From positions 464,213 to 528,212 of the forward strand of contig OZ246398.1 of the NCBI GenBank assembly GCA_965230995.1: a DNA stretch of 64,000 nt, read 5' to 3'. The notes under the pieces were generated by a model. It was given only the letters and a program-made list of their open reading frames with translations, did not search any database and was not told the DNA's origin. Positions within the stretch are counted from its first letter, which is position 1, and every line of letters begins with the position of its first letter. Source of the stretch: an uncultured Candidatus Saccharibacteria bacterium. GTDB taxonomy: Bacteria; Patescibacteriota; Minisyncoccia; Phycocordibacterales; G965230995. This document shows, one piece after another, positions 1 to 64,000 of this stretch. The position numbers and the translations under genes are program-made.

Positions 1-120
1 GAAGTTGGTCGCTACAGGACCGAGGAAGAAGCCGTCGAGGCGAAGTGCAAGCTGTCGCCCGAGGAACAGCACCGGACGCTTCTGAGGTCGGTCAGGCCAA
101 TGTGTCGGTAGGGTCGAGTC
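1..120 (+). CDS. 3' end of a GC-rich ORF entering the window in frame 1 (…EVGRYRTEEEAVEAKCKLSPEEQHRTLLRSVRPMCR*); hypothetical
   Basis: Open frame from window edge to TAG at 118-120. Codon usage is GC-rich, unlike the AT-rich surroundings. Confidence 0.3.
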
Positions 121-169
121 GTCCAAGAGAGTCATCCTCACGGACGACTTTCTTGTAATATATATACGA

Positions 170-200
170 AAAACCCCAAAGAATATCTTTGGGATTTAAT
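170..200 (-). terminator. Intrinsic terminator hairpin (cccaaaga-atat-ctttggg plus T-run on minus strand), downstream of the partial tRNA-Leu 3' copy
   Basis: Inverted repeat plus U-tract read on the minus strand. Confidence 0.5.
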
Positions 201-204
201 GTTT

Positions 205-224
205 TTGTGGGCAGGAGAGGACTT
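205..224 (-). repeat. Partial duplicate of the tRNA-Leu(TAG) 3' end (T-loop to discriminator, ttgtgggcaggagaggactt). Att-like remnant.
   Basis: Identical 20 nt to 401-420, where the full tRNA ends; diverges upstream of the T-loop. Confidence 0.7.
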
Positions 225-227
225 GGT

Positions 228-290
228 CGCAACTCTTCTGCTACGATAAATCTACGCGACGAAGGTTGCGACCCCGCCTCCGCGACAAGT
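228..290. repeat. Copy A of a ~58-nt conserved module (ggtcgcaactcttctgctacgataaatctacgcgacgaaggttgcgaccccgcctc); forms a 9-bp stem with ~30-nt loop
   Basis: Near-identical copy at 11158-11215. Spurious ORFs 189..395 and 11140..11364 share the peptide NSSATINLR[D/N]EG.DPASAT only because of this nucleotide conservation. Confidence 0.6.
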
Positions 291-359
291 ATTATTTTTC
301 GTAAACTCAAAATAATCTTGTGTACCGCGTCCGGCTTTCAAGTCCTTACTTCCTCACAA

Positions 360-403
360 AACAAAAAGCCCCAGAGCTATTGCTCTGAAGCTTAATGTTT
401 TTG
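360..403 (-). terminator. Intrinsic terminator directly downstream of tRNA-Leu(TAG) (gcttcagagc-aata-gctctgggg plus T-run on minus strand)
   Basis: Hairpin plus U-tract. Confidence 0.6.
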
Positions 404-484
404 TGGGCAGGAGAGGACTTGAACCTCCATGGGTTACCCCGCTTGCTCCTAAGGCAAGTGCGTCTACCATTTCGCCACCTGCCC
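404..484 (-). tRNA. tRNA-Leu (anticodon TAG), long variable arm, CCA not encoded
   Basis: Cloverleaf read by hand: acceptor gggcagg/cctgccc, anticodon loop cttagga, T-loop ttcaagt. Confidence 0.8.
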
Positions 485-571
485 ACTTCGTATTTCTACG
501 GGGGTTATAGTATCATAAAATCTGCTAATAGCAAAAGCCAATTTTGTGTTTTTTATGATAAAATCGATTAA

Positions 572-1588
572 ATGGAATACAGCATAAAGGAATTACTAAA
601 TGACGAAAGGGAATATCCGCTTGAAATATTTGGCGGTTCGTCTTTTACGCAATCAAATATTTATGCAAATTGGCAGACAAAAAAGGGGAGATGGGTCGGC
701 AGATATTTGGTAGAGAAGAATAACAAAACTATAGCTTTCTTTCAGGTAATCGAATATCCGCTTTTTTTTGGTAAAAAATGTTTATACATACCTTATGGCC
801 CAGTTTCGATAGATACTTCGAGAGATTTTTTTGTATTTTTAAAAAATTCTTTGCTCAAGATTTCAAAAGAAAGAGATGCTATTTTTGCTCGAATAGATTT
901 TGATCCAAAAATTGAATCTGATTTGTTAAATAACATTTTTACAAAATCACCGGCTTGCACATACAGCTCTTCTTTCTTCCAGCCAAGATCAGAATGGGTT
1001 CTAGATATATCAAAAAGTGAAGAAGAGATACTTTTACAGATGGAAAAAGACACCAGATATTCTGTAAAGACATCACAAAAAAGAGGAGCCGTGGGTAGTA
1101 TAATCACTGAAGATTTCGGTAAATATTTTGATGATTTTTATAACCTTCTAGAAACGACAGCAAAGAGGAATGGTTTTGGTATTCACGACAAAAAATATTA
1201 CAAGAATATTTTTGAAAGTTTAAGAAAAGAAAATGCGTTTTTATCGATTGTCTCGGGTGAAAATATTTTAGTTATAGATGTGTTTATAATTTTCGGCAAA
1301 ACAGTCCATTATGTTTTTGGATCGAGTAGTAATGAAGAAAGAAACAAATTGCCTTCATATATGGCGATTTGGAATGCTATTTTATATGTAAAAGAAAAAG
1401 GAATAGAAAATATTAATTTTGGCGGATATTCTGCCGAAGCAAAAAAAGAAAAATGGAGTGGTTTTTCTATTTTTAAAAAAGGTTGGGGTGGGGAAGAATT
1501 AAAACATTCTGATTTTTTTGATATTGTATCAAATCGTTTTTGGTATTATCTGTATTCTTTTATTAAAAAGATAAAGACCTATATATAG
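572..1588 (+). CDS. FemAB-family peptidoglycan interpeptide-bridge aminoacyltransferase (FemX-like)
   Basis: 338 aa; size and sequence pattern resemble the FemAB family. Family-level recognition by eye only. Confidence 0.45.
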   Translation: MEYSIKELLNDEREYPLEIFGGSSFTQSNIYANWQTKKGRWVGRYLVEKNNKTIAFFQVIEYPLFFGKKCLYIPYGPVSIDTSRDFFVFLKNSLLKISKERDAIFARIDFDPKIESDLLNNIFTKSPACTYSSSFFQPRSEWVLDISKSEEEILLQMEKDTRYSVKTSQKRGAVGSIITEDFGKYFDDFYNLLETTAKRNGFGIHDKKYYKNIFESLRKENAFLSIVSGENILVIDVFIIFGKTVHYVFGSSSNEERNKLPSYMAIWNAILYVKEKGIENINFGGYSAEAKKEKWSGFSIFKKGWGGEELKHSDFFDIVSNRFWYYLYSFIKKIKTYI

Positions 1589-1649
1589 TTTTAACCGCCC
1601 GGCCATATGCACATCGTGCACTGGGTTCGGGCGGTTGCGTCGGCTATCC

Positions 1650-2153
1650 TTAGTAGCCGAGGGATTGTTTTTGTCTGTTGATGATCATCCTCACGGTTTG
1701 AGGTGAGGGGGTGAGCATGCGGTCCCCGCACACCTGAAGGTGCGCCTCCTTAATCAGGTGATTGAGTGTGAATGCCAGATCTGCAATGTCGGTCGCAGGG
1801 GGGATCACCACCTGTGGTGGAACGTGACCGGGTTTTTCTGGCGGGCTCTTAACCTTTGACCAGAGCCCGCACGTGACGGTACTCAGGACGTTGTGTCGTA
1901 CCAACCGGCGTTGGTATCTCTGCATCAGACGCCTGTGATAACACAAGTCGTTTTCAGCCTTGAGACGCATTTCTTCGTCTCGAATGGCCTGACTGATGAC
2001 CCCGTCCCAGCTGACCGGGATCCACTCTCCGTGCAGGTAAGATGGAAGGAGCACTCTCGAGAGAGCCTCTGTCATCATTGGGCACGTGAAGGGAGATCCT
2101 GCGATCGTGTACGGCACGATCGCAATTTCTCGTGGTTTCGGCAAATCTCTCAC
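1650..2153 (-). CDS. Hypothetical protein encoded in a GC-rich islet (GTG start, RBS aacGGAGG upstream)
   Basis: 167-aa ORF inside a visibly GC-rich ~620-bp insert (about 1590-2215) between the FemAB gene and the tRNA pair. No recognisable domain. Confidence 0.4.
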   Translation of the reverse strand: MRDLPKPREIAIVPYTIAGSPFTCPMMTEALSRVLLPSYLHGEWIPVSWDGVISQAIRDEEMRLKAENDLCYHRRLMQRYQRRLVRHNVLSTVTCGLWSKVKSPPEKPGHVPPQVVIPPATDIADLAFTLNHLIKEAHLQVCGDRMLTPSPQTVRMIINRQKQSLGY

Positions 2154-2329
2154 AAAAACCTCCGTTTGGCTTCAAGGTTCGGCTTCCGGTTCCGCAAAAA
2201 ATATAACCTAATATAGTAAAATAGTCAAATTTTTAATTCACACATACAATGAATTTTCTTGTTCTTGAAGAATTAATATTTTTTAAACAAAAAACCTCAA
2301 AGCATTACTTTGAAGCTTAATGTTTGTAG

Positions 2330-2411
2330 TGCCGAGGATGGGGGTTGAACCCATATCCCGTTAGGGACACGATTTTAAGTCGTGCGCGTATACCAATTCC
2401 GCCACCCCGGC
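2330..2411 (-). tRNA. tRNA-Leu (anticodon TAA)
   Basis: Acceptor gccgggg/cctcggc, anticodon loop cttaaaa, long variable arm, T-loop ttcaacc. Confidence 0.8.
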
Positions 2412-2418
2412 ATAGGTG

Positions 2419-2492
2419 AGGTGCAGGCCGGGGTTGAACCGGCGCATAACAGTTTTGCAGACTGTCGCGTTAACCAACTTCGCCACTGCACC
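2419..2492 (-). tRNA. tRNA-Cys (anticodon GCA)
   Basis: Acceptor ggtgcag/ctgcacc, anticodon loop ctgcaaa, T-loop ttcaacc. Confidence 0.8.
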
Positions 2493-2623
2493 ATATTTAT
2501 TTTTTCAATGTTCAAGCTCTAAATAATCATATCTGTAGTTAGCCTCCGCTAGCCGGTGGACTACCCCTACCAATGCTTGTTATTTCAAGCATATACATTT
2601 ATATCATAAAAAAAGACCAGGTT

Positions 2624-2956
2624 CTACCTATTTTTGTCTGATTGAATTATGTGTTCAATCTTCTGTCTGTTCTTTTCTCCCATATCAATTTCAAATGAAA
2701 AATGGGGGAGAACTCTCATACGAATCTTTCCCTTGAGAAAATTTCTCATTTCTATTCTTTTTCTGTTGAGAAAATCCATCACAGCTTCCTCTTTTTCTTC
2801 GGGTAATACAGAAACATACACTATTACATCTTTGCCTTTGTTTTGTAATTCTATATTTGTAACAGTTATGAGCGAAGTTCTGTTTGATTGCAAACCGATG
2901 AACTGTGCTGTCATATTTTTTATTGCCTCGATTGTTCTTTCTTCTTTTATGCTCAT
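2624..2956 (-). CDS. rbfA: Ribosome-binding factor A
   Basis: 110 aa, RbfA-like sequence, immediately downstream of infB (conserved infB-rbfA order). Confidence 0.7.
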   Translation of the reverse strand: MSIKEERTIEAIKNMTAQFIGLQSNRTSLITVTNIELQNKGKDVIVYVSVLPEEKEEAVMDFLNRKRIEMRNFLKGKIRMRVLPHFSFEIDMGEKNRQKIEHIIQSDKNR

Positions 2957-2957
2957 A

Positions 2958-4463
2958 TTATTTTTGAACTGTTGAAAAACCTCTTATTATATCTCCTTCA
3001 GAAATTTCAAATTTTGATTCTATCATCATTCCAAATTCTCCTGTGGTTATCTCTCGCGTCTTTTCTTTTTGTTGCTGAATTTCTTGGATATTGCCTTTGC
3101 CGATTTCTGCTTCTTTCCTGATTACTTTTACCATATCTCCGATTTTAAGTGATCCAGAGAGCATCTTGCCCCCGATAACGTGTTGATCTTTTCTATTGCT
3201 AAATACTTTTAATATTTTGGCTTCTCCGGTGACTTCATCTACGAGAGAAAGGGGAGTCCTTTCTTTTAATGCGTTCTTTAGCCAATCTGTTAATTCGTAT
3301 ATTATTCCGAATGATTTTACAGTGATGTTTGTTCGTTCAATAAGGCTCTGTGCTTTTGAGTCGATTTTTGTATTAAATGCAAGGATTATTGTGTCTGGGT
3401 TAGAAGATGCTGTTTTTATGTCATTTTCAGAAACAGCTCCGATGTCTGTGTAGATTACTTGTGTTCTTATCCTTTCGTCTAATTCCATTTTGGATATTTC
3501 ATAGACCACTGCATCGGCACTCCCTGATGTGTCTGCCCTGACTATTATTGGAATTGTTTTTTTGTTCGGGTCTTCTTCGCATTGAGAAAAATTAGAACAA
3601 TCTATCTCTGCTTTATTTTCTTTTGCATAACTCTCGGCTTCTTTTTTTGTATCGAATGTGACAAAGGTGCTTCCAACGCAAGGTTGTCCTGTCCAGCCGA
3701 TTATTTTTACTGGTGAAGAAAAACTTGCACTAGATATCATTTCACCGAGAAAGTTTTCCATTATTCTAACCGGGGAATACGCACCGGCTGTTGCAACATA
3801 CGAACCTTTTTCTAGTATCCCGTCTTTGATTACCAAAGTAGCCACGGAACCTTTTTTTGGATCCATATTGCTCTCGATGACTATTCCGCTAGCATTATTT
3901 TTTTTGTTTGCTTTTAGATCTTCAAGCTCTGCCACAAGAATTATCATATCCAAAAGATCGTCGACTCCTTTTCCTGTCTTTGCGGATATTGGCACAGCGG
4001 GGATTGTTCCACCCCATCCCTCAACGTATATTTCGTTTTCAGCAAGGCTTTGTTTTGTCCTCTCTATGTTTGCTGTTTCTTTGTCGATTTTGTTTATTGC
4101 GACTATGTACGGGATTTTACCTTGGAGAATACATTTCAAAGCGTCGATTGTTTGTGGTTTTACACCTTCTTCGGCAGATACGACGAGTATTGCAATGTCG
4201 GCGACTTTCACACCGCGTGTTCTGATTGCAGAAAAAGCCTCGTGACCTGGGGTATCCAAAAACGTTATTTTAGATTGAGCCCCTTCTTTTGTTTTGTGAT
4301 CTACTTCGTAAGCAGATAGGTGTTGAGTAATGCCACCTTGTTCGTTTGCGACGATATTTGTTTTGCGGATATAGTCAAGTAGCGTCGATTTACCGTGATC
4401 GATGTGTCCCATTACCGCTACAACTGGCGGTCTTTGTATTGTGTTTTCTTTCTTGGTTTCCAT
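2958..4463 (-). CDS. infB: Translation initiation factor IF-2 (short form)
   Basis: GTPase G1 motif VAVMGHIDHGKSTLLD, then G-domain and C-terminal beta-barrel domains. Confidence 0.9.
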   Translation of the reverse strand: METKKENTIQRPPVVAVMGHIDHGKSTLLDYIRKTNIVANEQGGITQHLSAYEVDHKTKEGAQSKITFLDTPGHEAFSAIRTRGVKVADIAILVVSAEEGVKPQTIDALKCILQGKIPYIVAINKIDKETANIERTKQSLAENEIYVEGWGGTIPAVPISAKTGKGVDDLLDMIILVAELEDLKANKKNNASGIVIESNMDPKKGSVATLVIKDGILEKGSYVATAGAYSPVRIMENFLGEMISSASFSSPVKIIGWTGQPCVGSTFVTFDTKKEAESYAKENKAEIDCSNFSQCEEDPNKKTIPIIVRADTSGSADAVVYEISKMELDERIRTQVIYTDIGAVSENDIKTASSNPDTIILAFNTKIDSKAQSLIERTNITVKSFGIIYELTDWLKNALKERTPLSLVDEVTGEAKILKVFSNRKDQHVIGGKMLSGSLKIGDMVKVIRKEAEIGKGNIQEIQQQKEKTREITTGEFGMMIESKFEISEGDIIRGFSTVQK

Positions 4464-4495
4464 CGCGGTATTTTTTAGCTACTAATTGCTCCATT

Positions 4496-4963
4496 TTATT
4501 TAATTGAATTTTGTGCTTTGTTTATAACATCACGTTCTTCTTCGGAAAGTTCAAAATCAGAGCTGTTCGAAGTGAGACCTTTTGCAAAAACGCTAACGCG
4601 ATCTCTTGAGTAGAGGCTCGAAATTACTACTCCATTGCCGTCTTCGTCGATAAAAGCAGATGCAAAGCTCTGGTTTCCACCAGCACCTGTTCCCTTGAAT
4701 GGATTGAATCTGATTACTTTGACTGCTTGTATGCTTCTTCTGATTCTCTTGTCATCATAAACAAGTTGTTTTTCGGTTTTTTTTCTGAATTCCTCGATTT
4801 TTTCAATCTCCTTGCTGATTGTTTTGATTGAATCTTCGATGGATACACTTCCTTTTCCAAGAAGCATCTTGCCCATCCTCATTTCTATTCTTATTAACCA
4901 AATGGCGATTATCACAATAACCGCAAGTAAAACAATGATAAGTTGGTTTATGTCGAGTATCAT
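4496..4963 (-). CDS. DUF4446-like membrane-anchored protein
   Basis: N-terminal TM helix; RFNPF…GGNQSF motif typical of DUF4446. Confidence 0.45.
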   Translation of the reverse strand: MILDINQLIIVLLAVIVIIAIWLIRIEMRMGKMLLGKGSVSIEDSIKTISKEIEKIEEFRKKTEKQLVYDDKRIRRSIQAVKVIRFNPFKGTGAGGNQSFASAFIDEDGNGVVISSLYSRDRVSVFAKGLTSNSSDFELSEEERDVINKAQNSIK

Positions 4964-5134
4964 AGATGTATTTTAAAAAAACTATTATTTCCCCGAACCG
5001 CTTTAAAGTCTACAAGAAACCATTATACATATTGACAGGGCTTTTGTAAAACTACATTGTAATGTAACATACAATACATATGAATATATTTAATATTCTA
5101 AAAAAGAAAAAAAAGAGCAAAGATTCAATATATA

Positions 5135-6267
5135 TGGACTATGCGTCTGCGACTTTTGTTTTACCAGAAGTCCATACGGCTATGGAACCATTTTTTGATA
5201 AAAATTTTTCTAACCCAGCGAGCCTATATCAAAGTGGTTTAGATGCAAGAGAAGCAATTTCAAATGCACGAAAAGATATTGCGAATGTAATTGGTTGTAG
5301 GCCAAATGAAATATATTTTACCGCAAGCGGAACCGAATCAAACAATATGGCATTTTTGGGATTGCGAGACAAAAATGGCAGGTTTGATGGTATGCATTTT
5401 GTGACAATGAAAACAGAACATTCTTCTGTTAAAGAAATAACAAAAGAAATTGAAAGACTTGGTGGAAGTGTGAGCTGCGCAAAATCTAACGACGACGGAA
5501 TTATTGATCTTGAAGATCTAGAACTATTGATCAAGAAAGAAACTGTGATGGTTTCCGTAATGATGGTTAATAATGAAATCGGGACAATACAACCCATAAA
5601 GGAAATTGCATCTGTAATAAGACGAGCAAACAAAAAATTTGGAAAAGAAATTATTTTTCATACTGATGCTTGCCAGGCACCGCAATATCTAAAAATAGAG
5701 ATAGAAAAATTAGGTGTTTCTATGCTTACGCTTGATTCTTCAAAAATTTATGGACCAAAGGGGATCGGTATGCTTTATGTTAAAAAGGGAATTAATTTAA
5801 AGCCGATAATTTTTGGTGGTGGTCAGGAGGGGGGCTTGCGTTCGGGGACAGAAAACGTCGCAGGTATTGTTGGATTTGCTAAAGCGATGGTTATTGTAGA
5901 TTCCGATAGGAAAAAAGAAACAGAGAGAATAAAAAATATCAGAGATTATGCTTTTAAAAAAATTACAGAAAATTTTCCGTCAGCGATTATAAATGGATCT
6001 GTAGAATCTAGAATTGCAAATAATATCAATGTTTGTTTTCCTGGTATCGATTCTGAATTTGTTGTAATAAAATTAGGATACGAAGGAATAGAATGTTCTT
6101 ACGCAAGCACTTGCAAGACCTTGGGTAACGATAATTCTTCTTATGTTCTAGAAGCAATTGGAAAAAAAGATTGTGCAACTTCATCGCTAAGGTTTACTTT
6201 CGGTAGAAAAACAGAAAAAGAAGACATTGATATTTTGATCAGTACACTAAAAAAGATTATTGCTTAG
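5135..6267 (+). CDS. Cysteine desulfurase (class V aminotransferase, NifS/IscS-like)
   Basis: TASGTESNN and PLP-lysine region SSKIYGPKGIG. The ORF track starts at 5080, but the conserved N-terminus begins at MDYASATF (5135). Confidence 0.8.
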
Positions 6268-6285
6268 TGTTCTTTTATTTTATTT

Positions 6286-7134
6286 TTGCTATCATATATC
6301 TATATGGAAGACCTCACAAAACAACAAGTAATTTTGCTGGCTCTGCTCCTGTCTTTTGTTACATCAATCGGAACTGGAATTATAACCGTGTCACTTTTAG
6401 ACGAGGCGCCAGAGACTGTTACCCAGACAATAAACCGAGTCGTTGAGAGAACAATAGAAAACGTCTTGCCAACCGAGACGACCATAAAAGAAACAGAGAC
6501 TCAGACCAGAGTAGTAGTAGAAAAAGATGACACGATATCAAACGCAATATCTAAATCCTCAAAAGCATTGGTGAGAGTTTATACTGCATCAGGCGAAGAT
6601 CGTGCGTTCTTTTCAATGGGTGTTGTAGTAAGGGACGATGGACTTGTTGCTGTATCTTCTTTAGGTTTTGTTCCGACTTACAAATACATTGCTGTCTTTG
6701 ATGACAAAAAGGAATACGAATTGAAAGCTTCCGAAGAAGAATCTGTTTCTGAAATTGCTTTTCTCAAAGCTGTTTTGAAAGAAGAAGAAAATAAAAAATT
6801 TGATATCGCAGAAATTATCTCTCCCAAGGATTTAAAACTCGGTCAGACAATAATAAATATCGGAGGCGATAAAAATATGTCTGTTCAGGTGGGCAGGATT
6901 TCATCTCTACCAAAACTTAAAGACAAAGATGAAAAAGAATATATATCTGCAATAGAAACAGACATAAGTTCGGCCACATTAGGAAGCGTTATTGTTGATT
7001 TGTCGGGAATGATTGTGGGCTTTAATTCGATAGTCGGAGATCTAAAATTAAACAAATCTTTTACCCCGGCCCAAAATCTAATTCCAATTAAAAAAGAAGT
7101 CGTAGAAACCCCTCCAACAAACAACAATCCATAA
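6286..7134 (+). CDS. Membrane-anchored protein with a degenerate trypsin/HtrA-like fold (predicted inactive)
   Basis: N-terminal TM. The region aligns loosely with the HtrA protease domain, but the His and the GNSGG serine motif are absent. Confidence 0.3.
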   Translation: MLSYIYMEDLTKQQVILLALLLSFVTSIGTGIITVSLLDEAPETVTQTINRVVERTIENVLPTETTIKETETQTRVVVEKDDTISNAISKSSKALVRVYTASGEDRAFFSMGVVVRDDGLVAVSSLGFVPTYKYIAVFDDKKEYELKASEEESVSEIAFLKAVLKEEENKKFDIAEIISPKDLKLGQTIINIGGDKNMSVQVGRISSLPKLKDKDEKEYISAIETDISSATLGSVIVDLSGMIVGFNSIVGDLKLNKSFTPAQNLIPIKKEVVETPPTNNNP

Positions 7135-7206
7135 TTTGACTCTATTTCGTTAGTGTTGTATTTATAGAAGTATAATAATTTATAAGAATAGTTAATAAAT
7201 GAACAT

Positions 7207-9897
7207 ATGCCACCGTTCAATGATTTTACGACAAAGGCGAAAGAAGCAATCAGAAAGGCGCACGAGCTTGCAATAGAAAGGGGACAAAATCACGTGAGCC
7301 CTCTGCATCTTTTGACTGCTTTGGTTTTGCAAGAAGAATCGATGGTAGCTTCTATCATAGACAAACTAGAAGTAGATTCGATATTACTTACAGATTCAAT
7401 TATCGATTCGATAGAGGTCGCAGAAGGTGCGAGAACCGTATCGCCTGCATATCAAATATATTTAACTCCAGAAATGGCGCGTGTCCTCGAGGACAGCGTT
7501 AGAATAGCAAAAGCTCTGGGTGATGAATTTGTATCCACAGAGCATCTATTCATTGCAATTTCAGATATCACTGGTCCGGCAAAAGATTTGCTACGAAGAT
7601 TCAAGATTACAAAAGAAAGCATAGAAAAAGTTCTCGAAGAATTAAAAAACAGTAAAGATGCAGATATACAAAAACCAAAGAGATTCAGGACTCTGCATAA
7701 ATACACAAGAAATCTCACAAAGCTCGCTTCAGAAAACAAACTCGATCCAGTCATCGGAAGAGATAAAGAAATTTCTCGAATAATACAGATTCTCTCGAGA
7801 AGAACAAAAAATAACCCGATATTGATAGGAGAAGCTGGTGTTGGAAAAACCGCAATCGTCGAAGGCTTAGCCACCAGAATTGCAACAGGTGATGTACCAG
7901 AATCATTAAAAGACAAAGAGATGGTTTCTCTTGATCTTGGCCTTCTTATTGCTGGTACAAAATACAGAGGAGAATTCGAGGAAAGACTAAAGGCTCTCCT
8001 CAAAGATATAGAAAAATCAGACGGAAAGATAATTCTTTTTGTTGATGAAATTCATACAATAGTCGGAGCCGGTTCTTCAGAAGGTTCTATGGATGCTTCT
8101 AATATGCTAAAGCCCGCACTTGCAAGAGGCGAGCTTCGAACTGTTGGCGCGACAACTTTGCGTGAGTATCAAAAACATATCGAAAAGGATCCTGCTCTCA
8201 CAAGAAGATTTCAGCCTGTAATGGTTTCTGAACCTTCAATTGATGATGCGATGACTATTTTGCGAGGCTTAAAAGAAAAATACGAGCTCTATCACGGTGT
8301 CAGAATCACAGATGAAGCAATCAGGGCTGCTGTTAATTTATCTGCTAGATATATTTCAGATAGATTTTTGCCAGACAAAGCTGTTGACTTGATCGACGAA
8401 GCGTCTTCGCAATTAAAGATTTCTCTAGAAAATATGCCTCCGATTTTGCAAGAGACAAGATCAAAAGTGATGAAGCTTGAAATTGAGAGGGAAGCTTTAA
8501 ACAAAGAACTTTTGGATCACAAAGATTCAAAGATAGAAGACAGGCTAAAAGAAATTGAAAAAGCTGTTGCTGATTTGAAAGAAAAGACTGCCGAAATAGA
8601 GCTTAAATGGAAAAACGAAAAAGAAACAGTTTCTGACATAAAAAGAATTAAAAAAGATTTGGAAACCTTGAGACTCGAAGCCGAGGGTGCAGAAGCAAGG
8701 GCAGATTTGTCAAAAGCTGCTGAAATAAGATATGGAAAAATACCAGAACTAGAGAGAGAGCTTGATCAGAAAAGCAAGAGACTAAAAAGACTCCAGAGCT
8801 CTCGAAGAATATTAAAAGAAGAAATTACAGAACCGGACATTGCCGAAGTGGTTTCAAGATGGACTGGTGTACCTGTCACAAGGATGCTTGAGAGTGAAGC
8901 TGAAAAATTACAGAGAATGGAAGAAAAGCTTCACGAAAGAGTTGTCGGTCAAGAAGAAGCTGTCAAAAAAGTATCTGATACGATCAAGAGATCAAGAGCG
9001 GGGATTGCAGACCCAAACAAACCAATCGGATCGTTCTTGTTCCTTGGTCCAACTGGTGTTGGTAAAACAGAATTAACCAAAGCCTTGGCAGAATTTCTAT
9101 TTGATGATGAAAAGGCTCTCATCCGAGTCGATATGTCTGAATATATGGAGAAACATGCAGTGTCTAAAATAATCGGTGCTCCACCAGGATATGTTGGATA
9201 TGAAGAGGGTGGTACACTAACAGAACAAGTCAGACATAGACCATATTCTGTAATTCTCTTTGATGAAATTGAAAAAGCTCATCCCGATGCGTTTAATATC
9301 TTGCTCCAAGTCCTAGACAACGGAAGACTTACGGATGCAAAAGGTAGAACTGTTAATTTCAAAAACACAGTCATTATCCTTACTTCAAACATTGGAGCTC
9401 AGTACATAGACAAGATGGAGAAATTAGGATTCTCGAAAAGTGACAACAAGGAAAAAGAAAATTATGAAGATGTAAAATCTAAAGTCCTTGAGAGCTTGAA
9501 AGACCATTTCAAACCGGAATTCATAAACAGATTGGATGAAATAATCGTATTTGATGTGTTGTCAAGAGAAGCAATTTCAAAGATAGTCGAGATACAGATA
9601 TCTATGGTCAAAGAAAGATTGTCTCAGAAAGATGTGGCTCTCGAGGTTACAAATGATGCTCTGGAATATCTTGCAAAAGAAGGTTACAACCCTGAATACG
9701 GAGCAAGGCCTTTAAAGAGAATTATACAATCAAAGATTCTTAACCCAGTTGCGTCCCTTATGATTGGAAAGGGAATAACCAGAGGAGGTTCAATAACTAT
9801 TGGATTCAAAAAAGATGAATTAACATTCGATGTTAAAAAGGGGAGGCGTGGCTCGCTATTTCAAGAAGAAGTTATAAAGGAAACAGTGACATCATAA
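7207..9897 (+). CDS. clpB: ClpB chaperone (two AAA+ modules with long coiled-coil middle domain)
   Basis: N-domain, Walker A GEAGVGKT and GPTGVGKT, M-domain coiled coil; 896 aa. Confidence 0.9.
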
Positions 9898-9935
9898 TAT
9901 TTCAAAAACCGCACACAGTGCGGTTTTTGAAACGT
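9898..9935. terminator. Bidirectional intrinsic terminator (aaaaaccgc-acacagt-gcggttttt)
   Basis: Perfect hairpin with flanking A/T runs between convergent genes. Confidence 0.6.
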
Positions 9936-9975
9936 TAAAGCCCCAACCGGGTGGGGCTCGTGTTCGCGCAGTCCT

Positions 9976-10161
9976 TCACTGCTCTTCTCTCTTCATGCAT
10001 TCAGCAATTGCAATGAACAAGCCAGCAATTGCTACTGTGAAGCAGATGACGGTAATGATGAAGAACCCTTTCTTGCTGAAGCCTACACCAAAGTAAGCCC
10101 CGAAGAAGAGCATCAAAATTCCAATCACTGCTGGACGAAAAAGATCTTTGATTAGCTTCAT
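9976..10161 (-). CDS. Small two-TM membrane protein, hypothetical
   Basis: 61 aa, two hydrophobic helices. Confidence 0.35.
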   Translation of the reverse strand: MKLIKDLFRPAVIGILMLFFGAYFGVGFSKKGFFIITVICFTVAIAGLFIAIAECMKREEQ

Positions 10162-10216
10162 TTTGGAAGCCCTCCTTCAATATAGAATCTACATTATTTT
10201 TCTATGTGTATCAATG

Positions 10217-11044
10217 TTATAGATCTGCTCTTATGCACATAGAAAAATTTTGTGCATTTTCGCAAGATTTTCCAATATCTGTAATTCGGTATTTTTCTTT
10301 CAAGACTTCAAATTCTCCTACATCATCAATTAGACCATGATCATAAGCCAATTTATCAGAATATGCAGGTAGGACATATTTGTAGCTAAAACCAATCTGA
10401 GAATCTTTGTCAGCGATTCTGTTTACGTGTTTAACGAGGGTGTTTGTGCAGTTGTTCGTAATGGTGTTATAGAATTGTGGTTTGTTGTAGAGACTATTAG
10501 TTTTGTTCATCATATCCATAAACAAGTCTCTAGCCTTTGTCTTGCTTATTTTTATCGGGTACATGTAGACATTTCCATCCTCTCTATAATTTGTTCGAAG
10601 TTTTGTAACGTCTCTTTCGTCTGCAACAACATATATCATTTCAAACTGTCTAAACATGCCTTTGAATACATTATAAGATTCGCCTTTTTCTCTTCGTGCT
10701 TCGATTGAAATTGCAACACGTTTTCCATCTTCAAAACCAAAAACAACATAAGTGTGTGCAGTTGGTGGGTTAAATGGTGCGACAACAAAATCCACCGCAT
10801 AAAGTTTTGATAGATCGTATGTTTCGTCGTAATAACCGGGAGTAAAATCTAGAGTAGATTTATATGTAAAATTTCTTACATTGTATATCTTCATCATATC
10901 CCCGTTCATTTCAAAGTGAGCAAGCTTTTCATTGTCGACAACCCAATCACGGTTGTTGCTTGGTCTGACAATGAGAGCAAAGATGCACCATCCGATAAAT
11001 AAAATAATTATTATCCAAACTAAAACTTTTAGAAATTTTTTCAT
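10217..11044 (-). CDS. DUF4105-like exported protein (N-terminal signal anchor)
   Basis: 275 aa with NNCTN motif and DUF4105-like pattern. Confidence 0.45.
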   Translation of the reverse strand: MKKFLKVLVWIIIILFIGWCIFALIVRPSNNRDWVVDNEKLAHFEMNGDMMKIYNVRNFTYKSTLDFTPGYYDETYDLSKLYAVDFVVAPFNPPTAHTYVVFGFEDGKRVAISIEARREKGESYNVFKGMFRQFEMIYVVADERDVTKLRTNYREDGNVYMYPIKISKTKARDLFMDMMNKTNSLYNKPQFYNTITNNCTNTLVKHVNRIADKDSQIGFSYKYVLPAYSDKLAYDHGLIDDVGEFEVLKEKYRITDIGKSCENAQNFSMCIRADL

Positions 11045-11061
11045 AAATACATTTTACATTA

Positions 11062-11440
11062 ATAGGGAGGGCGTGGCGAGGAGAGGGGTTGAGGGTCCGA
11101 ACCTTACGGGGTTAGTACCGTGATTGGATTTAGGAGGGATTGATTGAGGAATTCGGTCACAACTCTTCTGCTACGATAAATCTACGCAACGAAGGTCGCG
11201 ACCCCGCCTCGGCTACAGTTTCTCGTTCCTCGAAACTGGCTTCGCAGCCTCCGTCTTTCGAATCCCTCCCTATACGCTACATAAGTACAACAAAAAAACG
11301 CTATCGCGTTTGTTTTGTGTATTTTGTGAGGACTCGAACCTTACAGGTTCAGTGCATAAGTTAGGATTTTGATTGGGAGGGATTGATCCCGCAGTTACTA
11401 AGTAAAATAATTCGTTCGTAAACTCACTCTTATTTTACTA
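11062..11440. repeat. Mosaic of short repeated modules upstream of tRNA-Tyr. Includes an X module (gaaccttacRGgttMagt…gattggattt) at ~11088 and ~11336, a Z module (ggagggattgat) at ~11122 and ~11376, Y module copy B at 11158-11215, and ttcgtaaactca at ~11410 (also at ~303).
   Basis: Direct sequence comparison with 205-320 and 18544-18600. Internal terminator-like hairpin at ~11296-11325. Confidence 0.6.
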
Positions 11441-11573
11441 AGTACTGCTGGACGCGGCTCGACGTCGTACTCGCTCCGCTCCGTGCGACATGTCTCCGCC
11501 GGTTCGAATCCCACGCAAAAGCAAAACTGCTTTTGCTTCCCTACGCAAAAATGCACCAAAGGTGCATTTTTTT

Positions 11574-11655
11574 GTGCGTAGGGAGGGATTCGAACCCCCG
11601 TAGACTATGTCGCCTGATTTACAGTCAGGTGCGATTGACCACTCCGCCACCTACG
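11574..11655 (-). tRNA. tRNA-Tyr (anticodon GTA), long variable arm
   Basis: Acceptor gcgtagg/cctacgc, anticodon loop ctgtaaa, T-loop ttcgaat. Spurious ORF 11438..11650 overlaps it. Confidence 0.8.
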
Positions 11656-11766
11656 CATTTATAGGAACGAGTATAACATACTTTAATATTTTTGGTAGGG
11701 CAAAAAAGTATGACAAAATGGCAATTTTTGATATCATAAATACCATATAAATTTAATCCATTTTTT

Positions 11767-12618
11767 ATGCAGAAACATGTTGCTGTAATTGGTTTTGGTT
11801 ACGTGGGAAAGGCTGTTGCGAATTTTCTTTCAAATAGATACATGGTTCATGTCTTTGACCCCTTTATTTCTGATGATTTGCCAGAACTAAAAAACCCAAA
11901 CATTAGGAGAGAGCAAACGAAAGAAGCCATAAACACAGTATGTGAATTTGCTGTCATTTCTGTGCCAACACCACAGGGTGGAGATGGTTCTGTTGATTTG
12001 TCTCATGTCGAAGAAGTGCTCGCTTGGTTATCTGTGCCTTTGATGATGATAAAAAGCACCGTACCACCTGGAACTGTTAAGAAACTTAAAGAAAAGACTG
12101 GCAAGAGAATTGTTTTTTCACCTGAATATATTGGTGAAGGAAATTATTTTATTCCATTTTGGAAAGGTTATCCTGACCCAAACGATATGCGAAAGCATGA
12201 ATTTATGATTGTTGGCGGAGAGAAAAAAGATACTTCAGATGCTCTTGAATATTTCAAATTAATTTATGGGGCAGATGTTAGATTTGTTCAAACAGACAGT
12301 ACAACTGCTGAACTGTGCAAATATATGGAAAACTCTTTTCTTGCAACAAAAGTTACTTTCTGTAATGAATTTTTTGAAATTGCCAGCTCGCTTGGAGTTG
12401 ATTATGACGAGCTCAGAGAAATGTGGCTACTCGATGGACGTATTGGCAGGTCACACACAGCGGTCTTTAAACACAAAAGAGGGTTCAGTGGAAAATGTTT
12501 ACCGAAAGATGTTAATGGAATAGTAAAGCGAGCAGAAGAATCTGGATACAACCCAAAACTTCTTAAATCAGTTCTAGATGTAAATAACGATTTTCTTAAA
12601 AAGAATCCACAGCAGTAA
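11767..12618 (+). CDS. Nucleotide-sugar dehydrogenase family protein (UDP-glucose/GDP-mannose dehydrogenase N-terminal and central domains only)
   Basis: Rossmann motif VIGFGYVGKAV and catalytic Cys motif GFSGKCLPKD. Stops at 283 aa without the C-terminal UDP-binding domain; alr starts 3 nt later. Confidence 0.6.
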   Translation: MQKHVAVIGFGYVGKAVANFLSNRYMVHVFDPFISDDLPELKNPNIRREQTKEAINTVCEFAVISVPTPQGGDGSVDLSHVEEVLAWLSVPLMMIKSTVPPGTVKKLKEKTGKRIVFSPEYIGEGNYFIPFWKGYPDPNDMRKHEFMIVGGEKKDTSDALEYFKLIYGADVRFVQTDSTTAELCKYMENSFLATKVTFCNEFFEIASSLGVDYDELREMWLLDGRIGRSHTAVFKHKRGFSGKCLPKDVNGIVKRAEESGYNPKLLKSVLDVNNDFLKKNPQQ

Positions 12619-12620
12619 AA

Positions 12621-13769
12621 ATGATTGAAAAAAAGGATAGGCTAGGTTTGCGGGTATGGATAGAGATAAACAAAAAAGCTCTCCTTCATAATGTTTCTGT
12701 GCTTAAAAAAATAATTGGGAAAAATACCAATTTTTGTGCTGTGGTCAAATCAAATGCTTACGGGCATGGGTTGTCTACCATATCTCAAATATTAGAAAAT
12801 GAAAAAGACGTTAATATGCTTGCGGTTGATTCGATAACAGAAGCAACCAGATTACGTGATGCTGGTATTAAGAAACCTATTTTGGTTTTAGGCTATACTC
12901 TAAAAGAAAATATTTCGATTGCTATCGAAAGAGATATTACAATAACTGTGTCGCATTTTGACTCTCTGTCTGATGTTGTCTCAGTTACAAATGAAATAAA
13001 AAAACAGATAAAAATAAATTTAAAAATAGATACAGGAATGCATAGGCAGGGATTTTCTTTAGAAGATATTTCTCTTGTAATTTCTAAACTAAAAGAAAAC
13101 AAAAATAATATTATTTTATCTGGTGTCTATACCCATTTTGCTTCTGCAAAAAATCCACAGAATACATCTCTTACAGAAACACAACTCAAAAACTTTTCTG
13201 TGGCTAGAAATATTTTTATGAAAGAGGGGATAGAAACTTTTTATCATACAAGCGCTAGTGCTGGTTCGATAATTCACAAGGATTCTCATTTTGATATGGT
13301 GAGGATTGGTGCCGGTCTGTATGGAATGTATCCATCCGAAGAGATAGAAAAGACATTCTCAGATGAAATTGTTCTCGAGCCTGTGCTTTCTCTGAGGTCA
13401 ATCATAAGTGAAATCAAGACAATAAAAACTGGTGAAGGTGTGGGGTATGATCACAGTTTTGTTGCAAAGAGAGATACCAGAATTGCCATTGTTCCTGTTG
13501 GATATTGGCACGGTGTATCTAGGTCTCTTTCAAATATTGGTAACGTAATAGTATGCGGGAAAAAAGCTCCTATTGTTGGCAGAATTTCAATGGATATGAT
13601 GACGATCGATATTACAGATATTGAAGCCAATTTACTTGATGTTGTTACAATTATTGGGGAAGAAAAAGACTCTACAATAGATTTGAAATATTGTGCAAAA
13701 AAGGCTGGGACATCTGAATACGAATTTGTGACGAGGCTCAATCCTTTGATAAAGAAAATAGTTGTATAA
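12621..13769 (+). CDS. alr: Alanine racemase
   Basis: PLP-lysine motif AVVKSNAYGHG, C-terminal beta domain. Confidence 0.85.
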   Translation: MIEKKDRLGLRVWIEINKKALLHNVSVLKKIIGKNTNFCAVVKSNAYGHGLSTISQILENEKDVNMLAVDSITEATRLRDAGIKKPILVLGYTLKENISIAIERDITITVSHFDSLSDVVSVTNEIKKQIKINLKIDTGMHRQGFSLEDISLVISKLKENKNNIILSGVYTHFASAKNPQNTSLTETQLKNFSVARNIFMKEGIETFYHTSASAGSIIHKDSHFDMVRIGAGLYGMYPSEEIEKTFSDEIVLEPVLSLRSIISEIKTIKTGEGVGYDHSFVAKRDTRIAIVPVGYWHGVSRSLSNIGNVIVCGKKAPIVGRISMDMMTIDITDIEANLLDVVTIIGEEKDSTIDLKYCAKKAGTSEYEFVTRLNPLIKKIVV

Positions 13770-13868
13770 ATACAGTTCTCATTTTAAAAAAATGTGCTAG
13801 TATTACTCCGGTTGTTCTTTAATATGTATTGGCAATATTTGCCGATACGCTCCGCATAAGTCGGAGCC

Positions 13869-13940
13869 TGGGCCTATAGTTTCAATGGTAAAACGTCGGT
13901 CTCCAAAACCGTTGTTCTCCGTTCGAGTCGGAGTGGGCCC
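13869..13940 (+). tRNA. tRNA-Trp (anticodon CCA)
   Basis: Acceptor gggccta/tgggccc, anticodon arm tcggt-ctccaaa-accgt, T-loop ttcgagt. Confidence 0.7.
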
Positions 13941-13995
13941 GCAAACAAAAAACCGCGTCCGCCAGCTGGCGGAGCGGTTTTTTGTTTGCTGGGCG
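13941..13995. terminator. Long nested palindrome terminator (gcaaacaaaaaaccgc-gtccgccagctggcggag-gcggttttttgtttgc)
   Basis: 16-bp outer stem, inner hairpin, T-runs on both sides. Confidence 0.6.
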
Positions 13996-14099
13996 GAGGT
14001 ATGTGCGTTTGCACATTACGTCTCCGACTCGAAAGGGGGAGTTTTTTGAGCTTTGTATTTGTATAGAATTTTATCTTTCATTGTGCTATCCTTTTGTAA

Positions 14100-14498
14100 A
14101 TGAAAAAAGTTTTAATCATCGGTCCAGAACCAAAGGGGGAAGTAGACATAAACAAATACAATTCACTTGTAAAAATATGTGTTGATTTCGATTGCGAGGT
14201 TATCTCTTCTCCAATAAATAGCATTCAAGGAGAAGCTTTTTCTGATTATTCTGATATTTTTAACGACATAGCAGATGCAGATATGATAATTGCAGATGTA
14301 TCAGAAGAATCAATTTTACTCGGTATGCAACTTAGAGAAGTTGATCATTTAAATAAACCATTAATTGTTATTGTAAAAGCAGGAAAAACTGCTTCGCATA
14401 TTCTGGATGGCATTCCAACTATTGCTGAAATACTTGAATATGAAGAAATAGAAGATATTACAGATGGAATTCAGCGAAACTTTACAGTAATAGAATAG
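14100..14498 (+). CDS. Hypothetical small Rossmann-like protein (possibly nucleoside 2-deoxyribosyltransferase-like)
   Basis: 132 aa; MKKVLIIGPEP… pattern. Weak, by eye only. Confidence 0.25.
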   Translation: MKKVLIIGPEPKGEVDINKYNSLVKICVDFDCEVISSPINSIQGEAFSDYSDIFNDIADADMIIADVSEESILLGMQLREVDHLNKPLIVIVKAGKTASHILDGIPTIAEILEYEEIEDITDGIQRNFTVIE

Positions 14499-15425
14499 TT
14501 ACTTCAAAAAACTTTTTACTAATCCTTTGATTTCTTTTGCATTATTTGGATTAAACCATTTGATGCTTTTGTTTCTTTTCCACCAAACTCTTTGTCTCTT
14601 TACATATTTCCAAGTGTCAGAAAAAAGATCGCTCTTTGCCTGATCCTCTGTTATCTCATTATTTGCAAGCATTGCCATATATTTTGCATCAAGGCCAAGT
14701 ATAAGCAACGCTTCCACTGGAATACCTCTCGCAATTATTTGTTTTGCTTCGTTTATCATCCCATCTTTAATTCTGCCTTCTATTCTTTTTTGAATTCTAG
14801 ATTTTAATTCTTCATCAGGTAGATCAAGCCCGATAAAAAGAGTGTCATATTTCATATCCTTGTAAGTCGGGGGCGGGGGATTTTTTCCTAATGAATTCGC
14901 AATTTCGATTGCTCTAATCAATCTAACTCTGTTATTTCTATCAATATTTTCTGCTCTTTTGTCATCGAGGCTGTTTAATTTTTGCCAAAGACTTTCAGTG
15001 CTCATTTTTTCAAGTTCACGTCTTTCGTTCATATTAGGAGGAACTTCCGGAAAATTATTTTTATATACAAGAGAGTCGATATAGAAACCAGTACCGCCAC
15101 AGATGATCGGTACTTTTTTTCTTGAAATTATTTCAGATACAATTTTTCTTGATTCAATTTTATACAATTCAACAGAATACGGCTCGCCAACAGATATAAC
15201 ATCTAGCATATGGTGGGGGATGCCCCCCATTTCTTCTTTTGTAACTTTTCCAGAAAGTAGATTTAATTCTTTATAAACCTGCCTTGAATCTGCGGATATA
15301 ATCTCTCCGTCAAATTCCTTTGCAAGAGAAATAGCCAAAGAAGTTTTGCCGGTCGATGTTGGCCCAAGCAGAACAATTACTTTCGGCTTTTTTCTTAAAA
15401 AAATATTTAAAAATTTTTCAAACAT
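14499..15425 (-). CDS. miaA: tRNA dimethylallyltransferase
   Basis: P-loop GPTSTGKTSLAI, DSRQVYK motif. Confidence 0.85.
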   Translation of the reverse strand: MFEKFLNIFLRKKPKVIVLLGPTSTGKTSLAISLAKEFDGEIISADSRQVYKELNLLSGKVTKEEMGGIPHHMLDVISVGEPYSVELYKIESRKIVSEIISRKKVPIICGGTGFYIDSLVYKNNFPEVPPNMNERRELEKMSTESLWQKLNSLDDKRAENIDRNNRVRLIRAIEIANSLGKNPPPPTYKDMKYDTLFIGLDLPDEELKSRIQKRIEGRIKDGMINEAKQIIARGIPVEALLILGLDAKYMAMLANNEITEDQAKSDLFSDTWKYVKRQRVWWKRNKSIKWFNPNNAKEIKGLVKSFLK

Positions 15426-15550
15426 ATTGAGAACCTAATATTGTTCTAAATATAGATTTTTGTCTACACAAAAACCGCTTAACGCGGTTTGTTGTTAGTG
15501 CTGTTATCATTATGCATTTTTTTAATGCCATCCTTAATATTTATTGATAT

Positions 15551-15826
15551 CTATTTCTTTAGGCTAATAAAGAATACTCCCGAAGTAATAATGTCCAATA
15601 TCTGCCAGGTACTTTTATCAAGATAGAAAGGCCAAATAGGATTAAACAGAACCGCTGTTACAACAAAGATCCAACCCCACTTTTGACTATTTGTGGTAAA
15701 AGAATTATAAGCAGAATAACATGCAATTATCATTATTGCCCACCTTAAAAATTCATAGTAACCGTAAGGTAAACTAAATACGCCAACCAGCAGAAGAATT
15801 GCGGCAATAATTTTAATGTCTTTCAT
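15551..15826 (-). CDS. Small multi-TM membrane protein, hypothetical
   Basis: 91 aa, three hydrophobic segments. Confidence 0.35.
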   Translation of the reverse strand: MKDIKIIAAILLLVGVFSLPYGYYEFLRWAIMIIACYSAYNSFTTNSQKWGWIFVVTAVLFNPIWPFYLDKSTWQILDIITSGVFFISLKK

Positions 15827-15832
15827 AATTTA

Positions 15833-16900
15833 TTAATTATCAAATAAAGTGCCTAGGTCTAATATTCTTCCAATACTTTCTGCAGTACCTGTCTCAACAT
15901 AAGTTGGTATACCTAAAACACATCCAGAATCCTTTATCGCTACTCCACCCGAACTCCCGTGTTCAATTTTTGCAGACGTTTTTATATAACGAAACCCACC
16001 ATAGTATTCGAAACCAGAAACAATTCCATCAGTGACTGTGAGCGAAGAACCTCCAACACCAGGGTATCCTAATATTGAAATATGTTCGCCTATATTTGAA
16101 GAAGCGCAATAAGTATTGGAGGTTTTATTTTTTGCATATTTAGCTAAGTCAGCTAATGTACCAGAATTTTCTCCAGATGTAATCTTAGGAATTAAATAAA
16201 TAAAATCAGCTCCATATTTATATGTCTTATAATCAGAAACTTCATATAATAAGTAATTTTGTGGATTTTTGTAATCAGGATATAGAGCAAAAATACATAA
16301 AGGTGAAGAGTTGTCATCTGGTTGTGTAACATGTAGATTTGTTTCAACAAAATAAGTTGGAAGATTAGAAGTAGATGTTTTATATAAAACACCGGAGCCT
16401 GACTGTATCTCATCACCGCTATAGTCAGCTGAGCAAAATATTTTAACGATAGACGGAGATATTGAAGACAAAATATTATTTGTAGAATTATTATTAATAG
16501 TAACTATACTTGAATTTTTTATATTAGTTTCTAGTTTACTTATCTCTAGCTCTTTCTTTGCTAGTTCTATTTTTTGAAGACGCAATTCTTCTGTTGTAGA
16601 AGCAGTAATATTATTTAGTTTATTTTGGCTTTCCTGTAATTCTTTTATAGTATTTTGAGTTTTATTATATGACAAATATAAAAATAAAAATAAAAATAAA
16701 AATAAAAAGATAATCAGTACTGATGATCCTATAATGTTACGATTATTTTTGACCTTAGACTTACAAAGTTTTAGAAAGTTCGATAATATTAAAATAATAT
16801 TTATTGTTGATTCACGATTATCAAACTTTTTACCACATTCATCGCAAAAAATGCTGTTATTTTCTAATTCATTTCCACAATTGTCACAAAAAACTCTCAT
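15833..16900 (-). CDS. Membrane-anchored trypsin-like (S1) serine peptidase with N-terminal double zinc ribbon
   Basis: CxxC…CxxC twice at the N-terminus, TM helix, coiled coil, C-terminal HGSSGG serine motif. Contains an in-frame (aaaata)n hexanucleotide repeat encoding FLFLFL. Confidence 0.55.
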   Translation of the reverse strand: MRVFCDNCGNELENNSIFCDECGKKFDNRESTINIILILSNFLKLCKSKVKNNRNIIGSSVLIIFLFLFLFLFLYLSYNKTQNTIKELQESQNKLNNITASTTEELRLQKIELAKKELEISKLETNIKNSSIVTINNNSTNNILSSISPSIVKIFCSADYSGDEIQSGSGVLYKTSTSNLPTYFVETNLHVTQPDDNSSPLCIFALYPDYKNPQNYLLYEVSDYKTYKYGADFIYLIPKITSGENSGTLADLAKYAKNKTSNTYCASSNIGEHISILGYPGVGGSSLTVTDGIVSGFEYYGGFRYIKTSAKIEHGSSGGVAIKDSGCVLGIPTYVETGTAESIGRILDLGTLFDN

Positions 16901-16901
16901 T

Positions 16902-17957
16902 TTATATGCCTAAAAAGTTATCCACCAGAGAATAATAATCAAGCATTTTATTTGCTTCATTTTTTGATGAGCTATAGTCACGGTCAGACCAGCTGTCAAT
17001 TGATTCGCATAAATAATAACCAGCCCACTCCATGTCTATGGATGCGTTTTTATAAGAAGAAGGTAATCCTGTAAAGTTGTCTCTCAGATTTTTTGAATTA
17101 GTTTGAACTGCATAACAACCATTAATAACAGCACCCGCATAAACTGATGCCAGACTATAGTCACCTTTGTTATAAGCATTTAAGTAAGAAGTGTAGTCAT
17201 CTACTGATTTACTAAAGCTATTACGTATAGAAAGTAATTGATTTGAAAAAGATTTTAGAACCTCTTCTCCTCGTGCTTGGTCAGCTAATGTATTTGCACT
17301 ACTTATTGCCGCTTGAGCATTTGCTTCCGCTTTATCTTTTGCGGCTTGTGCTGAGGCAGCAGCTTGGCGACTTTTTTCTGCTAAGGCCTTACTTGCTGCA
17401 GAATCATTTTCTAAGGCTGTCATTAACCAGCCTCCAATCTCTGTTAATTTTGTTTGGACGTTATTATAATCTGGATAGGTTGAAGATATAGATTGTAAAT
17501 CTGTTTGTGCTGATTTTAAATCTTTAACAGTAGATGTGGAACTAATTTTTGCTACCGTATTATCAAAAAGAGTTTTGTAATCAGAAAATTTTTGATTATC
17601 TTCTTTTAATTTTGCGATCTCTTTTTTCTGGTTTTCAGTGCCATAATTTGAATCTAGAGTATTTAATATGCTCAATGAGCCAGTATAATCTTTATTTCTT
17701 TGAAGTTTCTCTGCGGTGTTAATTTTTGATGAGATTTTAATATAGGCGTTCGCATTATATCCACCATATAAAAGTCCAATAACTACTACAACACCAATAA
17801 TATAAGTCACTATTGGATTTTTCCAATTAAGTTTAAATTCTGTTATTGTATTTTTCTTTTCACTAGAACTAACAGATTCTGCTCCTAGAGAAACACCGCA
17901 AGAACGACAAAATTTGCTACCTTCACGATTTTCCTTTCCACATTCATCACAATGCAT
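16902..17957 (-). CDS. Zinc-ribbon / single-TM / extracytoplasmic coiled-coil protein; paralogous architecture to the downstream peptidase
   Basis: N-terminal CDECGK…CRSCG, TM helix, Ala/Gln-rich coiled coil. Confidence 0.4.
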   Translation of the reverse strand: MHCDECGKENREGSKFCRSCGVSLGAESVSSSEKKNTITEFKLNWKNPIVTYIIGVVVVIGLLYGGYNANAYIKISSKINTAEKLQRNKDYTGSLSILNTLDSNYGTENQKKEIAKLKEDNQKFSDYKTLFDNTVAKISSTSTVKDLKSAQTDLQSISSTYPDYNNVQTKLTEIGGWLMTALENDSAASKALAEKSRQAAASAQAAKDKAEANAQAAISSANTLADQARGEEVLKSFSNQLLSIRNSFSKSVDDYTSYLNAYNKGDYSLASVYAGAVINGCYAVQTNSKNLRDNFTGLPSSYKNASIDMEWAGYYLCESIDSWSDRDYSSSKNEANKMLDYYSLVDNFLGI

Positions 17958-17970
17958 GTTATTTTAAAAA

Positions 17971-18192
17971 TTATCTAATAAAATATCCGACATCTTTATT
18001 ATAAATCTTGGCAAAAGTTTGAAGTTCGACTACGTCAACTCTTTGCTGTCCTGATTCAACATTTGAAATATGAGATTGCGGCCGTTTTAATTTTTTTGCG
18101 ACTTCAACCTGTGTCAAACCTGATTCAATTCTAGCTTTTCTTAAACGCTCCACGAAATAGGCATATTCCTTTGTTCTAATTGACTTTGTCAT
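17971..18192 (-). CDS. XRE-family helix-turn-helix transcriptional regulator
   Basis: HTH_XRE signature LTQVEVAKKL…SHISNVESG. Likely start at MTKSIRT (the track starts 10 codons earlier). Confidence 0.7.
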   Translation of the reverse strand: MTKSIRTKEYAYFVERLRKARIESGLTQVEVAKKLKRPQSHISNVESGQQRVDVVELQTFAKIYNKDVGYFIR

Positions 18193-18543
18193 AATACTAA
18201 CATTGTCTATCCAAATAATCAATATCCAAATTTTAGATATTGTAATAAACTGTATTTAGTTCCTTCACACCCGCCCCCAACCCAAAACTGACGGAAACCA
18301 AAACAGCATTTCTCCCTAGGTCTCTCCGGCGGGCGAGAAAAGAAAGTTGTTCATGTTTTGCAAAAAACGAGCACCGAATCGGAATCGTCAGGACATTTTC
18401 AAATATTCGCCGAGGGTGATCCAGAGTCGGGTGGTAGGCTTCATTCTCCGCTTTCATTTTTGAAGGTGATTATCGCAAATGATATGATTAGAACACTAAA
18501 AACAAAAATCCCAGACACTTTCGTGTCTGAGATTAATGTTTTT

Positions 18544-18600
18544 GGTGCCGAAGGAGGGACTTGAACCTTACAGGTTCAGTACCCCGATTGGATTTTTCTG
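18544..18600 (-). repeat. Partial duplicate of the tRNA-Leu(CAA) 3' end (18544-18566), fused to an X-module copy (gaaccttacaggttcagtaccccgattggattt)
   Basis: Identical ~23 nt to 18707-18729; terminator hairpins on both sides. Confidence 0.7.
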
Positions 18601-18708
18601 TTCGTTCCACTCCAGAAAAATGCACAATCGGGCTTCAGTCCCTCACGAAAGGTTCCCCGAACCTTTCTCTTCGTCACACAAAAACCGCATAACGCGGTTT
18701 GTTGTTTG

Positions 18709-18790
18709 TGCCGAAGGAGGGACTTGAACCCTCATCCCTTGCGAGACACGATTTTGAGTCGTGCGCGTATACCAATTCCGCCACTTCGGC
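18709..18790 (-). tRNA. tRNA-Leu (anticodon CAA)
   Basis: Acceptor gccgaag/cttcggc, anticodon loop ctcaaaa, long variable arm, T-loop ttcaagt. Confidence 0.8.
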
Positions 18791-18916
18791 ATAGGTTACA
18801 GTGTACTAAAAATCTACTAAAAATCCAGTGCCGTTTTTGAACCCAACATTTTGTAGCTGTCTCACATTGTGATAATATATGCTAATAAAAGGAAATAATG
18901 CCTAATCAAATTTTGT

Positions 18917-19993
18917 ATGTCACAGTTTTATAATGATTCAATATTTTGGATAGAAGTAGACAAAATCAAACCAAATCCATATCAGCCGAGAAAAGAATTC
19001 GATGAAGCACAGCTGAAAAGCCTCTCAGATTCTATTAGACAATATGGCGTTTTGCAGGCTCTTGTTGTAACCAGAAACGAAGTCGTAAAGCCCGATGGTG
19101 GTCTTGCTGTTGAATATGAATTGATTGCGGGAGAAAGAAGACTCAGAGCATCGAGGCTCGCAGGTCTAACGCAAGTTCCTTGTCTAATAAAAACAGGCGA
19201 AGAAAACAACCAGATGAAGCTTGAACTTGCGATTATCGAAAACTTGCAACGAGAGGATCTCAACCCTGTTGATAGAGCCAAAGCATTCAGACAGCTTGCA
19301 GATGAATTCGGAATGACTCATTTAAAGATTGCTGAAAAAGTCGGCAAAAGTAGGGAATATGTTTCTAACACATTGAGACTTCTTAATTTACCCGAAGAAT
19401 GTCTGAAGGCGCTTGCAGAAGGAAAAATATCCGAAGGTCACACTAGACCTCTTTTGATGCTTGCAGACAAACCAGCAGAACAGATGACTTTGTTTAAAGA
19501 AATTCTTTACAAGAAAATTACAGTTAGAGATGCGGAGCTTGTCGCTCGTAGGGTTGCTCATGAACGTTCTCGTAAAAAGGAATCTCTTCCAGATCCTTCA
19601 ATAATGGAATACGAAGAAAAACTTTCCGAATCTTTTGGTACTCGAGTCCATATCGAGAAAAAACCAAATGGAGGACAAATATTAATTGATTTCTTTTCAG
19701 AAGAAGATTTGCAGATGATTATGAATTTGGTAAAAACTGAAACAAAGAAATCTAAAGATGATATGATAAATAGGTTTATTGAAAATGGCGGAAAACCAAT
19801 ATCTGTTTTAAATGCCACACCAGCAGTACCTGTTGAACAAGCAATAAGTGAAATAGTTGGTTCTAAAGACTTTCCTGTAGAAACAGCAAAAGAACCTCAG
19901 GCGGATCAACCTATACTAGAAAAAAAGGAAGAACCAAAGCCAGTTAAGCGAGAGGAAGAAGAAACATTTTCTCTAGATAATTTCTCTATTTAG
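18917..19993 (+). CDS. parB: ParB/Spo0J-family partition protein with extended C-terminus
   Basis: ParB box GERRLRA…, HTH region; no adjacent parA. Confidence 0.75.
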   Translation: MSQFYNDSIFWIEVDKIKPNPYQPRKEFDEAQLKSLSDSIRQYGVLQALVVTRNEVVKPDGGLAVEYELIAGERRLRASRLAGLTQVPCLIKTGEENNQMKLELAIIENLQREDLNPVDRAKAFRQLADEFGMTHLKIAEKVGKSREYVSNTLRLLNLPEECLKALAEGKISEGHTRPLLMLADKPAEQMTLFKEILYKKITVRDAELVARRVAHERSRKKESLPDPSIMEYEEKLSESFGTRVHIEKKPNGGQILIDFFSEEDLQMIMNLVKTETKKSKDDMINRFIENGGKPISVLNATPAVPVEQAISEIVGSKDFPVETAKEPQADQPILEKKEEPKPVKREEEETFSLDNFSI

Positions 19994-21551
19994 TATCTTT
20001 TGGTTTTCTATCCGATGCTTTTTTGTGTTTTCGGGGAGGCAGGTTGTAATAGCCTCTAATGTGTCTTTGAGCAATTGCTGTCTTTGTAAAATCAAGCCAT
20101 TTTAGATTTGGTTTTTCGTTTGATCTTGTTGTTATTTCTACAATGTCGCCATTGTGTAATTTTGTAGATAGGGTGGTATATTTTCCATTTACTTTTGCAC
20201 CCACGGCCTTGTCGCCAATGTCAGAATGGATATTGTACGCAAAATCAATCGGAGTCGAATCAATAGGGAGATCAACCACGTCGCCTTTTGGAGTAAACAC
20301 AAAAATTCTCTCTTTCAAAAAATCACCTTTCAGATCTTCTTCATAGAGGTCGTTGTTTTTGTTGTGTTCTTGATATTCAACCAATTCTTTTATCCACTGT
20401 GGTGTGTGGGCAGATTTGTCGTCTGTATTTGTATCATCGCTTCTTTTTTGTAGCAAATATTTTACCCAAGCAAAACTAGTTTTTGCCTTTGTGTTTATTC
20501 TCTTTCCTTCTTTGTATGTAATATGCGATGCAATACCGTATTCACTCTCGCGATACATTTCTTCAGTTTTGATTTGGATTTCGACTATTGTTCCATCACC
20601 AGTAAAAATTGTAGTGTGAATACTTCTGTATCCGTTTGGTTTTGGAAAAGCAATGTAATCTTTTATACGTCCAGGAAGGGGTCTCCATGTACCATGAATA
20701 ATACCGAGAATTTGATAGCAATCAGACACTGTCGGCACTAAAACACGCAAGGCGTTGATGTCGTATATTTTTTCGATATCACCGTCTTTTCTCTTTAATT
20801 TTAACCAAAGACTATATAGGCCTTTGGTACGAAAGTCCATTTTGATATGAGAGTAATTATTCTCAGCTAAAGTTTTGTGTAGAGATTTTTGAAACTTATC
20901 GAGACTGTGTTCTGTGGCTTTGCTTTTTTCTTTTAATAGTTGTTTTGTCTTCGTGTATTCTTCTGGATAGACGTATGGGAAAGATAGATCCTCAAGAGAA
21001 CGAGAGAGTTTTCTAATTCCAAGCCTATATGCAATTGGGGCATATATCTGTAGTGTCTCTGTTGCGATTCTTAATTGTTTTTCTGGTCGCACGTGTTCCA
21101 GAGTCATCATGTTGTGCAATCTATCTGCAAGTTTAATAATCAATACACGAATATCCTGCGAAGTCGCGATAAAAAGCTTTCTCAGACTTTCATTATGTCT
21201 CTCTGATCCCTTGTATCTAATTTTTCCAAGTTTTGTTACACCTTCAATCAAAAAAAGTATTTCTTTGCCAAATTCTTTTTCTATAGTTTCTTTTTGTACA
21301 TTTACATCTTCTATGCAGTCATGCAAAAAACCAGCAGAAATTGTGTTTGCACCCATACCGAGAAGAGCTAAATTATATGCCGTTGCAAGCAGGTGAACAA
21401 AATATTGTTCACCAGAAAAACGTTTTTGATCTTTGTGAACCTCACGTGCAAAATCATGTGCTTTGGTAATCAAAGCAATATCGCTGTCTGTTGGTTCTTT
21501 TAATGCGAGGATAATATCCTTTAGGACAATTTCCTTCTTTAGATTCTGCAT
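19986..21551 (-). CDS. Bifunctional (p)ppGpp synthetase/hydrolase, RelA/SpoT family (HD, synthetase and TGS domains)
   Basis: HD motif, YRSIHTT synthetase motif, C-terminal TGS-like segment. Confidence 0.8.
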   Translation of the reverse strand: MQNLKKEIVLKDIILALKEPTDSDIALITKAHDFAREVHKDQKRFSGEQYFVHLLATAYNLALLGMGANTISAGFLHDCIEDVNVQKETIEKEFGKEILFLIEGVTKLGKIRYKGSERHNESLRKLFIATSQDIRVLIIKLADRLHNMMTLEHVRPEKQLRIATETLQIYAPIAYRLGIRKLSRSLEDLSFPYVYPEEYTKTKQLLKEKSKATEHSLDKFQKSLHKTLAENNYSHIKMDFRTKGLYSLWLKLKRKDGDIEKIYDINALRVLVPTVSDCYQILGIIHGTWRPLPGRIKDYIAFPKPNGYRSIHTTIFTGDGTIVEIQIKTEEMYRESEYGIASHITYKEGKRINTKAKTSFAWVKYLLQKRSDDTNTDDKSAHTPQWIKELVEYQEHNKNNDLYEEDLKGDFLKERIFVFTPKGDVVDLPIDSTPIDFAYNIHSDIGDKAVGAKVNGKYTTLSTKLHNGDIVEITTRSNEKPNLKWLDFTKTAIAQRHIRGYYNLPPRKHKKASDRKPKDTK

Positions 21552-21679
21552 AGTCTCATATTAGATAAAAAACGGGGGAGAGTAAAGAAGAAAAAACTTC
21601 GTACTCGTAACCCTCGTACGACATATCTCCGCGAGGCAAAAACAATTTGGCAAGCAAAGCAGTTTGCTTGCCTTTCATA

Positions 21680-23845
21680 CTACTTCTTTATTTTATGAGG
21701 ATTATGATTGGGACAATTTTTATTTGAGCATCTTTCCGGTATTGTTTTTGTCCCATCCATCATGAGACTATTGCATAGAGGACATATTGCACCTGTCGGT
21801 CTTGCTTTTATTGCATTCTTACAATCTGGATAATTTGAACAGCTATAAAATATTCCAAATCGGCCTTTTCTTTCTGTCATTTCGCCTTTGCCACAAACGG
21901 GGCATTTAACACCAGTTGATCTTCGTTTAACCTCGTTCGGGTCTTCTTTTATAAATTTACATTTCGGATAATTACTACAAGAAATGAATCGTCCGTATTT
22001 TCCATCTCTTTCAACCAAAACACCTTTTTCACATTCGGGGCATTTTTCCCCTGTTTCTTTTGGTCCCTCCAATTCTTTTCCTTCTATTGTCCTTGCACCG
22101 CTACATTCTGGAAAATCAGAACAGCTCATAAATTTTCCGCTTCTTCCGAGCTTGATTATCATTCCTTTGCCACATTTAGGGCACGGGAATTCAGCAGGGG
22201 CTTCTCCCATATTCGTAGCTTTCTCCATTTTTTCTTTGCTTTTGACTTCTTTTAAAAATGGTTTGTAGAAATCAGAAAGTGTTTTAACATATGTTCGCTT
22301 TCCAGTTGCGATTTCGTCTAATTCATCTTCCATTTCGGCAGTGAAAGAGTCGCTAATGTATGAAGGGAAATTGCTTTCAAGGAAAGAGCTCACAACATCT
22401 CCTGTGTCTGTTGGCACTAAAGCTCTTTGAACTTTGTCTACATAATTTCTGTCGACAAGAGTTTTTATAATAGAAGCATATGTAGAAGGGCGTCCGATTC
22501 CTCTTTTTTCCAATTCTTTTATGAGCCCAGCTTCGGAATATCTTGGGGGTGGGGTGGTTTGTTTTTCTTCTGTACTAATTGCAACAAAAGTTAGTTTTTC
22601 ACCGACAGAAACTTTTGGCAAATTCACGTCTTCGCTTTTGGCTGCGGGATCTGCAAGAAGCCATCCGGGAGAAAGAACTCTTGAACCATTTGCGACAAAA
22701 TCTGGAATCTTTCCTTCGGCGACTTGTACTTCTATTTTTGTTCTCATTACGAGAGCATTTTTCATCTGAGAAGCAACGGCTCTCATCCAAATCAATTTGT
22801 ACAATTTTTTCTGCTCTTCGGTACTTCCAGCGGACATTTTGAACATATCAGTTGGTCTGATTGCTTCGTGGGCTTCCTGAGCATTTTTACTTTTCTTGCT
22901 AAAAACGTGAGATTCAAAAAGATCTGCTCCGTAATTTTTTTCAACAACTGCTTTTATCTGTCCGATTGCTTGCGAGCTTAGATTTGTGCTGTCGGTTCGC
23001 ATATATGTTATGTGTCCGGCTTCGTATAATTTTTGTGCGAGCATCATTGTTCTAGACGGAGCGTATCCTAATCTAGAGCTGGCAGTTTGCTGTAATGTAG
23101 ATGTAATGAAAGGGGGTCTGGGTGCTCTTTTTGCTTCGCTTTCTTTTACTTTAGAAACAACCCAAGGACCTTTTTCTCCTAAGGTTACTATGGTATCTAC
23201 TTCGGATTTTTCTCTCGGTTCGATCGAACAGATTAAAGGCAAGTCAACCTTTTCGTTTGTTTTAGTAAGAGCAGAGATAGTCCAAAAAGTCTCAGGTTTG
23301 AATTCTCTGATTTCTCTTTCTCGTTCCATAATTATTCTAAGGGCGGGCGATTGAACCCTTCCAGCAGAAAGTCCATATCGAACTTTTTTCCAAATCAAAC
23401 CAGAGAGATCGTAACCAACCAATCTATCGAGAACTCTTCTTGCTTCTTGCGCTTCTTTTAGGTTGTTATCAATCTGTCTTGGATTTTTTAGTGCTTCGTT
23501 TACGGCATCTTTTGTAATTTCATGAAAAACGATTCTTTTCGGGTCTTTAAGTCCAAGGGCTTCTTTGATGTGCCATGCAATAGCTTCACCTTCTCGGTCG
23601 GGGTCGGTTGCGAGTACAACCTCTTCAGATTCTTTTGCGAGATCTTTTAATTCTTTTATTACTTTCTCTTTTCCTTTTGATATTTCGTAGTGGGGGATAA
23701 AGCCACCTTCTATATCAAGAGCTTTCTTATTGCTTTTAGGAAGATCTCGAACATGACCGACAGATGCACGGACTGTAAATTTGTGATCCAAATACTTTTC
23801 TATGGTCTTTGCTTTGGATGGTGACTCGACGATTAATAATTTCAT
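21680..23845 (-). CDS. topA: DNA topoisomerase I with C-terminal zinc ribbons
   Basis: TOPRIM N-terminus, catalytic Tyr region, repeated CPxCG zinc fingers. Confidence 0.9.
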   Translation of the reverse strand: MKLLIVESPSKAKTIEKYLDHKFTVRASVGHVRDLPKSNKKALDIEGGFIPHYEISKGKEKVIKELKDLAKESEEVVLATDPDREGEAIAWHIKEALGLKDPKRIVFHEITKDAVNEALKNPRQIDNNLKEAQEARRVLDRLVGYDLSGLIWKKVRYGLSAGRVQSPALRIIMEREREIREFKPETFWTISALTKTNEKVDLPLICSIEPREKSEVDTIVTLGEKGPWVVSKVKESEAKRAPRPPFITSTLQQTASSRLGYAPSRTMMLAQKLYEAGHITYMRTDSTNLSSQAIGQIKAVVEKNYGADLFESHVFSKKSKNAQEAHEAIRPTDMFKMSAGSTEEQKKLYKLIWMRAVASQMKNALVMRTKIEVQVAEGKIPDFVANGSRVLSPGWLLADPAAKSEDVNLPKVSVGEKLTFVAISTEEKQTTPPPRYSEAGLIKELEKRGIGRPSTYASIIKTLVDRNYVDKVQRALVPTDTGDVVSSFLESNFPSYISDSFTAEMEDELDEIATGKRTYVKTLSDFYKPFLKEVKSKEKMEKATNMGEAPAEFPCPKCGKGMIIKLGRSGKFMSCSDFPECSGARTIEGKELEGPKETGEKCPECEKGVLVERDGKYGRFISCSNYPKCKFIKEDPNEVKRRSTGVKCPVCGKGEMTERKGRFGIFYSCSNYPDCKNAIKARPTGAICPLCNSLMMDGTKTIPERCSNKNCPNHNPHKIKK

Positions 23846-23985
23846 AAATTCAATGTTTATAACTAAAAATGAAAATGGTCAAGTGTCTATGTATTTAATC
23901 TAGCTTTGCATTAAAAAAATTTTTTGGCAAGTTTATATAAAAACACAGGGTGCGCGGGAACTTCGTTCCCGCGCACCCGCACCAC

Positions 23986-24591
23986 CTAGCCCACCAGCGC
24001 AGATCGCCTCGAAAGCACTCGCTTCACGAACTCGAGATCTCCCTTGATTGTTGGGTACATCGTTGATACCGAGGCTGGGGCAATCAATGTTCCTTGCCCG
24101 TTTTCTTCGACGGGAACGAGATCCCCCACGGTCTTTGCTGTGATGGGTACGAGCCCGCACATTCGGGAGACTTGACTCAGTTCACGATGTTCAACCCTCA
24201 TTGCGTATCTGAGGTGCAGAGCTCCGTGTGGTATTTTTCCTCTTTTGAAGCCATGCTTGGAGAGCCTCTCGGCGACAGATTGTCCAAAGAGCCCTGCCGC
24301 TTCTCTGACAAGCCTGTCTCTGATCGGGTCCTTGTCGTCGTCAGCACAAAGTTTCGCATAGTTGATATCGCAGACGAGCGAAAGTTCGAGGACACCCGGA
24401 AGGTCTTTGGCTATGTAGCCACTTTTCCTCTTTCGGGAATCGAACTCGGGTCTCCTTCTCAAAAACACAATTCTTCCTTGATTCTTGTGTATGGTGAACA
24501 ACAAGAGCCTGATCGTGCCTGTCATTTTTGCCTCACTTGGTTGGTGTAGGGTGGTTGAAAGAACTTCTCCGTAATTAAACACCACTTTCAT
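23986..24591 (-). CDS. Hypothetical protein in a GC-rich islet inserted between dprA and topA
   Basis: ~200-aa ORF. The ORF-track start is a TTG at 24603; the first ATG is at ~24591. Compositionally atypical; no recognisable domain. Confidence 0.4.
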   Translation of the reverse strand: MKVVFNYGEVLSTTLHQPSEAKMTGTIRLLLFTIHKNQGRIVFLRRRPEFDSRKRKSGYIAKDLPGVLELSLVCDINYAKLCADDDKDPIRDRLVREAAGLFGQSVAERLSKHGFKRGKIPHGALHLRYAMRVEHRELSQVSRMCGLVPITAKTVGDLVPVEENGQGTLIAPASVSTMYPTIKGDLEFVKRVLSRRSALVG

Positions 24592-24599
24592 TTTCAAAG

Positions 24600-25460
24600 T
24601 CAAATTTTTTGTATCAAACCTATTCTTTCTTCTATTGCTCCGTTTATTTCAAGTGACATCAAAATTGCTTGTGTTTCGCTTGCTCCGAATGGTGATAATC
24701 TCAAAATTTCATTTCTTGAAATAGGTGTAGAAATCATAGAAAGTATTTTTTCTTCTTCAGCAGTTAGATTAAATTTAATTTTTATTTGTTCTTTATTTTC
24801 TGAAACAAGACCGAGCGCCTCTAAAATATCTTCCGATTTTGTTATTGGTGTAGCTCCGAGCCGAATCAACATATGTGGTCCAGAAGAATTCGGTGAAAAA
24901 ATTGAACCAGGCACGGTATAAACATCTCTGTTGTAATCTGTTGCTAATCTAGACGTGATTAATGTTCCAGATTTTTCTTCGGCCTCGATCACTAAAACTG
25001 CATTAGAGAAACCTGCCATAATTCTGTTTCTTTGTGGAAATGTCCATGGCAGGGCTTTTTGCATTGGTTCAAATTCAGAAAAAAGCCCTCCTCCATTTTT
25101 TATTATTTCATCTACAAGACCTCTGTTATTTCTCGGGTAAATAACTTTTGGATCGAGCCCTGACCCTGGAATTGCAATAGTTTGCAAACCAGATTGTATT
25201 GCACTTTTATGTGCGATTGTGTCTATACCGATAGCCAAGCCAGAAACTATTGTAATAGGGAATCCACGCAAACCAGAAATTAGTTTTTCGCAAACTTCTT
25301 TTCCATACGGGCTGTATTTTCTCGAACCGACAACACATAACCGCTTGTTTTCCAATATTGGTTTTGTTCCGACATAATAGAGGTTCTTAGGAGGTTCGGT
25401 TATTTCGAATAACTCTTCTGGTAATTCTTCTTTTGTAATGTTTTCAATTCGATATGACAT
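24600..25460 (-). CDS. dprA: DNA processing protein DprA (Smf)
   Basis: DprA Rossmann-like core (…VVGSRKYSPYG…IVSGLAIGID…). The track start (25526) overlaps the next gene's 5' end; the internal Met MSYRIENI is the more plausible start. Confidence 0.7.
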   Translation of the reverse strand: MSYRIENITKEELPEELFEITEPPKNLYYVGTKPILENKRLCVVGSRKYSPYGKEVCEKLISGLRGFPITIVSGLAIGIDTIAHKSAIQSGLQTIAIPGSGLDPKVIYPRNNRGLVDEIIKNGGGLFSEFEPMQKALPWTFPQRNRIMAGFSNAVLVIEAEEKSGTLITSRLATDYNRDVYTVPGSIFSPNSSGPHMLIRLGATPITKSEDILEALGLVSENKEQIKIKFNLTAEEEKILSMISTPISRNEILRLSPFGASETQAILMSLEINGAIEERIGLIQKI

Positions 25461-25510
25461 AATATGAGATGATCGATTTTTGCTATATAATATCACAATA
25501 AGAAAACAAT

Positions 25511-26761
25511 ATGCTTGATATTGCATTTATACGTGAACATAAAGACATCGTTGAAAACGCCGTAAAACAAAAAGGTATCAAATTATCTGTCCCGCTTTCC
25601 GAATTGATAGAGCTTTCTCAAAAGAGAAAAGATATTTCACAAAAAATTAGCGACGCCAAGGAATCTCTCGCACTAATCTCTGCAAACGACCCATCGCAGA
25701 AAAAGTCTATGATAGAAAAACTTATTTCTGATTTAACTGCCGAGCTCTCAGAAATAGACAAAAGATATATCAAGGGAATGATGGATGTTCCAAATATAAT
25801 TTCTCCCGATACACCTATGGGGGACAAAAATGTTTCTCCTAGATTAATCAGGACAAACGGCGAAAAGAAAGCAAAAATAGAAAAAAGCGGAAAAGAAATC
25901 GCTTCCTTGGTAGGACTCTCGGATGAATCGATTCTAAAAAATGTTTCTTCTAATGGATTGGTCAGAAAATATGATTATATACTTTTGAGGAATTCTTTAT
26001 TTGCTTTCATTAGCGAAAAGCTTTCATCTGGAGAATTTATTGATTCTGTTATCAAAAAAAGTGGTTATGATATTAACCCTAGAAATTTTGAAACAATAGA
26101 AATTTTTCCATTTGCGAAAAAAGTCGTGTTAAAGAGAACTGCCTACGAATCAGATAATAAAAAGATATCTACAGAAGAAGAAAATCTTGTGGATACAGAT
26201 GCGATCTCCCCAGCAATTTTAATGGACAACACCCTCGAAGAAGATGAATTGCCACAGAGATATGTTTTGTCACTTCAATCTGGAATATTAGAAAAAGACA
26301 AACAAAATTTTTCATTGCAGGAACAAAATATTGAACTTAGGTCTTTTAGTCTACCGGAATATTCTATCCAAGAGCATGAATTTTTAGCACATAACGTAGA
26401 AAATATTTTATCTTTACTCGGACTTTCTTGTGAAGTAAAACTTATGCCAGCACACAGTTTGTCTTTGGCGCAAAACAGAGCCATATCAATCGCTGTTTGG
26501 TCGCCTAATTCAGAGAAATATATCGATGTATGTGATGTCGGATTAACTACCAGTTTTGAATCGAGAAGACTTGCCACAAGAGTCCGCCGTGTGGACGGGG
26601 GCAATGATCTCGTACATCAATGCAACGCACAAATTAAAATAGAAAAAATATTATTTTTGCTTTGCGAATATTTTGCAGATGAAAAGTTTTCTCTGATAAA
26701 AATTCCGGACGTATTAAAAAAATATATGTATGGAAGAGAAATGATAAACAAAGCAGTCTAA
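25511..26761 (+). CDS. Seryl-tRNA synthetase-like protein with degenerate class-II motifs 2 and 3 (pseudo-SerRS)
   Basis: N-terminal SerRS coiled-coil start MLDIAFIREH… and C-terminus …LVHQCNAQ…IPDVLKKYM align with SerRS. Motif-2 FRSEAG is replaced by LQSGIL and motif-3 GSGLAVGR by NAQIKIEK. Confidence 0.6.
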   Translation: MLDIAFIREHKDIVENAVKQKGIKLSVPLSELIELSQKRKDISQKISDAKESLALISANDPSQKKSMIEKLISDLTAELSEIDKRYIKGMMDVPNIISPDTPMGDKNVSPRLIRTNGEKKAKIEKSGKEIASLVGLSDESILKNVSSNGLVRKYDYILLRNSLFAFISEKLSSGEFIDSVIKKSGYDINPRNFETIEIFPFAKKVVLKRTAYESDNKKISTEEENLVDTDAISPAILMDNTLEEDELPQRYVLSLQSGILEKDKQNFSLQEQNIELRSFSLPEYSIQEHEFLAHNVENILSLLGLSCEVKLMPAHSLSLAQNRAISIAVWSPNSEKYIDVCDVGLTTSFESRRLATRVRRVDGGNDLVHQCNAQIKIEKILFLLCEYFADEKFSLIKIPDVLKKYMYGREMINKAV

Positions 26762-26765
26762 TATT

Positions 26766-27599
26766 ATGCAACCGACAATACAGTCAAAAAAAAGCAAGAA
26801 CGCTGAAAACAGGAGACGAAGAAAAAAGATATTTTTTTGGTTTTTGGTTCTCTGTGTTTTGGCTTTTGTTGCGATCATAATTTTTGCTCTGAAAACACCA
26901 AAACTTTCAATTTCTGATATTTCTGTATCCGGAATAGAAACAATGCAAGCTGATTCTATTATTTCACAGGCTAGGAAAACTATATCTGGAAAATATCTTT
27001 TCTTTTTTCCCAAAGACAATGTAATTGTCTATCCAGATAAAAAAATAATAGAAAATATTCTTTCTTTAGACAGCAGAATAATGGAGGCTTCGGTTTCTGT
27101 TGATAGAAAGAGAGTTTTACATATAAGCATAAAAGAATACACGCCATTTTTTGCGTGGTGTCATAGCCAAAAATGTTTCTATACAGATGAGAGCGGGTAC
27201 ATTTTTAGAGCAATTGATTACGACCCAAAAAACTTTTTTATAGTTTTCCGCAACGGGGCAAACAAAGACAATCCAATCGGTTCTTATTGGGCTGATGGTG
27301 ATATGGAAAATATCAAAGATATGATCGAATTTTTCAAGGTTATAGAAATGCCAGTAAAAGAAATATCTTTTATGGGTAATTCTGATTATTATTTCTATAT
27401 TGAAAATGGCACAGAATTTCGTGTTGATTTTGACGGATCAATAGAAACTACTCAAAGCTATTTAGATATATTTATTACACAGAATCTGGATTTCATTAAA
27501 AATTCTGATTTCGAATATGTCGATGCTCGTTTTGGAAAAAAGATTTATTACAAAGAAAAACAGGGTGGGGAAAAGTCTAATACAGAAAGTTCTATTTAG
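26766..27599 (+). CDS. FtsQ/DivIB-like cell-division protein (TM plus POTRA)
   Basis: Basic N-terminus, TM helix, POTRA-like VDRKRVLHISIKEYTPFFAW. Confidence 0.45.
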   Translation: MQPTIQSKKSKNAENRRRRKKIFFWFLVLCVLAFVAIIIFALKTPKLSISDISVSGIETMQADSIISQARKTISGKYLFFFPKDNVIVYPDKKIIENILSLDSRIMEASVSVDRKRVLHISIKEYTPFFAWCHSQKCFYTDESGYIFRAIDYDPKNFFIVFRNGANKDNPIGSYWADGDMENIKDMIEFFKVIEMPVKEISFMGNSDYYFYIENGTEFRVDFDGSIETTQSYLDIFITQNLDFIKNSDFEYVDARFGKKIYYKEKQGGEKSNTESSI

Positions 27600-27616
27600 G
27601 ATATAATATATAGGCA

Positions 27617-28003
27617 ATGAATTTCCTTAGCGTTCTTTTTCTATATATATGGTGGCACTACACAACTGCCATAAAAGATGGTTTTGAAATATGGAAAAAA
27701 TTCGTTTGGTTTGTGTTCAATTTTTTCTCGGTACCGCTTTTAACGCGAACTTTTTTTTATAGGTTTGAGAGACTAGGCGAGAATTACAAAAAAGGATTTT
27801 CTATCACTGACAATCTTTCTGCATTTGTAGTAAATACAATGATGCGTTTGGTGGGAATGACCCTCCGTTCGATTATCATAATCGTCGGTCTTGTTGCTAC
27901 ATTTTTGGCTTGTGTCTTTGGTGTCATTGTCTTGATTCTCTGGATAATTTATCCATTACTTTTTGTCACAGCAATTATAATTGGAATAGCAAAAATTATA
28001 TGA
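27617..28003 (+). CDS. Small multi-TM membrane protein, hypothetical
   Basis: 128 aa, hydrophobic helices. Confidence 0.35.
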   Translation: MNFLSVLFLYIWWHYTTAIKDGFEIWKKFVWFVFNFFSVPLLTRTFFYRFERLGENYKKGFSITDNLSAFVVNTMMRLVGMTLRSIIIIVGLVATFLACVFGVIVLILWIIYPLLFVTAIIIGIAKII

Positions 28004-30381
28004 ATTTTGAACAATTAAAAAACCTCGCAAAATTCTATTCTCCATTAGTCACAATGGAAAAAGTTCTGTCACATAAAAATAGAAAATTCTTTGAACGTGC
28101 GTTTTTCTATTTAACAGTCATGATTTCCTTTCTATCACTCGGAATTTTCTTTGAAGTAAACGATAGGCTTTTGGGCACATTGCTTTTGTCTGGCTCGATG
28201 TGGTCTTTGTTTTTTGTTCTGGAATCTTTTTTCTATTCCCATTATTTCAAATCTGAAAAAAGCGTCTTGGGAGGATCGGAAGATATTAAAATGCCATATG
28301 AATTGGCAGAAGTAATTTTGCGAGCAGATGAAAATCACATAACCCAGAGTTTTCTCGAATCAAAAATTGGTCAATCAATATTAATCAGGCTCGGTATATC
28401 AAAAGACGAAATTGAAGAATTTTTTTCAAAGCGAAAAGACCCTCTTTCTTCTGACGAATTTGTATTAAAACAAAATAATTTATCACTCGGCTCTTTTGTT
28501 GGTGCAATAATGGAAAATGACAAAGAATTTTCTCAATTCCTGTTATCAAAAAATATTAAAAAAGAAGATGTAATAGGATGCAGTGATTGGGTAGAGAGAA
28601 TGTACCATGCCAGAAAAAAATACGAGAGATGGTGGAATATAGACAATATGGCGAGAGCAAAGGGAATTGGAAAAAAATGGGCGTATGGTATGACATATAG
28701 CCTCGAACAATATGGACGAGATATTTTGCCTAGAGTTTCCTCTGCTTCTTTTGATTTATACAAAGATGAAATAAACGAAATAGAGGCGGTACTTGCAAAA
28801 AGCGACGAAGCAAACGCTCTTTTGGTTTCTGAATATGGCAGGCCAAATCTAGATATTATAAATGGACTTGCAAAAGAAATAGAAGAAGGAACCGTTCTCA
28901 CGCCTCTCGAACACAAGAGAATTGTCTCTCTCGATTACGAGCTCTTGATTGCAAACAACGGCAGTAAAAATGCTTTAGAGAATGAAATCATTAAAGTTAT
29001 GAACGAAGCCGTAAAAGCCGGTAATGTAATCATTCTAATAGATGACCTCGTTGCTTTTGTCGCTAGTGCATATGCTGTCGGTGTAAATGTTATGGATATT
29101 ATCGACGACTATATTGCAGGTTCATATTTGCAGGTCATTTCTCTTTCGGATAAAAACGGCTTTGAAAAATATCTTCGTGTAAACGAAACAGTAGTAAAAA
29201 GATTTGAAGTAATAAAAGTTGCCGGCATAGACGAAAAAGCTCTCCTCAGAATTCTTTTGGATAGAGCATTGTATATAGAAAGTAAACAAAAAATATTTTT
29301 TACATTTCAGTCGCTCCGGGCGATAGTCACTTCTGCCGAAAGATATTATATGGATGGCTCTCCCGAAGACAAAGTGGCTGATTTTCTCTCTGAACTTGCT
29401 CCGCGAATGGAAATGAGAAAACAGATTCTTGTTTTGGATAGTGATGTATATGAGATGGTTACAGAAAAAACTGGTATACCAGTAGGCGAAGCCACAGTTT
29501 CTGAAAAAGAAAAACTTTCAAATCTCGAAGATATTATTTCAAAAAGAGTCATCGGACAAAAAGAAGCCGTAAAAGCAATTAGCGATGCTCTCCGCAGAAA
29601 TAGATCTGGTATTTCGAGCCAGAACAGGCCTATTGGTTCTTTCCTATTTCTCGGACCAACAGGAGTCGGAAAAACAGAAACATCAAAAGCTCTTGCAGAA
29701 GCCTTGTTTGGAAGCAGTAAAAAACTTTTGAGGTTAGATATGTCAGAATATAACACACCAGATGCAATCAATAGATTGATCGGCTCTCTTTCTGGTGACA
29801 AAGGTGTTCTTACGACATTAATTAGAGAAAATCCACACGGAGTGCTTCTGCTTGATGAATTCGAAAAAACTGATCCCGAAGTACTAAATCTATTTTTGCA
29901 AATATTGGACGAAGGTGTTTTTGCGGATGCCTTAGGAACAAAGGTTAATGCTCGAAATATGTTGTTTATCGCAACGACAAATGCCGGTAGTGATTTGCTA
30001 TGGGAATATACAAAAAATGGACAAAACATTTCTCAAAAGAAAACAGAAATAATTGATGAAATAATCAAGAGAAAATCTTTCAAACCAGAATTACTCAACC
30101 GTTTTGATGGCGTAATACTATTTCATCCACTTTCGGATGCTCAGCTAAGAGATATTGCAAAAATAATGTTAGAGAAGCTCGGCGAGAGACTCCGTGATCA
30201 GGGTATAAATTTTGTAGTTACAGAGGAGGCGATAGATATTTTAGTGAAAGAAGGAAGTGATCCTCAGTTCGGTGCAAGACCATTAAACAGAGCAATCCAA
30301 GACAAAATAGAATCTGCCGTTGCAAGAGATATTATGAATGGTGATTTGCAGGCAGGTATGACTTATGAATTTAAGGGCTAG
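28002..30381 (+). CDS. Membrane-anchored Clp/Hsp100-family AAA+ ATPase with a degenerate first nucleotide-binding domain
   Basis: Two N-terminal TM helices, Clp_N-like repeat, D1-like region lacking Walker A. Intact D2 (VIGQKEAV…GPTGVGKTE…) and C-terminal small domain. Start taken at MNFEQLK (28002). Confidence 0.65.
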
Positions 30382-30920
30382 GTAATTGACAATGGAATAA
30401 AAATAAATAATATCTTATTTCAGTTCCTTGACGGTGTGACGTCGCAAACAAGCCTGTACTGGCAAATGCTGGGTTGAGACAAAGGTCAGAGGGTGGCATT
30501 GGGGAATCTCGTTCGCCCCATTTCCAAACAAGGCCAGAGTATCAGCTCAAGTCAAAACCCGACTCCACACCACCCGTGCCCCGGCGGTTCACCAAGCCTC
30601 TCCCCTCGACCACGCGGTCCACTTGGGAGAGGGGAGGTGAACCGCCTTTTTTGTTACTTGACAAATAAAATGGTTGTGTTATCATTAACAACAAAGAGAG
30701 TTGCGTTGTTGATTTTGGTCGCTTGACCAAGCAATGCAACTGCTCTCCAAGTTCCTACCACGGAGCACTGGCAATGAGTGATCCCAGCAAGATGAAGATG
30801 ATCGAAACCAGTTCGGATTATACGACCACCTTCGTCGGCGCCATCCTGACCCCCGCCTGATCGGCTCCGGCATCCCGCCGGGCCCGGTCAACCAAACAGG
30901 TTCTAACCAAGGAGAGTATC

Positions 30921-30992
30921 ATGAACTGGTACCGCCATGGTTTCCGAAGTAGATTGCCCCCAATTCGCGTGCCAAGAGGCAGGCTGCGATAG
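30921..30992 (+). CDS. Possible 23-aa Arg-rich micro-ORF (MNWYRHGFRSRLPPIRVPRGRLR) with strong RBS inside a GC-rich non-coding islet
   Basis: aaGGAGag 7 nt upstream of ATG. Too short for the ORF track. Confidence 0.2.
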   Translation: MNWYRHGFRSRLPPIRVPRGRLR

Positions 30993-31062
30993 GGGGCATT
31001 ACTATTTGTGCCAAATCACATAAACCCAAGCGGGTTTTATTTTTTTATGTTATAAATCAATC

Positions 31063-32145
31063 ATGTTTGAATCACTTTTGAACATACTCAAATCAAAAAA
31101 CAAAAAGCTAAATATTCCAGAAAAAATAAATCTGGGTTTTTGGGTGAATATAAAAAAACCAGCAATAGTTTTGGCACCGATGGCAGATGTCACTGATAGT
31201 GCTTTTCGATCAGTAATTTCAAAATATGGAAAACCAGATGCAATCTGGACGGAATTCGTTTCGGCAGACGGACTTTTTCGTGGAGGATATGAAAAATTGA
31301 AATACGATTTGGTCTACGGAGAAAAAGAAAAACCAATCGTTCTTCAGCTATTTACCTCGAATCCAGAATATATGGAAAAAGCTTCACGCCTCGCAAATGA
31401 ATTGGGTTTTGATGGGATTGATATAAATATGGGTTGTCCTGATAGGTCAATAGAAAAGCAGGGTTGCGGTTCGGCAATGATAAAGACTCCAGAAAAAGCG
31501 AGAGAAATAATTCGCTCTGCGATAAGGGGTGCAGGTGGACTGCCTGTTTCTGTAAAAACTCGTCTAGGATATAACAAAGACATATTAGAAGAATGGCTAC
31601 CGGTTTTGCTATCCGAGGGTCCAGCTGTTGTGACTGTTCACGCCCGCACCAGAAAGGAGATGAGCAAGGTTCCAGCAAGATGGGAGAGGGTAAAGAGAGC
31701 TGTGGAAATTAGAAACGAGCTTGGATCAAAGACCCTCATTTTTGGTAATGGTGATGTAGAAAATCCAGAACATGCTTTGAAGCTTGCAAAAGAAACAGGT
31801 GCAGATGGTGTAATGATAGGCAGGGGAATATTTGGAAAACCCTGGCTTTTCGAAGATTTAGAAAAAAGAAAAGAGTATTTTAGTAACGGCAAAGTTTTTA
31901 ATTTGAAAGAAAAAACTCTCGAAGAAAAATTGAGAATTGCAATTGAACACACAGAAAAATTTGAAAAAGATTTTGCTGGAATAAAAAATTTTGCAATTAT
32001 GAAAAAACACTTTAAAGCTTATGCAAGTGATTTTGATGGAGCAAAAGAATTGCGTGCAAAATTGATGGAAACAAATAACGCAAAAGAAATTAAAGAAATA
32101 ATAGAAGATTTTTTGGCAAACAGAAAGTTTGGTCTTGAAAAATGA
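31063..32145 (+). CDS. tRNA-dihydrouridine synthase (Dus family) with C-terminal extension
   Basis: Dus motif VLAPMADVTDSAFR, TIM-barrel FMN-binding pattern. Confidence 0.8.
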   Translation: MFESLLNILKSKNKKLNIPEKINLGFWVNIKKPAIVLAPMADVTDSAFRSVISKYGKPDAIWTEFVSADGLFRGGYEKLKYDLVYGEKEKPIVLQLFTSNPEYMEKASRLANELGFDGIDINMGCPDRSIEKQGCGSAMIKTPEKAREIIRSAIRGAGGLPVSVKTRLGYNKDILEEWLPVLLSEGPAVVTVHARTRKEMSKVPARWERVKRAVEIRNELGSKTLIFGNGDVENPEHALKLAKETGADGVMIGRGIFGKPWLFEDLEKRKEYFSNGKVFNLKEKTLEEKLRIAIEHTEKFEKDFAGIKNFAIMKKHFKAYASDFDGAKELRAKLMETNNAKEIKEIIEDFLANRKFGLEK

Positions 32146-32202
32146 GAATGACTGTGTTTTAATAAATATAGCACCGCACATTCACTCTAACGAGGACATC
32201 GT

Positions 32203-32376
32203 AAATGAACAGCCGGGTAATCGTTTTGCCTACGGGCAAGCCGCCTTCAGATGTTGATGACGAAGGAGAGGAGATTCCTTTCTTTCCCAAACCTTCACTT
32301 GCGTGTGGAGAAATTGAAGCAAAACACGCAGAAGGTCTTGGTTACGATGTGGGTGAACCAGACATCGACGAATGAT
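32203..32376 (+). CDS. Possible 57-aa acidic small protein in a GC-rich islet, followed by a GC-rich hairpin and A-run
   Basis: ATG at 32203, stop TGA at 32374-32376. Terminator-like agccggccctcccacaggccggct downstream. Confidence 0.3.
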
Positions 32377-32475
32377 TTTCTCCCACCCTCACTCTGATCG
32401 AGTTTCTTGAGCCGGCCCTCCCACAGGCCGGCTTCAACCTTTCAAAAAAAGCCTTTTTCAAATATACTTACCTGT

Positions 32476-33507
32476 ATGACACATATTGCGCTCTATCGAA
32501 AATACAGACCACAAACATTTAATGATGTAATAGGACAGGACCATATTGTTGATTCTCTAAAGCAATCTATAAAATCAAAATCAATTGCTCACGCCTATCT
32601 ATTTGCTGGATCCAAGGGAATAGGAAAAACAAGTATTGCAAGAATTTTTGCAAGAGAAATTGATGTAAAAGACGTAGATTTATATGAGCTTGATGCTGCT
32701 TCAAATAGAGGGATAGATGACGTTAGAGCAATGCGCGAAGCTGTACAGACCGTTCCGGTTTCTTCGCCATACAAAGTCTATATAATCGATGAAGCTCATA
32801 TGTTAACAAAAGAAGCTTTTAATGCTCTTTTGAAAACTCTCGAAGAACCTCCTGCTCATATCATTTTCATTCTCGCTACTACTGAAATGGAAAAATTGCC
32901 AGATACGATAATTTCTCGCTGTCAGGTATATAAATTTAGAAAACCAGGCAAAAAAATCCTGCAAAAAGCCGTTATTGATGTTGCAAAAAAAGAAGGGGTA
33001 GATATATCTCCGGAAATAGCTCATTTAATTGCGTCTGCGGGCGGGGGAGCCTTTCGAGATACTCTTGGTGTACTTGAAAAAGTTTTGGTTAGTGTTGGCA
33101 AGAAAAAAATCACTTCTGAAAATGTAAAAGAGATACTTGGCGAGACAGCCACATCTTTTGTATATGAATATTTGGAAAGTTTTTTCTCCCACGATGTTGC
33201 CAAGGGTATAAAAGCAATTTCTCTTGCAAAAGAATCTGGTTTTCAAATGAACATTTTTGGTGGAATGGTGCTTTCCAGGTTGCGAGCTGTTCTATTTCTG
33301 AGATTTTCACCGGCAAGTAAATCTGAAATCGAAGAAGAATACGGAGAAGAATTTGAAAACCTTTCTAAAATTGCAGAAGACAAGAAAAATATCTTAAATT
33401 CTGAAAAAATGATCAAAGCAATCGAAGCGATTTCAATGATAAAGAATTCTCCGATTCCAGAATTGCCTCTCGAATTGCTTCTTTTGGATGAAAGCGACAA
33501 AAAATAG
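32476..33507 (+). CDS. dnaX: DNA polymerase III subunit gamma/tau (minimal form)
   Basis: YRPQTFNDVIGQ…, Walker A GSKGIGKTS, SRC motif TIISRCQ. Start placed at MTHIALY; the track start includes a GC-rich leader. Confidence 0.85.
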   Translation: MTHIALYRKYRPQTFNDVIGQDHIVDSLKQSIKSKSIAHAYLFAGSKGIGKTSIARIFAREIDVKDVDLYELDAASNRGIDDVRAMREAVQTVPVSSPYKVYIIDEAHMLTKEAFNALLKTLEEPPAHIIFILATTEMEKLPDTIISRCQVYKFRKPGKKILQKAVIDVAKKEGVDISPEIAHLIASAGGGAFRDTLGVLEKVLVSVGKKKITSENVKEILGETATSFVYEYLESFFSHDVAKGIKAISLAKESGFQMNIFGGMVLSRLRAVLFLRFSPASKSEIEEEYGEEFENLSKIAEDKKNILNSEKMIKAIEAISMIKNSPIPELPLELLLLDESDKK

Positions 33508-33530
33508 CCTCTGTTTAAATTTTTTGAAAA

Positions 33531-33559
33531 CAGCGAATTTTGCTTCGCAAAATTCGCTG
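33531..33559. promoter_or_regulatory. 13-bp-arm perfect palindrome (cagcgaattttgc-ttc-gcaaaattcgctg); same core recurs at 42954-42984
   Basis: Inverted repeat without a following U-tract; second copy lies between divergent gene starts. Confidence 0.4.
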
Positions 33560-33645
33560 ATTTATGGTATAACATTTCTAGCCGGCTTTTCCGGTCATAC
33601 CAAAAAATATATTGGGTTGCTCAAAAGAGTGTATATAGAAGGTTT

Positions 33646-33678
33646 GTATTTTGTAATCGTAATTATTGGGGGATCGTC
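33646..33678 (+). repeat. 33-nt direct repeat, copy 1 (gtattttgtaatcgtaattattgggggatcgtc): 22 nt of leader plus the first 11 nt of tRNA-Gln
   Basis: Exact copy at 33968-34000. The two copies bracket the small GIY-YIG gene. Confidence 0.75.
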
Positions 33679-33731
33679 CCCGCCTGCCACGCTAGCTTTG
33701 GCGTTGCGGGCAGGTAATGGTATAAATAGTT

Positions 33732-33968
33732 ATGTATTTCACCTATGTATTAAAAAGTGAAAAGGATGACGACTTATACATCGGCTATACAGAAAATCTT
33801 CGTAGAAGATTTGAACAACACAACTCTGGGTTAGTAGAGTCAACAAAAGACCGAAAACCTTTTGTGCTTGTGTATTACGAAGCTTGTACCAATAAAGATA
33901 AAGCACTACTTCGCGAGAAGTATTTAAAGTCAGGTTTCGGTAGAAGATTTTTGAAGGACAGGATATAG
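33732..33968 (+). CDS. Small GIY-YIG nuclease-family protein (COG2827-like)
   Basis: YVLKS…LYIGYTENLRRRFEQHN motif; 78 aa. Confidence 0.75.
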   Translation: MYFTYVLKSEKDDDLYIGYTENLRRRFEQHNSGLVESTKDRKPFVLVYYEACTNKDKALLREKYLKSGFGRRFLKDRI

Positions 33969-34000
33969 TATTTTGTAATCGTAATTATTGGGGGATCGTC
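33968..34000 (+). repeat. 33-nt direct repeat, copy 2 (overlaps the 5' end of tRNA-Gln)
   Basis: Identical to 33646-33678. Confidence 0.75.
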
Positions 34001-34058
34001 TAATGGTAGGACAGAGGCCTTTGAAGCCTTTAATTTTGGTTCGACTCCAAGTCCCCCA
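33990..34058 (+). tRNA. tRNA-Gln (anticodon TTG)
   Basis: Acceptor gggggat/gtccccc, anticodon arm gaggc-ctttgaa-gcctt, T-loop ttcgact. Confidence 0.7.
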
Positions 34059-34216
34059 GCAACTATATTTTCTTAGCGACTCTGTCGCTTTAGAAAATAA
34101 TTTATCCCGAACGGACGTGAGGGAGGCGTCCCGAGATACTGCGAGGGGCAACTCGCGAAGCGACAAACATCCGAGCCACAGGATGTTGTCTTGTTATTTA
34201 ATGCTAAGATATAACC

Positions 34217-34471
34217 ATGTATCACGTCTACATACTCAAATGCAAAGACGGCACGCTATACACAGGAATCACTAATGATTTAGACAGAAGATTTTCTCAA
34301 CACAAAAACGGAAAGGGTGGACACTACACCAGCTCAAAAAGAGTATCAGAAATTGTATATACAGAAGAGTACCCCGACAGATCTTCGGCATCAAAAAGGG
34401 AAGCTGAAATCAAAAAATGGCGACGAGAAAAGAAACTAGACCTCATAAAATCAAACAAGCAAAAAAATTAA
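34217..34471 (+). CDS. Second small GIY-YIG nuclease-family protein
   Basis: YHVYILKCKDGTLYTGITNDLDRRFSQH motif; 84 aa. Confidence 0.75.
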   Translation: MYHVYILKCKDGTLYTGITNDLDRRFSQHKNGKGGHYTSSKRVSEIVYTEEYPDRSSASKREAEIKKWRREKKLDLIKSNKQKN

Positions 34472-34518
34472 CAACAATAATCACGCTGTTAGTTTTTCAA
34501 TTATGCTATCATTATATT

Positions 34519-35286
34519 ATGTACAAATCATTTACCGCAGAGCAATTCAAATCGCATTTAGGACTACCTTTAAATTACAGCGTTGAAGGCTTGCTTTCGT
34601 ATGGCGCTTGGGATGAACATAAACATCTTGATGAAATTCAAAAAATCTTGAACGAATTGGGTGTCACATACAAAAGCAAAATGCTCGCGGGTTTTCTTTG
34701 TCATATTTGCGAACTTGAAATAAATGGAAAGATATATTGGTTTACTATGCTTTATGGTGGAGCAATGCTTTCAGAATACACTCATCTAGCTTGCCTTTTT
34801 GGATCAAAGAAAAATATTCACATAGGAAGCTGTGGCGGGTTATATCCAGAAATGAATTCGCTTGATTTTTTGATACCAAAATGGAGCTTCGGAGACGAAA
34901 GTACGACCAGAATTTATGGCAGGGAAGTAAAAGACAACAAACACTACTCAAACAGTGATTTGTCAGAAAAATTAAAGAGTAAAATAACAATTAAAAATAA
35001 AATCTGGGATGGCCCTATTATTACCTGCCAAGCAATGATAGGAGAAACTTGGGATGATATAAAATCATGGACAGAACAGGGGTATTACGGAGTCGAAATG
35101 GAAACATCAACCGTCTTTTCTGTTTCCAATCATTTTAATGTGCCGAGCGCGAGTCTTTTGTATGTATCAGATAATCTAGTAAAAGGGCAAGTCGTCGGCG
35201 ATGAAAGCCATATTGCAGAAAAAGAACAAAGAGAAAAAGCAAAAGACGAAGTCTACAAGGCAAGCATTAAGACTTTGATAGAGTAA
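34519..35286 (+). CDS. Nucleoside phosphorylase family protein (PNP/UDP phosphorylase fold; DeoD/MTAP-like)
   Basis: IGSCGGL…DFLIP and GVEMETSTVF…VSDNL motifs. Start taken at MYKSF (34519), because the track start overlaps the GIY-YIG gene. Confidence 0.65.
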   Translation: MYKSFTAEQFKSHLGLPLNYSVEGLLSYGAWDEHKHLDEIQKILNELGVTYKSKMLAGFLCHICELEINGKIYWFTMLYGGAMLSEYTHLACLFGSKKNIHIGSCGGLYPEMNSLDFLIPKWSFGDESTTRIYGREVKDNKHYSNSDLSEKLKSKITIKNKIWDGPIITCQAMIGETWDDIKSWTEQGYYGVEMETSTVFSVSNHFNVPSASLLYVSDNLVKGQVVGDESHIAEKEQREKAKDEVYKASIKTLIE

Positions 35287-35455
35287 CTATTCTAAAAATA
35301 AAAAAGGGGGGGGAATTAAACGGCTGTAATAATAGCCCTATGCATTTTTGGTGTTTGTAATATAGCCAAAAGTGGAATAGAATGGAAATTATGGCTTTTA
35401 TATAATATTTTAGCTTCCTAGCCTTTTAATTTTTGAAATATCTTATATCTTCATT

Positions 35456-35803
35456 ATGAAAAAAATCGATGATCTAACGAAAAGAATTATATCATTCCGA
35501 GACGCTAGGGATTGGAAACAATTTCATAATCCTAAAGACGTTGCTCTTTCGTTGGTGTTAGAAGCAACCGAGGTCATGGAACATTTTCAGTGGAAGAATA
35601 AGGAGGTGATGGATAAATATATAGTAACAAACAAAACTGATATTGGTGAAGAATTGGCAGATGTTTTGTACTGGATATTGCTCATGAGTCATGATCTCAA
35701 TATAGACGTGTTAGACGCACTAGAGAAAAAGATTAAAGTCAACGAAGGTAAATATCCGGTTGAAAAGGCAAAAGGTAAATATACTAAATACAACAAATTG
35801 TAA
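35456..35803 (+). CDS. MazG-like all-alpha NTP pyrophosphohydrolase
   Basis: EATEVMEHF and EELADVLYWIL (EExxE/D metal-binding motifs); 115 aa. Its stop codon lies 1 nt before the next gene's ATG. Confidence 0.7.
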   Translation: MKKIDDLTKRIISFRDARDWKQFHNPKDVALSLVLEATEVMEHFQWKNKEVMDKYIVTNKTDIGEELADVLYWILLMSHDLNIDVLDALEKKIKVNEGKYPVEKAKGKYTKYNKL

Positions 35804-35804
35804 T

Positions 35805-37850
35805 ATGTCTAATATAGTTACCTTTAAATATAATAAGAATAATTTTGACAAAATTAAGGATTATCATTTTGGAAAAAATTGGCCCGTGGTTTATGTCCTC
35901 GAAAACAAGAAAGAGGTTTATATCGGCCAGACAATAAATGCCTATTATAGAAGTAAACAACATTATGAAAATCCAGAGAGAAGAAAGCTAAGTGAGATTC
36001 ATATTATAACAGATGAGGAGTTTAATGTTTCTGCGACATTGGATATTGAGTCATGGCTCATTCAGTATATTTCCGCAGACGGTAAATATTTATTACAGAA
36101 TGGTAATGGAGGTCTAAGAAATCATAATTATTATGATAGGGTAAAATATGAGACTAAGTTCGAAATCACTTGGAATAAATTGCAGGAAAAGGGTATTGTG
36201 CATAACTCACTACATGACTTGAAGAATAGTGATTTATTTAAATACTCGCCATATAAATCTCTTACAGAAGATCAGTATATAATTTCAAGAGAAATTTTCT
36301 CGGATATTGTAAGTAGCCAGAACAACACAATTATTGTTAATGGAGGTGCTGGTATAGGTAAGACAATACTGGCTACTTATCTGCTTAAGTTTCTAAAGGA
36401 GCAAAAGGAAACAAGCCATCTTTCTATGGCCATTATTGTTCCAATGACACAGTTGCGCCAGTCAATTAAGAAGGTGTTTAAGAACATAAAAGGCTTATCA
36501 CCTGGTATGGTAATAAGCCCAAGTCAGGTAATTGGTGGTAAATATGATTTGGTCATTATAGATGAAGCGCATCGACTCCATCGTCCTTTAAATATTTCAA
36601 ATTTAGGCTCACATTACAAAAACAATGATAAATTAAGATTGTCGAAAAAAGAAGGAACTGAGTTGGATTGGATATTGAAGGAAACAAAAAAGCAAATATT
36701 TTTTTATGATGAAAAACAAACAGTGGGTCCATCTGGGGTTAGGAGTGAAGAATTCAAAAAAATAAATGCTAAAAATTTATTTCTTACAGGTCAAATGCGT
36801 ATTGAAGCTGGTGATGCCTACATTAAATTAATTGATGACTTTTTTAATCTTAGAAAAACAAGAAACAATAGTCTCGGAGAATATGAATTTGAGATTTATG
36901 ATGACATACGAAAATTATTTGATGACATAAAAGAAAGAAATACGAAACACGGTCTCTCTCGTGTTGTTGCTGGCTATGCTTGGCCATGGCATACAAAGCC
37001 CAATAGAAAAAAATCTAAAGATTACGACATAGAGATTGATGGATATAAGGCAGTTTGGAACTCAACAACTAAGGATTGGATGAATTCAAAAAATGCTATA
37101 AATGAAGTTGGGTGTATACATACTGTGCAGGGATATGGACTAAATTATGCTGGGGTTATAATTGGCCCGGAGTTTGGATATGATCCAAAAAGTAAAACTT
37201 TCTTCGTAGATAAGAAAAAATATTTTGACAGAAACGGTAGGGCTGGTGTTCATGATATATTAGAGCTAGAACAATATATTAAAAATATTTATAGAATTTT
37301 ATTAACACGTGGTATAAAGGGAACATATGTTTACGCTGTCGATAAAAATTTGAGAGATTACTTAAAAGATCAATTTAAGTTTAAAAATACTAAAGAAATT
37401 ATCAAAAGCAACAATATTAATAAAGAAAAAATACTTTCTCCATACGCAAATAACTATATTAATGTACCGTTAGTAGGATCTGCGCCTTGCGGAAATCCAT
37501 TATTGGGTGAAGAAAATATAGAAGATTATATTAAGGTAAAAAAAGAAAAAATAAAAATTGGATACAAATATTTTATTGTTAGGGCAGTTGGTGATTCCAT
37601 GAATATAGCTGGAATCAATGATCAAGATTTGGTTCTTTGTCGGTATTCGGAAAAGGGAGAAACTGGTGATAAGGTAATTGCGTTGTTGGGTGGTGAGAAT
37701 GTTACTATAAAGTTTTACGATAAAAGTGGAGATCGAAGAATACTACTACCAAAAAGCAGTAACCCAATACATAAACCAATTGTCCCAGAAGAGGGAGATA
37801 TTGTCCAGGGTGTAGTGCAGGAAGTTTTACCTCCTACTAATTTAAATTAA
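35805..37850 (+). CDS. Three-domain fusion: N-terminal GIY-YIG nuclease, DUF2075 (SF1-helicase-like P-loop ATPase), C-terminal LexA/UmuD-type S24 autopeptidase
   Basis: GIY-YIG: VVYVLENKKEVYIGQT…R…QHYE. DUF2075: Walker A IIVNGGAGIGKT, Walker B DLVIIDEAHRL, tail motif IHTVQGYGLNYAGVIIG. S24: cleavage loop VPLVGSAPC^GNPLLGEENIED, Ser motif VGDSM, Lys in VTIKFY, LLP…KPI tail. ATG at 35805 follows the MazG stop (the track's alternative start is 35760). Confidence 0.8.
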   Translation: MSNIVTFKYNKNNFDKIKDYHFGKNWPVVYVLENKKEVYIGQTINAYYRSKQHYENPERRKLSEIHIITDEEFNVSATLDIESWLIQYISADGKYLLQNGNGGLRNHNYYDRVKYETKFEITWNKLQEKGIVHNSLHDLKNSDLFKYSPYKSLTEDQYIISREIFSDIVSSQNNTIIVNGGAGIGKTILATYLLKFLKEQKETSHLSMAIIVPMTQLRQSIKKVFKNIKGLSPGMVISPSQVIGGKYDLVIIDEAHRLHRPLNISNLGSHYKNNDKLRLSKKEGTELDWILKETKKQIFFYDEKQTVGPSGVRSEEFKKINAKNLFLTGQMRIEAGDAYIKLIDDFFNLRKTRNNSLGEYEFEIYDDIRKLFDDIKERNTKHGLSRVVAGYAWPWHTKPNRKKSKDYDIEIDGYKAVWNSTTKDWMNSKNAINEVGCIHTVQGYGLNYAGVIIGPEFGYDPKSKTFFVDKKKYFDRNGRAGVHDILELEQYIKNIYRILLTRGIKGTYVYAVDKNLRDYLKDQFKFKNTKEIIKSNNINKEKILSPYANNYINVPLVGSAPCGNPLLGEENIEDYIKVKKEKIKIGYKYFIVRAVGDSMNIAGINDQDLVLCRYSEKGETGDKVIALLGGENVTIKFYDKSGDRRILLPKSSNPIHKPIVPEEGDIVQGVVQEVLPPTNLN

Positions 37851-37865
37851 AAAAAGTTAGCCCCT

Positions 37866-37890
37866 GCGGGTGCAGGGGCATGGACAACGA
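37866..37890 (+). terminator. Stem-loop agcccctgc-ggg-tgcaggggc after the fusion gene
   Basis: GC-rich hairpin immediately 3' of the stop codon; no clean U-tract. Confidence 0.4.
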
Positions 37891-37973
37891 ACGGGGCAAA
37901 ACGAACGAACGGGCGCCAGTTTGGTGGTTCCTAGCTCACCAAGCGAAGGAGTAAACGACAGGCCTGTTTACAC

Positions 37974-38567
37974 CTAGACCGGAGTGGAAGTGAACCACTT
38001 CCAGTGGAGAATGTGCATCGGGCTCACATTCTGATCTGGCAGGTCGGTGCGCGGCGTAGTGAGAACCATTTTGCGGTAATCATCCCAATACGCACGCTCC
38101 ATCTCCAGATAGGTGTTTCGGCATGCACCGGGGTTCTTGTCTATCTCGGCCCTAAGTGAGGACACGAGATCATCCAAGGTTTCGTGTACAGCGGGGTCTG
38201 CGGAGAATTCGTCCTGAGGTATGGTTGGCGTCTGTTGGTTTTGCCAACCCTTACTTACCACATCACGACGAGCGGTTTGCAACAATGCAAAGCAACTCTC
38301 CGTTGTGATTGGTGATGCGTTGTCGTCAGTCCAACACGAGGTAGCCCCGATGCTGTTCGGCATGTTACGCCTTCCGTTGAACCTGACGTCGAGAAGGCAA
38401 GCCCTGAGCTGAATGAGCTGGTGAATGTAGCAAGGACGTGCCGGAACAAGACCGTCTGCGGTCTTCTTCGAGAGAATCTTTACGCAAAGTCTCTCCAGTG
38501 GTCCTTGCATTACTTCCCGGACCCCATCCATGGGTCGTGAGTCACGGTGGTCGATGAGATTGCTCAT
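37974..38567 (-). CDS. Hypothetical protein, GC-rich islet gene 1 (RBS aaGGAGGac upstream)
   Basis: 197-aa ORF, atypical composition, own promoter-like motif at 38609-38633. Confidence 0.45.
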   Translation of the reverse strand: MSNLIDHRDSRPMDGVREVMQGPLERLCVKILSKKTADGLVPARPCYIHQLIQLRACLLDVRFNGRRNMPNSIGATSCWTDDNASPITTESCFALLQTARRDVVSKGWQNQQTPTIPQDEFSADPAVHETLDDLVSSLRAEIDKNPGACRNTYLEMERAYWDDYRKMVLTTPRTDLPDQNVSPMHILHWKWFTSTPV

Positions 38568-38608
38568 ATAGTCCTCCTTCGCAAGTTGTGGTTTCTCGGT
38601 TGTGTGTT

Positions 38609-38633
38609 CTATGACAAAACAGTTCTATTTCAA
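38609..38633 (-). promoter_or_regulatory. Conserved promoter/operator-like motif TTGAAATAGAACTGTTTTGTCATAG (minus strand) upstream of 37974..38567
   Basis: Near-identical to the motif at 39356-39380. Contains an AGAAC-N-GTTYT inverted repeat. Confidence 0.45.
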
Positions 38634-38733
38634 CACTATCACCATTCATATTTCAAGACAATATATATAAAAAGCGCCCCTCTACGTGAGAGGGGCGGGT
38701 GACACGGGGACGAGAACGGTGGTGCGGTGAAAA

Positions 38734-39330
38734 CTACTTCAGCTCAATCAGGTCGTGATCCACCATGTGCAACGCTGAGACCATGCGGACCCTCAGGTCA
38801 GCCCTGACCGGCAGGAGCTTTTCCTTGATCTTGTTCCAGTAGTTGAGTTCAGCCATGAGTGCTTGGAATTGATCGGGAGTAAGTTCCAGATCGTCCGTTG
38901 TGGCAATGAGAACGCCCACAATGGCATCAATAACCAAGTGGACAATCTGGTTTGCCCAGAACTTCTCCTTCTTGATCACGATGTGAGGAATCGGCGCCGA
39001 CGCGTCATGGGGGTGGCTGGCCAAGTGCTTTTGATGAGCGTGATCAGTGTGGATCAGGATACCCCGGCCACTCGAAGGGAAAAGAGCAAAAGAAGAACTT
39101 GGCGGTTCAAGCTCAGCATTCTTATATAGCTCGTGACCCCTGGCCTGCATCATGTTGTAGAGGACACAGAGGTGAACAGGGAAACGAGGACCTCTGCTTA
39201 CCCTGGTCATATTGTCCAACAAAAGATTGCAGACCCAGTCAAATTGATCCTCCAAGACATCAATCACGAGGGGTAGTGGTTCCAGTTCAAGTCGACGCAA
39301 CACCTCGAGGTCTGTTGTAGGTCCAGACAT
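38734..39330 (-). CDS. Hypothetical protein, GC-rich islet gene 2
   Basis: 198-aa ORF, atypical composition, own copy of the promoter-like motif. Confidence 0.45.
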   Translation of the reverse strand: MSGPTTDLEVLRRLELEPLPLVIDVLEDQFDWVCNLLLDNMTRVSRGPRFPVHLCVLYNMMQARGHELYKNAELEPPSSSFALFPSSGRGILIHTDHAHQKHLASHPHDASAPIPHIVIKKEKFWANQIVHLVIDAIVGVLIATTDDLELTPDQFQALMAELNYWNKIKEKLLPVRADLRVRMVSALHMVDHDLIELK

Positions 39331-39355
39331 GGCTTTCTCCCGTTATGGTTTAGCA

Positions 39356-39380
39356 CTGTGACAGAACGGTTCTATATCAA
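39356..39380 (-). promoter_or_regulatory. Conserved promoter/operator-like motif TTGATATAGAACCGTTCTGTCACAG (minus strand) upstream of 38734..39330
   Basis: Second copy of the 25-nt motif. Perfect AGAAC-c-GTTCT palindrome. Confidence 0.45.
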
Positions 39381-39503
39381 CATTAGCACTGTTACAAAAT
39401 CATCTAAATATTGACGAAATGCTGTGGTGATTTATAATAAAGGGATGATAACACGAAAATAGCTTAACATTATAAATTAAGTACCGCGCAGCGGTTTTCG
39501 TGT

Positions 39504-40937
39504 ATGCAAAAGCAAAAAAACGCACAATCTATTATTTTATCGTGTACTCATCTATCAAAAAAATTCGAAGATCTTGAAGTCCTAAAGGATGTTTCTTTTA
39601 CTGTCCACAAAGGAGAAAAAATTGGTTTGGTTGGTCCAAATGGTTCTGGCAAAAGTACATTGCTAAAAATAATTGCTGGTGAAATTAAAAATGATTCCGG
39701 TTCTGTCACTTTTGGTCAAAATATTAAAATAGAATATTTTCCTCAAGTCAGATTATCGCAGGATGAACAAAGCGGTGGTGAAATAGCAAAGAAAATACTT
39801 GCACCTATAATGGCGTCTTCTGCTGATCTGTTTCTGTTAGATGAACCAACAAATGATTTGGACGAGGATGGTCTGTCTATGGTTGAAAAATTTGTCACGG
39901 GAAGTGATAAAAGTTTTTTGATTATTTCTCACGATAGAATGTTTCTCGACAAAACAGTTTCGAAGATTATTGAAATCGACGAGACGACGAGAACTAATTT
40001 TATCTACGACGGAGGATATTCAGATTATGCTATAGAAAAATTAAACAAAATTGAAAGACAATGGAAAAATTATTCAGATAAAGCAGAAAAGCAAGAAAAG
40101 CTTCAGAGTACGACAAAACAAAAAGACGATTGGGTAAGGGAAATTGAAAAAAAGAGAAAAAATATCAAAAAACTGGCAATTCACGAAAAGGAAAAGCCAA
40201 ATGCTGCCGATTTGCGAGACGCCGAAGCGAGAGCCTCGAGACGTGCTGTAGTAATGAAGAGAAAGCTGGAAAGGTTTGTCGAAAAAACAAAAGACATAGA
40301 AAAGCCAAAAAGATTGTTGCCATTACATATTGATTTTGAAACAACACGAGGAAGTACGATTGTGTTTGAATTGAAAGACGTCGTAAAGAAAATTGGTGAT
40401 AAAGAAATTGGTCCGTTTAATTTTGTAATCCAATACGGGCAACGGCTGCATATTACTGGTCCAAACGGTTCGGGAAAAAGTACATTGATTAAAATGCTAC
40501 TTTCAGAAATAAAAAACGATTCTGGAAATATTAAAATAGGAAATGATGTAACTGTTGGCTACATACCTCAGGAAAGATCAAAAAATTTAATTGGCAAAAA
40601 CCCAGTCGAGCATTTTTTGAATTCGGTTTCTGGAATACCAGAGACAGATGCGAGAAAAATTCTCAATCGTTTTAGGATTAACGGCGAAGATGTAAAAAAA
40701 GACATATCACAGCTAAGCCCTGGTGAATATTCACGTTTGCTCATTGCGGAACTTGTTGCAAAAAAACCGAATTGCATAATTTTGGACGAGCCGAGCAACC
40801 ATTTGGATCTCGAAGTCCTAGAAGAGCTCGAGAGTGGTCTTGTGGAATATAAAGGAACGCTAATTGTGGTTAGTCACGACAGATATATGACAGAAAAATT
40901 AAACCTTGAAAAAAGTATCTATATAGAAAAGTGTTGA
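39504..40937 (+). CDS. ABC-F family ATPase (two nucleotide-binding domains, no TM)
   Basis: Two Walker A motifs GPNGSGKSTL, two signature-like motifs, short inter-domain linker. Confidence 0.7.
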   Translation: MQKQKNAQSIILSCTHLSKKFEDLEVLKDVSFTVHKGEKIGLVGPNGSGKSTLLKIIAGEIKNDSGSVTFGQNIKIEYFPQVRLSQDEQSGGEIAKKILAPIMASSADLFLLDEPTNDLDEDGLSMVEKFVTGSDKSFLIISHDRMFLDKTVSKIIEIDETTRTNFIYDGGYSDYAIEKLNKIERQWKNYSDKAEKQEKLQSTTKQKDDWVREIEKKRKNIKKLAIHEKEKPNAADLRDAEARASRRAVVMKRKLERFVEKTKDIEKPKRLLPLHIDFETTRGSTIVFELKDVVKKIGDKEIGPFNFVIQYGQRLHITGPNGSGKSTLIKMLLSEIKNDSGNIKIGNDVTVGYIPQERSKNLIGKNPVEHFLNSVSGIPETDARKILNRFRINGEDVKKDISQLSPGEYSRLLIAELVAKKPNCIILDEPSNHLDLEVLEELESGLVEYKGTLIVVSHDRYMTEKLNLEKSIYIEKC

Positions 40938-41010
40938 AAATAAATTGTGTTTGGCTATTTCTTTTAATCGATTAATTCTGATAATCTATATGCATAAATA
41001 ATAAAACAAT

Positions 41011-41526
41011 ATGTATAATATTCATCCGATTTTTGTCCATTTTCCGATAGCTCTCTTGTGTTTATATTCGATTATAAAAATACTTCCATTAAAAAAATGG
41101 TTGCCAAAGATTGCGTGGGCGGACGTGGGTTTTGTTGTGTTGCTGGTAGGTGTTTTGGGTGCTTTTAGTGCACTTTTAACAGGAGAAGTAGCAGAGGATA
41201 TTGTTAGGACAAGTCATAAATTAGTCGAACTGCATTCGTCTTTTGCTGTCGGTGCCACTTGGCTTTATGGGGCGTTGCTTGTAGGGGAATTATCTAGAAT
41301 TATATTGTCACTGCAGATTATTGAAAAACCAGCATTAGTAAATGTTAAAAAAGGTCTTACTATTCTTAAAAAAATATTCTATGCTGACCTTTTTGCAAAG
41401 GTACTTTCTGTTTTGGCACTGCTTGCAATTACGATGACCGGTCTTTTGGGTGGGGCAATTGTTTACGGTACAACTGCGGATCCGTTTACGGGTATTGTGT
41501 TAAAAATGTTTGGTATTTTTATTTAA
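41011..41526 (+). CDS. Multi-TM membrane protein, hypothetical
   Basis: 171 aa, four or five hydrophobic helices. Confidence 0.35.
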   Translation: MYNIHPIFVHFPIALLCLYSIIKILPLKKWLPKIAWADVGFVVLLVGVLGAFSALLTGEVAEDIVRTSHKLVELHSSFAVGATWLYGALLVGELSRIILSLQIIEKPALVNVKKGLTILKKIFYADLFAKVLSVLALLAITMTGLLGGAIVYGTTADPFTGIVLKMFGIFI

Positions 41527-41532
41527 AATTGT

Positions 41533-42942
41533 CTAAAAAAGTATATTTAGGATAACTCCTTTTATCGTAATATAAGCAAAATATATGAAGAACAAGGATA
41601 TTGCTGTCATTATGATATTTGTAATCGTGTTAGGACGAAGCTCTCTTGGAAGTTTTGTATTGTTTAGATAAATAAGTAGTGGTGTATAAATTGCCATTGT
41701 GAGACCCCCGAGAACTCCTGATACAGTGAGCCATGTTAGTGGTTGATTGTGTGGAATTAGAATTGCACCAATCAAAACAACAAAAATGACTATTGCATAA
41801 TACATATGCGAAAGACTGTATTTTTTTATATGTCTAAAAATTGAATCCGGATGAGCGAGGTGTGTGTTTGTATATATAATATCGCTAACAATTCTCGCAA
41901 GTGCGTCTATAACAGTCCACATAACTGAAAATAGCATAAGGAATGCCATCACAAGAAAAAGTTTAAAACCAAATACTCCCCACAGATCACCAAAAATGTT
42001 TGCTTGTACCACAGCAATTTGCATACCTTCTGGGACTAGACCTTTTGGTGTAAGTACAGCATAGGCATTTAAGGAAAGCAAAATTAATGTGAGAAAACCA
42101 AGAAGCCAAAAAACGAGACCTTGATCAATTCGAACATAACGCATCCAGCCTTTCCATTTTTTCAAATTTTCTTCATTTATTGGAAACGTATGTCCGATAG
42201 GGGAAACAGCTTCGGTTTTTCCTGTAATTGGGTTTGCTATTCTACCTGAATAATGACCCATACCATTTCCTTTGTCTCGATACCAGAGAGAAATACAAAG
42301 ATTGAGCATTCCGCCAGCACCAGCAAATACAACAGCAGTAAGAAGTGTATTCATCGGAACATCTGCGGGAATACTTCCGATATTAAACAAGCCTTTGATT
42401 GCAAGTTTTAATGTCTCTGCATCAATATTAAAGAAACTAAAACCGAGCAATATCAAAAAGAAAAGTGGAACGATAATCTTGAGGGTTTTTTCAAGCATTC
42501 CATAAGCCATTTTTCCACTAAAGGTAAGGATCAGTACCAGAGCAAGGGCGACATATGCCCAAGAATTATTTGTTCCAAAACCAAAAAGTCCGTTTAAGGT
42601 TGTTCCGATAGAACCAGCCCATCCCGGCCAAATATACAAAAGTATTGCAGAGGGTAACCAAAAAATTGGTATCCATTTAATTAATCTTGCAGAAGATGTA
42701 AAAAAGCTTTCTCCTGTTGCTAATGTATGTCTTGCGACTTCTTGGTTTATAAAAAACTGACAAGAAATACCGATTAATGCAAGCCATAATAAATCAAGCC
42801 CATATTTTGTAACCAAGTGTGGCCAGAGAATTAATTCTCCTGTGCCCATCGCAAGACCCATCACTACAATTCCAACACCGACGGCTTTTGTCCAATGTGG
42901 TGGATTTGGCAAATCTTTTGTTCCAAGTTTTGGATATATCAT
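41533..42942 (-). CDS. Polytopic membrane transporter (10-12 TM; family uncertain)
   Basis: 469 aa, hydrophobic throughout. Confidence 0.35.
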   Translation of the reverse strand: MIYPKLGTKDLPNPPHWTKAVGVGIVVMGLAMGTGELILWPHLVTKYGLDLLWLALIGISCQFFINQEVARHTLATGESFFTSSARLIKWIPIFWLPSAILLYIWPGWAGSIGTTLNGLFGFGTNNSWAYVALALVLILTFSGKMAYGMLEKTLKIIVPLFFLILLGFSFFNIDAETLKLAIKGLFNIGSIPADVPMNTLLTAVVFAGAGGMLNLCISLWYRDKGNGMGHYSGRIANPITGKTEAVSPIGHTFPINEENLKKWKGWMRYVRIDQGLVFWLLGFLTLILLSLNAYAVLTPKGLVPEGMQIAVVQANIFGDLWGVFGFKLFLVMAFLMLFSVMWTVIDALARIVSDIIYTNTHLAHPDSIFRHIKKYSLSHMYYAIVIFVVLIGAILIPHNQPLTWLTVSGVLGGLTMAIYTPLLIYLNNTKLPRELRPNTITNIIMTAISLFFIYFAYITIKGVILNILF

Positions 42943-42953
42943 AGAAAAATTAT

Positions 42954-42984
42954 AGCACGAATTTTGCGAAGCAAAATTCGTGCT
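42954..42984. promoter_or_regulatory. Palindrome agcacgaattttgc-gaa-gcaaaattcgtgct between divergent gene starts
   Basis: Same CGAATTTTGC-N3-GCAAAATTCG core as 33531-33559. Confidence 0.45.
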
Positions 42985-42995
42985 AAAATATAAAC

Positions 42996-43517
42996 ATGAT
43001 GTACAAAATAGGTGACGTTGTTTCTGTTAATAACAAAATGCAAAAGGGATATTCTTTTGTAATTTCAGAAAAAGAAGGTCAAAATTTTCATCCAGATTTT
43101 CGCCCGGATCTTTCTCCAAAGGAAATGCTCGAAATAGGTGTCTTTGGCGGAAAATATATGAGCGATATGCCAAGCGAATATCCAAAAGATTGGTTTAAAA
43201 ATGCAAAACTTACAACTGACGGAAAAAGACACGAGGAATTGAATTTTTTCAAAATAAATGCAAGTCAACCTCTATCTGTTTGGAGGAAAAAAGGATGGAT
43301 AAATGAAATGGACCCACGCGGTTGGTTTGAATGGTATTGCAGATATTATCTCGGAAGAAGAGAAAAAGACGAAGACGAAAGGCAAATAAAACGCTGGAAG
43401 GCCATAAAAAGACATATTGGCCAAATTGTAAAAAACTGCAAGGCTGGAGATCAGTTTTGCCGTCCAAAACAGAAACAGGCTATTCTCCACTGGGCATATG
43501 ACAGTAGAAAAATGTGA
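42996..43517 (+). CDS. Hypothetical basic protein (PRGWFEWYCRYYLGRR motif)
   Basis: 173 aa; no confident family assignment. Confidence 0.3.
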   Translation: MMYKIGDVVSVNNKMQKGYSFVISEKEGQNFHPDFRPDLSPKEMLEIGVFGGKYMSDMPSEYPKDWFKNAKLTTDGKRHEELNFFKINASQPLSVWRKKGWINEMDPRGWFEWYCRYYLGRREKDEDERQIKRWKAIKRHIGQIVKNCKAGDQFCRPKQKQAILHWAYDSRKM

Positions 43518-43530
43518 TATAATTTGATCT

Positions 43531-44061
43531 ATGACAACAACAGATCCAGCAAAAATCGCACAATTAAAAGCAAATGTAGAAAGAATCAAGTCGGAAATTA
43601 CATCACTCGATCAACAAATGAGTGTTGCTAAAAATAAACTAACACAAGTCGAACAAGAAAAATCAGAAAAGGAAAAATTAACACAGACAGTAGAGCAGTC
43701 CATAAGAACACAAGAACAAGTTAAACAACAAATTGACGGCGAGATATACACAAAAAAACAGCAGATTGAAAGGGAACAGGAACAGTTTAGGAGAGATATC
43801 GAGAATCAAATTAATGTAAAAAAACGACAGTTTGAAGTAATGCTAGATCAATTCAAAAAAGATGCCGAAAATAGAAAGAATAGTATTGTACGAGAAATTG
43901 ACAAATTGAGGACTGATTTAAGCAATGCAAAAAGTGGGACAGGTAGTCTAGATACAAAAAGGAGGCTGGCAGATGGAGAAATAGAGAAAATTGAAAGTCA
44001 AAAAGATAATAAAAAAAGAGAATTAGCAGCAGCTGAAATGGAATTGAGAAAAGCCGCCTAG
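43531..44061 (+). CDS. Gln/Glu-rich coiled-coil protein
   Basis: 176 aa, heptad-like periodicity. Confidence 0.35.
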   Translation: MTTTDPAKIAQLKANVERIKSEITSLDQQMSVAKNKLTQVEQEKSEKEKLTQTVEQSIRTQEQVKQQIDGEIYTKKQQIEREQEQFRRDIENQINVKKRQFEVMLDQFKKDAENRKNSIVREIDKLRTDLSNAKSGTGSLDTKRRLADGEIEKIESQKDNKKRELAAAEMELRKAA

Positions 44062-44086
44062 TTTTGTTTTGAAATAGAATTCCATA

Positions 44087-45757
44087 ATGAATCAAAAAAC
44101 CGCCCTAGACATACTCAAAGCCGGTAGAAATGTCTATCTGACTGGACCAGCTGGAAGCGGAAAAACATATGTCATACGCCAGTATGTTGAATATTTAAAA
44201 CAAAGGGGAGTCGGGGTAGCAATTACTGCTTCGACTGGTATTGCCGCAACTCATATTGGTGGTGTGACTATACATTCTTGGTCGGGGATTGGTCTCCGTG
44301 ATTTTTTGTCTTCATATCATATTGATGAATTAACAGAAAAAGAATATCTATTTAAAAGATATGAAAAAACAAAGGTGCTCGTAATTGATGAAATATCAAT
44401 GCTACACCCTAATATGCTCGACGGCATTGATAGAATTGCCAGAGCAATGAAAGGTAGTGATCAGCCTTTCGGAGGAATTCAGATTGTCTTGTCTGGAGAT
44501 TTTTTTCAATTACCGCCAATAGTGAGAGGAGAAGAAGAATTAGCTTTTGTCACAAAATCAAAAGCGTGGAAGGAATCAGATATCCGAATTTGCTATCTCG
44601 AGGAACAATGGCGACAAAATGATTCGTCACTTGAAAGAATTTTAAATGAAATGAGAAGCGGGGAAGTTTCTGTCGAAACGAAGGAATTGCTTTCTCAGTA
44701 TTCCGAAGACAAAAATATTGGTGATTTTGTACCAACAAGGCTTTTTACACACAACAGAAATGTTGATGAATTAAATGCTGTAGAATTATCAAAACTACCT
44801 GGAGACACTTATCAATATGAAATGCATAGTAAGGGCAAGAAACATATTGTAGAAAATATTATAAAAGGTATTTTAGCTCCAGAGGTATTGTCTCTAAAGA
44901 AAAATGCAGTCGTAATGTTTGTAAAAAATAATTTTGAAGAAGGGTACGTTAATGGAACCTTGGGTGTAGTCGAGGAATTCGATGAAAACGATATGCCAGA
45001 AGTTAGAACTTTTAAAGGTGATTTGATAAAAGTATCGGGAGCAAAATGGATTATCGAAGAAAATGGAAAAGTTCTTGGGGAAGTGACACAGTTGCCTCTA
45101 CGTCTCGCGTGGGCGATTACAATACACAAAAGCCAAGGAATGACATTGGATTGTGCTGAAATTGATCTCTCCGAAGCGTTCGTCCCTGGGCAGGGTTATG
45201 TGGCTCTTTCTAGATTGCGTTCCCTAGAGGGGCTTGTTTTGAGGGGTGCAAATGATATTGCTTTTATGGTTCATCCAAATGTGCTCAAGATGGATATTTC
45301 TCTGAAGAAAGAATCAAACAAATGGGAAAAGGTAATAGCTAGATTTTCTGATGCAGAAATTACCGAAATGCATAATGATTTTATAATAAAATGTGGGGGA
45401 ACTGTTGATGAAAAAGAAATTGAAAAAAACAAGAATAAAGAAAACGAAGCTATGCCAGAGAAGGTCTCTACTTATGAAAAAACCAAGCTCCTAATTTTAG
45501 AAAAAAAGTCATTGCAAGAAATGGCAGATCAAAGGGGAATGACTATTGGTACTATTATATCCCACATAGAAAAACTATCTGAAAAAGGAGAAGATTTGGA
45601 TATTTCATATCTAAGACCAAAAGAAGCTGATTTAAAAAAGATAAAAAGTGCTTTTGCAAAGAGTAAAGATGATAAACTAACACCGGTATGGAAAAAGTTA
45701 AAAGGAAAATATTCGTTCGAAGAACTGCGTATAGCAAAATTATTTATTAAAAAATGA
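44087..45757 (+). CDS. Pif1/RecD-like SF1B DNA helicase with C-terminal extension
   Basis: Walker A GPAGSGKTY, DExx VLVIDEISM, motif ITIHKSQGMT. Confidence 0.7.
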   Translation: MNQKTALDILKAGRNVYLTGPAGSGKTYVIRQYVEYLKQRGVGVAITASTGIAATHIGGVTIHSWSGIGLRDFLSSYHIDELTEKEYLFKRYEKTKVLVIDEISMLHPNMLDGIDRIARAMKGSDQPFGGIQIVLSGDFFQLPPIVRGEEELAFVTKSKAWKESDIRICYLEEQWRQNDSSLERILNEMRSGEVSVETKELLSQYSEDKNIGDFVPTRLFTHNRNVDELNAVELSKLPGDTYQYEMHSKGKKHIVENIIKGILAPEVLSLKKNAVVMFVKNNFEEGYVNGTLGVVEEFDENDMPEVRTFKGDLIKVSGAKWIIEENGKVLGEVTQLPLRLAWAITIHKSQGMTLDCAEIDLSEAFVPGQGYVALSRLRSLEGLVLRGANDIAFMVHPNVLKMDISLKKESNKWEKVIARFSDAEITEMHNDFIIKCGGTVDEKEIEKNKNKENEAMPEKVSTYEKTKLLILEKKSLQEMADQRGMTIGTIISHIEKLSEKGEDLDISYLRPKEADLKKIKSAFAKSKDDKLTPVWKKLKGKYSFEELRIAKLFIKK

Positions 45758-45771
45758 TATAATATTTTTAT

Positions 45772-46167
45772 ATGGAAACACAAAATTGGTATGCGATGTT
45801 AGTAAAACCAGATTGGGCACCGCCATCATGGCTTTTTGGTCCGGTTTGGTCTTTTTTGTACGCTGTGATCATTATTTCTTTTGGTGCAGTATTTTATGAG
45901 GTTATAAAGAAAAAGATTCCTGCTTTTATTGCTGTGCCGTTTATATTGAATCTAATATTTAATCTTATTTTCAGTCCAATTCAATTCGGCTTGCAGAACA
46001 ATGTGCTCGCAATGATTGATATCTTCCTCGTCTTGGGTACATTGATTTGGGCTATGGTTAAAATATGGCCACGTATGAAATGGGTTGCTCTTGTAAATAT
46101 TCCATATCTGATTTGGGTTTCTTTTGCTACGGTACTGCAAGTTACCATAACGGTAATGAACCTGTAA
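45772..46167 (+). CDS. tspO: TspO/MBR family tryptophan-rich sensory protein
   Basis: W-rich pattern KPDWAPPSWLFGPVWSFLY. Confidence 0.7.
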   Translation: METQNWYAMLVKPDWAPPSWLFGPVWSFLYAVIIISFGAVFYEVIKKKIPAFIAVPFILNLIFNLIFSPIQFGLQNNVLAMIDIFLVLGTLIWAMVKIWPRMKWVALVNIPYLIWVSFATVLQVTITVMNL

Positions 46168-46261
46168 TTGTGGATAAAATCCTTTCTTTCTATCCTAACT
46201 GGGTGATATAATTTTAATAAGCACGAGTGGTCGAAGTGCCATTTATATTAATTTACTTACC

Positions 46262-46465
46262 ATGGTAAATAAACTAACAGTTCTTGATGTAGTCACATTG
46301 ATTCTCGTAATCGTTGGTGGACTAAACTGGGGACTTGTAGCAATCAATCCAGCATACGACCTTGTAGCAATGCTCCCAGGAGCAGTAGCAACAGTTGTCT
46401 ATGTTTTGGTTGCTCTTTCAGCTGTATATCTTGCACTTGTTGCATCAAAGCTTGCTCGAAAGTAA
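46262..46465 (+). CDS. DUF378-like small membrane protein
   Basis: VGGLNWGLVAI motif; 67 aa. Confidence 0.55.
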   Translation: MVNKLTVLDVVTLILVIVGGLNWGLVAINPAYDLVAMLPGAVATVVYVLVALSAVYLALVASKLARK

Positions 46466-46512
46466 CAATTAAAACAAAAACACCGACCCTTTGGGTCGGT
46501 GTTTTTGTTTTT

Positions 46513-48087
46513 TTAATTTATCTTGAGAGGGCAAGCTAGTGTAGTACTTTTAATTGGAGCAATTATTTCACGAACCCTCGTGTCATCTTTTGAATCTATA
46601 CAAAATATACCTTCTTCTGGAATTTCTACTGATACTGCCCAGTCTGTTGCGTTTCCTGTTGCTGGTTTACCACAAACAATCTTTGCTTCAGGGAAATCAA
46701 TCGTTATTTTGCTTAATACTTTTTTTATGTCTGCGCTCTGTGTTTTTTTGTTTGCTCCGCATACTCCGTTATAGTTTTTATTATCAATACTTTCGTAATA
46801 TGCATAATTTCCAATATCAAGTAAATACGACTCTATTATCCTTTTTGGATTTGAAGAACTAAAGACACCCATTAATTCTTCAAAAGTCATCCATTCATCA
46901 GGTGGGTATATTTCTACGGGAACGTTATAGTTAGTAATATTTAATGTGACATCTAAATCAGCAGACATAATTGCAGGTGTGCTAGTAATATCTGTTGCTT
47001 TTAAGTTCAATCTGTAGAGAAGATTGTCTTTTGTACCTATAAAGGCATACAGTAATATTTTGTCTAGATCAGATGAAGCGTTATTTAATTCTGCTATTTC
47101 AGAATCAGACAAGTCGTTTCCGGTAACTTCCTTTTGAGCTTCTGTAATAAATTTTAGTAATTTTCCTTGGTCAATTGAAATTTTATATTTTCTTGTTTTT
47201 ACACCTGAGATTTCTTCTACACCATCTTTTTCCGCCTTTATAGGGTTATTTTTTTGGAATATTGGATATATCTTTTGATATGTCTCGTTATCAAATGAAT
47301 CAACTGGAACTGGGATTGGTGCACTTGTTGTTAGTGTTTCTAGACCTTGGCTAATTGGAATTGAAAACCAGTTTCCGATAATTGGCGAAAAATCAATAAA
47401 CATTGATAATATTGCAGGTACGCTTGTTACCTGTACATACAAATTTTCATCACCTGGCATTTTTACTGATGCCTGTACTGAATTATTTTCTGTATCTTCA
47501 CCCATTGTTGCTTTGACTGTAAGATCTGCCTTGTCTACTATTTTATCAGTAATAGAAACTTTTCCTGATATGCTCATATCTAAATTGTCGCTAGGACTGT
47601 CTTTAACTGTGATTTTTGTTTCTAGAGAATAGCTAAAAGATGAAGTTTTTTCCATTGCTTCCACGACGTCCTCAAAAATTGATAGAGCATTGCTTCCGCC
47701 CCATTTTGCATAAGCAAGAGTTCCTCCTACTGCAATTATTATAATAACAGCTACAATTGCTGTGATTTTTAGAACAGCGCTATGTCCGTTGTTTGGTGCC
47801 GTAGATACAGACGAATTAGACATCAATGGTTCTGGCTGTGTTGTTCCCATGTTTTGTTCCGGCTTTATTTCAGGTGTGGTTGTTTCTGTCACTTCAGGTA
47901 CTGTCTCTGTGACTTCTTTCTTTGTGTTTGCAAAAGACATACTTTGACCAGCCTCGATTTCTCGAAAGGCTTGGTCGATATCAGATTTTGTCCAATTATT
48001 TGGGAGGAGTTCTTCTATTATTATTTCTTTTGTTGCCCCTTGAGACAAACGTTTTGAAATGTACTGATTTAATTCAGGGTATGACAT
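46513..48087 (-). CDS. Hypothetical single-TM protein with large extracytoplasmic domain
   Basis: 524 aa; N-terminal cytoplasmic segment, TM, long Ser/Thr-rich region. Confidence 0.35.
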   Translation of the reverse strand: MSYPELNQYISKRLSQGATKEIIIEELLPNNWTKSDIDQAFREIEAGQSMSFANTKKEVTETVPEVTETTTPEIKPEQNMGTTQPEPLMSNSSVSTAPNNGHSAVLKITAIVAVIIIIAVGGTLAYAKWGGSNALSIFEDVVEAMEKTSSFSYSLETKITVKDSPSDNLDMSISGKVSITDKIVDKADLTVKATMGEDTENNSVQASVKMPGDENLYVQVTSVPAILSMFIDFSPIIGNWFSIPISQGLETLTTSAPIPVPVDSFDNETYQKIYPIFQKNNPIKAEKDGVEEISGVKTRKYKISIDQGKLLKFITEAQKEVTGNDLSDSEIAELNNASSDLDKILLYAFIGTKDNLLYRLNLKATDITSTPAIMSADLDVTLNITNYNVPVEIYPPDEWMTFEELMGVFSSSNPKRIIESYLLDIGNYAYYESIDNKNYNGVCGANKKTQSADIKKVLSKITIDFPEAKIVCGKPATGNATDWAVSVEIPEEGIFCIDSKDDTRVREIIAPIKSTTLACPLKIN

Positions 48088-48156
48088 AGTTTTTTATTAA
48101 TTATTCAATAGAATTATACAACACAAACGTTGTATATAGTAAAAAGTTATGCACAG

Positions 48157-48834
48157 TTAGAAAAAAGATTCAGTAAAAATATTTATTTCGGGAACATTTT
48201 GTGCCTTGAGACCTTTCCAAATATCTCTTACAAATTCTATCGAGCCGCAAATAAAAAATTCTGTGTTATTTTTATCATCTAATATCTCTGTAATTTCCTT
48301 TGGATTAATTCTTGTCAGTTTAGTACCACTTATTTTTTCTCTTGTTATATGAGGGTGAAAATTTTTTCCTAGTATCTTTTTAAATTCATCAAAATAAACC
48401 ATATCTTCTTTTGTTTTTGAGCTGTACCAAAGTCTTAAACCGCCTATTTCTTTTGAAGATTTTATCATTGAATGAAACGGAGTAATTCCAATGCCTCCGG
48501 CTATAAAAACCTTGTTTGTGTTATCTTCTTCTGAATAAAAAAAGCCGTAGGGTAGGGATATGTGTATTTTGTCGCCAATATTACGCTCGTTTAGATATGA
48601 AGAAAAAACGCCAATCTTTTTAACTGTAATTGAAATATATGGATCAAAAATAGAGCTAGATATACTGTATGATTTCGCTTCCGTGCCTATTTCTGGTGCA
48701 AAAATATTTATATATTGACCGGGGACAAAATTAGAAAAAATATTTCTATCAAAAAAAAGAGAAAATATATCTTTACTATGATATTTTTTATCTATTATTT
48801 TTGCATTAATTTTCTTTTCCTCCATTTTTTTCAA
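48157..48834 (-). CDS. FNR-like FAD/NAD(P)-binding oxidoreductase
   Basis: FAD-binding barrel plus GGIGITP NAD-binding motif. Confidence 0.5.
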   Translation of the reverse strand: MKKMEEKKINAKIIDKKYHSKDIFSLFFDRNIFSNFVPGQYINIFAPEIGTEAKSYSISSSIFDPYISITVKKIGVFSSYLNERNIGDKIHISLPYGFFYSEEDNTNKVFIAGGIGITPFHSMIKSSKEIGGLRLWYSSKTKEDMVYFDEFKKILGKNFHPHITREKISGTKLTRINPKEITEILDDKNNTEFFICGSIEFVRDIWKGLKAQNVPEINIFTESFF

Positions 48835-49261
48835 AATCGTTTATTGCCTCACGAAGTGCGTGATGTCCTAAAACAGAACAATGGTATTTTCTATCAGGAA
48901 GGCCACCCAGTCTTTCAATGATTGTCTCGGCTGTTATCCGTTTTGCTTTGGATAAATCCATTCCGCCATTTTCTGTTACCATAACCGATACCATCGATGT
49001 TGAAGCGATAGCAGATGCGCATCCAAAAGTTCTCCATTTACACTCTGTAACCTTGCCTTCTTTTACTTTTATCCACATTGCCATCATATCTCCGCAGGCA
49101 GGACTACCAACAATACCAACTCCATCAGCAACGTAATTTTTTTCGTCGAGCAATAAATTTCTCGGATTAAAGAAATGATCTTTTACTGTGTCGCTATATA
49201 CCCAAGATCCATTTTCTCCGGTGCATATTCCGTCTGTAATTTTTGTCTCTGTATTTTTCAT
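48806..49261 (-). CDS. IscU/NifU-like Fe-S cluster scaffold
   Basis: GSPACGD…FGCASAIAS cysteine motifs. Confidence 0.7.
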   Translation of the reverse strand: MKNTETKITDGICTGENGSWVYSDTVKDHFFNPRNLLLDEKNYVADGVGIVGSPACGDMMAMWIKVKEGKVTECKWRTFGCASAIASTSMVSVMVTENGGMDLSKAKRITAETIIERLGGLPDRKYHCSVLGHHALREAINDFEKNGGKEN

Positions 49262-49944
49262 CTAATGTTACATTCTTTTACATATTCAAGCATTGTTTTT
49301 CTTATTTCCTCGAATTCTTCGTCACTATATGTTGTTTTCTTGATGAATTGTGGGTTGAGAATTCTTGTTGCTACAAATTTTTGTAGAAAATATTTTTTTG
49401 CACCTTTTATTGCTTTGCCGATTAACGGAAAGTCTTCTTTTGGCAAAAGCGCTTTAACTACTGTGGTTCTGAATTCGTAATCAAGCCCAGAATTTTTGAT
49501 TATTTCTATACTTTCTTTTATCTTCTTTAAATCTACAGCACGACCGACAGTCGCACCATATTTTTCTAGTGGTGATTTTATATCCATAGCAATATAGTCA
49601 ACCAATTTTTCCTTTATTGCTTTCTTTAATACCTGAGGGTTTGTGCCATTGCTGTCTAATTTTACAAGAAAACCCATGCCTTTTATTTTTTTGATAAAAG
49701 GCAATAGGTCGTCCTGCATTGTAGGTTCGCCACCTGTAATTGTGACAGCATCAAGAGAACCTTTTCTTTTTTCTAGAAATTCAAAGAATTTTTCTTCGTC
49801 GAGTTCATTTTCTATTGTCTCGTCGACTAAATCTGGGTTGTGACAGAAAGGACATCTAAAGTTACATCCAATCGTAAAGATGATAGCCGATATTTTTCCG
49901 GGATAATCAATAAGCGAAAACTTTTGTAGTCCGCCGATTCTCAT
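49258..49944 (-). CDS. nrdG: Anaerobic ribonucleotide reductase activating protein (radical SAM)
   Basis: CNFRCPFCHNP motif; adjacent to nrdD. Confidence 0.8.
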   Translation of the reverse strand: MRIGGLQKFSLIDYPGKISAIIFTIGCNFRCPFCHNPDLVDETIENELDEEKFFEFLEKRKGSLDAVTITGGEPTMQDDLLPFIKKIKGMGFLVKLDSNGTNPQVLKKAIKEKLVDYIAMDIKSPLEKYGATVGRAVDLKKIKESIEIIKNSGLDYEFRTTVVKALLPKEDFPLIGKAIKGAKKYFLQKFVATRILNPQFIKKTTYSDEEFEEIRKTMLEYVKECNIR

Positions 49945-49962
49945 AATGATTTTTGTTAAGGG

Positions 49963-52152
49963 CTATTTCTTCTTCTCTTTTTTAGTTTCGACTGCAATGT
50001 TGGCACACATTTTTCCATCGATTGCTTTCGCGTCTATATGTGATCTGATAGCGTATTCTGCTTGTTTTCCGTTGTTCCAGTTTTCAACTGGTCGTAGGTA
50101 ACCAACTATTCGTGTATAGACTTCACAGTGGTTACTGCAAGTAGGGCAAGTTTTTGCTTCTCCGTGAATGTATCCATGGTTTGAACAGACGCTGAATGTT
50201 GGTGAAAGGGTAAAGTATGGAAGGCGATAATTTTCACAAACTTTTTTGACTAATTGTTTTACTGATTCTGGATTGTCTATTCTTTCGCCAAGGAAGAAGT
50301 GAATAACAGTACCGCCTGTGTATTTTGTTTGGAGGTTATCCTGAAGGTCTAGAATCTCAAACATATCATTTGTGTGATTAACAGGAAGATGTGTCGAGTT
50401 TGTATAGAAAGGATCTTTTGCTTCTTTACCAATTCCGTTTGCAAAGATCATATCTTTGTATTTTTTCTGATCCAAAAGAGCCAATCTGTATGATGTGCTT
50501 TCTGCCGGTGTTGCTTCTAGGTTGTAATTGTTTCCAGTTTCTTCTTGGTAATCTGCGATTCGCTCTCGCATAAGATCCATAACCTTTTCTGCCAATTTCA
50601 TTCCTTTCTTTGATCCTATATTGTCTCCGGTTATGAGTCTGACTGCTTCGTTCATTCCAACCAATCCTATTGTTGAAAAATGGTTTTTCCAGTATGAGCC
50701 GTTGATTTTTCGTATTTCTGAAAGGTAATATTTTGTATATGGGTAAAGATTATTTTCAGTTAATTTCTCAAGAATCTTTCGTTTAATCTCGAGACTTTCT
50801 TTTGCGGTATCCATTAAGGCAAAAAGTTTTTCGATGAATTTCTTTTCGTCTTTTGTGTCGTATGCAAGTCTAGGCATATTAATAGTTACAACACCAACAG
50901 AACCAGTGAGTGGATTTGCGCCAAATAGACCTCCTCCTCGTTTGTTCAATTCTCGGTTGTCGATTCGCAATCTGCAACACATTGATCTTGCGTCTTCTGG
51001 GGACATATCAGAATTGATGAAATTAGAGAAATATGGAATTCCGTATTTTGAAGCGACATCCCACAATCTCGCAACTCTTGGGTTGTTCCAATCAAAATCT
51101 TTTGTGATGTTGTATGTTGGGATAGGGAAAGTAAAGACTCGTCCAGAAGCGTCACCTTCTTGCATGACTTCTAGAAATGCTGTATTTAGCATATCCATTT
51201 CTCTTTGGAATTCACTGTAAGTTTCTTTTTGGACTTGGCCGCCACGTAGAACACCCATCTCTTTGTAATATGAAGGAACAGTTAGGTCGAGAGTGATGTT
51301 TGTAAATGGTGTCTGGAATCCGACACGAGTTGGTACGTTTACATTGAAAACAAATTCTTGCAATGCTTGTTTTACTTCTGCAAAAGACAGGTGATCGTAC
51401 CAGATAAATGGTGCGAGCAATGTATCAAAGTTTGAAAGTGCTTGCGCTCCCGCAGCTTCGCCTTGGAGGGTATAGAAGAAGTTCACTATTTGTCCCAAGG
51501 CAGTCCTAAAATGTTTTGGGGGTCTGCTAGATAATTTTCCTGGTACTCCGCCAAATCCTCTTTTCAAAATGTCTTGCAAATCCCATCCCACGCAATATAC
51601 AGAGATGAGGTTTAGATCATGAATATGAAAGTCACCACTTAAATGTGCATCTCTTACGTGTTCAGGATAAATTTTGTTTAGCCAATATGTTTTGCTAATT
51701 TCAGAAGAAAGATAGTTGTTTAGTCCCTGTAGAGAAAAACCCATATTGCTGTTTTCCCTTACTTTCCAGTCTGCCAAATCAAGATATGAGTCAACGAGAC
51801 TAATAGATTCTGTATTTACTATATTTCTAATCTGGGCGTGTTGTTCTCGATACAAAATGTAGGCTTTTGCTGTTGTGTGATATTTTGATGTGAGCAAAAC
51901 CTCTTCTACTATGTCCTGTACGTCTTCAACATTAGGAATTGCGTCCTTTGATTTTAGATTTGAAAAAAGTTTTTTGACTACTTGTTTGGTCAAATCTTCT
52001 GCGAGACCGTGTTTGTATTCACCAGTTGCCCTTAGCGCCTTTTCGATAGCTCGGGTTATCTTTTTTTCTTCAAATTGAACTACTTTTCCATCTCTCTTGG
52101 TAATATTTTGGGGAGAACCCACCGCTAACGCTTTATTTTTTGGCGCTTTCAT
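49963..52152 (-). CDS. nrdD: Anaerobic ribonucleoside-triphosphate reductase
   Basis: C-terminal glycyl-radical motif TRIVGYLRP, Cys-rich zinc site, N-terminal ATP-cone-like segment. Confidence 0.85.
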   Translation of the reverse strand: MKAPKNKALAVGSPQNITKRDGKVVQFEEKKITRAIEKALRATGEYKHGLAEDLTKQVVKKLFSNLKSKDAIPNVEDVQDIVEEVLLTSKYHTTAKAYILYREQHAQIRNIVNTESISLVDSYLDLADWKVRENSNMGFSLQGLNNYLSSEISKTYWLNKIYPEHVRDAHLSGDFHIHDLNLISVYCVGWDLQDILKRGFGGVPGKLSSRPPKHFRTALGQIVNFFYTLQGEAAGAQALSNFDTLLAPFIWYDHLSFAEVKQALQEFVFNVNVPTRVGFQTPFTNITLDLTVPSYYKEMGVLRGGQVQKETYSEFQREMDMLNTAFLEVMQEGDASGRVFTFPIPTYNITKDFDWNNPRVARLWDVASKYGIPYFSNFINSDMSPEDARSMCCRLRIDNRELNKRGGGLFGANPLTGSVGVVTINMPRLAYDTKDEKKFIEKLFALMDTAKESLEIKRKILEKLTENNLYPYTKYYLSEIRKINGSYWKNHFSTIGLVGMNEAVRLITGDNIGSKKGMKLAEKVMDLMRERIADYQEETGNNYNLEATPAESTSYRLALLDQKKYKDMIFANGIGKEAKDPFYTNSTHLPVNHTNDMFEILDLQDNLQTKYTGGTVIHFFLGERIDNPESVKQLVKKVCENYRLPYFTLSPTFSVCSNHGYIHGEAKTCPTCSNHCEVYTRIVGYLRPVENWNNGKQAEYAIRSHIDAKAIDGKMCANIAVETKKEKKK

Positions 52153-52252
52153 ATGCTATACTTTATTAACCGATATTCGACGCAAAGTGTGCGTGACGAA
52201 TATCATATTTATAATCGTCTATACGTTTAATTATACATCGACGAACATCTAT

Positions 52253-52561
52253 ATGACAAAAATAGACACAAAAAAGTTGGGGATAAACGAAGAAGAGCTC
52301 TGCCCGGAGTGTTTTAAAGTTGTCGGTTCATCCAGTCGTTACAAGCTGGTTTGTTTTTTGGGGCAAAAAAATGAGGGGGCTACTGTAACAGAGATTACAG
52401 ACAAACTCAAGTTGAAACAACCCACAGTCAGTCATCATTTGAATGTATTAAAATCAATAAATGCAGTATTATGTGAAGAAAGGGGCAAAGAAAGAGTTTA
52501 CAAGTTAAATGAAAACGCACACTGTTTTGAGGAATGTAAAATTCCATATGGTATAAATTAA
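52253..52561 (+). CDS. ArsR/SmtB-family HTH regulator
   Basis: wHTH pattern with ELCPECF Cys pair. Internal Met start MTKIDTKK chosen, because the track start overlaps the nrdD 5' end. Confidence 0.55.
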   Translation: MTKIDTKKLGINEEELCPECFKVVGSSSRYKLVCFLGQKNEGATVTEITDKLKLKQPTVSHHLNVLKSINAVLCEERGKERVYKLNENAHCFEECKIPYGIN

Positions 52562-52564
52562 TAT

Positions 52565-53656
52565 ATGAGATCATATATTGAACGAACAAAAAGTTTTTTA
52601 AATAAACACGAACGTCGAATATCCGTTTTTGCTCTCCTAGCCGGATTCGTTTTTGACTCTCTGACTCTGACTCAGATAGATAGGCTATATGACAATATGG
52701 TTATTATCGCGTATATCGTGATAGCTTCCATTGGTATATTTATAGTCAATCTATATAGTAACGGTAGAATAGTCGGTAGACTTTTTTCTCTGATTGATTC
52801 GATGTTTCCTATTTTGATTCAATTTGCATTTGGTGGACTTTTTAGCGCGTTTACTGTTTTTTACTCGAGGAGTGCTACTCTTTCTGGTAGCTGGCCATTT
52901 TTGCTTGTGCTTGTCGGTCTGCTCATCGGTAATGAATTTTTAAAGAAGCATTATAGATTGTTTACTCTTCAAATCGGGCTACTATTTTTTGTTGTCTATT
53001 CGTATTTGATTTTTGTGGTGCCAATTTTGTTACAAAAAATGGGGACGATCGTTTTCCTTACGAGCGGGGTTCTTGCTTATATAATTTTGAGATATTATTT
53101 GAAACTTTTTTCAAAATTTGTACCCGAATTATATTCAAAAGCAAAGTTCTGGATTAATTTATCAGTCGTTTCTATATTAGTTGTAGTTAATACTTTATAT
53201 TTCTTGAATTATATTCCGCCAATTCCACTATCGCTAAAGCATATTGGTGTTTATCACAGTATTGTGCGGGGTAGCTCTGGTGATTTTGTTGTTAGATACG
53301 AAGAAAAACCTTGGTACAAAAAATTCTTTTTTACTGATGTTTACAAAAAAGAAGGAGACGGACGTGTTTATGTGCTTAGCAATATTTATGCACCTGTTGA
53401 TTTAACCGCAGATATTATTCACGAATGGCAAAAATATGACGATGTAACTGGTGAATGGAAAAAAGTTTTTGAAATATCATTTCCAGTAAGGGGCGGTAGG
53501 TCTCAGGGTTATAGGGGATATAGCTACAAAGAAAATCCAGATATCGGATTATGGAGAGTAAATGTAAAAACAGCCAAAGGTCAGATTGTTGGTAGACAAA
53601 AATTCCGAGTCGAGCAATCAACAGGCAATATAAACATTGTTCAAAAGGTGATGTAA
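52565..53656 (+). CDS. Multi-TM membrane protein with C-terminal soluble beta-rich domain (DUF2914-like)
   Basis: 363 aa; about six TM helices, then a 150-aa hydrophilic domain. Confidence 0.35.
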   Translation: MRSYIERTKSFLNKHERRISVFALLAGFVFDSLTLTQIDRLYDNMVIIAYIVIASIGIFIVNLYSNGRIVGRLFSLIDSMFPILIQFAFGGLFSAFTVFYSRSATLSGSWPFLLVLVGLLIGNEFLKKHYRLFTLQIGLLFFVVYSYLIFVVPILLQKMGTIVFLTSGVLAYIILRYYLKLFSKFVPELYSKAKFWINLSVVSILVVVNTLYFLNYIPPIPLSLKHIGVYHSIVRGSSGDFVVRYEEKPWYKKFFFTDVYKKEGDGRVYVLSNIYAPVDLTADIIHEWQKYDDVTGEWKKVFEISFPVRGGRSQGYRGYSYKENPDIGLWRVNVKTAKGQIVGRQKFRVEQSTGNINIVQKVM

Positions 53657-53945
53657 ATATCGTCCAAAAAACAATATAGATTTTGATTTTAAATTAATTT
53701 AAATAACCTTACGTTAATCTAAATTAGTAAAAGTTCGTTTTAAAAATTATTTTACAAAAAAAGTCATTTTTGATTGGAATTTTTAGATACTCAAAAAATA
53801 TCATTTCCGATATATCCTCTTAACCACAAGGATATATCGAAAAACCCTTATTTAAAGCCATTTGTGTACTTGACAAAAAAGATATATCGGTTATGGTTTT
53901 GCCAGAACCAGATGTTTGAGAACCACCATAAACCGGGAGATTCCC

Positions 53946-54461
53946 ATGAGTGCCCAAGACTGGAAACAGGCCGTGAACGAAGAGCGCGAAAGAAAAGAGC
54001 AGGAGAGAAAGGATCTTGCGGAAGCAGAAGCAAGGATGAAAGTTCGCGTGGCTGAGGTGTGGACTGTCCTGCATGAGTTCGAAAAAAGTGACGCTGCGAA
54101 GGATGCTTCTGAGTTTCTCCGTATGCTCTACAAGGAGGGCTACGTCATCGGAGGGTATGTGAGTTATTCCATCAGTAGGGTTAGAAGCCACAAGAGTGTA
54201 CCGTTGCAGCTCGGACGATACGCTAAGGTGCAATTTGATTTTGTGGATTCTGTGTGGCTTTTTTTATCTTATCCTCCTGATCCTTTTTTTAGTTTTGCCT
54301 TCACGTATCGTGATGATAACGATGACGGCAGAGCTCTCGAGAAACTCCTGAGTGAGGATCCGGAACTTGATGGCAAAAAGATTCTGAAACTCTTCACTGA
54401 CTTTCTTGACGAGGAGGTCAAGAAGTGGAAACTGAGGCAGGCGGAGAAGTCAGGGAAGTAG
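53946..54461 (+). CDS. Hypothetical protein in a GC-rich islet (start at MSAQDWK)
   Basis: The 5'UTR/RBS accataaaccgggagattccATG is almost identical to that of 38734..39330. Promoter-like TTGACA-16-TATGGT with gatatatc half-site repeats upstream. Confidence 0.45.
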   Translation: MSAQDWKQAVNEERERKEQERKDLAEAEARMKVRVAEVWTVLHEFEKSDAAKDASEFLRMLYKEGYVIGGYVSYSISRVRSHKSVPLQLGRYAKVQFDFVDSVWLFLSYPPDPFFSFAFTYRDDNDDGRALEKLLSEDPELDGKKILKLFTDFLDEEVKKWKLRQAEKSGK

Positions 54462-54628
54462 CGGACGACTCGACGCCCGTAAAACCACCCGAGGGACATT
54501 GGTCCAGGGTGGTTTTTCTTTTGTATTATGTTCCTAAAGGCAAAAGCGAAGCTTTTGCCTTTCTAGATGTTAAAGAAATATTAACTCGATACCTTTTAAT
54601 TAATTAGTCTTTGTAGTAAAATACTGGA

Positions 54629-56182
54629 ATGGCTATTACAGAAATAGAGCAGATTTTTTCCGACATAAAGAAAGAGCAATTCTATGACATTTTAAAACAA
54701 AGCGATGGCAGAAACATCGCTGTCAATTCTTTTACTCACAATGTCGGTGGTTTTTATGAGAAGATAAGATACGTAGTCGATTACAAAGACGAACACAATA
54801 TTGCTCGTGACGCTGTTGCGAGAATGCTGAAGAGAATTCTAACCTATCACGATCTTGCTAGGGCGGGGGAATTGCTTTTGACCGAATTAGTCAGTGGACG
54901 TTATTTGCCAAATGATGCAGTCAGTGAAAAAAATTCCGAGATAATTCTAGCTATAGTTAAAAAATACATCTCTCTTTCAAAAGAGCTAGAAATGAACAAT
55001 GACTTTGCTATCAGGATGGCATCGTCTGAAATAGAAAGATACCTTAACCCTAGAACTTCAGAAAACCCTGTTGCTAACGCTTTTTACAATATAATCAAAA
55101 AGAAAGTCGACAGGAATCTGGGCGAATACGCTGTTGATTTTGAAATATGTCTATATATAGCGTGTAGAAAGAAAATATTTGATGAAGACGTACACGGACT
55201 TCGCTATTTCGTCTTGCTCTGGAAATTCCCAGAAATCCAGAATTACACAGAAGGGTCTCCGCTATCTCCGTCTCTAAAATCTGAAATCAAAAGAGTAATT
55301 GCAGAAATAGACAAAATAATTTCTTCACCTCTTTTAAATAGAACACTTGCAAAGCTTAGAAATGATGGAGTCTATTTTTCTCTAATTCACGAACTGGTAA
55401 AGAGATACGGCATGGGAGCCGAATTGTATTTTGCTGACCAAACTCTTCTCGAAGAAAAGATGCGAGGAATTCTTTCAGAAATGTATACGACGAGAGAAAA
55501 ATTGACCAAAAGAAGTGGTAGGCAAGCAGTGTTGTTTGTTTTGTTTACAAAGGTGATTATCGCTCTTGCCTTGGAGGTGCCTTTTGAATATTTTATATTG
55601 CATCAGATAGATTACGTCCCTCTGGGAACAAATATTCTATTTCACCCAATATTACTTATGTTTATGGTCGCGAGCGCACCAAAAGGGAGCGATAAAAATA
55701 CCGAAAATATCATAAATGGAGTCAATGCAATTCTATCCGGAGAAGCGGGCAAAAAAATATATATTTCAAGACGTGGCCCCGGAGGATTTATATCCTTCTT
55801 GTTCGGTGTATTTTACTTTGTTTTGTATGTTGCTGTTTTGGGTGCAATTATTGCAACCTTAAAGGCTATCCATTTCAATCCAGCAAGTATCGCATTGTTC
55901 CTCTTGTTCCTAGCTCTTGTTAGCTATTTTGGAATGAGAATCAGACATAAAGCAAAACTTTGGGTTGTTGATTACAAGAGAAGGGGGCTCATATCTCTCT
56001 TGTGGAATTATGCAACTTTGCCAATAGTTAGAATGGGTAGATGGTTAAACGAAAGATTTTCTACAATCAACGTCTTTGTATTTATCTTGGACTTTATTGT
56101 TGAAACACCATTCAAAATATTGCTCGGAACATTTGATAACTTTGTATCATATCTAAACGAAAAGAAAGACGAATTAGTATAA
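54629..56182 (+). CDS. Hypothetical protein with C-terminal TM helices
   Basis: 517 aa. Confidence 0.35.
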   Translation: MAITEIEQIFSDIKKEQFYDILKQSDGRNIAVNSFTHNVGGFYEKIRYVVDYKDEHNIARDAVARMLKRILTYHDLARAGELLLTELVSGRYLPNDAVSEKNSEIILAIVKKYISLSKELEMNNDFAIRMASSEIERYLNPRTSENPVANAFYNIIKKKVDRNLGEYAVDFEICLYIACRKKIFDEDVHGLRYFVLLWKFPEIQNYTEGSPLSPSLKSEIKRVIAEIDKIISSPLLNRTLAKLRNDGVYFSLIHELVKRYGMGAELYFADQTLLEEKMRGILSEMYTTREKLTKRSGRQAVLFVLFTKVIIALALEVPFEYFILHQIDYVPLGTNILFHPILLMFMVASAPKGSDKNTENIINGVNAILSGEAGKKIYISRRGPGGFISFLFGVFYFVLYVAVLGAIIATLKAIHFNPASIALFLLFLALVSYFGMRIRHKAKLWVVDYKRRGLISLLWNYATLPIVRMGRWLNERFSTINVFVFILDFIVETPFKILLGTFDNFVSYLNEKKDELV

Positions 56183-56187
56183 AAAAT

Positions 56188-56964
56188 ATGGGAGTAAAAA
56201 GAACAATAATAATATTATTTCTTATTGCGATAGCAATTATTGCTTATGTTGTTTGGGAAAAGCAATATTCTATTTCTGTTGATACAGAGACTCCTCAGAA
56301 AAAGTACCAATACATAACTATTCCAGAGACACAAACCAAAGTACCTATTGATGATGTTGATTCTGATAATCTAGTATCTTTTTTTGATGCCGAAAGTAAT
56401 CGTTCTGGAATGGTTTCAATATTAAGAGATTTTCAAATTAAAAATGGAGAAAAAATTGTAGTTCCAGTAGCTGTTGATTTTGGAGGTACAGGAAAATTTC
56501 TCTATATAATTGAAAAGGATGGTTTGACCGAAAAAAATTACTTTGTTGGAGACAGGATTATTTTTGAAGGACTCTCATTCTCGGATGGAAATATTTATGC
56601 AGAATATTTGTCCAGAAAAGATGATGAACCTTTCATTGCCGAGCCGACCGTTCCCGCCTTTATTTCTATATTAGATACTATGGTGATAAATGTATTTGGT
56701 GATACAAAAGAAAATATTTTTATTGGTGATGAAAACAGTGTTATTCTAAAAGAAGATTGGTTAAAAGATGACAAAATATTTGCAGAAAATATTTTGTCTG
56801 GAGTATCTGAAAAAACACTTGAAATACAAGCAAAAAAAGTTGAAAATAAAGAAGGTTTTTTTGAGATAAAAATAGATCTTCAAAATGAAAATCCAGATTT
56901 CTACGTCGAACTTTCAAACAAAGACAAGACAAAGAAAGCTCAAATCAAAGCACTTGCAAAATAG
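56188..56964 (+). CDS. Hypothetical signal-anchored protein
   Basis: 258 aa, N-terminal TM. Confidence 0.35.
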   Translation: MGVKRTIIILFLIAIAIIAYVVWEKQYSISVDTETPQKKYQYITIPETQTKVPIDDVDSDNLVSFFDAESNRSGMVSILRDFQIKNGEKIVVPVAVDFGGTGKFLYIIEKDGLTEKNYFVGDRIIFEGLSFSDGNIYAEYLSRKDDEPFIAEPTVPAFISILDTMVINVFGDTKENIFIGDENSVILKEDWLKDDKIFAENILSGVSEKTLEIQAKKVENKEGFFEIKIDLQNENPDFYVELSNKDKTKKAQIKALAK

Positions 56965-57018
56965 TGAAAGAAAAGATATTTATATTCGTATAAATATTAC
57001 GAAGTAATTTTTAATTAT

Positions 57019-58308
57019 ATGAGTATCAAAAATTTCATAATTCAAAATAAAAAAACAATCATAACTCAGGTAGTAATAACTTTTGTGGTTGTAGCTCTTT
57101 GTTTCTTGGCAATTTTTGCATTTTTGCAAAATAATATGGACAAGGTGATTTCTTTTGTTGCGCAAAATTACGAGGAAAATATCAAAGAAGACGAATCTGA
57201 AAATATACAGGAAACTTCTATTAAAACAGACGAACCTATTTCTTCATCACCAGTTTTTATGAGCGAGGAGTCAAAAGTAGTAAACTTGGTTAAAAAAGCT
57301 GACCCAGCTGTCGTATCAATCGTTGTTTCTAAAGACGTTCCAATATTAGAAAAATATTATTCTAATCCGTTTGGTGATTTGTGGGGTGATAATTTCTTTA
57401 GTATTCCACAATACAGACAAAATGGCACAGAAAAAAAACAAGTCGGTGCTGGTTCAGGATTTATTGTCTCTGCCGATGGTTTGGTTGTAACAAATAGACA
57501 TGTAGTGTCTGATGAATCAGCAAGCTATACGCTTTATACCAACGAAGGAAAATCTTATGATGTCGAAGTTGTTGCAAGAGACACATATCTTGATTTGGCG
57601 ATACTCAGAATTAAAGGAGGAAAGGACTTCCCGTATCTTTCTTTTGCTGATTCCGACAAAATTTTGCTTGGGCAAACTGTTGTTGCTATAGGAAACGCTC
57701 TGGGGGAATTTAGAAATTCTGTTTCTGTTGGAGTGGTGTCTGGATTATCTAGATCAATTACAGCAGGCGACGGACAAGGCAATAGCGAAGTTCTAGAAAG
57801 GGTAATCCAAACAGACGCTGCAATTAATCATGGAAATTCAGGCGGGCCTCTGCTTGATATAAACGGAAAGGTGATCGGTGTAAATGTAGCAGTTGCCGAG
57901 GGTTCAGAAAATATCGGTTTTGCTCTTCCTGGAAATGCAATTAAAAATGCGCTTGAATCAGTAAAAAAGACAGGTCAAATAGTCAGACCATATTTAGGTG
58001 TTAGATATTTGCAAATCACAGATGAATTAAAAGAGAAAAATAATATTCCAGTTGACTATGGTGTAATTGTAACAAAAGGTAAAACCGATTCAGAATTAGC
58101 AGTTATACCGGGTTCTCCTGCTGACAAAGCTGGTGTGCTTGAAAACGATATAATCCTAACGATAGATGGACAAAAAATCGACCAGGATCGAAGCCTTACA
58201 TCAATAATACAAAGTAAAAAAGTGGGAGATAGGGTAGAACTTAGAATTATGAGGAAAGGTTCGGCCATTTCTCTCTATGCTGTTCTCGAAAAAAGTAACA
58301 TAAAATAA
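57019..58308 (+). CDS. HtrA/DegP-family serine protease with PDZ domain
   Basis: His/Asp/Ser triad context; GNSGGPLLD; C-terminal PDZ. Confidence 0.8.
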   Translation: MSIKNFIIQNKKTIITQVVITFVVVALCFLAIFAFLQNNMDKVISFVAQNYEENIKEDESENIQETSIKTDEPISSSPVFMSEESKVVNLVKKADPAVVSIVVSKDVPILEKYYSNPFGDLWGDNFFSIPQYRQNGTEKKQVGAGSGFIVSADGLVVTNRHVVSDESASYTLYTNEGKSYDVEVVARDTYLDLAILRIKGGKDFPYLSFADSDKILLGQTVVAIGNALGEFRNSVSVGVVSGLSRSITAGDGQGNSEVLERVIQTDAAINHGNSGGPLLDINGKVIGVNVAVAEGSENIGFALPGNAIKNALESVKKTGQIVRPYLGVRYLQITDELKEKNNIPVDYGVIVTKGKTDSELAVIPGSPADKAGVLENDIILTIDGQKIDQDRSLTSIIQSKKVGDRVELRIMRKGSAISLYAVLEKSNIK

Positions 58309-58326
58309 TTTCTCTATAGGCTTATA

Positions 58327-58824
58327 TTGATGTATAATAGTGTAATGGAAATAGCACTGCCAGTAATTGTATTTTTGTTGTTTGCAATCTCGCTCATTGG
58401 AATATTTTTGCCTTTTGTACCCGGACTTGCTTTGGCATGGATTGGATTCATTATCTTTGTTCTCTCGAAAGGGGTATTTTTGGCTCATATTTGGTGGATT
58501 ATTTTGCTTACACTACTTACGATAATTGCACTGCTATCAGATACGATATTTTCGCTCGTAGGGGCAAAAGCATACAATTCTAGCAAATATGGCATAATCG
58601 GCGGATTTTGCGGTTTTATTTTAGGATTCTTTGTAATGCCACCAGTTGGAATAATTATCCTGCCATTTGTCGGTATATATCTCGGAGAGATCTTTTCTGG
58701 TAAGGATTCTAAACAAGCAACAAAAGCAATTTGGGGTGCTTTAATTGGGATGCTTGTATCCGTTGGTCTGAAGGTTCTTGTGTGGTGTATGCTTTTGATA
58801 GCGCTTTTACTTCTTATTTTCTAA
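58327..58824 (+). CDS. DUF456-like membrane protein
   Basis: 165 aa, four TM helices. Confidence 0.45.
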   Translation: MMYNSVMEIALPVIVFLLFAISLIGIFLPFVPGLALAWIGFIIFVLSKGVFLAHIWWIILLTLLTIIALLSDTIFSLVGAKAYNSSKYGIIGGFCGFILGFFVMPPVGIIILPFVGIYLGEIFSGKDSKQATKAIWGALIGMLVSVGLKVLVWCMLLIALLLLIF

Positions 58825-58827
58825 AAA

Positions 58828-59388
58828 ATGAACGAGGCTATATTTTTAAAAGGGGTTTTAGGCGACGACCCTGTGCTTGAAAGAGGTTTTCCTGAAATTG
58901 CCTTTTTTGGTAGATCAAATGTTGGGAAATCTTCATTAATTAATGCTGTACTAGGAAAAAAAGATTTAGCAAGATCAAGCAATAAACCAGGAAAGACGCT
59001 TGAGCTTAATGTTTATGAAGTAAACAGAAAAAAACTTTTTCTGGATTTTCCGGGTTTTGGTTATGCAAAGACTTCGATAGAAAAAAGAGAAAAAATTAGA
59101 TCGCTTGTAATCTGGTATCTTTCAACCAGAAAGGAAAAAAATACGATTTCAGTTCTCGTAATTGATTCAAAAGCAGGAATTACAGAGACTGACACAGAAC
59201 TTCTAGAAATAGCCACAAAAGAGAATATAAAAATAATAATTGTTTGCAATAAAATAGACAAACTAAACCAAAAAGAGAAAGCTCTTTTAAAAAAACAAAT
59301 TGATACAGTGGTGAAAGATTTACCGGTCCATTTCGTCTCTGTAAAAGACAGTATTGGAATAACAGAATTAAAAGAAATTTTAATATAA
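58828..59388 (+). CDS. engB: Ribosome biogenesis GTPase EngB (YsxC/YihA)
   Basis: G1 motif GRSNVGKSSLIN; G-domain only; 186 aa. Confidence 0.8.
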   Translation: MNEAIFLKGVLGDDPVLERGFPEIAFFGRSNVGKSSLINAVLGKKDLARSSNKPGKTLELNVYEVNRKKLFLDFPGFGYAKTSIEKREKIRSLVIWYLSTRKEKNTISVLVIDSKAGITETDTELLEIATKENIKIIIVCNKIDKLNQKEKALLKKQIDTVVKDLPVHFVSVKDSIGITELKEILI

Positions 59389-59392
59389 AAAA

Positions 59393-59605
59393 ATGGAAAA
59401 AAGACTTTATAGAAGCAGAAAAAACAAGGTTATATTCGGACTCGTTGGCGGTCTTGCGCAGTATTTCAATATAGATGCCTCACTTTTGCGTGTTTTGTGG
59501 TTAATTTTTACATTTCTCGGTATAGGAGGTCTATTTATCGTCTATATAATTGCTTATTTTGTCGTCCCGCTTGAGCCGGAGATGACAAACACCGAAAACA
59601 AATAG
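59393..59605 (+). CDS. PspC-domain protein
   Basis: LYRS…GLVGGLAQYF…LRVLWLI pattern. Confidence 0.6.
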   Translation: MEKRLYRSRKNKVIFGLVGGLAQYFNIDASLLRVLWLIFTFLGIGGLFIVYIIAYFVVPLEPEMTNTENK

Positions 59606-59679
59606 CAATTAAAATCGCTTTTTGTCCAGTGCTTTAATGTGATAGAATAGTTGTATTAATAACCTAATGATTTTTCGGT

Positions 59680-60189
59680 ATGGAAGAAGCATTTAACAAG
59701 ACGACCGTAAGCTATTTTGCAGCGGGATTGGTGATTGGTTTTATTGTGGGTTTTTTAGTAACTGGTGATGAGGGGAAAGAAGCAAAATATTTTGAGGACG
59801 AAAAAACACCGCAGGCTATTTCCGATGATACAGTATTAATTCCTAACCAAGAAAACAGAACGCTTTCAAAAGACATAGTTTTACGAGCAGAAGATCAAAA
59901 AGCCGGAGTGGCTGTGACAGTTGCCGAAGTAAATGTTCCATCAGTGAGCTGGATTGCGATAAGGGAAGATAAAAATGGTGAACTTTCGTGGATACTTGGC
60001 GCTAGAAAACTTGCTTCGGGAGTACACAAAGATGTTTATGTTCCTCTCCAAAGATCAACAACAGCCGGAATGTTATATCATGTAGTTGTCTATGAAGACG
60101 ACGGTGATAATATATTTGATTACAAAGCAGATAATCTAGTTTCTCTAGAAAACGGAAAATTTCTCACAGAAGATTTTAGAACGTTATAA
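59680..60189 (+). CDS. Hypothetical signal-anchored protein
   Basis: 169 aa. Confidence 0.35.
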   Translation: MEEAFNKTTVSYFAAGLVIGFIVGFLVTGDEGKEAKYFEDEKTPQAISDDTVLIPNQENRTLSKDIVLRAEDQKAGVAVTVAEVNVPSVSWIAIREDKNGELSWILGARKLASGVHKDVYVPLQRSTTAGMLYHVVVYEDDGDNIFDYKADNLVSLENGKFLTEDFRTL

Positions 60190-60195
60190 CAAAAT

Positions 60196-60894
60196 ATGAA
60201 AAAACAAAGGAGGCTTGCGATATTCGATATTGACGGGACTCTTGTAAGGGGGAGCCTCCTTATTTCTTTGATTGAAGGCCTGATTGAAGAAGGTGTTTTT
60301 CCATTGTCAGCGAGAAAGATTTTTTCAAAAGAAAAAGCATTATGGGAGACGAGAAAGGGTACGTATTCTGATTATATAGAATGCGTAATTGATTCTTTTT
60401 TGATGAATATCAAGGGTGTTTCTTATGAGGATGTGTTGGCTGTATCTAAAAAAGTAGCAAAAGAAAACAAAGACAAAGTCTATATTTATACAAAAAGTCT
60501 AATTTTTGATCTAAAAAAGAAAGGCTATTATGTTCTCGCAATCTCTAATTCACCCAAAATTATTTTGGATATTTTTTGCAAAGACTACGGTTTTGATAAG
60601 ATATACGGACGTTTTTATGAAATCGGCCCAAATGACAGATTTACAGGTGAAATTACCGATTTACATTTAATTGGAAACAAAGCAAATATTGTTAAAAGAG
60701 TTCTCGAAAAAGAAGGATTGTCTCTGGATGGTTCAATAGGTGTCGGTGATACCGAAAGTGACATACCATTTTTGGAATTAGTTAGTGAACCAATTTGTTT
60801 TAACCCAAACAGCGGTTTGTATAAACACGCTCGCAGACAAAAATGGAAAATTTTTGTCGAAAGAAAAGATATGATATATGATATATCGAAATGA
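60196..60894 (+). CDS. HAD-superfamily hydrolase (subfamily IB-like)
   Basis: Motif I FDIDGTL; later GDTESD motif. Confidence 0.65.
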   Translation: MKKQRRLAIFDIDGTLVRGSLLISLIEGLIEEGVFPLSARKIFSKEKALWETRKGTYSDYIECVIDSFLMNIKGVSYEDVLAVSKKVAKENKDKVYIYTKSLIFDLKKKGYYVLAISNSPKIILDIFCKDYGFDKIYGRFYEIGPNDRFTGEITDLHLIGNKANIVKRVLEKEGLSLDGSIGVGDTESDIPFLELVSEPICFNPNSGLYKHARRQKWKIFVERKDMIYDISK

Positions 60895-61460
60895 GTAAAA
60901 GATTTTTTACTTTAGATTATATATTTTTGTACATTTGTCTCATTTTAATTTTGTGGATGTATCTTAGTTATTGTGCTGTAAATGATATTCCACGAGATAA
61001 TATGTCGATTGAAAGGATTTCTGGAGCCTTGGAAGTCCGCGATTACAAAAAAGGCAATATAATCGGTAAAGAAATAGTTTTCTCTAATTTTGGTTTTTGG
61101 TCTGAAGTAAAAAAAGTCAAAAAAGAGCTTTCAGAAAACGGAATAAAATTAGTTGAGTATCCATACTATTTGTATTTTGCTAAAGATGGAAAAACAAGCG
61201 TCTATTTTTATTCTGAAGAAACAACCAAATACCCAGATGGATTTGAAGTTTTAGGAAATCTTGAAGACACTGCTTATGTGGGGTTTAACTGGTATCCAAC
61301 AGAAAATAATCAAAAAAAGACTTTAGAAAAAATAGACAGAATATTAGGATCCTCTTCAATTGGTTACGACAAAAATGGATATTGGGTAGAAGTGGTTGCT
61401 CCGCCATATATCATTCCATTTATGGCACATAATGGTGTTTTTGTACCTATGAAAAAATGA
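60891..61460 (+). CDS. Hypothetical signal-anchored protein
   Basis: 189 aa. Confidence 0.3.
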   Translation: MSKRFFTLDYIFLYICLILILWMYLSYCAVNDIPRDNMSIERISGALEVRDYKKGNIIGKEIVFSNFGFWSEVKKVKKELSENGIKLVEYPYYLYFAKDGKTSVYFYSEETTKYPDGFEVLGNLEDTAYVGFNWYPTENNQKKTLEKIDRILGSSSIGYDKNGYWVEVVAPPYIIPFMAHNGVFVPMKK

Positions 61461-61506
61461 TTGTTGTTGTGCTATAATATTTTCATAACAACGTAATTTT
61501 CTTTTT

Positions 61507-62409
61507 ATGCAAATTGGATATGTCGGGCTCGGTAAAATGGGTCTAAATATGTGTCTTAGGTTAAAAGAGAGGGGAAATGATGTTATTGCTTTTAACCGTG
61601 GTGAAGAAGGTAGAATAGAAGCCAGAAATCAGGGGCTTTTTGTTGCGGATTCACTGGAAGAAATGGTGTCTAAACTTTCTGTTCCTAGAACAGTTTTTGT
61701 GATGGTTAGTCATGCTGGTGTTGAAGAAGTTGTACAGAAACTTCTGCCTCTTTTATCAAAGGGGGATACAATAATAGATGGTGGAAATACAAAATATACA
61801 GACACAAAACGTAGAGCGGTAGATATCGCAAATGCTGGTATAAGATTTCTTGATGCTGGAGTGTCAAACGGACCGGGTGGTGCGAGAAATGGCGCTTGCG
61901 TTATGGTTGGTGGAGAGAGGGATGTTTATATGGAATACATAAAGCTCTTTGAGGATATTTCTGTACCAGATGGATATGGATATATGGGCAAAAGTGGAGC
62001 AGGACATTTTGTAAAAATGGTTCACAACGGTATTGAATACGGAATAATGCAGGCTATAGCCGAAGGTTTTGCTGTGATGAATAATTCTGATTATAAACTA
62101 GACCTAAAAGAAGTAGTCAGAGTATATCAGCATAAGAGTGTTATTGAATCTAGACTGGTAGGCTGGTTAGGGAGTGCCTACGATAAACATGGCCAGGATC
62201 TCGAAGGTATTTCCGGTGAAGTGTCCCATAGCGGTGAGGGGCAATGGACAGTCGAGACTGCAAAAGAAATGGGTATATCAGTTCCTGTAATCGAAGGTTC
62301 TTTTAAATTCAGGGTAGACTCAAAAGGTAACCCGAGCTATACAGGAAAAATTGTTTCAGCCTTGAGAAATGAATTCGGCGGACATGATGTAACAGAAAAG
62401 AAAATATGA
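61507..62409 (+). CDS. 6-phosphogluconate dehydrogenase-like (short, NAD-binding Gnd/YqeC type)
   Basis: GLGKMGLNM Rossmann motif and 6PGDH-like C-terminal half. Confidence 0.65.
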   Translation: MQIGYVGLGKMGLNMCLRLKERGNDVIAFNRGEEGRIEARNQGLFVADSLEEMVSKLSVPRTVFVMVSHAGVEEVVQKLLPLLSKGDTIIDGGNTKYTDTKRRAVDIANAGIRFLDAGVSNGPGGARNGACVMVGGERDVYMEYIKLFEDISVPDGYGYMGKSGAGHFVKMVHNGIEYGIMQAIAEGFAVMNNSDYKLDLKEVVRVYQHKSVIESRLVGWLGSAYDKHGQDLEGISGEVSHSGEGQWTVETAKEMGISVPVIEGSFKFRVDSKGNPSYTGKIVSALRNEFGGHDVTEKKI

Positions 62410-63665
62410 AGTACGAAATTTTTGGAGAGACGAAAACTAAAATAGACGAAAATTATCTCGCTTTTCTAAAGACAAGAGTCAAAGAAAAAAAGTTTGAGAT
62501 TGGCGAGGATTCTTTAAACGCAGTCTTTGATTCTGAAAATATTGATACTGTATTTGATATAACAGAAAAATTTAACACACCAGAATTAAGCCATATATTT
62601 GTTGTTGGAATCGGCGGTTCTTCGCTTGGTTCAAAAGCTGTCTATGGTGCATATTTTGGAAAAAACGATAGCGACCAAAAAAGAAAAATATTCTGGCTCG
62701 AAAGTGTAGATGCAGATTTAATTAAACAAGCAGAAAAAACTATTGGCTCATTATCTTCAAAAAATAATCTAGCAATAATAATTGCGAGCAAATCTGGAGC
62801 CACAACAGAAACTCTTGCGAATGCCGGAATAGTTTTGTCGTTTTGCGAGAAAAAATGGGGAGATGTCAGCGATAGGATTGTTGTTATAACAGATGCTAAT
62901 ACCACATTACACAAATGGGCAGAAGAAAACAGTGTCGAATTTGTTTTAAATAAGAAAAGCATTGGCGGAAGATATTCTGTATTTTCACCTTTTGGTTTGT
63001 TGCCTCTGTCACTTGCGGGTTTTCCAGTTAGAGATTTTATCTCTGGTGGTATTGATGCGGTTGATCAAGTCGGCGTAGATAATTTTTCTTCTGTGTTTGC
63101 TAATTCAGTTTTTAATTCATATGAAGAAGGAACAAATATTGTAGATTTCTTTGTCTTTTCATTGAGATATAACAGTTTGGGACTGTGGTATAGACAGTTG
63201 CTTTCAGAGAGTCTCGGGAAAGATAGAGACATAGATAATAATAAAATCAAGAAAGGCATATTACCAACGGTATCAGTTGGTACGGATGATTTACATTCAG
63301 TCCTTCAGTTATATCTATCAGATTCTGGAAAAAGATTTACTATATTCATTAAACACTTAACAGATTTTGATTATAAAATTGAAGCACATTCGATATTCAA
63401 AAAATATCCATTTTTGTCTGGAAAAAATACCAGCGAAATAAAAAATGCAATATTTAACAGTGTTCTCGATTCGTACAAGGACGAAAAATTACCATTTATA
63501 AATATTGATTTAGACAAGGAAAATATTGCAAAAGATTTGGGATATTTTATGCAATCAATTATGATTTCAACAATGATGCTTGCTCATATGATGAAAGTAA
63601 ATGCATTCAATCAACCGAAAGTGGAAAATTACAAAAACGTGACAAGAAAAATTCTGGAAAAATAA
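62406..63665 (+). CDS. pgi: Glucose-6-phosphate isomerase
   Basis: SIS-domain motif VVGIGGSSLGSKAV; 419 aa. Confidence 0.7.
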   Translation: MKYEIFGETKTKIDENYLAFLKTRVKEKKFEIGEDSLNAVFDSENIDTVFDITEKFNTPELSHIFVVGIGGSSLGSKAVYGAYFGKNDSDQKRKIFWLESVDADLIKQAEKTIGSLSSKNNLAIIIASKSGATTETLANAGIVLSFCEKKWGDVSDRIVVITDANTTLHKWAEENSVEFVLNKKSIGGRYSVFSPFGLLPLSLAGFPVRDFISGGIDAVDQVGVDNFSSVFANSVFNSYEEGTNIVDFFVFSLRYNSLGLWYRQLLSESLGKDRDIDNNKIKKGILPTVSVGTDDLHSVLQLYLSDSGKRFTIFIKHLTDFDYKIEAHSIFKKYPFLSGKNTSEIKNAIFNSVLDSYKDEKLPFINIDLDKENIAKDLGYFMQSIMISTMMLAHMMKVNAFNQPKVENYKNVTRKILEK

Positions 63666-63666
63666 T

Positions 63667-64000
63667 ATGAAAATAGTCTGCGATATTGGTGGAACGAAAA
63701 CAAGAATTGCAAAATCAATCAACAATGAACTTGGTGATATATTTGTTTTTGATACACCTCAAAAATATGAGGGTGGTTTAAATGAAATTATAAAATACAT
63801 AAAAAAATATTCTGATTGTGATTCAGTTGTAATTGGAATTGCAGGAAATATTGACAAGACGAATAATACTCTTGTTTTTAGCCCTAATTTACCACAGTGG
63901 GTTGGAAAAAATATTATTTTAGATATTAAAAAAGAAATTAATGCAGACAACGTAAAGATTGAAAATGATACTGCTCTGGCCGGTTTGGGAGAAGCAGAAT
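63667..64000 (+). CDS. ROK-family glucokinase (5' partial; runs off window end)
   Basis: MKIVCDIGGTKTRIA… and later ALAGLGEAE. Confidence 0.6.
   Translation, partial: MKIVCDIGGTKTRIAKSINNELGDIFVFDTPQKYEGGLNEIIKYIKKYSDCDSVVIGIAGNIDKTNNTLVFSPNLPQWVGKNIILDIKKEINADNVKIENDTALAGLGEAE

Follow-up and report, generated by a model that had tools for sequence, protein, structure and literature searches.

An uncatalogued repeat family behind tRNA genes of Patescibacteria, with a member at a tRNA-Leu(CAA) locus

What lies behind a tRNA gene whose 3' end is found a second time a short distance downstream, on the far side of a terminator? The question is raised by tRNA-Leu(CAA) in the window, the stretch of 64,000 nt from an uncultured Candidatus Saccharibacteria bacterium that was analysed here. 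The segment between the two tRNA ends, which we call E1, belongs to a large and uncatalogued family of repeats that in Patescibacteria lie behind tRNA genes of many kinds. Our tentative view of E1 is that it is one of a set of small cassettes, about 90-170 nt long, which are non-coding, fold in a strand-specific way and would colonise the 3' flanks of tRNA genes in these bacteria.

The element at tRNA-Leu(CAA)

The gene itself is intact and lies on the minus strand at 18708-18790, where it was called by ARAGORN and by Rfam (tRNA, 61.9 bits). The earlier note had claimed a duplication of its tail, and this is borne out: the 23-nt segment S1 (GGTTCAAGTCCCTCCTTCGGCAC, 18708-18730, minus strand), comprising the T loop, the 3' strands of the T stem and acceptor stem and the discriminator, is present again at 18545-18567 (S2), and a self-comparison of the window matches 31 nt (18700-18730 with 18537-18567) at 94%. 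The 19-mer CAAGTCCCTCCTTCGGCAC occurs exactly twice in the 64 kb, at 18708-18726 and 18545-18563, with no such repeat expected from 100 shuffles. Along the minus strand the tRNA is followed by a 7-bp hairpin with a T-rich tail (18682-18700), by 135 nt, by the partial copy and by a strong terminator with a stem of 12 pairs (18534-18507); the segment of about 130 nt carrying an "X module", which had been noted between the tail copies together with a terminator, is the 135-nt segment (E1). The 163 nt of the element at this locus contain no ORF.

All parts of the unit lie on the minus strand. The trailer and terminator hairpin T1 (18680-18707; AAACCGC GTTAT GCGGTTT, then TTGTGTG) are followed by A_acc (GTGACGAAG, 18669-18677), which by sequence and fold is antisense to the acceptor 3' strand and discriminator, with one A.G mismatch. 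In the fold, the 9-bp hairpin hp1 (GAAAGGTTC GGG GAACCTTTC, 18647-18667) separates this from the second antisense segment, A_T with its junction (GAGGGACT, 18633-18644), which is antisense to the T-stem 3' strand and part of the T loop and then reads GAAG. Hairpin A (18582-18632), defined by fold and covariation, has a lower stem CCCGATTG/CAATCGGG, a middle stem and an apex GAG..CGAA, and it is followed by the junction TACT and the X hairpin GAACCT-GTA-AGGTTC (18563-18581), the core of the X module (18563-18595). S2 pairs with A_T and A_acc and closes the fold, and the trailer CAAAAACATTAATC with terminator T0 (18497-18544; sequence and terminator prediction) follows. In its 5' part E1 carries the tRNA 3' end in exact Watson-Crick antisense, interrupted by hp1; this part pairs with the downstream sense copy and closes a three-way junction of hairpin A, a conserved RUACU and the X hairpin with its GUA loop (predicted fold, -61.8 kcal/mol; z = -6.0). 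T1 is the centre of a quasi-palindrome linking S1 with the antisense arm; as a terminator it is weak, with 7 bp, and was not called on the minus strand.

The trailer CAAAAACATTAATC of E1 is of a type found behind tRNA-Leu(TAA) and tRNA-Leu(TAG) in the same genome; S2 retains the AAAAACATTAA trailer typical of the genome's other Leu tRNAs, and its trailer differs from that of tRNA-Leu(TAG) by one extra C. The trailer and terminator after S1 have a 94% copy at 15466-15501 (minus strand), a solo "GCAC + trailer + T1" immediately upstream of miaA, and 15466-15501 and 18676-18711 bracket a 3.2-kb insert, the tRNA-Leu(CAA)/miaA junction being a variable spot. An apparent encoded CCA on the partial copy (GGCACCAAAAAC) is probably meaningless; no tRNA gene inspected in the window encodes a complete CCA.

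Reproduction of the partial copy in independent assemblies, on which the note had staked its claim, was obtained for one half of the unit. Two independent Logan assemblies from two sequencing runs (L123 and L124) are 100% identical to the window over 18592-16679, so that they reproduce the unit from the X hairpin through the partial tRNA copy and its trailer to the terminator; both contigs begin inside hairpin A, which leaves the 5' half of E1 and the tRNA junction without independent confirmation. Logan contigs break inside the elements, which are thus repeats that trouble assemblers, and such breaks are what an assembly artefact or a chance repeat might lead one to expect. We give that reading next to no credence, and for the 3' half of E1 it is already refuted: X, S2 and T0 are exactly identical in the two assemblies, no chance matches are expected, and the same architecture is present in more than 100 unrelated assemblies.

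The layout was found at four of the seven tRNAs of the window and at more than 100 other loci in Patescibacteria, in keeping with the earlier view that this is no one-off duplication. The tRNA-Leu(TAG) locus (tRNA at 403-484) has a like layout, as had been proposed, with an exact 30-nt repeat at 196-225 and 392-421 and an element, E2 (196-362, minus strand), whose arms are as in E1 and whose core is of a different, Y type. Two units lie behind tRNA-Tyr (11574-11656), both on the minus strand: E3 (11327-11546; 28 bits) consists of a Tyr antisense arm, a long insert, the X hairpin and then a non-Tyr tail, and E4 (11091-11277) of a Tyr antisense arm, a Y-type core that is 92% identical to that of E2 over 63 nt, and then a diverged X. 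The X module recurs here at 11330-11353 (one mismatch in 24) and in more diverged form at 11099-11131 (85%); two copies had indeed been reported near this gene, but they lie downstream of it on the minus strand and are "upstream" only in plus-strand coordinates. Behind tRNA-Trp (13870-13942) is a truncated unit (13987-14035, plus strand) of A_acc, hp1 and A_T+GAAAG only, which lacks hairpin A, X and S2.

The family and its common fold

Among the matches listed, the 18-mer of X was present at no fewer than 118 loci, nearly all of them from Patescibacteria; a same-strand tRNA lay upstream of 96 of 123 X copies, typically 100-140 nt away, and the tRNAs ahead of X copies were of at least 17 amino-acid types. 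The sequence past X is the own 3' end of the upstream tRNA. A model, R1, gave 129 copies in 688 kb of X-bearing loci and none in 572 kb of control contigs selected solely for carrying the same tRNA tail, and the elements can now be annotated by covariance model. At the loci examined, which were gathered with the exact X 18-mer and are a biased sample, 91 of 133 tRNAs were followed by an element. The element is always oriented as its tRNA; it stands directly behind a terminator, which leaves no room for a promoter, and its own terminator follows. The full-text literature searched, a coverage thin in subscription journals, contained no description of these elements.

Covariation had been put forward as the means of telling a folded RNA from an att core, and the result clearly favours base-paired hairpins. 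Compensatory changes were found at 9-10 of the 10 pairs of hairpin A (74 and 129 copies) and at five of six pairs of the X hairpin, where 98.8% of cells are paired, and the GUA loop and RUACU are nearly invariant among the copies examined. The X module is merely the commonest version of a covarying hairpin. Across the family hp1 always has about 9 bp and a 4-nt loop, with unrelated sequences (median z, -4.7). The sense strand folds more stably than the antisense strand in 40 of 47 elements and in 65 of 79 copies of hairpin A.

Searches against known RNAs gave no match. At the gathering threshold of Rfam 15 only the seven tRNAs matched and no element did; with E up to 10 nothing credible fell on 18541-18679, 196-362 or 11080-11546, the best overlap being tmRNA_permuted at 15 bits (threshold 47; E = 0.63). 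ARAGORN reported no tmRNA, standard or permuted, and neither ARAGORN nor Rfam found a tRNA cloverleaf in E1. Group IIC introns insert behind terminators and are six-domain ribozymes with a catalytic domain V; such an intron was rejected here, the element having 135 nt and no Rfam group II match. Ribozyme, K-turn, loop-E and box C/D motifs were likewise set aside, their consensus motifs being unmatched at the conserved junctions and Rfam support being absent.

The antisense arm follows one strand of the tRNA gene closely. At G.U or mismatched sites of the acceptor stem, the arm complemented the 3' strand in Watson-Crick fashion in 26 cases and was identical to the tRNA 5' strand in one, so that a degenerate tandem tRNA copy or pseudogene was rejected; where S1 and S2 differ, the arm agrees with the real tRNA 35 times as against 16. 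Its pairing comprises 467 Watson-Crick, 16 G.U and 57 mismatched positions, and S1, trailer, terminator and arm often form one long near-perfect palindrome. The length of the duplicated segment varies, ending anywhere from the tRNA end to 27 nt past it, and hp1 and hairpin A split the antisense copy at fixed positions. In model-aligned copies without a T-loop insert the arm pairs (at least four of five) with the following S in 27 of 53; some of the non-pairing copies are register shifts. Identity pairs of tRNAs, for instance G3:U70 of tRNA-Ala, are not preserved in the arm, which is therefore no aminoacylation mimic.

The copies also behave like repeats. At one locus (L088) an Arg-type unit is split exactly at its X|S junction by a Val-type unit, further chains, composites and tandem arrays are present among the loci, and copies at L052, L027, L029, L107 and L115 lie behind protein-coding genes with no tRNA. 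Hairpin A is more similar at different tRNAs of one genome than between genomes (median 73% versus 58%, p = 4e-8). At tRNA-Leu(CAA) the window holds an X-type element, and L119 and the relative L126 (ParB 81% identical) hold a Y-type element; L119 may be a chimeric contig, its breakpoint lying inside the tRNA, and the L126 contig ends inside the element. A further contig, L125, has parB without an adjoining tRNA. One empty site was found (L243), in which miaA follows the tRNA after 10 nt; as this is the sole such site and the relative is fairly distant (miaA 58% identical), recent gain or loss is not demonstrated. It came from a metagenome scan with the tRNA tail alone. Most of the tRNAs returned by that scan were followed by nothing; it also gave a further Y-like copy (L221) and an element of a third type (L224). 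An earlier metagenome scan, for S2 joined to its own trailer as in the exact empty allele, had no match.

Proposed insertion cassettes and the rival readings

The explanation we favour, with confidence that stops a little short of even, is a non-autonomous insertion cassette recombining at the T-loop/X sequence. Each unit comprises S, the tRNA 3' end copy from the T loop onward; T, a trailer with its terminator; A, which is antisense to S in exact Watson-Crick complementarity and is usually interrupted by hp1; and the core, with the conserved three-way junction of hairpin A, RUACU and the GUA-looped X hairpin. We infer that entry would be by recombination within the invariant T-loop/X sequence (..GTAAGGTTCGA..), much like a Campbell-type insertion, the enzyme and any circular intermediate being putative. 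On entry the unit would give the tRNA a new 3' end and terminator, and S2, the older end, would be shifted downstream along with the trailer and terminator that belong to it, so that under this model the tRNA stays intact, a direct repeat is made and head-to-tail chaining becomes possible. Complementarity of the arm to the resident tail may be upheld by templated copying across the terminator palindrome, through gene conversion or through template switching of the quasi-palindrome type. The fold would arise on the sense strand, as read-through RNA or single-stranded DNA, and be what the putative machinery recognises.

Several observations count against the cassette model. It does not cleanly explain how arms for a new tRNA species are acquired, and a unit with the wrong S would break its target tRNA. 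Neither a recombinase next to an element nor an ORF-bearing version, a circular form or an insertion event was observed: no recombinase, transposase, HUH endonuclease or reverse transcriptase adjoined any copy examined, including that at L052; the neighbouring ORFs in the window encode an HTH protein, Zn-ribbon proteins, DUF6804, MiaA and ParB; no autonomous version with an ORF was seen among the copies. The proportion of model-aligned copies with arm-S pairing is a further such point, as is the conservation of junction nucleotides and loops across Patescibacteria lineages in elements always oriented as their tRNA, which would match a host-selected RNA.

The main rival, possible but in our judgement doubtful, is such a host RNA: a putative non-coding "tRNA-tail RNA" co-transcribed with the tRNA. 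The weak first terminator would be read through, and the antisense arm and S2 would close a three-way-junction RNA ending at its own terminator; the tail helix would give tRNA-like ends for RNase P, RNase Z or exonucleases and for CCA addition, or alternatively tie the level of the RNA to that of the tRNA, and the conserved junction and loops would bind a putative host protein. Covariation of every tRNA-independent stem, the better folding of the sense strand, the constant orientation and the terminators directly before and after the element all fit this proposal, and at E1 the first terminator is indeed weak. However, occupancy is patchy and the same tRNA holds different cores in relatives, copies are homogenised within a genome, and some have no nearby tRNA; many are truncated, chained, chimeric or left with a decayed S2, so that the closing helix cannot form, and the arm's disregard of identity pairs does not suit an aminoacylation mimic. 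Quite improbable, in our view, is that the units are passive by-products of replication in which neither fold nor element is functional. Template switches, prompted by the palindromic terminators of tRNA genes that are highly transcribed, would yield sense-antisense-sense triplications of the tail, and gene conversion through the common T-loop sequence would spread shared hairpins between sites; the long palindromes, the strictly Watson-Crick arm and the variable length of the duplicated segment are as this process predicts. Independent switches would not, however, arrive at one hp1 geometry, one hairpin A apex, RUACU and the GUA loop in many genera and at more than 100 sites; hp1 and hairpin A interrupt the antisense copy at fixed positions, and the compensatory changes in hairpin A, X and hp1 point to selection for pairing.

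Direct repeats from the T loop to the tRNA end are known from many tRNA att sites, and the repeat seen here resembles them; with the 3.2-kb insert at the variable tRNA-Leu(CAA)/miaA junction, it suggests scars of integrase-driven islands or prophages at the T-loop site, with attL and attR brought close after loss of cargo. We consider this very unlikely. No integrase is present here or among the neighbours examined, and the uniform tiny size, the antisense arm and the covarying stems are not what arm-type protein binding sites would give. A scan of 2.9 million viral contigs with the X 18-mer returned only two chance matches inside coding sequence, so that an origin as phage attP was dropped.

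Known systems and meaning for Patescibacteria

Like tyrosine-integrase islands and prophages of the T-loop sublocation, the units have the 3' part of the tRNA directly repeated on either side (S1 and S2, exact over 23 nt); as in those elements the insert supplies a working 3' end and displaces the old one, at a hotspot of strain variation. They differ in a total of about 160 nt without integrase or other gene, in hairpins that covary and an att-like segment that is also present in antisense, in their absence from viral contigs, and in the use of one core at no fewer than 17 tRNA species. Another parallel is with integron attC and the attP(+) hairpin of CTX phage (IMEX): these too are imperfect palindromes in which structure is conserved over sequence, are strand-specific with extrahelical branches on one strand, occur in tandem arrays, and have a stem that is a Watson-Crick replica of the target duplex (dif or R/L boxes there, the tRNA gene end here). 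The units, in contrast, have no R-box (GTTRRRY), no dif-like core and no demonstrated IntI or Xer link; in place of RYYYAAC ... GTTRRRY for the attC R''/R' sites they read GGTTCAAG / GGTTCGAA, with C at the fourth position, intI was absent among the neighbours examined, the copies lie at scattered loci behind tRNAs, the stem varies by site because it copies each tRNA, and a single-stranded DNA form is here purely hypothetical.

With MITEs, REP/BIME and palindrome-associated elements the units share a small, non-coding, multi-copy, hairpin-rich make-up, an intergenic position often beside terminators, and copies that are alike within a genome or decayed; they have no fixed terminal inverted repeats or short fixed-length target duplication, the "arms" being instead copies of the flanking tRNA (20-50 nt) that differ by site, and their association with tRNA tails is strong. 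With tRNA-like structured RNAs (tmRNA, YrlA/Y RNA, mascRNA and viral tRNA-like structures) and plant dicistronic tRNA-snoRNA genes the unit shares the 3' strand of a tRNA acceptor/T arm at its own 3' end and a place directly behind a tRNA, where co-transcription and tRNA-type processing are plausible; the unit, however, is fully paired and so forms no T loop, its acceptor pairs are perfected rather than kept as in the tRNA, and it has no Rfam match. Template-switch mutagenesis at quasi-palindromes, established in E. coli, corrects imperfect inverted repeats beside hairpins and would explain the perfect complementarity of the arm to the tRNA tail, but it is a mutational process and not an element, and the conserved core is not accounted for. 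CRISPR-like guide arrays and TIGR-Tas (reported from CPR) were rejected, the units here being 90-170 nt with a three-way junction and no adjacent effector gene, as against TIGR units of 36 nt (PMC12045711).

A bolder form of the cassette reading, which we think unlikely, would make the units a new class: a protein-less, viroid-sized mobile unit that is a self-reprogramming, structure-guided, tRNA-specific insertion system. Its fold would display, through antisense arm and sense copy, a Watson-Crick replica of the duplex end of the tRNA gene, a host recombination or repair enzyme would use this replica for insertion at the T loop, and the tRNA ahead of the landing site, whatever its type, would afterwards serve as template for new arms. 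If this is true, attC or the attP of CTX phage would have a counterpart that is single-stranded or made of RNA; we know of no element with such a target-copying step.

Patescibacteria have tiny, streamlined genomes, yet many of their tRNA genes carry these elements, even if the count given above comes from motif-selected loci. Under either reading the elements break assemblies, produce false "tRNA fragments" and mark variable islands. If they are host RNAs, a large class of RNA with a tie to tRNA expression would have gone unrecognised in a major bacterial radiation that is still poorly understood; if they are mobile, they would represent a new way to occupy a tRNA gene harmlessly and might lead to a recombination machinery able to read folded nucleic acid.

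The duplicated tail of tRNA-Leu(CAA)

The last 23 nt of tRNA-Leu(CAA) (18708-18790, minus strand), GGTTCAAGTCCCTCCTTCGGCAC at 18708-18730, recurred at 18545-18567; with its flanks the repeat spanned 31 nt at 94% identity, and a 19-mer from the tail occurred exactly twice in the window against 0 expected by chance. Read along the minus strand, the tRNA was followed by a short hairpin that runs into a T-rich stretch (18682-18700), the 135-nt segment E1, the partial copy, CAAAAACATTAATC and a 12-pair terminator, which bears out the earlier note in its claim of a recurring tail set off by a terminator and a segment of about 130 nt. Two independent Logan assemblies were identical to the window from 18592 to 16679, so the X hairpin near the end of this locus and the partial copy are not an accident of assembly; both contigs begin inside E1, so that an artefact is excluded for its 3' half and the 5' half is read from the window alone.

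The trailer behind the copied tail (S2), AAAAACATTAA, also stood behind tRNA-Leu(TAA) and behind each of the two tail copies at tRNA-Leu(TAG), and a different trailer and terminator now stand behind tRNA-Leu(CAA) itself and recur 3.2 kb off at 15466-15501. Most simply read, the sequence that now separates the tRNA body from S2 would have arrived as a block with its own tail and terminator, the exact insertion junction not being placeable since S2 is identical to the real tail (S1). A 36-nt direct repeat (94%; 15466-15501 and 18676-18711), comprising the final 4 nt of the tRNA together with the trailer and terminator hairpin behind it, flanks 3.2 kb (15502-18675) that contain E1, S2 and genes for an HTH protein, a DUF6804 protein and two Zn-ribbon proteins, of which one has a trypsin-like domain; no recombinase is encoded in this stretch. 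In a more distant relative (L243; tRNA 89%, MiaA 58% identical) miaA begins 10 nt after the tRNA, an empty site, and from this adjacency together with the direct-repeat bracketing the entire stretch looks like an insertion at a tRNA/miaA hotspot.

The 5' part of E1 carries the tRNA tail in reverse-complement form, split into two pieces: GTGACGAAG is antisense to the acceptor 3' strand and discriminator, and GAGGGACT to the 3' strand of the T stem and some of the T loop, with a 9-bp hairpin (hp1) between them. The second piece is followed by GAAG, a long hairpin A, TACT and the X hairpin (GAACCT-GTA-AGGTTC), whose 3' strand continues directly as the second copy of the tail. In the predicted fold the antisense pieces pair with S2 to give two three-way junctions on one continuous 3' strand, and E1 as a 139-nt RNA reached -61.8 kcal/mol where shuffles gave -38.7 (z = -6.0). 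Similar folds were obtained for the inserts behind tRNA-Leu(TAG) and tRNA-Tyr (z = -5.6 and -3.1), each beginning with antisense of its own tRNA's tail. The X module, reported earlier from the segment and twice upstream of tRNA-Tyr, was present in all three places, but the two further occurrences lie downstream of tRNA-Tyr in transcription. Behind tRNA-Trp (13987-14035, plus strand) we found a terminator and, after it, an antisense arm, hp1 and another antisense stretch with GAAAG at its end, with no hairpin A, X or second tail for this unit anywhere in the window; no such element stood behind tRNA-Leu(TAA), tRNA-Cys or tRNA-Gln.

A family of elements at tRNA tails

The same layout at two leucine tRNAs had been taken to mean that the duplication was not a one-off, and the survey agreed: with one genome per species scanned, the 18-mer ACTGAACCTGTAAGGTTC matched at least 118 stretches. 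Among the matches listed, almost all were Patescibacteria MAGs (Paceibacteria, Nomurabacteria, Kaiserbacteria, Zambryskibacteria, Taylorbacteria, Minisyncoccia and many labelled Saccharibacteria), and 96 of 123 copies had a same-strand tRNA upstream, usually 100-140 nt off. These tRNAs were Ser, Gly, Leu, Gln, Lys, Arg, Ile, Val, Glu, Ala, Phe, Pro, Tyr, Cys, Met, Asp and Trp, to which the covariance model added His. In each tRNA-linked copy the bases after X were the 3' end of that particular tRNA; the duplicated stretch reached at least the tRNA end and in some copies up to 27 nt further into the trailer and terminator, and a large subclass carried a 14-nt hairpin within the T-loop copy (GAT[AAGCGTACTCGCGG]TCC). 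The core covariance model found 129 copies in 688 kb of loci collected by the 18-mer, about 30 of them lacking the exact 18-mer, and 0 in 572 kb of control metagenome contigs chosen solely for carrying an identical tRNA-Leu tail; in the window it scored E1 at 72.8 bits and the first unit behind tRNA-Tyr (E3) at 28 bits. No family in Rfam 15 matched any of the elements, which are neither tRNA nor tmRNA, and a literature search found no description of them.

A second, Y-type core (..TCGAAAG-CGGAG-hairpin-CGAGNCSGGGTCG-hairpin-GTGACC) lies between antisense and sense tRNA arms as in the X type, with 14 copies in the DNA examined (window 196-362 and 11091-11277; loci L003, L010, L063, L064, L072, L075, L097, L101, L119 and L126). 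Its first hairpin has a GAG..CGAA apex in common with hairpin A in some copies (L072 and E2, the element behind tRNA-Leu(TAG)), and tandem units in locus L224 represent a third type of core. Short-read Logan contigs (L123, L124 and L128) stop inside hairpin A or the Y core, making the elements assembly breakpoints in these genomes.

The folded strand and its antisense arm

At the base of hairpin A, 74 copies showed compensatory changes at 9 of 10 pairs (86% paired), with a covariation score that none of 500 shuffles reached and that collapsed in slid controls; with 129 copies all 10 pairs were so supported. Neither these counts nor those for X below are probabilities, since the larger alignment had been fitted to the model and its members are related to one another. 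The X hairpin, in copies not picked by the exact 18-mer, took forms such as GAGTCT/AGACTC, GGTCAT/ATGACC, GAAGTT/AACTTC and GACGAT/ATCGTC, with double changes at 5 of 6 pairs and 98.8% of cells paired, and its 3' strand thus need not be the T-loop sequence GGTTC; the GUA loop was essentially invariant and the preceding RUACU strongly conserved. The shape of hp1 was strikingly uniform (1 nt, 9 bp, 4-nt loop, 9 bp, GU; median z -4.7) in unrelated sequences, and the tRNA-sense strand was the better folder in 40 of 47 elements and 65 of 79 hairpin A copies (p about 1e-9). The element is therefore a folded strand and the X module a base-paired hairpin rather than a conserved duplex core, which answers the question of RNA or att core that the earlier note had left to covariation among X copies.

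Many copies (for example L037:85-164, L035 and L045) carry the pentamer GUACU three times, at the junction ahead of X, at the hairpin A apex (GAGUGUACUCAC) and in the 14-nt T-loop-copy hairpin (AAGCGUACUCGCGG); it could be a repeated protein-binding or cleavage site. At the tRNA-Tyr loci of three MAGs (L035, L045 and L046) the terminators behind the orthologous genes were nearly identical and the hp1 stems wholly different in sequence at equal shape, which points to hp1 turning over much faster than its surroundings or being swapped.

The 5' arm is antisense and no duplicated tRNA 5' half: at acceptor G.U pairs or mismatches, G3:U70 of tRNA-Ala included, it complemented the 3' strand by Watson-Crick pairing in 26 cases and matched the tRNA 5' strand in one. 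Arm and tail were Watson-Crick paired at 467 positions, G.U at 16 and mismatched at 57; where S1 and S2 differ, the arm matched the real tRNA at 35 sites versus 16, and the tRNA tail, trailer, terminator and arm often formed one long palindrome. Such a pattern is easier to reconcile with templated copying of DNA than with selection acting solely on an RNA helix.

Turnover and possible origin

Most telling was locus L088 (259-690), where the order behind tRNA-Arg(GCG) was Arg tail, terminator, Arg antisense arm, hairpin A, X, Val-like tail, terminator, Val-like antisense arm, hairpin A', X and Arg-like tail, as would arise if a tail-terminator-arm-core-X unit had entered the X|tail junction of another; the nesting would place the crossover in the shared ..GTAAGGTTCGA.. 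sequence. Several other findings agree with such repeat-like behaviour. Further chains or composites were seen in L047, L054, L050, L038 and the two units behind tRNA-Tyr in the window. The arm paired with the tail that follows in 27 of 53 model-aligned copies, some of the remainder being register shifts. Other copies stood behind protein-coding genes with just a few bases of tRNA tail upstream (L052, L027, L029, L107 and L115), the clearest case being L052 (JBLHQB010000018.1, labelled Patiriisocius sp., a Bacteroidota label that may reflect a mis-binned contig), with five copies in 8 kb between genes for HD-domain, Schlafen/AlbA_2 and FtsK-gamma proteins and no tRNA on the contig. Hairpin A was more alike at different tRNAs within one genome than between genomes (median identity 73% vs 58%, p = 4e-8). 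At tRNA-Leu(CAA) itself the window has an X-type element and L126 (ParB 81% identical) a Y-type with the same tail. L119 (Logan SRR14271366, 1210-1480) was identical to the window from ParB to the anticodon arm, then showed four substitutions, all in the variable loop, the T stem (as a compensatory pair) and the 3' strand of the acceptor, and beyond the tRNA had a Y-type element followed by DUF1653 and a dissimilar miaA; the contig could be a chimera joined within the tRNA or a real second haplotype whose tRNA tail was replaced.

We tentatively favour, at somewhat short of an even chance, a non-autonomous insertion cassette that would recombine at the T-loop/X sequence, supply the tRNA with a replacement tail and terminator, and require its sense-strand fold; arms for new tRNA species may come from quasi-palindrome template switching across the terminator. 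No enzyme for it was identified among the genes beside the copies examined. The main rival, rather doubtful in our judgement, is a host RNA that read-through would produce and pairing of arm with tail would close, a reading that would account for the constant orientation and for junction and loop nucleotides conserved across lineages but leaves decay, chaining, turnover and the tRNA-less copies unexplained. That the elements are passive by-products of replication is improbable, as this cannot account for a conserved, covarying core, and integrase scars are very improbable, with no integrase found beside the copies examined, the X motif absent from the viral contigs scanned, and covariation not expected.

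By analogy, the cassette's mode would be most like a cross between a tRNA-targeting integrative element, with which it shares a tail duplicated from the T loop and a replaced working tail, and folded recombination sites such as attC and CTX-phage attP, in which structure is likewise conserved, strand-specific and has a stem replicating the target duplex. However, no recombinase gene lies in or beside the elements examined, and they have no R-box or dif core; in genomic behaviour they resemble MITEs, but without element-borne inverted repeats or a short target duplication. Small non-coding repeats at tRNA genes and structured RNAs are known kinds, and we know of no precedent for a conserved three-way junction flanked by antisense and sense arms copied from the target. 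The tail duplication is real, non-random and far more general than was visible from the window sequence, and it belongs to a family of structured elements, so far uncatalogued, that is linked to the tails of tRNA genes in Patescibacteria.

Follow-up and report, generated by a model that had tools for sequence, protein, structure and literature searches.

A bacterium of the Paceibacteria (CPR) with a small genome carries, at the position usually held by the gene for seryl-tRNA synthetase (SerRS), a gene for a full-length SerRS-derived protein whose catalytic motifs are ablated. The explanation that we favor, and that we consider rather probable, is that the lineage's own serS gene became a pseudoenzyme in place and was kept for a non-catalytic role centered on its N-terminal arm. 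The analysis was done on a stretch of 64 kb (below, the window) of a 742,714-bp contig; the features discussed are collected in Table 1.

Homology to SerRS extends over the full length of the protein. Its residues 1-406 align to positions 1-418 of the serS equivalog profile TIGR00414, but the score of 90.7 bits falls more than 200 bits short of the cutoff (301.65), whereas canonical controls reach 387-496 bits (P0005, 387.0; P0002, 393.9; the syntenic SerRS of locus L095, 453.5; P0018, 496.2). The N-terminal domain passes the gathering score of PF02403, Seryl_tRNA_N (31.7 versus 28.2 bits, residues 1-96), and the class II core stays under that of PF00587 (24.9 versus 29.3 bits). The profiles TIGR00415 and NF002120 gave no match, and thus no sign of affinity to the methanogen-type SerRS. 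A phmmer search against the PDB sequences returned SerRS exclusively (best E value 7.8e-16). The AlphaFold2 model of the protein (pLDDT 74.3) has two long N-terminal helices and a class II sheet, and all of its best 50 Foldseek matches in the PDB were SerRS (probability 1.0, TM 0.51-0.58, about 0.55), so that the model has the SerRS fold. The preliminary description of this DNA had reported a full-length SerRS-like protein of 416 aa and quoted its SerRS-like termini; the open reading frame agrees exactly, and TIGR00414, PF02403, phmmer and Foldseek all concur. In addition to length and domain order, the protein retains the canonical N-terminal MLDIxFIRE, the linker VPNI.S.DTP.G, the block FxxRRLxxRxR and the C-terminal IPxVLxxYM. 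In the model, the arm consists of two long antiparallel helices, residues 29-56 and 62-92. The GC content of the gene (0.34; GC3 0.29) is typical of the genome.

Table 1. Features of the pseudo-synthetase locus (positions in the window).
Feature	Position	Strand	Description	Basis
dprA, divergent neighbor	24600..25460	-	286 aa with corrected start; start codon 25458-25460	gene calls, ortholog length
Promoter-like site ATGAGA-16-TATAAT	25464..25491	+	20 nt upstream of start codon; 10/12	consensus match only
SerRS-derived pseudo-synthetase gene	25511..26761	+	416 aa, stop codon included	ORF, TIGR00414, fold
N-terminal SerRS tRNA-binding domain	25511..25861	+	aa 1-117: N-helix, coiled-coil arm aa 28-92, VPNI..DTP.G linker	PF02403, AlphaFold2
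TxE serine-binding loop remnant	26192..26203	+	GSAEH to DT-DA; signature Glu to Asp	alignments
Motif-2 loop remnant	26264..26332	+	aa 252-274; fRxE, GKD-G, R.HQF lost; 5-residue deletion	alignments
YRETHS active-site strand remnant	26519..26536	+	YIDVCD in this protein	alignments
Retained SerRS block FESRRLATRVRR	26555..26590	+	canonical FQARRLxTRVRR	alignments, P0014 comparison
Motif 3 remnant	26615..26674	+	aa 369-388; HQCNAQ-IKIEK for H.NDATA.A.GR; Arg lost	alignments
FtsQ-like membrane protein gene	26766..27599	+	277 aa; 4 nt past the stop codon	weak POTRA_1 FtsQ-type match, E = 0.0036

The catalytic motifs were compared in MAFFT alignments of the protein with 12, then 62, canonical SerRS. 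As a control set, the syntenic loci of 80 related genomes were fetched via TopA, and in 59 of them a SerRS gene adjoins dprA-topA. These 59 proteins, which fall into two very different sequence types, each keep 14-18 of the 18 catalytic signature positions, as against four in the protein studied here and five in P0014, its only other family member (see below). The Glu of the TxE loop, the Arg and Glu of motif 2, the Glu of RE.S and the Arg of motif 3 are present in all 59; here the TxE Glu, both the Arg and the Glu of motif-2 fRxE, the R.HQF segment, the Glu of YRE..S and the motif-3 Arg are lost. The canonical motif 2, FRREAGxxGKDxxGIxRxHQFxKxE, has become LSLQSGILEKDKQNFSLQEQ--NIE with five residues deleted, and the Arg, Glu, His and Phe that are kept in 59/59 relatives are all substituted. 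The canonical NDATAxAxGR of motif 3 reads NAQ-IKIEK, so that its final GR, with an Arg kept in 59/59 relatives, corresponds to EK here and to ES in P0014. At the serine site, neither the TxE Glu nor the Glu and Ser of the YRE..S strand are found. Outside the active site, both conserved prolines of motif 1 (dimer interface) are substituted in the two degenerate proteins, and the near-invariant Asn of the arm (RN) is replaced; R352, R353 and L354 are invariant across all aligned sequences. A shortened arm was considered as a further feature of degeneration and rejected, since an arm of 65 residues is also present in P0002, the closest canonical relative, and is thus not specific to the degenerate proteins.

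The loss of the motif-2 and motif-3 arginines, proposed earlier from an alignment made by eye, is therefore confirmed by the comparison with canonical SerRS. A shift of that alignment had been named as the observation that would overturn the proposal, but the loss persists in both MAFFT alignments. A scan of the other reading frames found no canonical motif peptide at the expected place, and hidden frameshifts were rejected on this ground. The name pseudo-synthetase is likewise justified by the ablated motifs, the wide failure of the TIGR00414 cutoff and the unconstrained motif-2 loop described below. The residues lost include both those that bind ATP (the motif-2 and motif-3 arginines and the stacking Phe) and those that bind serine (the Glu of TxE and the Glu of YRE..S). 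Judged from these substitutions, the protein is predicted to be unable to form seryl-adenylate or to charge tRNA.

The second member of the family, P0014, was detected by searching 1.84 billion cluster representatives exhaustively with HMMER. It is a protein of 417 aa encoded by an intact open reading frame on the JGI metagenome contig Ga0172380_10034566, in the same gene order; it is about 45-46% identical to the protein studied here (E = 1.9e-93), shows the same ablations and scores 78.6 bits with TIGR00414. Beyond these two proteins (P0001 and P0014), no further members were found in the JGI metagenome scan, the GTDB scan and a search of 5.8 billion proteins with a profile of both members, so that the family comprises two members among about 15 billion proteins.

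The comparison of the two, which describes one degenerate pair only, shows where constraint is retained. The motif-2 loop (252-274) is 4-6% identical in the degenerate pair, against 61-83% (mean 76%) in canonical pairs. On the contrary, several blocks are more similar in this pair than in canonical relatives: 84% versus 60% for residues 233-251, 64% versus 54% for 275-302, 73% versus 65% for 343-368, and 67% versus 49% for the N-terminal helix (1-27). Region 154-200 is 38% identical. With 52% identity in the N-terminal domain and 42% in the core, the ratio of the two is 1.23 for the degenerate pair, whereas 66 canonical pairs have a mean of 0.74 and a maximum of 1.18. This pattern indicates a freely drifting catalytic loop in a retained fold, with the tRNA-binding domain as the part that is, in relative terms, conserved best. 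As far as this pair of sequences can tell, the former motif-2 loop is evolving without constraint. In the AlphaFold2 model the low-confidence parts are the same loop, with pLDDT below 50 at residues 256-269, and residues 199-233.

Fold stability alone may account for the conserved core blocks, or they may point to another reading, in which the floor of the active site was reshaped for another ligand or partner and the protein now serves, similar to HisZ, as a regulatory or sensor subunit of a different enzyme, or in some new, non-adenylating chemistry, with tRNA binding incidental or lost. The beta-sheet blocks that line the former pocket are the best conserved in the pair, and their residues are unlike those of canonical SerRS: SPAILMD..LEEDELP.RY is 84% identical, and DLVHQCNA.I.IE of the motif-3 remnant is 55% identical between the two proteins versus 20% to the canonical consensus. 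The loss of the conserved arm Asn is in agreement with such remodeling, for which HisZ, a bacterial regulatory subunit derived from an aminoacyl-tRNA synthetase (aaRS) and devoid of adenylation activity, would be a precedent (PMC9437257). However, the loops that would close the pocket (motif 2, TxE and residues 303-342) are the least conserved of all, at 4-33%, conservation is relatively higher in the N-terminal domain than in the core, and the conserved neighborhood, the same as that of canonical serS, holds no candidate partner enzyme. We consider a rebuilt pocket unlikely.

The genomic context and the phylogeny bear on the origin of the gene. It lies in the order ParB, RelA/SpoT, TopA, DprA (divergent from the SerRS-like gene), the SerRS-like gene itself and a gene for a 277-aa FtsQ-like protein, followed by those for a 128-aa membrane protein, a ClpB-like ATPase, Dus and a pol III subunit. 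The slot ParB-RelA-TopA-DprA-serS-FtsQ-like-ClpB-like-Dus holds serS in 59 of the 80 GTDB relatives, and the nearest canonical SerRS, P0005 and P0002, have the same neighborhood in their own genomes. These relatives carry the annotations Candidatus Nomurabacteria, Paceibacterota or Minisyncoccia; since even the nearest TopA shares only 71% identity, the organism represents a fairly isolated lineage of Paceibacteria. Compared with the orthologs at the loci L003 and L006, the neighboring proteins are 45-67% identical and the SerRS-like protein is 30-31% identical to either, whereas the canonical SerRS of these two loci share 56% identity. In a neighbor-joining tree the protein falls inside the SerRS clade of Paceibacteria that we call type A, on a very long branch (root-to-tip distance 2.2-2.5 for the degenerate proteins versus 1.2-1.3 for all canonical ones), and it has in common with the type-A SerRS a clade insertion between the helix and the strand of motif 1. 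The same synteny as that of canonical serS and the nesting in its clade both argue that, on the evidence of gene order and tree, the gene is the native serS degenerated in place and not an added copy. The term paralog used in the preliminary description was thus abandoned: the gene is the positional ortholog of canonical serS, nested in the same SerRS clade. The role proposed there, regulatory or tRNA-binding, is compatible with the evidence, but its assignment to a paralog has no support from synteny or the tree.

Expression of the gene is probably coupled to that of its neighbor. No terminator-like site was found between the pseudo-synthetase gene and the FtsQ-like gene, and the two, 4 nt apart, are probably co-transcribed; the same arrangement, with the FtsQ-like gene after canonical serS, is observed in relatives. 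The promoter-like site upstream has a weak -35 element and is the best consensus match in the region; TATAAT-like boxes near start codons are typical of this genome, and Shine-Dalgarno motifs precede 2 of 39 genes. The overlap with the 5' end of dprA noted earlier holds for the longest-ORF start at 25526 and disappears with the start at 25460 given by gene callers and by the 287-aa orthologs. Since only the former start produces it, the overlap is an artefact, and the two genes are separated by a divergent intergenic region of 50 bp. The dprA product is 53% identical over 281 aa to its 287-aa ortholog at L003. A GC-rich island at 24000-24400 was considered as a structured RNA and rejected, with no Rfam match and a folding z-score of -0.09.

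If the native gene has lost its activity, a functional SerRS encoded elsewhere would do the charging, and on general grounds it is very likely that the genome encodes one. A tblastn search of the 64-kb window with seven canonical SerRS detected only the locus described here, a Pfam scan of 16 window ORFs (the larger and the unannotated ones) detected no aaRS, and Logan contigs covering 10 kb past the right edge of the window contained no second SerRS; at the left edge, the Logan extension is a single 2-kb contig. The search thus covered about 74 kb of the contig, and the partner SerRS is hypothetical on account of this result. Among the candidates that were dismissed, a weak tblastn match in the ORF 46513..48087 (E = 0.088) proved to be due to chance, and P0280 and P0281, considered as SerRS of the same genome, were found to originate from unrelated samples.

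Taken together, the exact placement of the gene at the ancestral serS locus and the lack of a second SerRS within the approximately 74 kb searched of a contig of some 743 kb are what one would expect if the protein were the sole SerRS homolog of a complete genome of about 0.74 Mb. It would then either charge tRNA-Ser with a rebuilt, unorthodox site unlike that of class II enzymes, or depend on the host of this likely episymbiont for SerRS activity or Ser-tRNA. We find this quite improbable. The protein has neither of the ATP-binding arginines nor the serine-binding glutamates, an identity of 4-6% between members in the motif-2 loop is incompatible with a conserved catalytic loop, and the dN of the gene is the highest in its cluster. 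Moreover, in 21 of the 80 relatives the vicinity of dprA-topA yielded no serS; most of these loci lie on short or truncated contigs, and about eight have ample upstream flank, which indicates that serS can sit elsewhere in this clade. Finally, bacteria without SerRS activity, whether free-living or episymbiotic, are not known.

The rapid evolution of the gene and its extreme rarity, two members in about 15 billion proteins, might also be taken to mean that a replaced serS is drifting to loss as a functionless relic that happens to be undisrupted. It is the fastest-evolving gene of the cluster: between the two genomes, neighboring proteins are 59-69% identical and the SerRS-like pair 45%, and the dN of the gene is roughly double that of the neighbors. 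Its pN is 0.40, against a pS of 0.65. Synonymous sites are saturated between these genomes (pS 0.65-0.75), for which reason the dN/dS estimates are semi-quantitative only. Nevertheless, two lineages at this divergence both retain an uninterrupted reading frame of about 416 codons, where a random frame of 416 codons at this composition would be free of stops with a probability of 3e-15, and 7-31 stops occur in each of the gene's other five frames. The intact frames, the excess of pS over pN and these odds together argue that, as judged from the two sequences, the gene is coding and constrained, and purifying selection on it, though relaxed, is real. In addition, length and domain order are preserved, and block conservation ranging from 84% to 4% does not resemble neutral decay; a functionless relic is effectively excluded. 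An artefact, that is, a normal serS scrambled by sequencing or assembly errors or by compensating frameshifts, is effectively refuted by the finding of the identical protein in NCBI and two Logan assemblies (three independent assemblies of the locus with 99.97-100% DNA identity over about 15 kb), by the lack of a canonical motif peptide in any other frame, and by the same ablation in a second organism.

The favored explanation, degeneration of the native serS in place, may be formulated as follows. Descent from a type-A SerRS of Paceibacteria at the ancestral locus, which the evidence shows, would have been accompanied by the arrival of a replacement SerRS, whose acquisition or duplication probably predates the divergence of the two lineages. 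Such a replacement would release the native copy from catalytic constraint, and catalysis would then have been lost in the common ancestor of both Paceibacteria lineages. What remained is probably a non-catalytic role, in which the protein would bind tRNA or a partner. Binding of tRNA-Ser is predicted to be the most plausible form of this role, either by an inactive subunit that would donate its arm to a heterodimer with an active SerRS, by analogy to SLIMP and the mitochondrial SerRS2-alpha of insects, or, alternatively, by a stand-alone tRNA-binding factor.

SLIMP is the closest in design among the known systems that we compared. It is a full-length SerRS derivative that is inactive alone, has an ablated catalytic pocket and retains the coiled coil as its functional part, required for tRNA recognition in the heterodimer with an arm-less active SerRS (PMC10570016). 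The protein described here resembles it in having lost the pocket but not the coiled-coil domain, with constraint displaced toward the N-terminal domain. Unlike SLIMP, which originated by duplication as a mitochondrial paralog in metazoans, it is bacterial and resides at the ancestral serS locus; its partner SerRS is hypothetical, and its motif-1 prolines are also lost. Since it nests in the type-A clade of Paceibacteria and carries the clade insertion, its origin is independent, and it is an analogue of SLIMP and not a member of that family. A simple SLIMP-like model is weakened by the substitution of the motif-1 prolines, the 38% identity of region 154-200 and the replacement of the arm Asn.

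Comparison with other members of the superfamily sets further bounds. With the canonical serine--tRNA ligase the protein shares length, domain order, fold and genomic slot, and it differs in falling under the TIGR00414 and PF00587 cutoffs and in its 4/18 signature positions. The preliminary description had also suggested a repurposed enzyme resembling the amino acid:carrier protein (aa:CP) ligases. These, described by Mocibob and colleagues in 2010, reportedly derive from the methanogen-type SerRS and have active adenylation motifs without an N-terminal tRNA-binding domain. The pattern observed here is the opposite one, an N-terminal domain without adenylation motifs, and no carrier-protein gene is adjacent, so this suggestion was discarded. 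The aa:CP ligases do show that SerRS homologs can be turned to uses other than tRNA charging (PMC9437257). HisZ, the HisRS-like regulatory subunit of ATP phosphoribosyltransferase, is likewise a bacterial class II aaRS derivative that has lost adenylation and acquired a non-catalytic role (PMC9437257). It belongs, however, to another aaRS family, has no anticodon-binding domain, acts with HisG as a partner and is widespread, in contrast to a two-member family that retains its tRNA-binding domain. Finally, duplicated antibiotic-resistant SerRS, such as the albomycin-resistant SerRS2, suggest a possible route, in that an acquired second SerRS makes the native copy redundant (PMC9437257, PMC5388404); in those systems both copies remain active, whereas here the native copy is the one with the lost active site and the second copy is postulated.

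Catalytically dead derivatives of aaRS have already been described from bacteria (HisZ) and from animal mitochondria (SLIMP), and the searchable literature yielded no account of a full-length SerRS pseudoenzyme from a bacterium. The route is unusual, since an essential housekeeping gene would have degenerated at its ancestral locus and yet been preserved by selection, which implies a functional replacement hidden elsewhere in the genome. A practical consequence is that annotation and completeness pipelines could count the gene as serS, although its sequence makes tRNA charging almost certainly impossible. If, against expectation, the protein were the sole SerRS, the case would be the first among cellular organisms that have a translation apparatus of their own, remarkable though unlikely; otherwise the wider biological reach of the finding is limited by the size of the family, two members. 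Overall, should the SLIMP-like reading be true, these Paceibacteria would have independently evolved a bacterial asymmetric synthetase by ablation of an active site, and they would provide a natural system for arm-only tRNA recognition.

The window was compared with Logan contigs, which are independent assemblies overlapping it. The match to one such contig, L001, starts at position 18707 with none before it, and nothing in the window corresponds to the initial 1.4 kb of L001, which encodes MiaA/IPPT and DUF1653. The mismatch, located exactly at a tRNA-Leu gene, therefore reflects either an assembly break or a rearrangement at strain level. The two Logan contigs share an end point at position 33675 of the window, just short of tRNA-Gln.

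Features of the window discussed in the text, with their coordinates
Feature	Position	Description
Clp/Hsp100-type ATPase	7207-9897	
tRNA-Leu CAA	18708-18790	
GC-rich insertion	23846-24600 (core about 24000-24400)	750 bp, between topA and dprA
Clp/Hsp100-type ATPase	28000-30381	
Divergent intergenic region	42943-42995	53 bp, between 41533..42942 (-) and 42996..43517 (+)

Comparison of loci showed that topA and dprA are directly adjacent in most relatives, without the insertion that separates them in the window. The GC content of this insertion is 53-54%, versus about 36% for the genome, and both of its strands bear long overlapping ORFs. One of these, a minus-strand ORF of 201 amino acids, has no match in Pfam, and the insertion itself has none in Rfam; its folding z-score is -0.09, and neither DNA nor protein resembling it is present in any of the fetched loci.

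Two Clp/Hsp100-type ATPases are encoded in the window. The larger, at 896 aa, is a complete ClpB carrying Clp_N and two AAA modules; the smaller, at 793 aa, is ClpB-like and contains AAA_2 and ClpB_D2-small only. In every case a membrane protein of 128 aa precedes the ClpB-like one, and this pair is also retained downstream of serS in two other loci, L006 (that of a relative with a canonical SerRS) and L008.

Analysis of start-codon contexts over the whole window identified a Shine-Dalgarno-like core in only two of 39 genes, and in many genes a TATAAT-like box precedes the ATG by 10-20 nt; these sequence features suggest short-leader or leaderless mRNAs. Within the divergent intergenic region, the 15-mer GCAAAATTCGTGCTA occurs upstream of both flanking genes and thus forms a perfect inverted repeat, a likely operator or promoter common to the two.

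Among the SerRS representatives found by database search, P0016, which is not encoded in the window, has Trp at many conserved Gly positions (e.g., EAWSSWKD, CTWDMW). Its source organism probably reads UGA as Gly, the database translation having used UGA as Trp.

Finally, we compared the SerRS types in loci L093-L172, which come from relatives within Paceibacteria that share 63-71% TopA identity with the locus studied here. The serS slot upstream of dprA-topA is occupied by two deeply divergent types, both catalytically intact. Type A (nine loci, about 435 aa) shows 65-83% identity to P0005, the canonical SerRS of a relative with the same neighbourhood, and has motif 3 of the form NDATA..GR and, behind the motif-1 helix, an additional insertion. 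Type B, present at 50 loci and about 420 aa long, is only 33-43% identical to P0005. The occurrence of two types in one slot suggests that SerRS was replaced in situ or evolved in a burst within this Paceibacteria clade, and the degenerate SerRS form may have arisen against that background.

Follow-up and report, generated by a model that had tools for sequence, protein, structure and literature searches.

A candidate homing-endonuclease-like GIY-YIG cassette in the 5' part of a tRNA-Gln gene, and the same layout recurring at many tRNA genes of CPR bacteria

A 78-aa GIY-YIG gene lying directly upstream of a tRNA-Gln gene in the window (the whole 64-kb stretch of Candidatus Saccharibacteria DNA that was analysed) is one instance of a CPR-wide layout that recurs at many different tRNA genes. 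We put at roughly 60% the probability that it is a selfish, homing-endonuclease-like cassette, a member of a CPR-wide clade, that was recently inserted in the 5' part of this tRNA gene; on the best reading of the sequence, the tRNA would have been kept whole because the cassette duplicated the tRNA 5' end. A preliminary description had suggested the insertion of a tiny GIY-YIG cassette with duplication at the 5' side of the tRNA, and this proposal was supported, with empty sites found in distant relatives.

The 33-mer GTATTTTGTAATCGTAATTATTGGGGGATCGTC was present in exactly two copies in the window, at 33646..33678 and 33968..34000 (+ strand; 33/33 identity), as first described. A search for more copies gave no further match in the window allowing up to 3 mismatches, with 0 expected (100 shuffles). 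The complete tRNA-Gln(UUG) was located at 33989..34060 on the + strand (ARAGORN, ttg; Rfam RF00005, 60.4 bits; CCA not encoded), and as the tRNA starts at 33989 the repeat comprises 21 leader nucleotides and the first 12 of the tRNA, not 22 and 11 as originally reported. Copy 1 (orphan fragment A) is followed by a 36-nt GC-rich imperfect palindrome, CCCGCCTGCCACGC...GCGTTGCGGGCAGG (33679..33714), that splits the orphan tRNA fragment in the D-arm, and then by orphan fragment B, TAATGGTA (33715..33722, + strand), which equals tRNA-Gln nt 13-20 (8/8 in gapped alignment). Since tRNA sequence resumes for 8 nt past the hairpin, copy 1 extends over the leader and tRNA nt 1-20, with the hairpin interrupting it; the GC hairpin after copy 1 had been correctly noted, whereas the statement that no tRNA follows had missed these 8 nt. 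The duplicate matches the local tRNA and leader at 41/41 nt. An AT-rich spacer of 9 nt (33723-33731) separates fragment B from GIY-YIG gene 1 (33732..33968, + strand; 78 aa; PF01541, E 6e-18). The last base of the TAG stop codon of the gene is the first base of copy 2, which is therefore made up of this base, 20 leader nucleotides and the first 12 nt of the tRNA. The segment of 289 bp that separates the repeat copies had been described as almost exactly the GIY-YIG gene; it does contain the 78-aa gene, together with the 36-nt hairpin, TAATGGTA and the 9-nt spacer. Counting the hairpin, the 8 tRNA nucleotides, the spacer, the 78-aa ORF and the 33 nt that are duplicated, the insert unit amounts to 322 bp.

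GIY-YIG protein 1 is, as judged from sequence and a predicted structure, a minimal Slx1/UPF0213-type nuclease with intact catalytic residues. Its PF01541 score (65.3 bits) was above the curated cut-off of 22.6, and Y5, Y16, G18, R26, H30, E50 and E62 were invariant in 27 sequences. The AlphaFold2 model (pLDDT 93) displayed the order beta-beta-alpha-beta-alpha-alpha, a profile search of the PDB returned 1zg2 (8.6e-9), 1ywl (2.7e-7) and an SLX1 homologue, and Foldseek matched UPF0213/Slx1 structures at E 1.5e-4 to 1e-2 and the I-TevI catalytic domain and UvrC at 0.1-0.4, which places the protein nearer to the Slx1/UPF0213 than to the UvrC/I-TevI branch. The 78 residues are catalytic core throughout, with no accessory or DNA-binding domain (NUMOD, zinc finger, HTH). 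The UPF0213 proteins (YhbQ-type; 1zg2, 1ywl) share the same minimal domain and fold, whereas the tRNA-linked clade is shorter than stand-alone UPF0213 and ends directly at the tRNA. A protein search recovered 1246 homologues, 59-74% identical among the matches listed; exact-protein look-ups of GIY-YIG 1 and DnaX returned no record, and NCBIfam held no specific family for either GIY-YIG protein of the window. Differences among the ORFs of the family were 0.29, 0.19 and 0.51 at the three codon positions, indicating that the family evolves as a coding gene. The loci linked to tRNAs fall in a single clade, whose 78-aa proteins end in ...NRI and the stop codon, and a C-terminal extension is present in the tRNA-unlinked relatives. 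Phage carriage was rejected, with only 1 match in IMG/VR.

The gene for DNA polymerase III gamma/tau, dnaX (32482..33507, + strand; Pfam DNA_pol3_delta2 and AAA), followed by a terminator-like hairpin at 33531-33559 (terminator scan), is the conserved upstream neighbour of the site, and relatives retain dnaX with tRNA-Gln after it. The relatives used for the empty-site comparison are distant, with DnaX 45-51% identical. Three of them (L094, L099, L085) have an empty site, the gap from dnaX to tRNA-Gln(ttg) being only 39-95 nt, and a fourth (L162) has the order dnaX-GFA-tRNA-Gln-g2; the check for empty sites proposed at the outset thus yielded four loci without the upstream GIY-YIG gene. The site was filled in L084 and also in L096, where the same layout contains a different GIY-YIG gene and a different hairpin. 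A decayed remnant was found in L086/L087, its fossil ending in AATAGAATAT just 5' of the tRNA. Presence and absence, as expected of free-standing homing endonuclease genes, was accordingly observed between distant relatives only; for a same-species empty allele, the exact empty-site 47-mer had no match in JGI metagenomes.

We surveyed the family across 80 homologous loci from GTDB genomes, dereplicated by species. A same-strand tRNA started -40 to +400 nt from the ORF stop in 52 of the 80, and within 30 nt in 35, with no antisense tRNAs. Seventeen anticodon types were represented among the tRNA-linked loci, Lys and Gln being the commonest. Upstream layout was scored in the window and in 32 relatives, 33 loci in all, whose tRNA lies within 30 nt, and about 30 of these displayed the 5' part of the local tRNA, a GC hairpin (33-73 nt) and then more of the same tRNA; it was weak or unclear in L037, L040 and L046. 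Orphan and local tRNA were 95% identical (805/846; 29 loci scored). The complete downstream tRNA begins 0-20 nt past the stop codon, and the ORF lies within a local duplicate of roughly the first 20-30 nt of the tRNA and a few bases of leader. The duplication starts at the tRNA 5' end, with 0-35 nt of leader in addition, and reaches tRNA nt 9-38, which makes its length variable. Its edges coincide with the ends of the mature tRNA, with an overlap into the stop codon of 1-5 nt (microhomology). One locus (L003) is a mirror image, with a complete tRNA, the ORF and then a 3' tRNA fragment carrying the hairpin in its T-loop, and three loci (L002, L010, L059) contain two orphan copies. No prior description of a layout combining GIY-YIG, orphan tRNA and hairpin was found in the searchable literature. 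The preliminary description had overlooked both the hairpin inside the duplicated tRNA fragment and this family-wide rule.

In the species-dereplicated set, ORFs located at different tRNAs were about 75% identical in DNA (maximum about 78%), so that no recent jump between tRNAs was caught; near-identical ORF copies were found only in L074/L075 (99.6%), in the tRNA-unlinked clade. An outward promoter in the 3' end of the ORF (TTGGTA-16-TAGAAT) is compatible with the consensus, although we regard it as speculation only: the T before AGA was present in about 20 of 33 loci, and the sequence corresponds to AT-rich Lys-Asn-Arg-Ile codons. The idea that the duplication edge marks the transcription start was rejected, -10-like hexamers having no preferred distance to the edge in 24 loci.

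The hairpin motif had a single match in the 64-kb window and 0 matches in 487 kb of dnaX control CPR loci, and 43 of 50 motif matches lay within 200 nt of a homologous ORF. Folded as DNA, 33667-33731 gave -14.7 kcal/mol (z -2.9). Hairpins were 100% identical between loci whose ORFs share 68-77% DNA identity. Their position in the tRNA was variable (mostly nt 6-21) and they occurred in both orientations, sitting in D-loops and T-loops, with a different small hairpin in one anticodon arm. The variant seen most often, CCGCCTGC...GCGGGCAG, retains in both orientations a C·A mismatch and a T·G pair (by eye), and compensatory changes, also sought by eye, were not seen in it. We take the hairpin to be a conserved imperfect DNA palindrome and not a proven RNA helix.

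In the cassette reading, the layout leaves the ORF no space for a promoter or terminator of its own, and its transcription therefore probably starts at the tRNA promoter that remains upstream of the orphan; the tRNA would be released from this co-transcript by RNase P. The conserved DNA of a tRNA gene would be cut, or nicked in a structure-specific manner, in the D-arm (in the T-arm in mirror copies), and recombinational repair would copy the cassette into uninvaded tRNA genes. Survival would be limited to events that regenerate an intact tRNA, which would explain the edges at tRNA ends and the 1-5 nt of stop-codon microhomology. The palindrome may be a cognate DNA partner, either a plug that destroys the orphan target or a structure recognised by the nuclease; both the cleavage mechanism and this role of the hairpin are inferred. 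Since the downstream tRNA has an intact D-arm, a simple logic in which insertion destroys the target gives no protection, and the variable position and both orientations of the hairpin mean that it may be an independent element. The 78-aa protein having no DNA-binding domain speaks against the cassette reading; to our knowledge, such a domain is present in every characterised homing endonuclease. The cassette model also offers no explanation for the formation of a perfect local duplicate at every new tRNA.

A tentative alternative, to which we give less than even odds, is an unrecognised class of bacterial mobile element, in which a minimal, structure-specific (Slx1-like) GIY-YIG nuclease and its cognate GC-rich palindrome colonise transcribed CPR tRNA genes. 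The duplication would extend from about the transcript or mature 5' end into the D-arm (in the mirror form, from the 3' end into the T-arm), with the effect that the essential tRNA survives and the parasite uses the tRNA promoter. Such a mechanism would differ both from classical sequence-specific homing and from transposition; it might, for example, involve cutting of a hairpin, bubble or R-loop at tRNA genes followed by microhomology-mediated repair. We think it rather unlikely that the palindrome is itself the primary mobile unit, invading tRNA loops and surviving only in redundant duplicated fragments, with the GIY-YIG protein encoded next to it as a helper, a structure-specific mobilising nuclease, comparable to REP elements and their RAYT transposases. 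Such an element would account for a hairpin conserved at 100% beside ORFs at 68-77%, for its two orientations and variable sites in D-loops, T-loops and an anticodon arm (the different small hairpin), and for hairpin-bearing orphans with no ORF before the tRNA in L002, L010, L059 and L031, and the nearest solved relatives of the protein are structure-specific nucleases of the Slx1 type. Against it, the hairpin is undispersed (1 in 64 kb, 0 in 487 kb, almost always <200 nt from an ORF); moreover, GIY-YIG enzymes hydrolyse DNA, and we know of no strand transfer by them. More doubtful still is a host-beneficial GIY-YIG protein expressed with tRNAs (e.g., a nuclease whose substrate is tRNA, or DNA structures associated with transcription at tRNA genes), for which the duplication would be an incidental scar. 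Purifying selection is strong and the catalytic residues are intact across very divergent lineages, the obligatory same-strand site directly upstream of the tRNA implies co-expression, and one reported fusion joins a prokaryotic Slx1-like domain with TrmH, a tRNA Gm18 methyltransferase (PMC1564403). Against this, occupancy of the site is patchy (empty, filled or decayed), the tRNAs concerned are many and different, each with a fresh local duplication, and tandem and fossil copies occur, three signatures that point to repeated insertion and loss and away from a fixed operon.

An assembly artefact, or a chance repeat with coincidental gene order, is highly improbable, even though the window probably comes from a metagenome-assembled genome. 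A Logan contig from SRR14271366 ends at window position 33675, which is the last 31-mer holding a unique base to the left of copy 1, and therefore breaks exactly as a 33-nt repeat predicts, and another, from SRR14271374, begins within copy 2, at 33994. These breaks of two independent k=31 assemblies at the repeat argue against an artefact, with the qualification that the runs may share the window's project; in addition, 0 chance matches are expected and the same architecture was observed in about 30 unrelated assemblies. Integration and group I introns are classically found at tRNA genes, and yet we give almost no weight to the attachment-site scar of an integrase island or to a homing endonuclease in a tRNA group I intron. 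The repeat spans the 5' and not the 3' end of the tRNA, the tRNA-Gln 3' end has no second copy anywhere in the window, and the 289 bp enclosed hold no integrase, a domain that was also absent from the six ORFs scanned from 32407 to 37850. The tRNA is uninterrupted, and an Rfam scan of 33000-35500 detected no family other than tRNA at E<=1 and hence no ribozyme. An IS element or MITE was likewise rejected, as there are no terminal inverted repeats around the GIY-YIG gene 1 ORF, the duplication length is variable and the window contains a single copy of the palindrome.

The closest known analogue of the cassette is SegB of phage T4, a free-standing GIY-YIG endonuclease encoded in the phage tRNA gene cluster, whose C-terminal part bears a NUMOD3 DNA-binding motif (PMC2330249). 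SegB recognises the conserved T-arm motif GGTTCRANTCC (PMC2330249) and, because this motif is conserved, many tRNA genes are targeted. Its cleavage triggers recombination between the tRNA 5' region and the 3' end of its own gene, generating duplications (PMC13096335). Both systems place a GIY-YIG gene among or next to tRNA genes, and in both the gene is present or absent between related genomes. SegB differs in being a NUMOD3-bearing phage protein, whereas the CPR protein is a 78-aa core of the Slx1/UPF0213 branch and chromosomal, and the conserved palindrome and the fixed order of orphan, ORF and tRNA are found in the CPR cassette but not in SegB. In fungal mitochondria, mobile endonuclease ORFs (the Allomyces atp6/GIY-YIG ORF; the Glomus 'mORFs') duplicate the end of the gene they invade, leaving a functional terminus and a displaced partial copy, sometimes with GC-rich or double-hairpin elements. 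These too are free-standing endonuclease ORFs inserted at a gene terminus; their targets, however, are protein-coding and the terminus is imported, whereas the CPR duplicate matches the local tRNA and leader, and the organisms and nuclease subfamilies are others than those of the CPR cassette. Stand-alone Slx1-like proteins have been described with no biochemical function assigned and no mention of tRNA-gene linkage or flanking repeats (PMC1564403). Non-intron insertions encoding GIY-YIG proteins in CPR rRNA genes are sparse and not obviously homing, and no tRNA association, duplication or palindrome was reported for them (PMC11270868). They share with the cassette the organism group, GIY-YIG ORFs at stable-RNA genes and the lack of a group I/II ribozyme; they lie within rRNA genes, whereas the cassette lies at tRNA genes.

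CPR bacteria (Patescibacteria) have tiny genomes, usually with one copy per tRNA gene; these essential genes nevertheless appear to be colonised time and again by a parasite-like gene that does not destroy them. Selfish endonuclease genes are known to survive in essential targets by way of introns, inteins or intronless homing; the cassette, if the reading is true, would add a duplicated target end with a palindromic plug. It would also give the stand-alone Slx1/UPF0213-type GIY-YIG proteins, a large and uncharacterised family, a first functional context, and would account for many tRNA fragments and GC-rich hairpins that lack annotation in CPR genomes and that can break assemblies and confuse tRNA annotation. 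A 78-aa enzyme and a palindrome of roughly 40 nt are small enough for direct in vitro testing.

Downstream of the tRNA, a structured spacer (34061..34216, + strand) contains a terminator-like hairpin (about 34066-34099) and then three GC-rich hairpins 5' of a second GIY-YIG gene. Its RNA fold (-48.6 kcal/mol, z -3.7) was more stable than any of 200 shuffles, and it had no Rfam match. For context, the gene after GIY-YIG gene 2 on the + strand encodes a PNP_UDP_1 family phosphorylase (Pfam; 34520..35286, with a likely ATG start at 34520, by eye); this gene, the one searched from the accessory island whose left edge the site had been suggested to mark, was not found in the distant dnaX relatives, and synteny with L163 was too remote to inform on the borders of the island. 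The earlier account of a second, different GIY-YIG gene downstream of the tRNA followed by a PNP gene was correct, both genes having Pfam hits. GIY-YIG gene 2 (34217..34471, + strand; 84 aa; PF01541, E 3e-21, 75.9 bits) is 39% identical to gene 1, and no tRNA duplicate, 3' end included, flanks it in the window, alignment scores being at noise level. Its homologues adjoin tRNA-Gln in L100, L162, L168, L169 and L037, and gene 2 is thus a member of a separate family that is likewise linked to tRNA-Gln.

The 33-nt sequence GTATTTTGTAATCGTAATTATTGGGGGATCGTC occurred as two exact copies in the 64-kb window, at 33646-33678 and 33968-34000, with no further copies at up to three mismatches and none expected in shuffled sequence, establishing the direct repeat reported in the preliminary description as real. 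In two Logan assemblies of public runs the sequence is interrupted at this repeat, one contig stopping at 33675, exactly the last 31-mer still holding the unique base left of copy 1, and the other beginning at 33994, within copy 2. This is what a k=31 graph should do at a genuine 33-nt repeat and argues against an assembly duplication. A tRNA-Gln(UUG) was placed at 33989-34060 by ARAGORN and Rfam, and the repeat therefore consists of 21 nt of leader and tRNA nucleotides 1-12; that it spans leader and tRNA 5' end was correctly described, but not its division into 22 and 11 nt. Copy 1 is indeed followed by a GC-rich hairpin between the repeat copies (36 nt, 33679-33714). TAATGGTA, 3' of the hairpin at 33715-33722, is tRNA-Gln nucleotides 13-20, a resumption missed at first reading, so that copy 1 is a perfect 41-nt copy of the leader and tRNA nucleotides 1-20 divided by the hairpin. 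A 9-nt AT-rich spacer separates this orphan from the 78-aa ORF of GIY-YIG gene 1 (33732-33968), whose stop codon shares its last base with the first base of repeat copy 2. dnaX lies upstream of the cassette. Both small ORFs encode GIY-YIG domains (39% mutual identity) and are followed by a PNP_UDP_1 gene, in agreement with the initial account of two different GIY-YIG genes and a PNP-family gene.

tRNAs were annotated in 80 loci with GIY-YIG gene 1 relatives (58-73% identical) from species-representative genomes; where source names are given, the listed homologues are nearly all from Patescibacteria, and they include a 100% identical protein on an NCBI contig. The window itself comes from a bacterium of the CPR/Patescibacteria. 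A same-strand tRNA started between -40 and +400 nt from the ORF stop codon in 52 of the 80 loci, 35 of these within 30 nt of the stop (median gap 5 nt), and no antisense tRNA adjoined the ORF in any of the 80. The tRNAs represented 17 anticodon types, most often Lys (18), Gln (11, window counted) and Asn (5), with Val, Thr, Phe, Pro, Leu, His, Met, Glu and Ile less common. The window's layout upstream of the ORF recurred in about 30 of 33 tightly adjacent loci (32 relatives and the window), being weak or unclear in L037, L040 and L046. It consists of 0-35 nt of local leader, the initial nucleotides of the local tRNA, mostly to nucleotide 6-21 (median 13), a GC-rich hairpin of 33-73 nt, 7-22 additional nt of that tRNA, up to nucleotide 9-38 (median 23), and 0-30 nt before the ATG. 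The orphan always matched the local tRNA (805 of 846 aligned bases at 29 scored loci, in local alignments, which favour matches), reproducing even the unusual D-arms of L065, L006 and L044, and the duplication thus arises locally at each site. A mirror-image variant was found in L003, with a complete tRNA-Lys, the ORF and then a tRNA 3' portion bearing the hairpin in its T-loop. In L002, L010 and L059 hairpin-bearing orphans flank the ORF on both sides, and L027, L073 and L080 carry tandem ORFs.

Pseudo-tRNAs were seen beside the functional tRNA and a GIY-YIG ORF in two further loci, one with a short GC hairpin in place of the anticodon arm (L032, 3400-3950) and one with the conserved palindrome in the D-loop and a complete 3' half (L031, 4325-4440). 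At L034 (4044-4300) the hairpin, here 3' of the GIY-YIG ORF, abuts a tRNA-like 5' half that runs, past the anticodon-loop position, into a long structured sequence resembling a group I intron; ARAGORN called no tRNA there.

The hairpin sequence, CCCGCC[C/T]GC...GC[G/A]GGCGGG, is palindromic, though imperfectly, and conserved; it occurs in both orientations and once in the 64-kb window. Across the 80 loci, 43 of 50 motif matches lay within 200 nt of the ORF, and no true copies were found in 487 kb of control loci picked via dnaX. Hairpins were up to 100% identical between loci with ORF DNA identity of only 68-77%, and 51% of ORF third codon positions differed. The palindrome is therefore either under very strong sequence constraint or mobile independently of the ORF. 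Within the orphan it might act as a plug of the target; alternatively, an Slx1-like enzyme might recognise it as a structure, or it might be a mobile partner in its own right.

The gene 1 protein is a bare catalytic core lacking a DNA-binding domain. Its family profile matched the UPF0213 structural-genomics proteins BH0048 and EF2693 and an SLX1 homologue, and its confident AlphaFold2 model (pLDDT 93) best matched UPF0213 and Slx1, with weaker matches to the I-TevI and UvrC catalytic domains. Residues Y5, Y16, G18, R26, H30, E50 and E62 are invariant in the family, and purifying selection is shown on a putative nuclease with intact catalytic residues. In a weakly resolved neighbour-joining tree, the tRNA-linked loci form one clade of 78-aa proteins ending ...NRI* directly at the tRNA. 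Unlinked relatives, some of them from non-CPR genomes, fall into other clades; they lack the hairpin and are extended at the C-terminus by ...RLKSYLTG*. Two unlinked copies (L074 and L075; no tRNA, no hairpin, ...RLKSYLTG) share 99.6% identical DNA in one MAG with different flanks, and a third from another species (L068) is 94% identical, which suggests that a different vehicle mobilises the unlinked clade.

Sites were compared in relatives found via DnaX (45-51% identical), which retain tRNA-Gln(ttg) 3' of dnaX. The insertion of a GIY-YIG cassette at the tRNA 5' side, as originally proposed, gained support from sites lacking an upstream GIY-YIG gene, in distant relatives only: L094, L099 and L085 have a dnaX-tRNA gap of 39-95 nt, and L162 reads dnaX-GFA-tRNA-Gln, with a gene 2 homologue after the tRNA and no GIY-YIG gene before it. 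Filled sites occurred in L096, with tRNA-Gln nucleotides 1-12, a different hairpin, tRNA nucleotides 13-27, a GIY-YIG ORF only 38% identical and the tRNA, and in L084, with a 48% identical ORF and no clear orphan. In L086 and L087 (~5024-5382), a 359-nt dnaX-tRNA-Gln spacer contains a degenerate fragment of the tRNA-Gln 5' part and the ORF end AATAGAATAT directly abutting the tRNA, apparently the remains of a GIY-YIG cassette that has been lost. A same-species empty allele was not found when the exact empty-site 47-mer was sought in JGI metagenomes. The empty, filled and apparently fossil sites are the pattern of a putative mobile insertion, seen only across deep divergence.

The ORF thus lies within a local partial tRNA-gene duplication. 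The non-functional copy carries the conserved palindrome, the tRNA directly downstream is intact, and the arrangement is patchily present. The ORF is probably transcribed from the tRNA promoter remaining upstream of the orphan, since the stop-tRNA gap is 0-20 nt and the orphan-ATG gap 0-30 nt, and RNase P would free the tRNA from the co-transcript. T4 SegB recognises a T-arm motif conserved among many tRNA genes (PMC2330249) and induces recombination of its own 3' end with the 5' end of a tRNA (PMC13096335), a precedent for cassette spread via nuclease cutting at tRNA genes and recombination. The gene 1 nuclease probably introduces breaks or nicks into conserved DNA of tRNA genes, or into a DNA structure at them, after which the cassette would spread by recombinational repair. 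Duplication edges cluster at mature tRNA ends, often overlapping the stop codon by 1-5 nt; they would fit microhomology-mediated joining with selection for events just restoring a whole tRNA, and the transcript may take part in forming them.

We classified the cassette as a putative selfish endonuclease gene located at a gene for a stable RNA. It fits the definition of a free-standing homing endonuclease gene only in part, because its protein lacks a DNA-binding domain and its nuclease activity is predicted. Membership tests for group I introns, integrase islands and IS/MITE elements all placed it outside these classes. A full-text search of mainly non-subscription literature found no published description of the arrangement; the nearest items were SegB, a survey of Slx1-like stand-alone domains (PMC1564403) and the non-intron insertions encoding GIY-YIG in CPR rRNA genes (PMC11270868). 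It is a real possibility that the nuclease and palindrome together use a mechanism so far undescribed.

GIY-YIG gene 2 (34217-34471) is a member of a second, distinct family found across the CPR, with homologues 65-80% identical (loci L100, L162-L164, L168, L169-L172 and L037). These adjoin tRNA-Gln, in either orientation, in L100, L162, L168 and L169/L171, and in L037 the homologue is followed by 14 nt that repeat the 3' end of the tRNA; no duplicate flanks gene 2 in the window. The 156-nt stretch between tRNA-Gln and gene 2 (34061-34216) folds stably into a terminator-like hairpin and three GC-rich hairpins (z -3.7) and had no Rfam match. A GAGCGAAG(C/T)GA-like motif recurs in GC-rich spacers 5' of gene 2 homologues (L100, L162, L037, L018). 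Gene 2 seems to be a related occupant of this tRNA and the older of the two.

Further downstream, 35760-37850 encodes an SLFN-g3/DUF2075 helicase fused to an S24 peptidase, following a MazG-like gene. Its N-terminus (residues 43-74) has a weak GIY-YIG match (Pfam E 0.0024), gene 1 gave a weak tblastn match within the same gene at 35892-35963, and this N-terminus would be a third GIY-YIG-like module within 4 kb. The stretch at 37974-39330 is unusually GC-rich (0.52 vs ~0.36). Its minus strand carries two ORFs, 197 and 198 aa long, with no Pfam match on record and a distant mutual similarity of 26% over 76 residues.

Follow-up and report, generated by a model that had tools for sequence, protein, structure and literature searches.

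Morons of bacteriophages are autonomous extra transcription units that lie between two resident genes and carry their own promoter and factor-independent terminator (PMC3594210). Their GC content differs from that of their neighbours, implying horizontal transfer, as exemplified by the HK97 gene 15 element (PMC3594210; Cumby, Davidson & Maxwell 2012). The locus described here, part of the 64-kb stretch of DNA that was analysed as a whole (hereafter the window), contains two gene units that are similar to morons in being set exactly between two genes, in ending with their own factor-independent terminators and in having a deviant GC content; a promoter is predicted for each of them. Unlike morons, which belong to phage and prophage genomes, the insert has chromosomal neighbours, no phage or viral relative of its proteins was found in the searches reported below, and it consists of two tandem paralogous units that share a conserved start-site element.

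Genomic islets of acquired ORFan genes are likewise short, lineage-specific and of atypical composition and codon usage, with no detectable function, but in the present case promoter and terminator modules are conserved along with the gene across two hosts. Integron cassettes usually lack a promoter and terminate in attC next to intI. The insert is similar to them in unit size (about 0.6–0.8 kb), with one ORF per unit in the same orientation, mostly ORFan content and foreign composition, but its units carry predicted promoters and ordinary terminator hairpins. Immunity genes often occur in tandem paralog arrays, and those of polymorphic-toxin loci resemble the pair in being small, tandem, strongly diverged and patchily distributed; in contrast to such arrays, there is no toxin gene here and no match to a known Imm family, and every copy forms a monocistronic unit that closes with a terminator of its own. 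As opposed to a type II toxin–antitoxin or toxin–immunity pair, with two different proteins in one operon, the two proteins are paralogs.

A foreign insert between two chromosomal genes

The insert is 1.56 kb long and exactly fills the space between two host genes (Table 1). Its left border is the stop codon (37848–37850) of a convergent gene encoding a GIY-YIG/SLFN-helicase/S24 fusion, hereafter the S24-fusion gene, and its right border is the -35 hexamer of the ABC-F promoter (39411–39416), which stands back-to-back with the predicted ORF2 promoter. The GC content is 52% over 37851–39408, compared with 35% for the genome, and 52.2% over 37860–39350, compared with 31–35% in the flanks, in agreement with the roughly 1.6 kb of GC-rich DNA reported in the preliminary description. 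The flanking genes are of chromosomal types: dnaX, tRNA-Gln, PNP-like, MazG-like, ABC-F and DUF2231. The genes of the insert are clearly foreign, because their GC3 is 0.61 as opposed to 0.271 (sd 0.039) for 43 host ORFs (z about +8.8). The choice of lysine codons is reversed as well, with AAG making up 94% in the insert and the host preferring AAA (80%). This comparison of codon usage supports one of the origins proposed earlier, a separately acquired fragment. An att-like repeat of the nearby tRNA-Gln, which could have marked the limits of an island, was sought and not found, and no clean empty site was obtained via ABC-F relatives: two related ABC-F loci, L007 and L008, are without the pair, but their local gene order is rearranged. 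At least three other GC-rich single-gene units, with unrelated orphan ORFs, are present in the 64 kb, and others of the kind are found on two related contigs, L001 and L008, from the sample series Ga0172379 and Ga0172380.

Table 1 Features of the insert, with positions counted along the window
Feature	Positions	Strand	Basis
Whole foreign insert	37851..39408	(-)	GC contrast, sequence reading, promoter and terminator scan
Predicted ORF2 promoter: -35 TTTAGA (39408..39403), 17-nt spacer, extended -10 TGC-TAATGT (39388..39380)	39380..39408	(-)
Motif copy 2, TTGATATAGAACCGTTCTGTCACAG, same register to -10	39356..39380	(-)	Pattern match, alignments, sequence reading
ORF2, 198 aa, upstream paralog; GC1/2/3 =.60/.33/.61	38734..39330	(-)	ORF list
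ORF2 intrinsic terminator: CGCCCCTCTCACGTAGAGGGGCG then CTTTTT; hairpin 38697..38675	38670..38697	(-)	Terminator scan
Predicted ORF1 promoter: -35 TTGTCT (38661..38656), 17-nt spacer, extended -10 TGA-TAGTGT (38641..38633)	38633..38661	(-)
Motif copy 1, TTGAAATAGAACTGTTTTGTCATAG, imperfect palindrome	38609..38633	(-)	Exact pattern match, alignments
ORF1, 197 aa, downstream paralog; GC1/2/3 =.56/.44/.61	37974..38567	(-)	ORF list
ORF1 3′ untranslated stretch, 60% GC	37880..37973	(-)	Sequence reading, composition
ORF1 intrinsic terminator: TTGTCCAT-GCCCCTGCACCCGCAGGGGC then TAACTTTTTTT; hairpin 37879..37860	37850..37887	(-)	Terminator scan

Each gene is predicted to form a separate transcription unit. 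A terminator scan places a strong hairpin and T-run after each of them. That of ORF2, with a 9-bp stem containing 7 GC pairs, separates the two genes, and the T-run of the ORF1 terminator overlaps the stop codon of the S24-fusion gene. The convergent arrangement noted earlier is correct. A further hairpin, GTAAAC-N9-GTTTAC, is located just past the ORF1 stop codon. Three family members, ORF1, ORF2 and a homolog on contig L001, have a predicted extended -10 promoter upstream, and its register is the same in each. The register and start site that we infer comprise a weak -35, 17 nt and an extended -10 of the form TGnTArTGT, the ORF1 promoter being drawn from the three-way alignment with those of ORF2 and L001. 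A consensus scan called neither promoter of the insert, and the -10 hexamer of ORF1 matches at only three of its six positions. Bacterial promoters with an extended -10 generally have a less conserved -35 (PMC12641261). The predicted transcripts would start near 38626 for ORF1 and 39373 for ORF2, both on the minus strand, and would end near 37850 and 38670, respectively. Other candidates were rejected: TTGAWA as a -35 has no acceptable -10 at 16–18 nt in unit 2, and the would-be -10 of an ECF-type GAAC promoter is not conserved between the units. A stretch upstream of unit 2 that appeared in one alignment (A3) as a decayed terminator proved to be the ABC-F promoter read in reverse complement.

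The best explanation, which we hold with moderate confidence, is that a single self-contained gene cassette was duplicated long ago and that the insert is a horizontally acquired islet made of the two copies in tandem. Each copy would consist of a sigma-70-type promoter, a short leader with a strong Shine–Dalgarno site, a gene of ~197 aa and a GC-rich intrinsic terminator, and the two paralogs would be able to act singly rather than as partners in a two-component system.

The 25-nt motif at the predicted start sites

The preliminary description drew attention to an almost identical 25-nt element ahead of each ORF, and the element is indeed there: the pattern TTGAWATAGAACYGTTYTGTCAYAG matches exactly at 38633..38609 and 39380..39356, one upstream of each gene. 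No further copy is present in the 64 kb, the part scanned of a genome of at least 743 kb, even with 3 mismatches, and shuffles lead us to expect zero matches, compared with the two observed. The motif begins with the last base of the predicted -10 and extends to about +19 of the transcript, and its distance to the ATG is 41 nt for ORF1 and 25 nt for ORF2. An AGAAC-N-GTTCT inverted repeat had been ascribed to both elements; it is perfect (AGAAC-C-GTTCT) in the ORF2 copy only, which also holds a CTGT-C-ACAG palindrome, and it is imperfect in the ORF1 copy, which reads AGAACTGTTTT. On its own, the AGAAC-N-GTTCT palindrome occurs 5 times in the window compared with 2.4 expected, a chance frequency. 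A scan of 185,579 species genomes, representatives among which the source genome is evidently absent, gave 4 matches in unrelated phyla, in keeping with an estimate of roughly one chance match for a pattern with this information content, and a scan of viral sequences gave 0 matches. Neither the insert nor the DNA next to it yielded a candidate DNA-binding protein, and the adjacent S24-domain protein has no recognised DNA-binding domain.

Alignment of the regions upstream of ORF1 and ORF2 (z=10.6) shows that the similarity around the motif reaches upstream to about 34 nt and takes in the extended -10. Within this -10..+19 block 28/34 positions are identical, compared with 17/33 in the part formed by the -35 and the spacer. 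The duplicated control regions are truly homologous and far better conserved than coding DNA, which fits the shared cis-regulatory site implied by the earlier proposal of co-regulation. Because it is 82% conserved, as opposed to about 41% for the coding DNA, the motif is probably a cis-regulatory site and a candidate operator. On the cassette explanation, the motif would be the portion of the duplicated promoter that has stayed 82% identical, whereas the encoded proteins have diverged to about 24% identity. As an operator lying across the start site it would subject the two genes to common control, and the factor that binds it would apparently not be encoded in the insert.

Two specific identities for the motif were considered and rejected. 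The Gram-positive type of LexA/SOS operator is GAAC-N4-GTTC, and the half-sites here are spaced by 1 bp (AGAAC-C-GTTCT), not 4 bp. A conserved leader RNA hairpin is at odds with the palindrome loop of 1 nt and with the finding of no common local structure.

A more serious competitor, possible although we think it the less likely reading, is that the motif has no operator role and is simply left over from the promoter duplication or reflects a short, recent gene conversion, with both genes expressed constitutively. The motif does abut the -10 hexamer in an upstream region that is homologous by descent as a whole, no third copy is present in the window, no regulator gene was found, and the palindrome, degenerate in copy 1, is absent from the L001 promoter, which keeps the extended -10. 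A short gene-conversion tract between adjacent copies could, moreover, mimic selection. The distribution of the conserved positions is harder to reconcile with a relic: conservation is highest (28/34) in a block downstream of the -10, in sequence on which basal promoter function imposes the least constraint, whereas identity falls to 52% across the -35 and spacer and to about 41% in the coding DNA. As for gene conversion, the flanks are too diverged for it to occur easily.

Two diverged paralogs and what they might do

ORF1 and ORF2 encode proteins that are homologous to each other (E=1e-4), with about 24% identity. Among about 15 billion proteins, the only other family member that could be detected is a single metagenomic protein, P0003. 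ORF2 is 43% identical to P0003 (E=2e-34), ORF1 matches it with a BLASTP E=3e-8 over 175 aa, and the three-way alignment contains 25 invariant columns. Two word-indexed, single-sequence searches covering 5.8 billion clusters brought back nothing beyond the queries themselves, an exhaustive phmmer search returned P0003 as the single homolog, and one search with the family profile retrieved no member beyond the known three. The ORFs had been called orphans; strictly they are not, having each other and P0003 as homologs. Pfam, NCBIfam and PADLOC gave no match for ORF1 or ORF2, PHROGs gave only weak matches, none of them significant (best E 0.03), and Pfam gave nothing for P0003. A profile search of the PDB and Foldseek searches against the PDB and BFVD yielded nothing better than E about 0.6. 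Among viruses, a tblastn comparison with 50,697 phage records gave no match for either protein, and a profile scan of IMG/VR found none of the family, nor of three other orphan cassettes.

The AF2 model of the ORF2 protein (pLDDT 77.8, pTM 0.77) is a helical bundle with a small sheet, and the conserved residues, in ORF2 numbering, are Cys34, Cys55, His131 and Glu161; with only three family members, both the model and the residue list are fragile. Neither an N-terminal signal nor a membrane segment is visible in the sequences, and the proteins look cytoplasmic and mostly helical, with what may be a new fold.

Our best guess for the role of the proteins is a fast-evolving accessory function, possibly related to conflict or immunity, with the helical bundle and the conserved residues named above as its basis. 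A narrower version of this idea, compatible with the cassette explanation but in itself unlikely, likens the pair to arrays of orphan immunity genes and sees in it tandem paralogs that diverge fast and act in immunity or anti-defence. Small, helical, cytoplasmic proteins encoded by tandem diverged paralogs, with a foreign composition, an extremely patchy distribution and a defence-like gene adjoining, are what would be expected of them. No cognate toxin or secretion system is seen in the window, however; profile libraries, the PDB and Foldseek reveal no likeness to a toxin, antitoxin, immunity, Acr or defence family; and a promoter and terminator for each gene are atypical of immunity arrays.

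The proteins being paralogs, ORF1 and ORF2 stem from tandem duplication and are not a two-part system. This goes against the earlier suggestion of an immunity–toxin or regulator–target pair and, with it, the reading in which the ORFs are a functional pair (toxin–antitoxin, toxin–immunity or regulator–effector) carried as cargo of one defence island with the S24-fusion gene. That reading is already largely refuted and we consider it very improbable, even though the ORFs adjoin and converge with a defence-like gene (PADLOC Nhi match 1e-12, plus SLFN-g3 helicase and Peptidase_S24 domains) and have a control motif in common. Instead of different partners there are paralogs, a strong terminator and a second predicted promoter lie between the genes, the family member in L001 stands alone, and PADLOC, Pfam and PHROGs offer no significant match. 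Nor is there support for a shared island: the S24-fusion gene has the composition of the host, 32% GC compared with 52% in the insert, and no homolog of it was found in L001, L007 or L008.

Both ORFs are real coding genes. The two tandem minus-strand frames of the preliminary description are present in the ORF list, each has a good Shine–Dalgarno site (AGGAGG, 38578..38573, for ORF1 and GGGAG, 39341..39337, for ORF2), and both have the coding-like pattern GC1>GC2<GC3. Conservation across genomes is at the protein level and frame-specific: ORF2 and the L001 gene differ at.39/.39/.56 of the three codon positions, and their alignment scores 345 in frame and 194 or less in the other five frames. 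ORFs on the opposite strand reach at most 88 aa, which speaks against a real gene there.

RNA genes are common among GC-rich patches of AT-rich genomes, and folding of the unit-1 transcript is better than that of shuffled sequences (z=-4.2, from only 20 shuffles), but the idea that this DNA encodes structured non-coding RNAs, or a true gene on the opposite strand, with both ORFs accidental, can be set aside on the coding evidence above and on the RNA searches: the folding z-scores are not informative, unit 2 reaching only -1.5, and Rfam 15 covariance models gave only tRNAs at gathering level in the whole window and no match to the insert even at E up to 10, the best E in 37700–39600 being 0.79, with a score half that of the gathering level. 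The contig could also be a chimera of assembly or binning, with reads of a higher-GC organism joined into it, but this can be dismissed with equal assurance: the GC change is abrupt at both borders, but these are functional junctions (a terminator T-run on the host stop codon and -35 hexamers back-to-back with ABC-F), records of the proteins come from 4 contigs of NCBI and Logan assemblies (longest 742,714 bp), and a like GC-rich cassette lies in an independent low-GC contig that was assembled twice.

Predicted expression units conserved in two hosts

The independent contig is L001, with separate JGI and ENA assemblies, and its cassette is that of P0003. The gene is GC-rich (about 50%) inside a contig of roughly 33% GC, and it is single, no second family member having been found in L001. 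As with the insert, the predicted promoter of the cassette has a -35, 17 nt and an extended -10, here TGATAATGT. Its terminator modules are homologous to those of the insert both upstream (z=6.5) and downstream (z=6.1): the hairpin upstream of the cassette corresponds to the ORF2 terminator, and a TTGTCCA..CCCCT..GGGG..T-run module is common to the ORF1 terminator and that of the cassette (z=6.1). Because these non-coding modules, promoter and terminator, are conserved alongside the gene in two different host genomes, the whole expression unit would seem to travel or persist as a block. A 25-nt direct repeat, CTTTTTTGAAAATTGCAT(A)GAC, also flanks the L001 copy on both sides, a hint that its mobility could rest on recombination.

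More tentatively, and in a reading that we consider unlikely, the pair could be an example of a class of insulated cassettes that are mobile among AT-rich, small-genome (CPR-like) bacteria and land precisely between genes. Members of such a class would consist of a promoter, an ORF of 150–200 aa and a terminator in 0.6–0.8 kb of about 50% GC, and the class would be the chromosomal counterpart of phage morons.

Taken alone, a small, horizontally acquired piece of DNA with two genes is a common kind of thing. The protein family carried by this one is new and extremely rare, and the fold predicted for it, with fair confidence, has no match in the PDB or among viral structure sets. The insert also provides a clean natural case of promoter duplication: conservation of the start-site region goes far beyond that of the genes, and the region offers a ready-made candidate operator; to our knowledge, almost no regulatory sites have been described for this group of bacteria. 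Together with the other GC-rich single-gene units of the window, the insert suggests that complete foreign expression units are taken up frequently, and such uptake by a reduced, AT-rich genome bears on how genes are gained in symbiont-like bacteria.

A foreign GC-rich insert and its two genes

The insert (37851–39408) exactly fills the intergenic space from the stop codon of the convergent S24-fusion gene to the promoter of a divergent ABC-F gene: the T-run of the ORF1 terminator overlaps that stop codon (37848–37850), and 2 bp separate the ORF2 −35 from that of ABC-F. As the preliminary description had it, this is GC-rich DNA with two minus-strand ORFs, at 52.2% GC over 37860–39350 against 31–35% in the flanks and a window mean of 36.6%. 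Comparison with the codon usage of 43 host ORFs in the window bears out its suggestion of a separately acquired fragment: GC3 of ORF1 and ORF2 is 0.61, z ~ +8.8 relative to the host ORFs (0.271 ± 0.039, maximum 0.347), and preferences are reversed, with lysine encoded by AAG in 94% of cases in the insert and by AAA in 80% in the host, and arginine by AGA in 8% and 58%, respectively. The insert is foreign DNA. No repeat of the end of the nearby tRNA-Gln that would delimit an island was found.

ORF1 and ORF2 are real genes. Each has a Shine–Dalgarno sequence 5–6 nt ahead of its ATG (AGGAGG and GGGAG), and GC at codon positions 1/2/3 (.56/.44/.61 and.60/.33/.61) follows a coding pattern. Searched exhaustively with phmmer, 1.84 billion representative proteins include one homolog of ORF2, the 192-aa metagenomic protein P0003 (43% identical, E = 2e-34). 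Aligned codon by codon, the ORF2 and P0003 genes differ by 0.39/0.39/0.56 at positions 1/2/3, use different codons at 38 of 80 identical residues and score 345 in the in-frame protein alignment, with the other five frames at ≤194. An unconserved pair with the real gene on the antisense strand, where the longest ORF in the insert is ≤88 aa, is rejected on these grounds; so is a non-coding RNA, given the coding pattern, the frame-specific conservation and the lack of any Rfam match in the insert, even at E up to 10.

ORF1 matches ORF2 at E = 1e-4 and P0003 at E = 3e-8 over 175 residues, and the three-way alignment has 25 invariant columns, including C34, C55, Q62, R64, R89, H131, D147, E161 and W165 (ORF2 numbering). 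Judged by these alignments, ORF1 and ORF2 are paralogs in a tiny family: beyond the three proteins, neither two word-indexed searches across 5.8 billion clusters nor a profile search adds a member. Described earlier as orphans, they indeed match no known family, yet are homologous to each other and to P0003. No match comes from Pfam, NCBIfam or PADLOC. Those from PHROGs are weak, the best at E 0.03, and a profile search of the PDB yields none that is significant. A fairly confident AlphaFold2 model of ORF2 from the three-sequence alignment (pLDDT 77.8, pTM 0.77) predicts five long helices and a small sheet, for which Foldseek against PDB and viral models reaches a best E of about 0.6 and TM of about 0.2–0.3; the profile and structure searches suggested in the preliminary description thus identify no known family or fold. 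No N-terminal signal or membrane segment is seen on reading either sequence, and the predicted pI of both proteins is about 6.

Predicted promoters and the shared 25-nt motif

The upstream regions of ORF1, ORF2 and the P0003 gene, on metagenomic contig L001, align in one register, which defines the predicted promoters in the table. A consensus scan does not call them because their −10 hexamers match only 3/6 positions; an extended −10 combined with a weak −35 is a recognised promoter architecture (PMC12641261). TTGAWA was rejected as the −35, since unit 2 has no usable −10 after it.

Features of the insert, its neighbours and other GC-rich units (window coordinates unless marked L001)
Feature	Position	Strand	Details
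ORF1	37974..38567	-	197 aa; ORF list
ORF2	38734..39330	-	198 aa; ORF list
ORF1 predicted promoter	38661..38633	-	-35 TTGTCT, 17 nt, extended -10 TGA-TAGTGT; three-way alignment
ORF2 predicted promoter	39408..39380	-	-35 TTTAGA, 17 nt, extended -10 TGC-TAATGT; three-way alignment
L001 predicted promoter	L001 212-240		-35 TTGAAA, 17 nt, extended -10 TGA-TAATGT; three-way alignment
ORF1 terminator	37879..37860 + TAACTTTTTTT	-	strong intrinsic; terminator scan
ORF2 terminator	38697..38675 + CTTTTT	-	strong intrinsic; terminator scan
S24-fusion gene	35760-37850	+	696 aa
ABC-F promoter	39411-39438	+	TTGACG-16-TATAAT, near-consensus, divergent from ORF2
ABC-F gene	39504..40937	+	
GC-rich orphan unit	1590-2230	-	55% GC, GC3 0.64; promoter TTGACT-17-TATATT, Shine-Dalgarno GGAGG
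GC-rich orphan unit	23945-24615	-	between topA and dprA; GC3 0.58
GC-enriched orphan unit	53870-54520	+	promoter TTGACA-16-TATGGT, Shine-Dalgarno GGGAG; GC3 0.54
GC-rich stretch	30385-31055	+	about 670 nt, up to 56% GC, between ClpB-like and dusB-like genes
GC-rich stretch	34062-34215	+	~150 nt, directly after tRNA-Gln, before stand-alone small GIY-YIG gene 34217..34471

The 25-nt motif matches exactly at 38633..38609 and 39380..39356; elsewhere in the 64 kb nothing matches with up to three mismatches allowed, and shuffled sequences give zero, so the motif is not at random frequency in the window. The two copies reported earlier are thus confirmed, but the AGAAC-N-GTTCT palindrome is perfect upstream of ORF2 only, the ORF1 copy reading AGAACTGTTTT. 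Similarity of the two upstream regions runs ~9 nt further upstream than the 25-nt pattern, and the motif lies 41 nt from the start codon in ORF1 and 25 nt in ORF2. In the predicted register it spans the stretch from the final −10 base to about +19. From the extended −10 to +19 the units are identical at 28/34 positions (82%), compared with 17/33 (52%) over the −35 hexamer and spacer part and about 41% over codon-aligned coding DNA. What the two units share as a motif is the start-site portion of a duplicated promoter: duplication of the entire unit accounts for the homology of the control regions, and a second motif copy does not by itself imply a regulator.

Conservation is best where the basal promoter constrains sequence least, which argues for an added function; this would most simply be an operator overlapping the predicted start site, and the motif is, on this pattern, probably a regulatory site. 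Other observations weigh against a firm assignment: copy 1 has an imperfect palindrome, the L001 promoter retains the extended −10 without it, and the palindrome alone occurs at about chance level in the window (5 observed, 2.4 expected), its other sites lying inside genes. Nor is a gene for a DNA-binding protein evident within the insert or next to it, the two units share no leader RNA hairpin, and the LexA box of Gram-positives, GAAC-N4-GTTC, differs in its N4 spacing from the 1 nt seen here. A 22-nt version of the motif has four matches, in unrelated phyla, among 185,579 species genomes (a set without the source genome), consistent with chance given the roughly one match estimated for a pattern of such information content; an IMG/VR scan gives no match.

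Relatives, neighbours and known systems

L001 is a 3.3 kb JGI contig whose identical sequence was independently assembled in an ENA sample (L002). The contig has about 33% GC and its P0003 gene about 50%. The L001 cassette has the promoter layout of the ORF1 and ORF2 units, its terminator module (TTGTCCA..CCCCT..GGGG..T-run) is homologous to the ORF1 terminator (z = 6.1), and the flank upstream of it is similar to the junction of ORF2 terminator and ORF1 promoter (z = 6.5). With its GC-rich gene and these shared modules, the promoter–gene–terminator unit has therefore stayed together as a block in different hosts, and has probably occurred in tandem arrays more than once. A ~25-nt direct repeat, CTTTTTTGAAAATTGCAT(A)GAC, brackets the cassette (L001 196–222 and 904–930, z = 6.9); it could be a site of recombination or what remains of a tandem array that collapsed. 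Each copy comes after a terminator-like hairpin. The single family member in L001 adjoins an unrelated GC-rich orphan, so the proteins can do without each other. In the insert, the paralogs are only ~24% identical yet both still GC-rich, from which we infer that the duplication is older than arrival in this AT-rich genome and that the two-gene block hence entered as one piece.

The nearest concept is the phage moron, an extra gene placed between two resident ones that carries a promoter and a terminator of its own and deviates in GC (PMC3594210). Three of four features are present or predicted here, but the phage context is absent: the flanking genes are chromosomal, and searches for relatives of the two proteins in phages and viruses found none. 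By analogy, the region would work like a moron without being one. Tandem immunity-gene paralogs are a possible functional analogy. Integron cassettes share the size and ORFan content of the units but are promoterless and end in attC sites, whereas the units have predicted promoters and ordinary terminators.

The preliminary description also proposed cargo of the same island as the S24-fusion gene, to which adjacency is the sole tie. That gene has host composition (32% GC), and neither the ORF pair nor a fusion homolog occurs on L007 and L008, metagenomic contigs with ABC-F relatives (62% and 57% identical). Directly upstream of ABC-F, L007 carries a 176-aa gene of ordinary host type that is not GC-rich, and L008 a GC-enriched 193-aa orphan, in the same neighbourhood as the insert but unrelated in sequence; gene order around the locus is rearranged, so the comparison offers no clean empty site. 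Finally, of its proposed immunity, regulatory or toxin pair, a toxin–antitoxin or toxin–immunity pair is excluded, since the genes are paralogs, a terminator separates them and the copy in L001 is single. The islet is real and well delimited; it was acquired horizontally and consists of two autonomous gene cassettes, old duplicates from a new, very rare family.

The S24-fusion gene has a weak GIY-YIG match, an SLFN group-3/DUF2075-type helicase (E = 3.5e-66) and a C-terminal Peptidase_S24 (E = 2.7e-17), with Nhi as best PADLOC match (1e-12) and no recognised DNA-binding domain. Translation probably begins at the ATG of codon 16, as the listed TTG start overlaps a MazG-like gene. The + strand offers no T-run terminator for the fusion gene, and read-through would therefore be antisense to ORF1 and ORF2. 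The ~60-nt ABC-F leader holds a 14-bp hairpin (39451–39464/39490–39503, +) that ends at the start codon and may be an attenuator or translational control, as for some ABC-F genes.

Other GC-rich units

Besides the insert, the 64 kb contains at least three GC-rich single-gene units that carry unrelated orphan ORFs (table), and two GC-rich units that look non-coding. The first has a 167-aa ORF (1650..2153, GTG start) with a GC-rich hairpin past its stop; it has no Pfam or PDB match and no IMG/VR relative, and is unrelated to ORF1 and ORF2. The second has an ORF listed as 23986..24603 that probably starts at the ATG at 24525 (179 aa), after GTGAGG; its terminator, GGTGCGCGGGAAC..GTTCCCGCGCACC followed by a T-run, is perfect, and it has no family, PDB or viral match. 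The third, a 171-aa ORF (53946..54461) with terminator AAAACCACCC..GGGTGGTTTTT, has no significant match.

The 30385–31055 stretch has no credible long ORF; it holds two promoter-plus-terminator units (TTGACA at ~30388 and ~30659, terminators at ~30584–30655 and 31027–31050), the second with a Shine–Dalgarno sequence and a 24-codon Arg-rich mini-ORF (MNWYRHGFRSRLPPIRVPRGRLR) at ~30921. These may be novel small RNAs or leader peptides. Neither this stretch nor 34062–34215 matches Rfam at E up to 1.

Related low-GC contigs carry GC-enriched (45–50%) monocistronic orphan genes, L001 1105–1557 (−, 150 aa) and L008 5239–5820 (+, 193 aa), both with a promoter and terminator of their own. On L007, the contig of the closest ABC-F relative, an AIR-synthase-related gene (10568–11692, +; PF00586, PF02769) with 50% GC in a ~34% background is likely another foreign acquisition, from a known family. 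The insert itself belongs to a familiar kind of feature; the wider pattern of GC-rich units is more intriguing than the insert alone.
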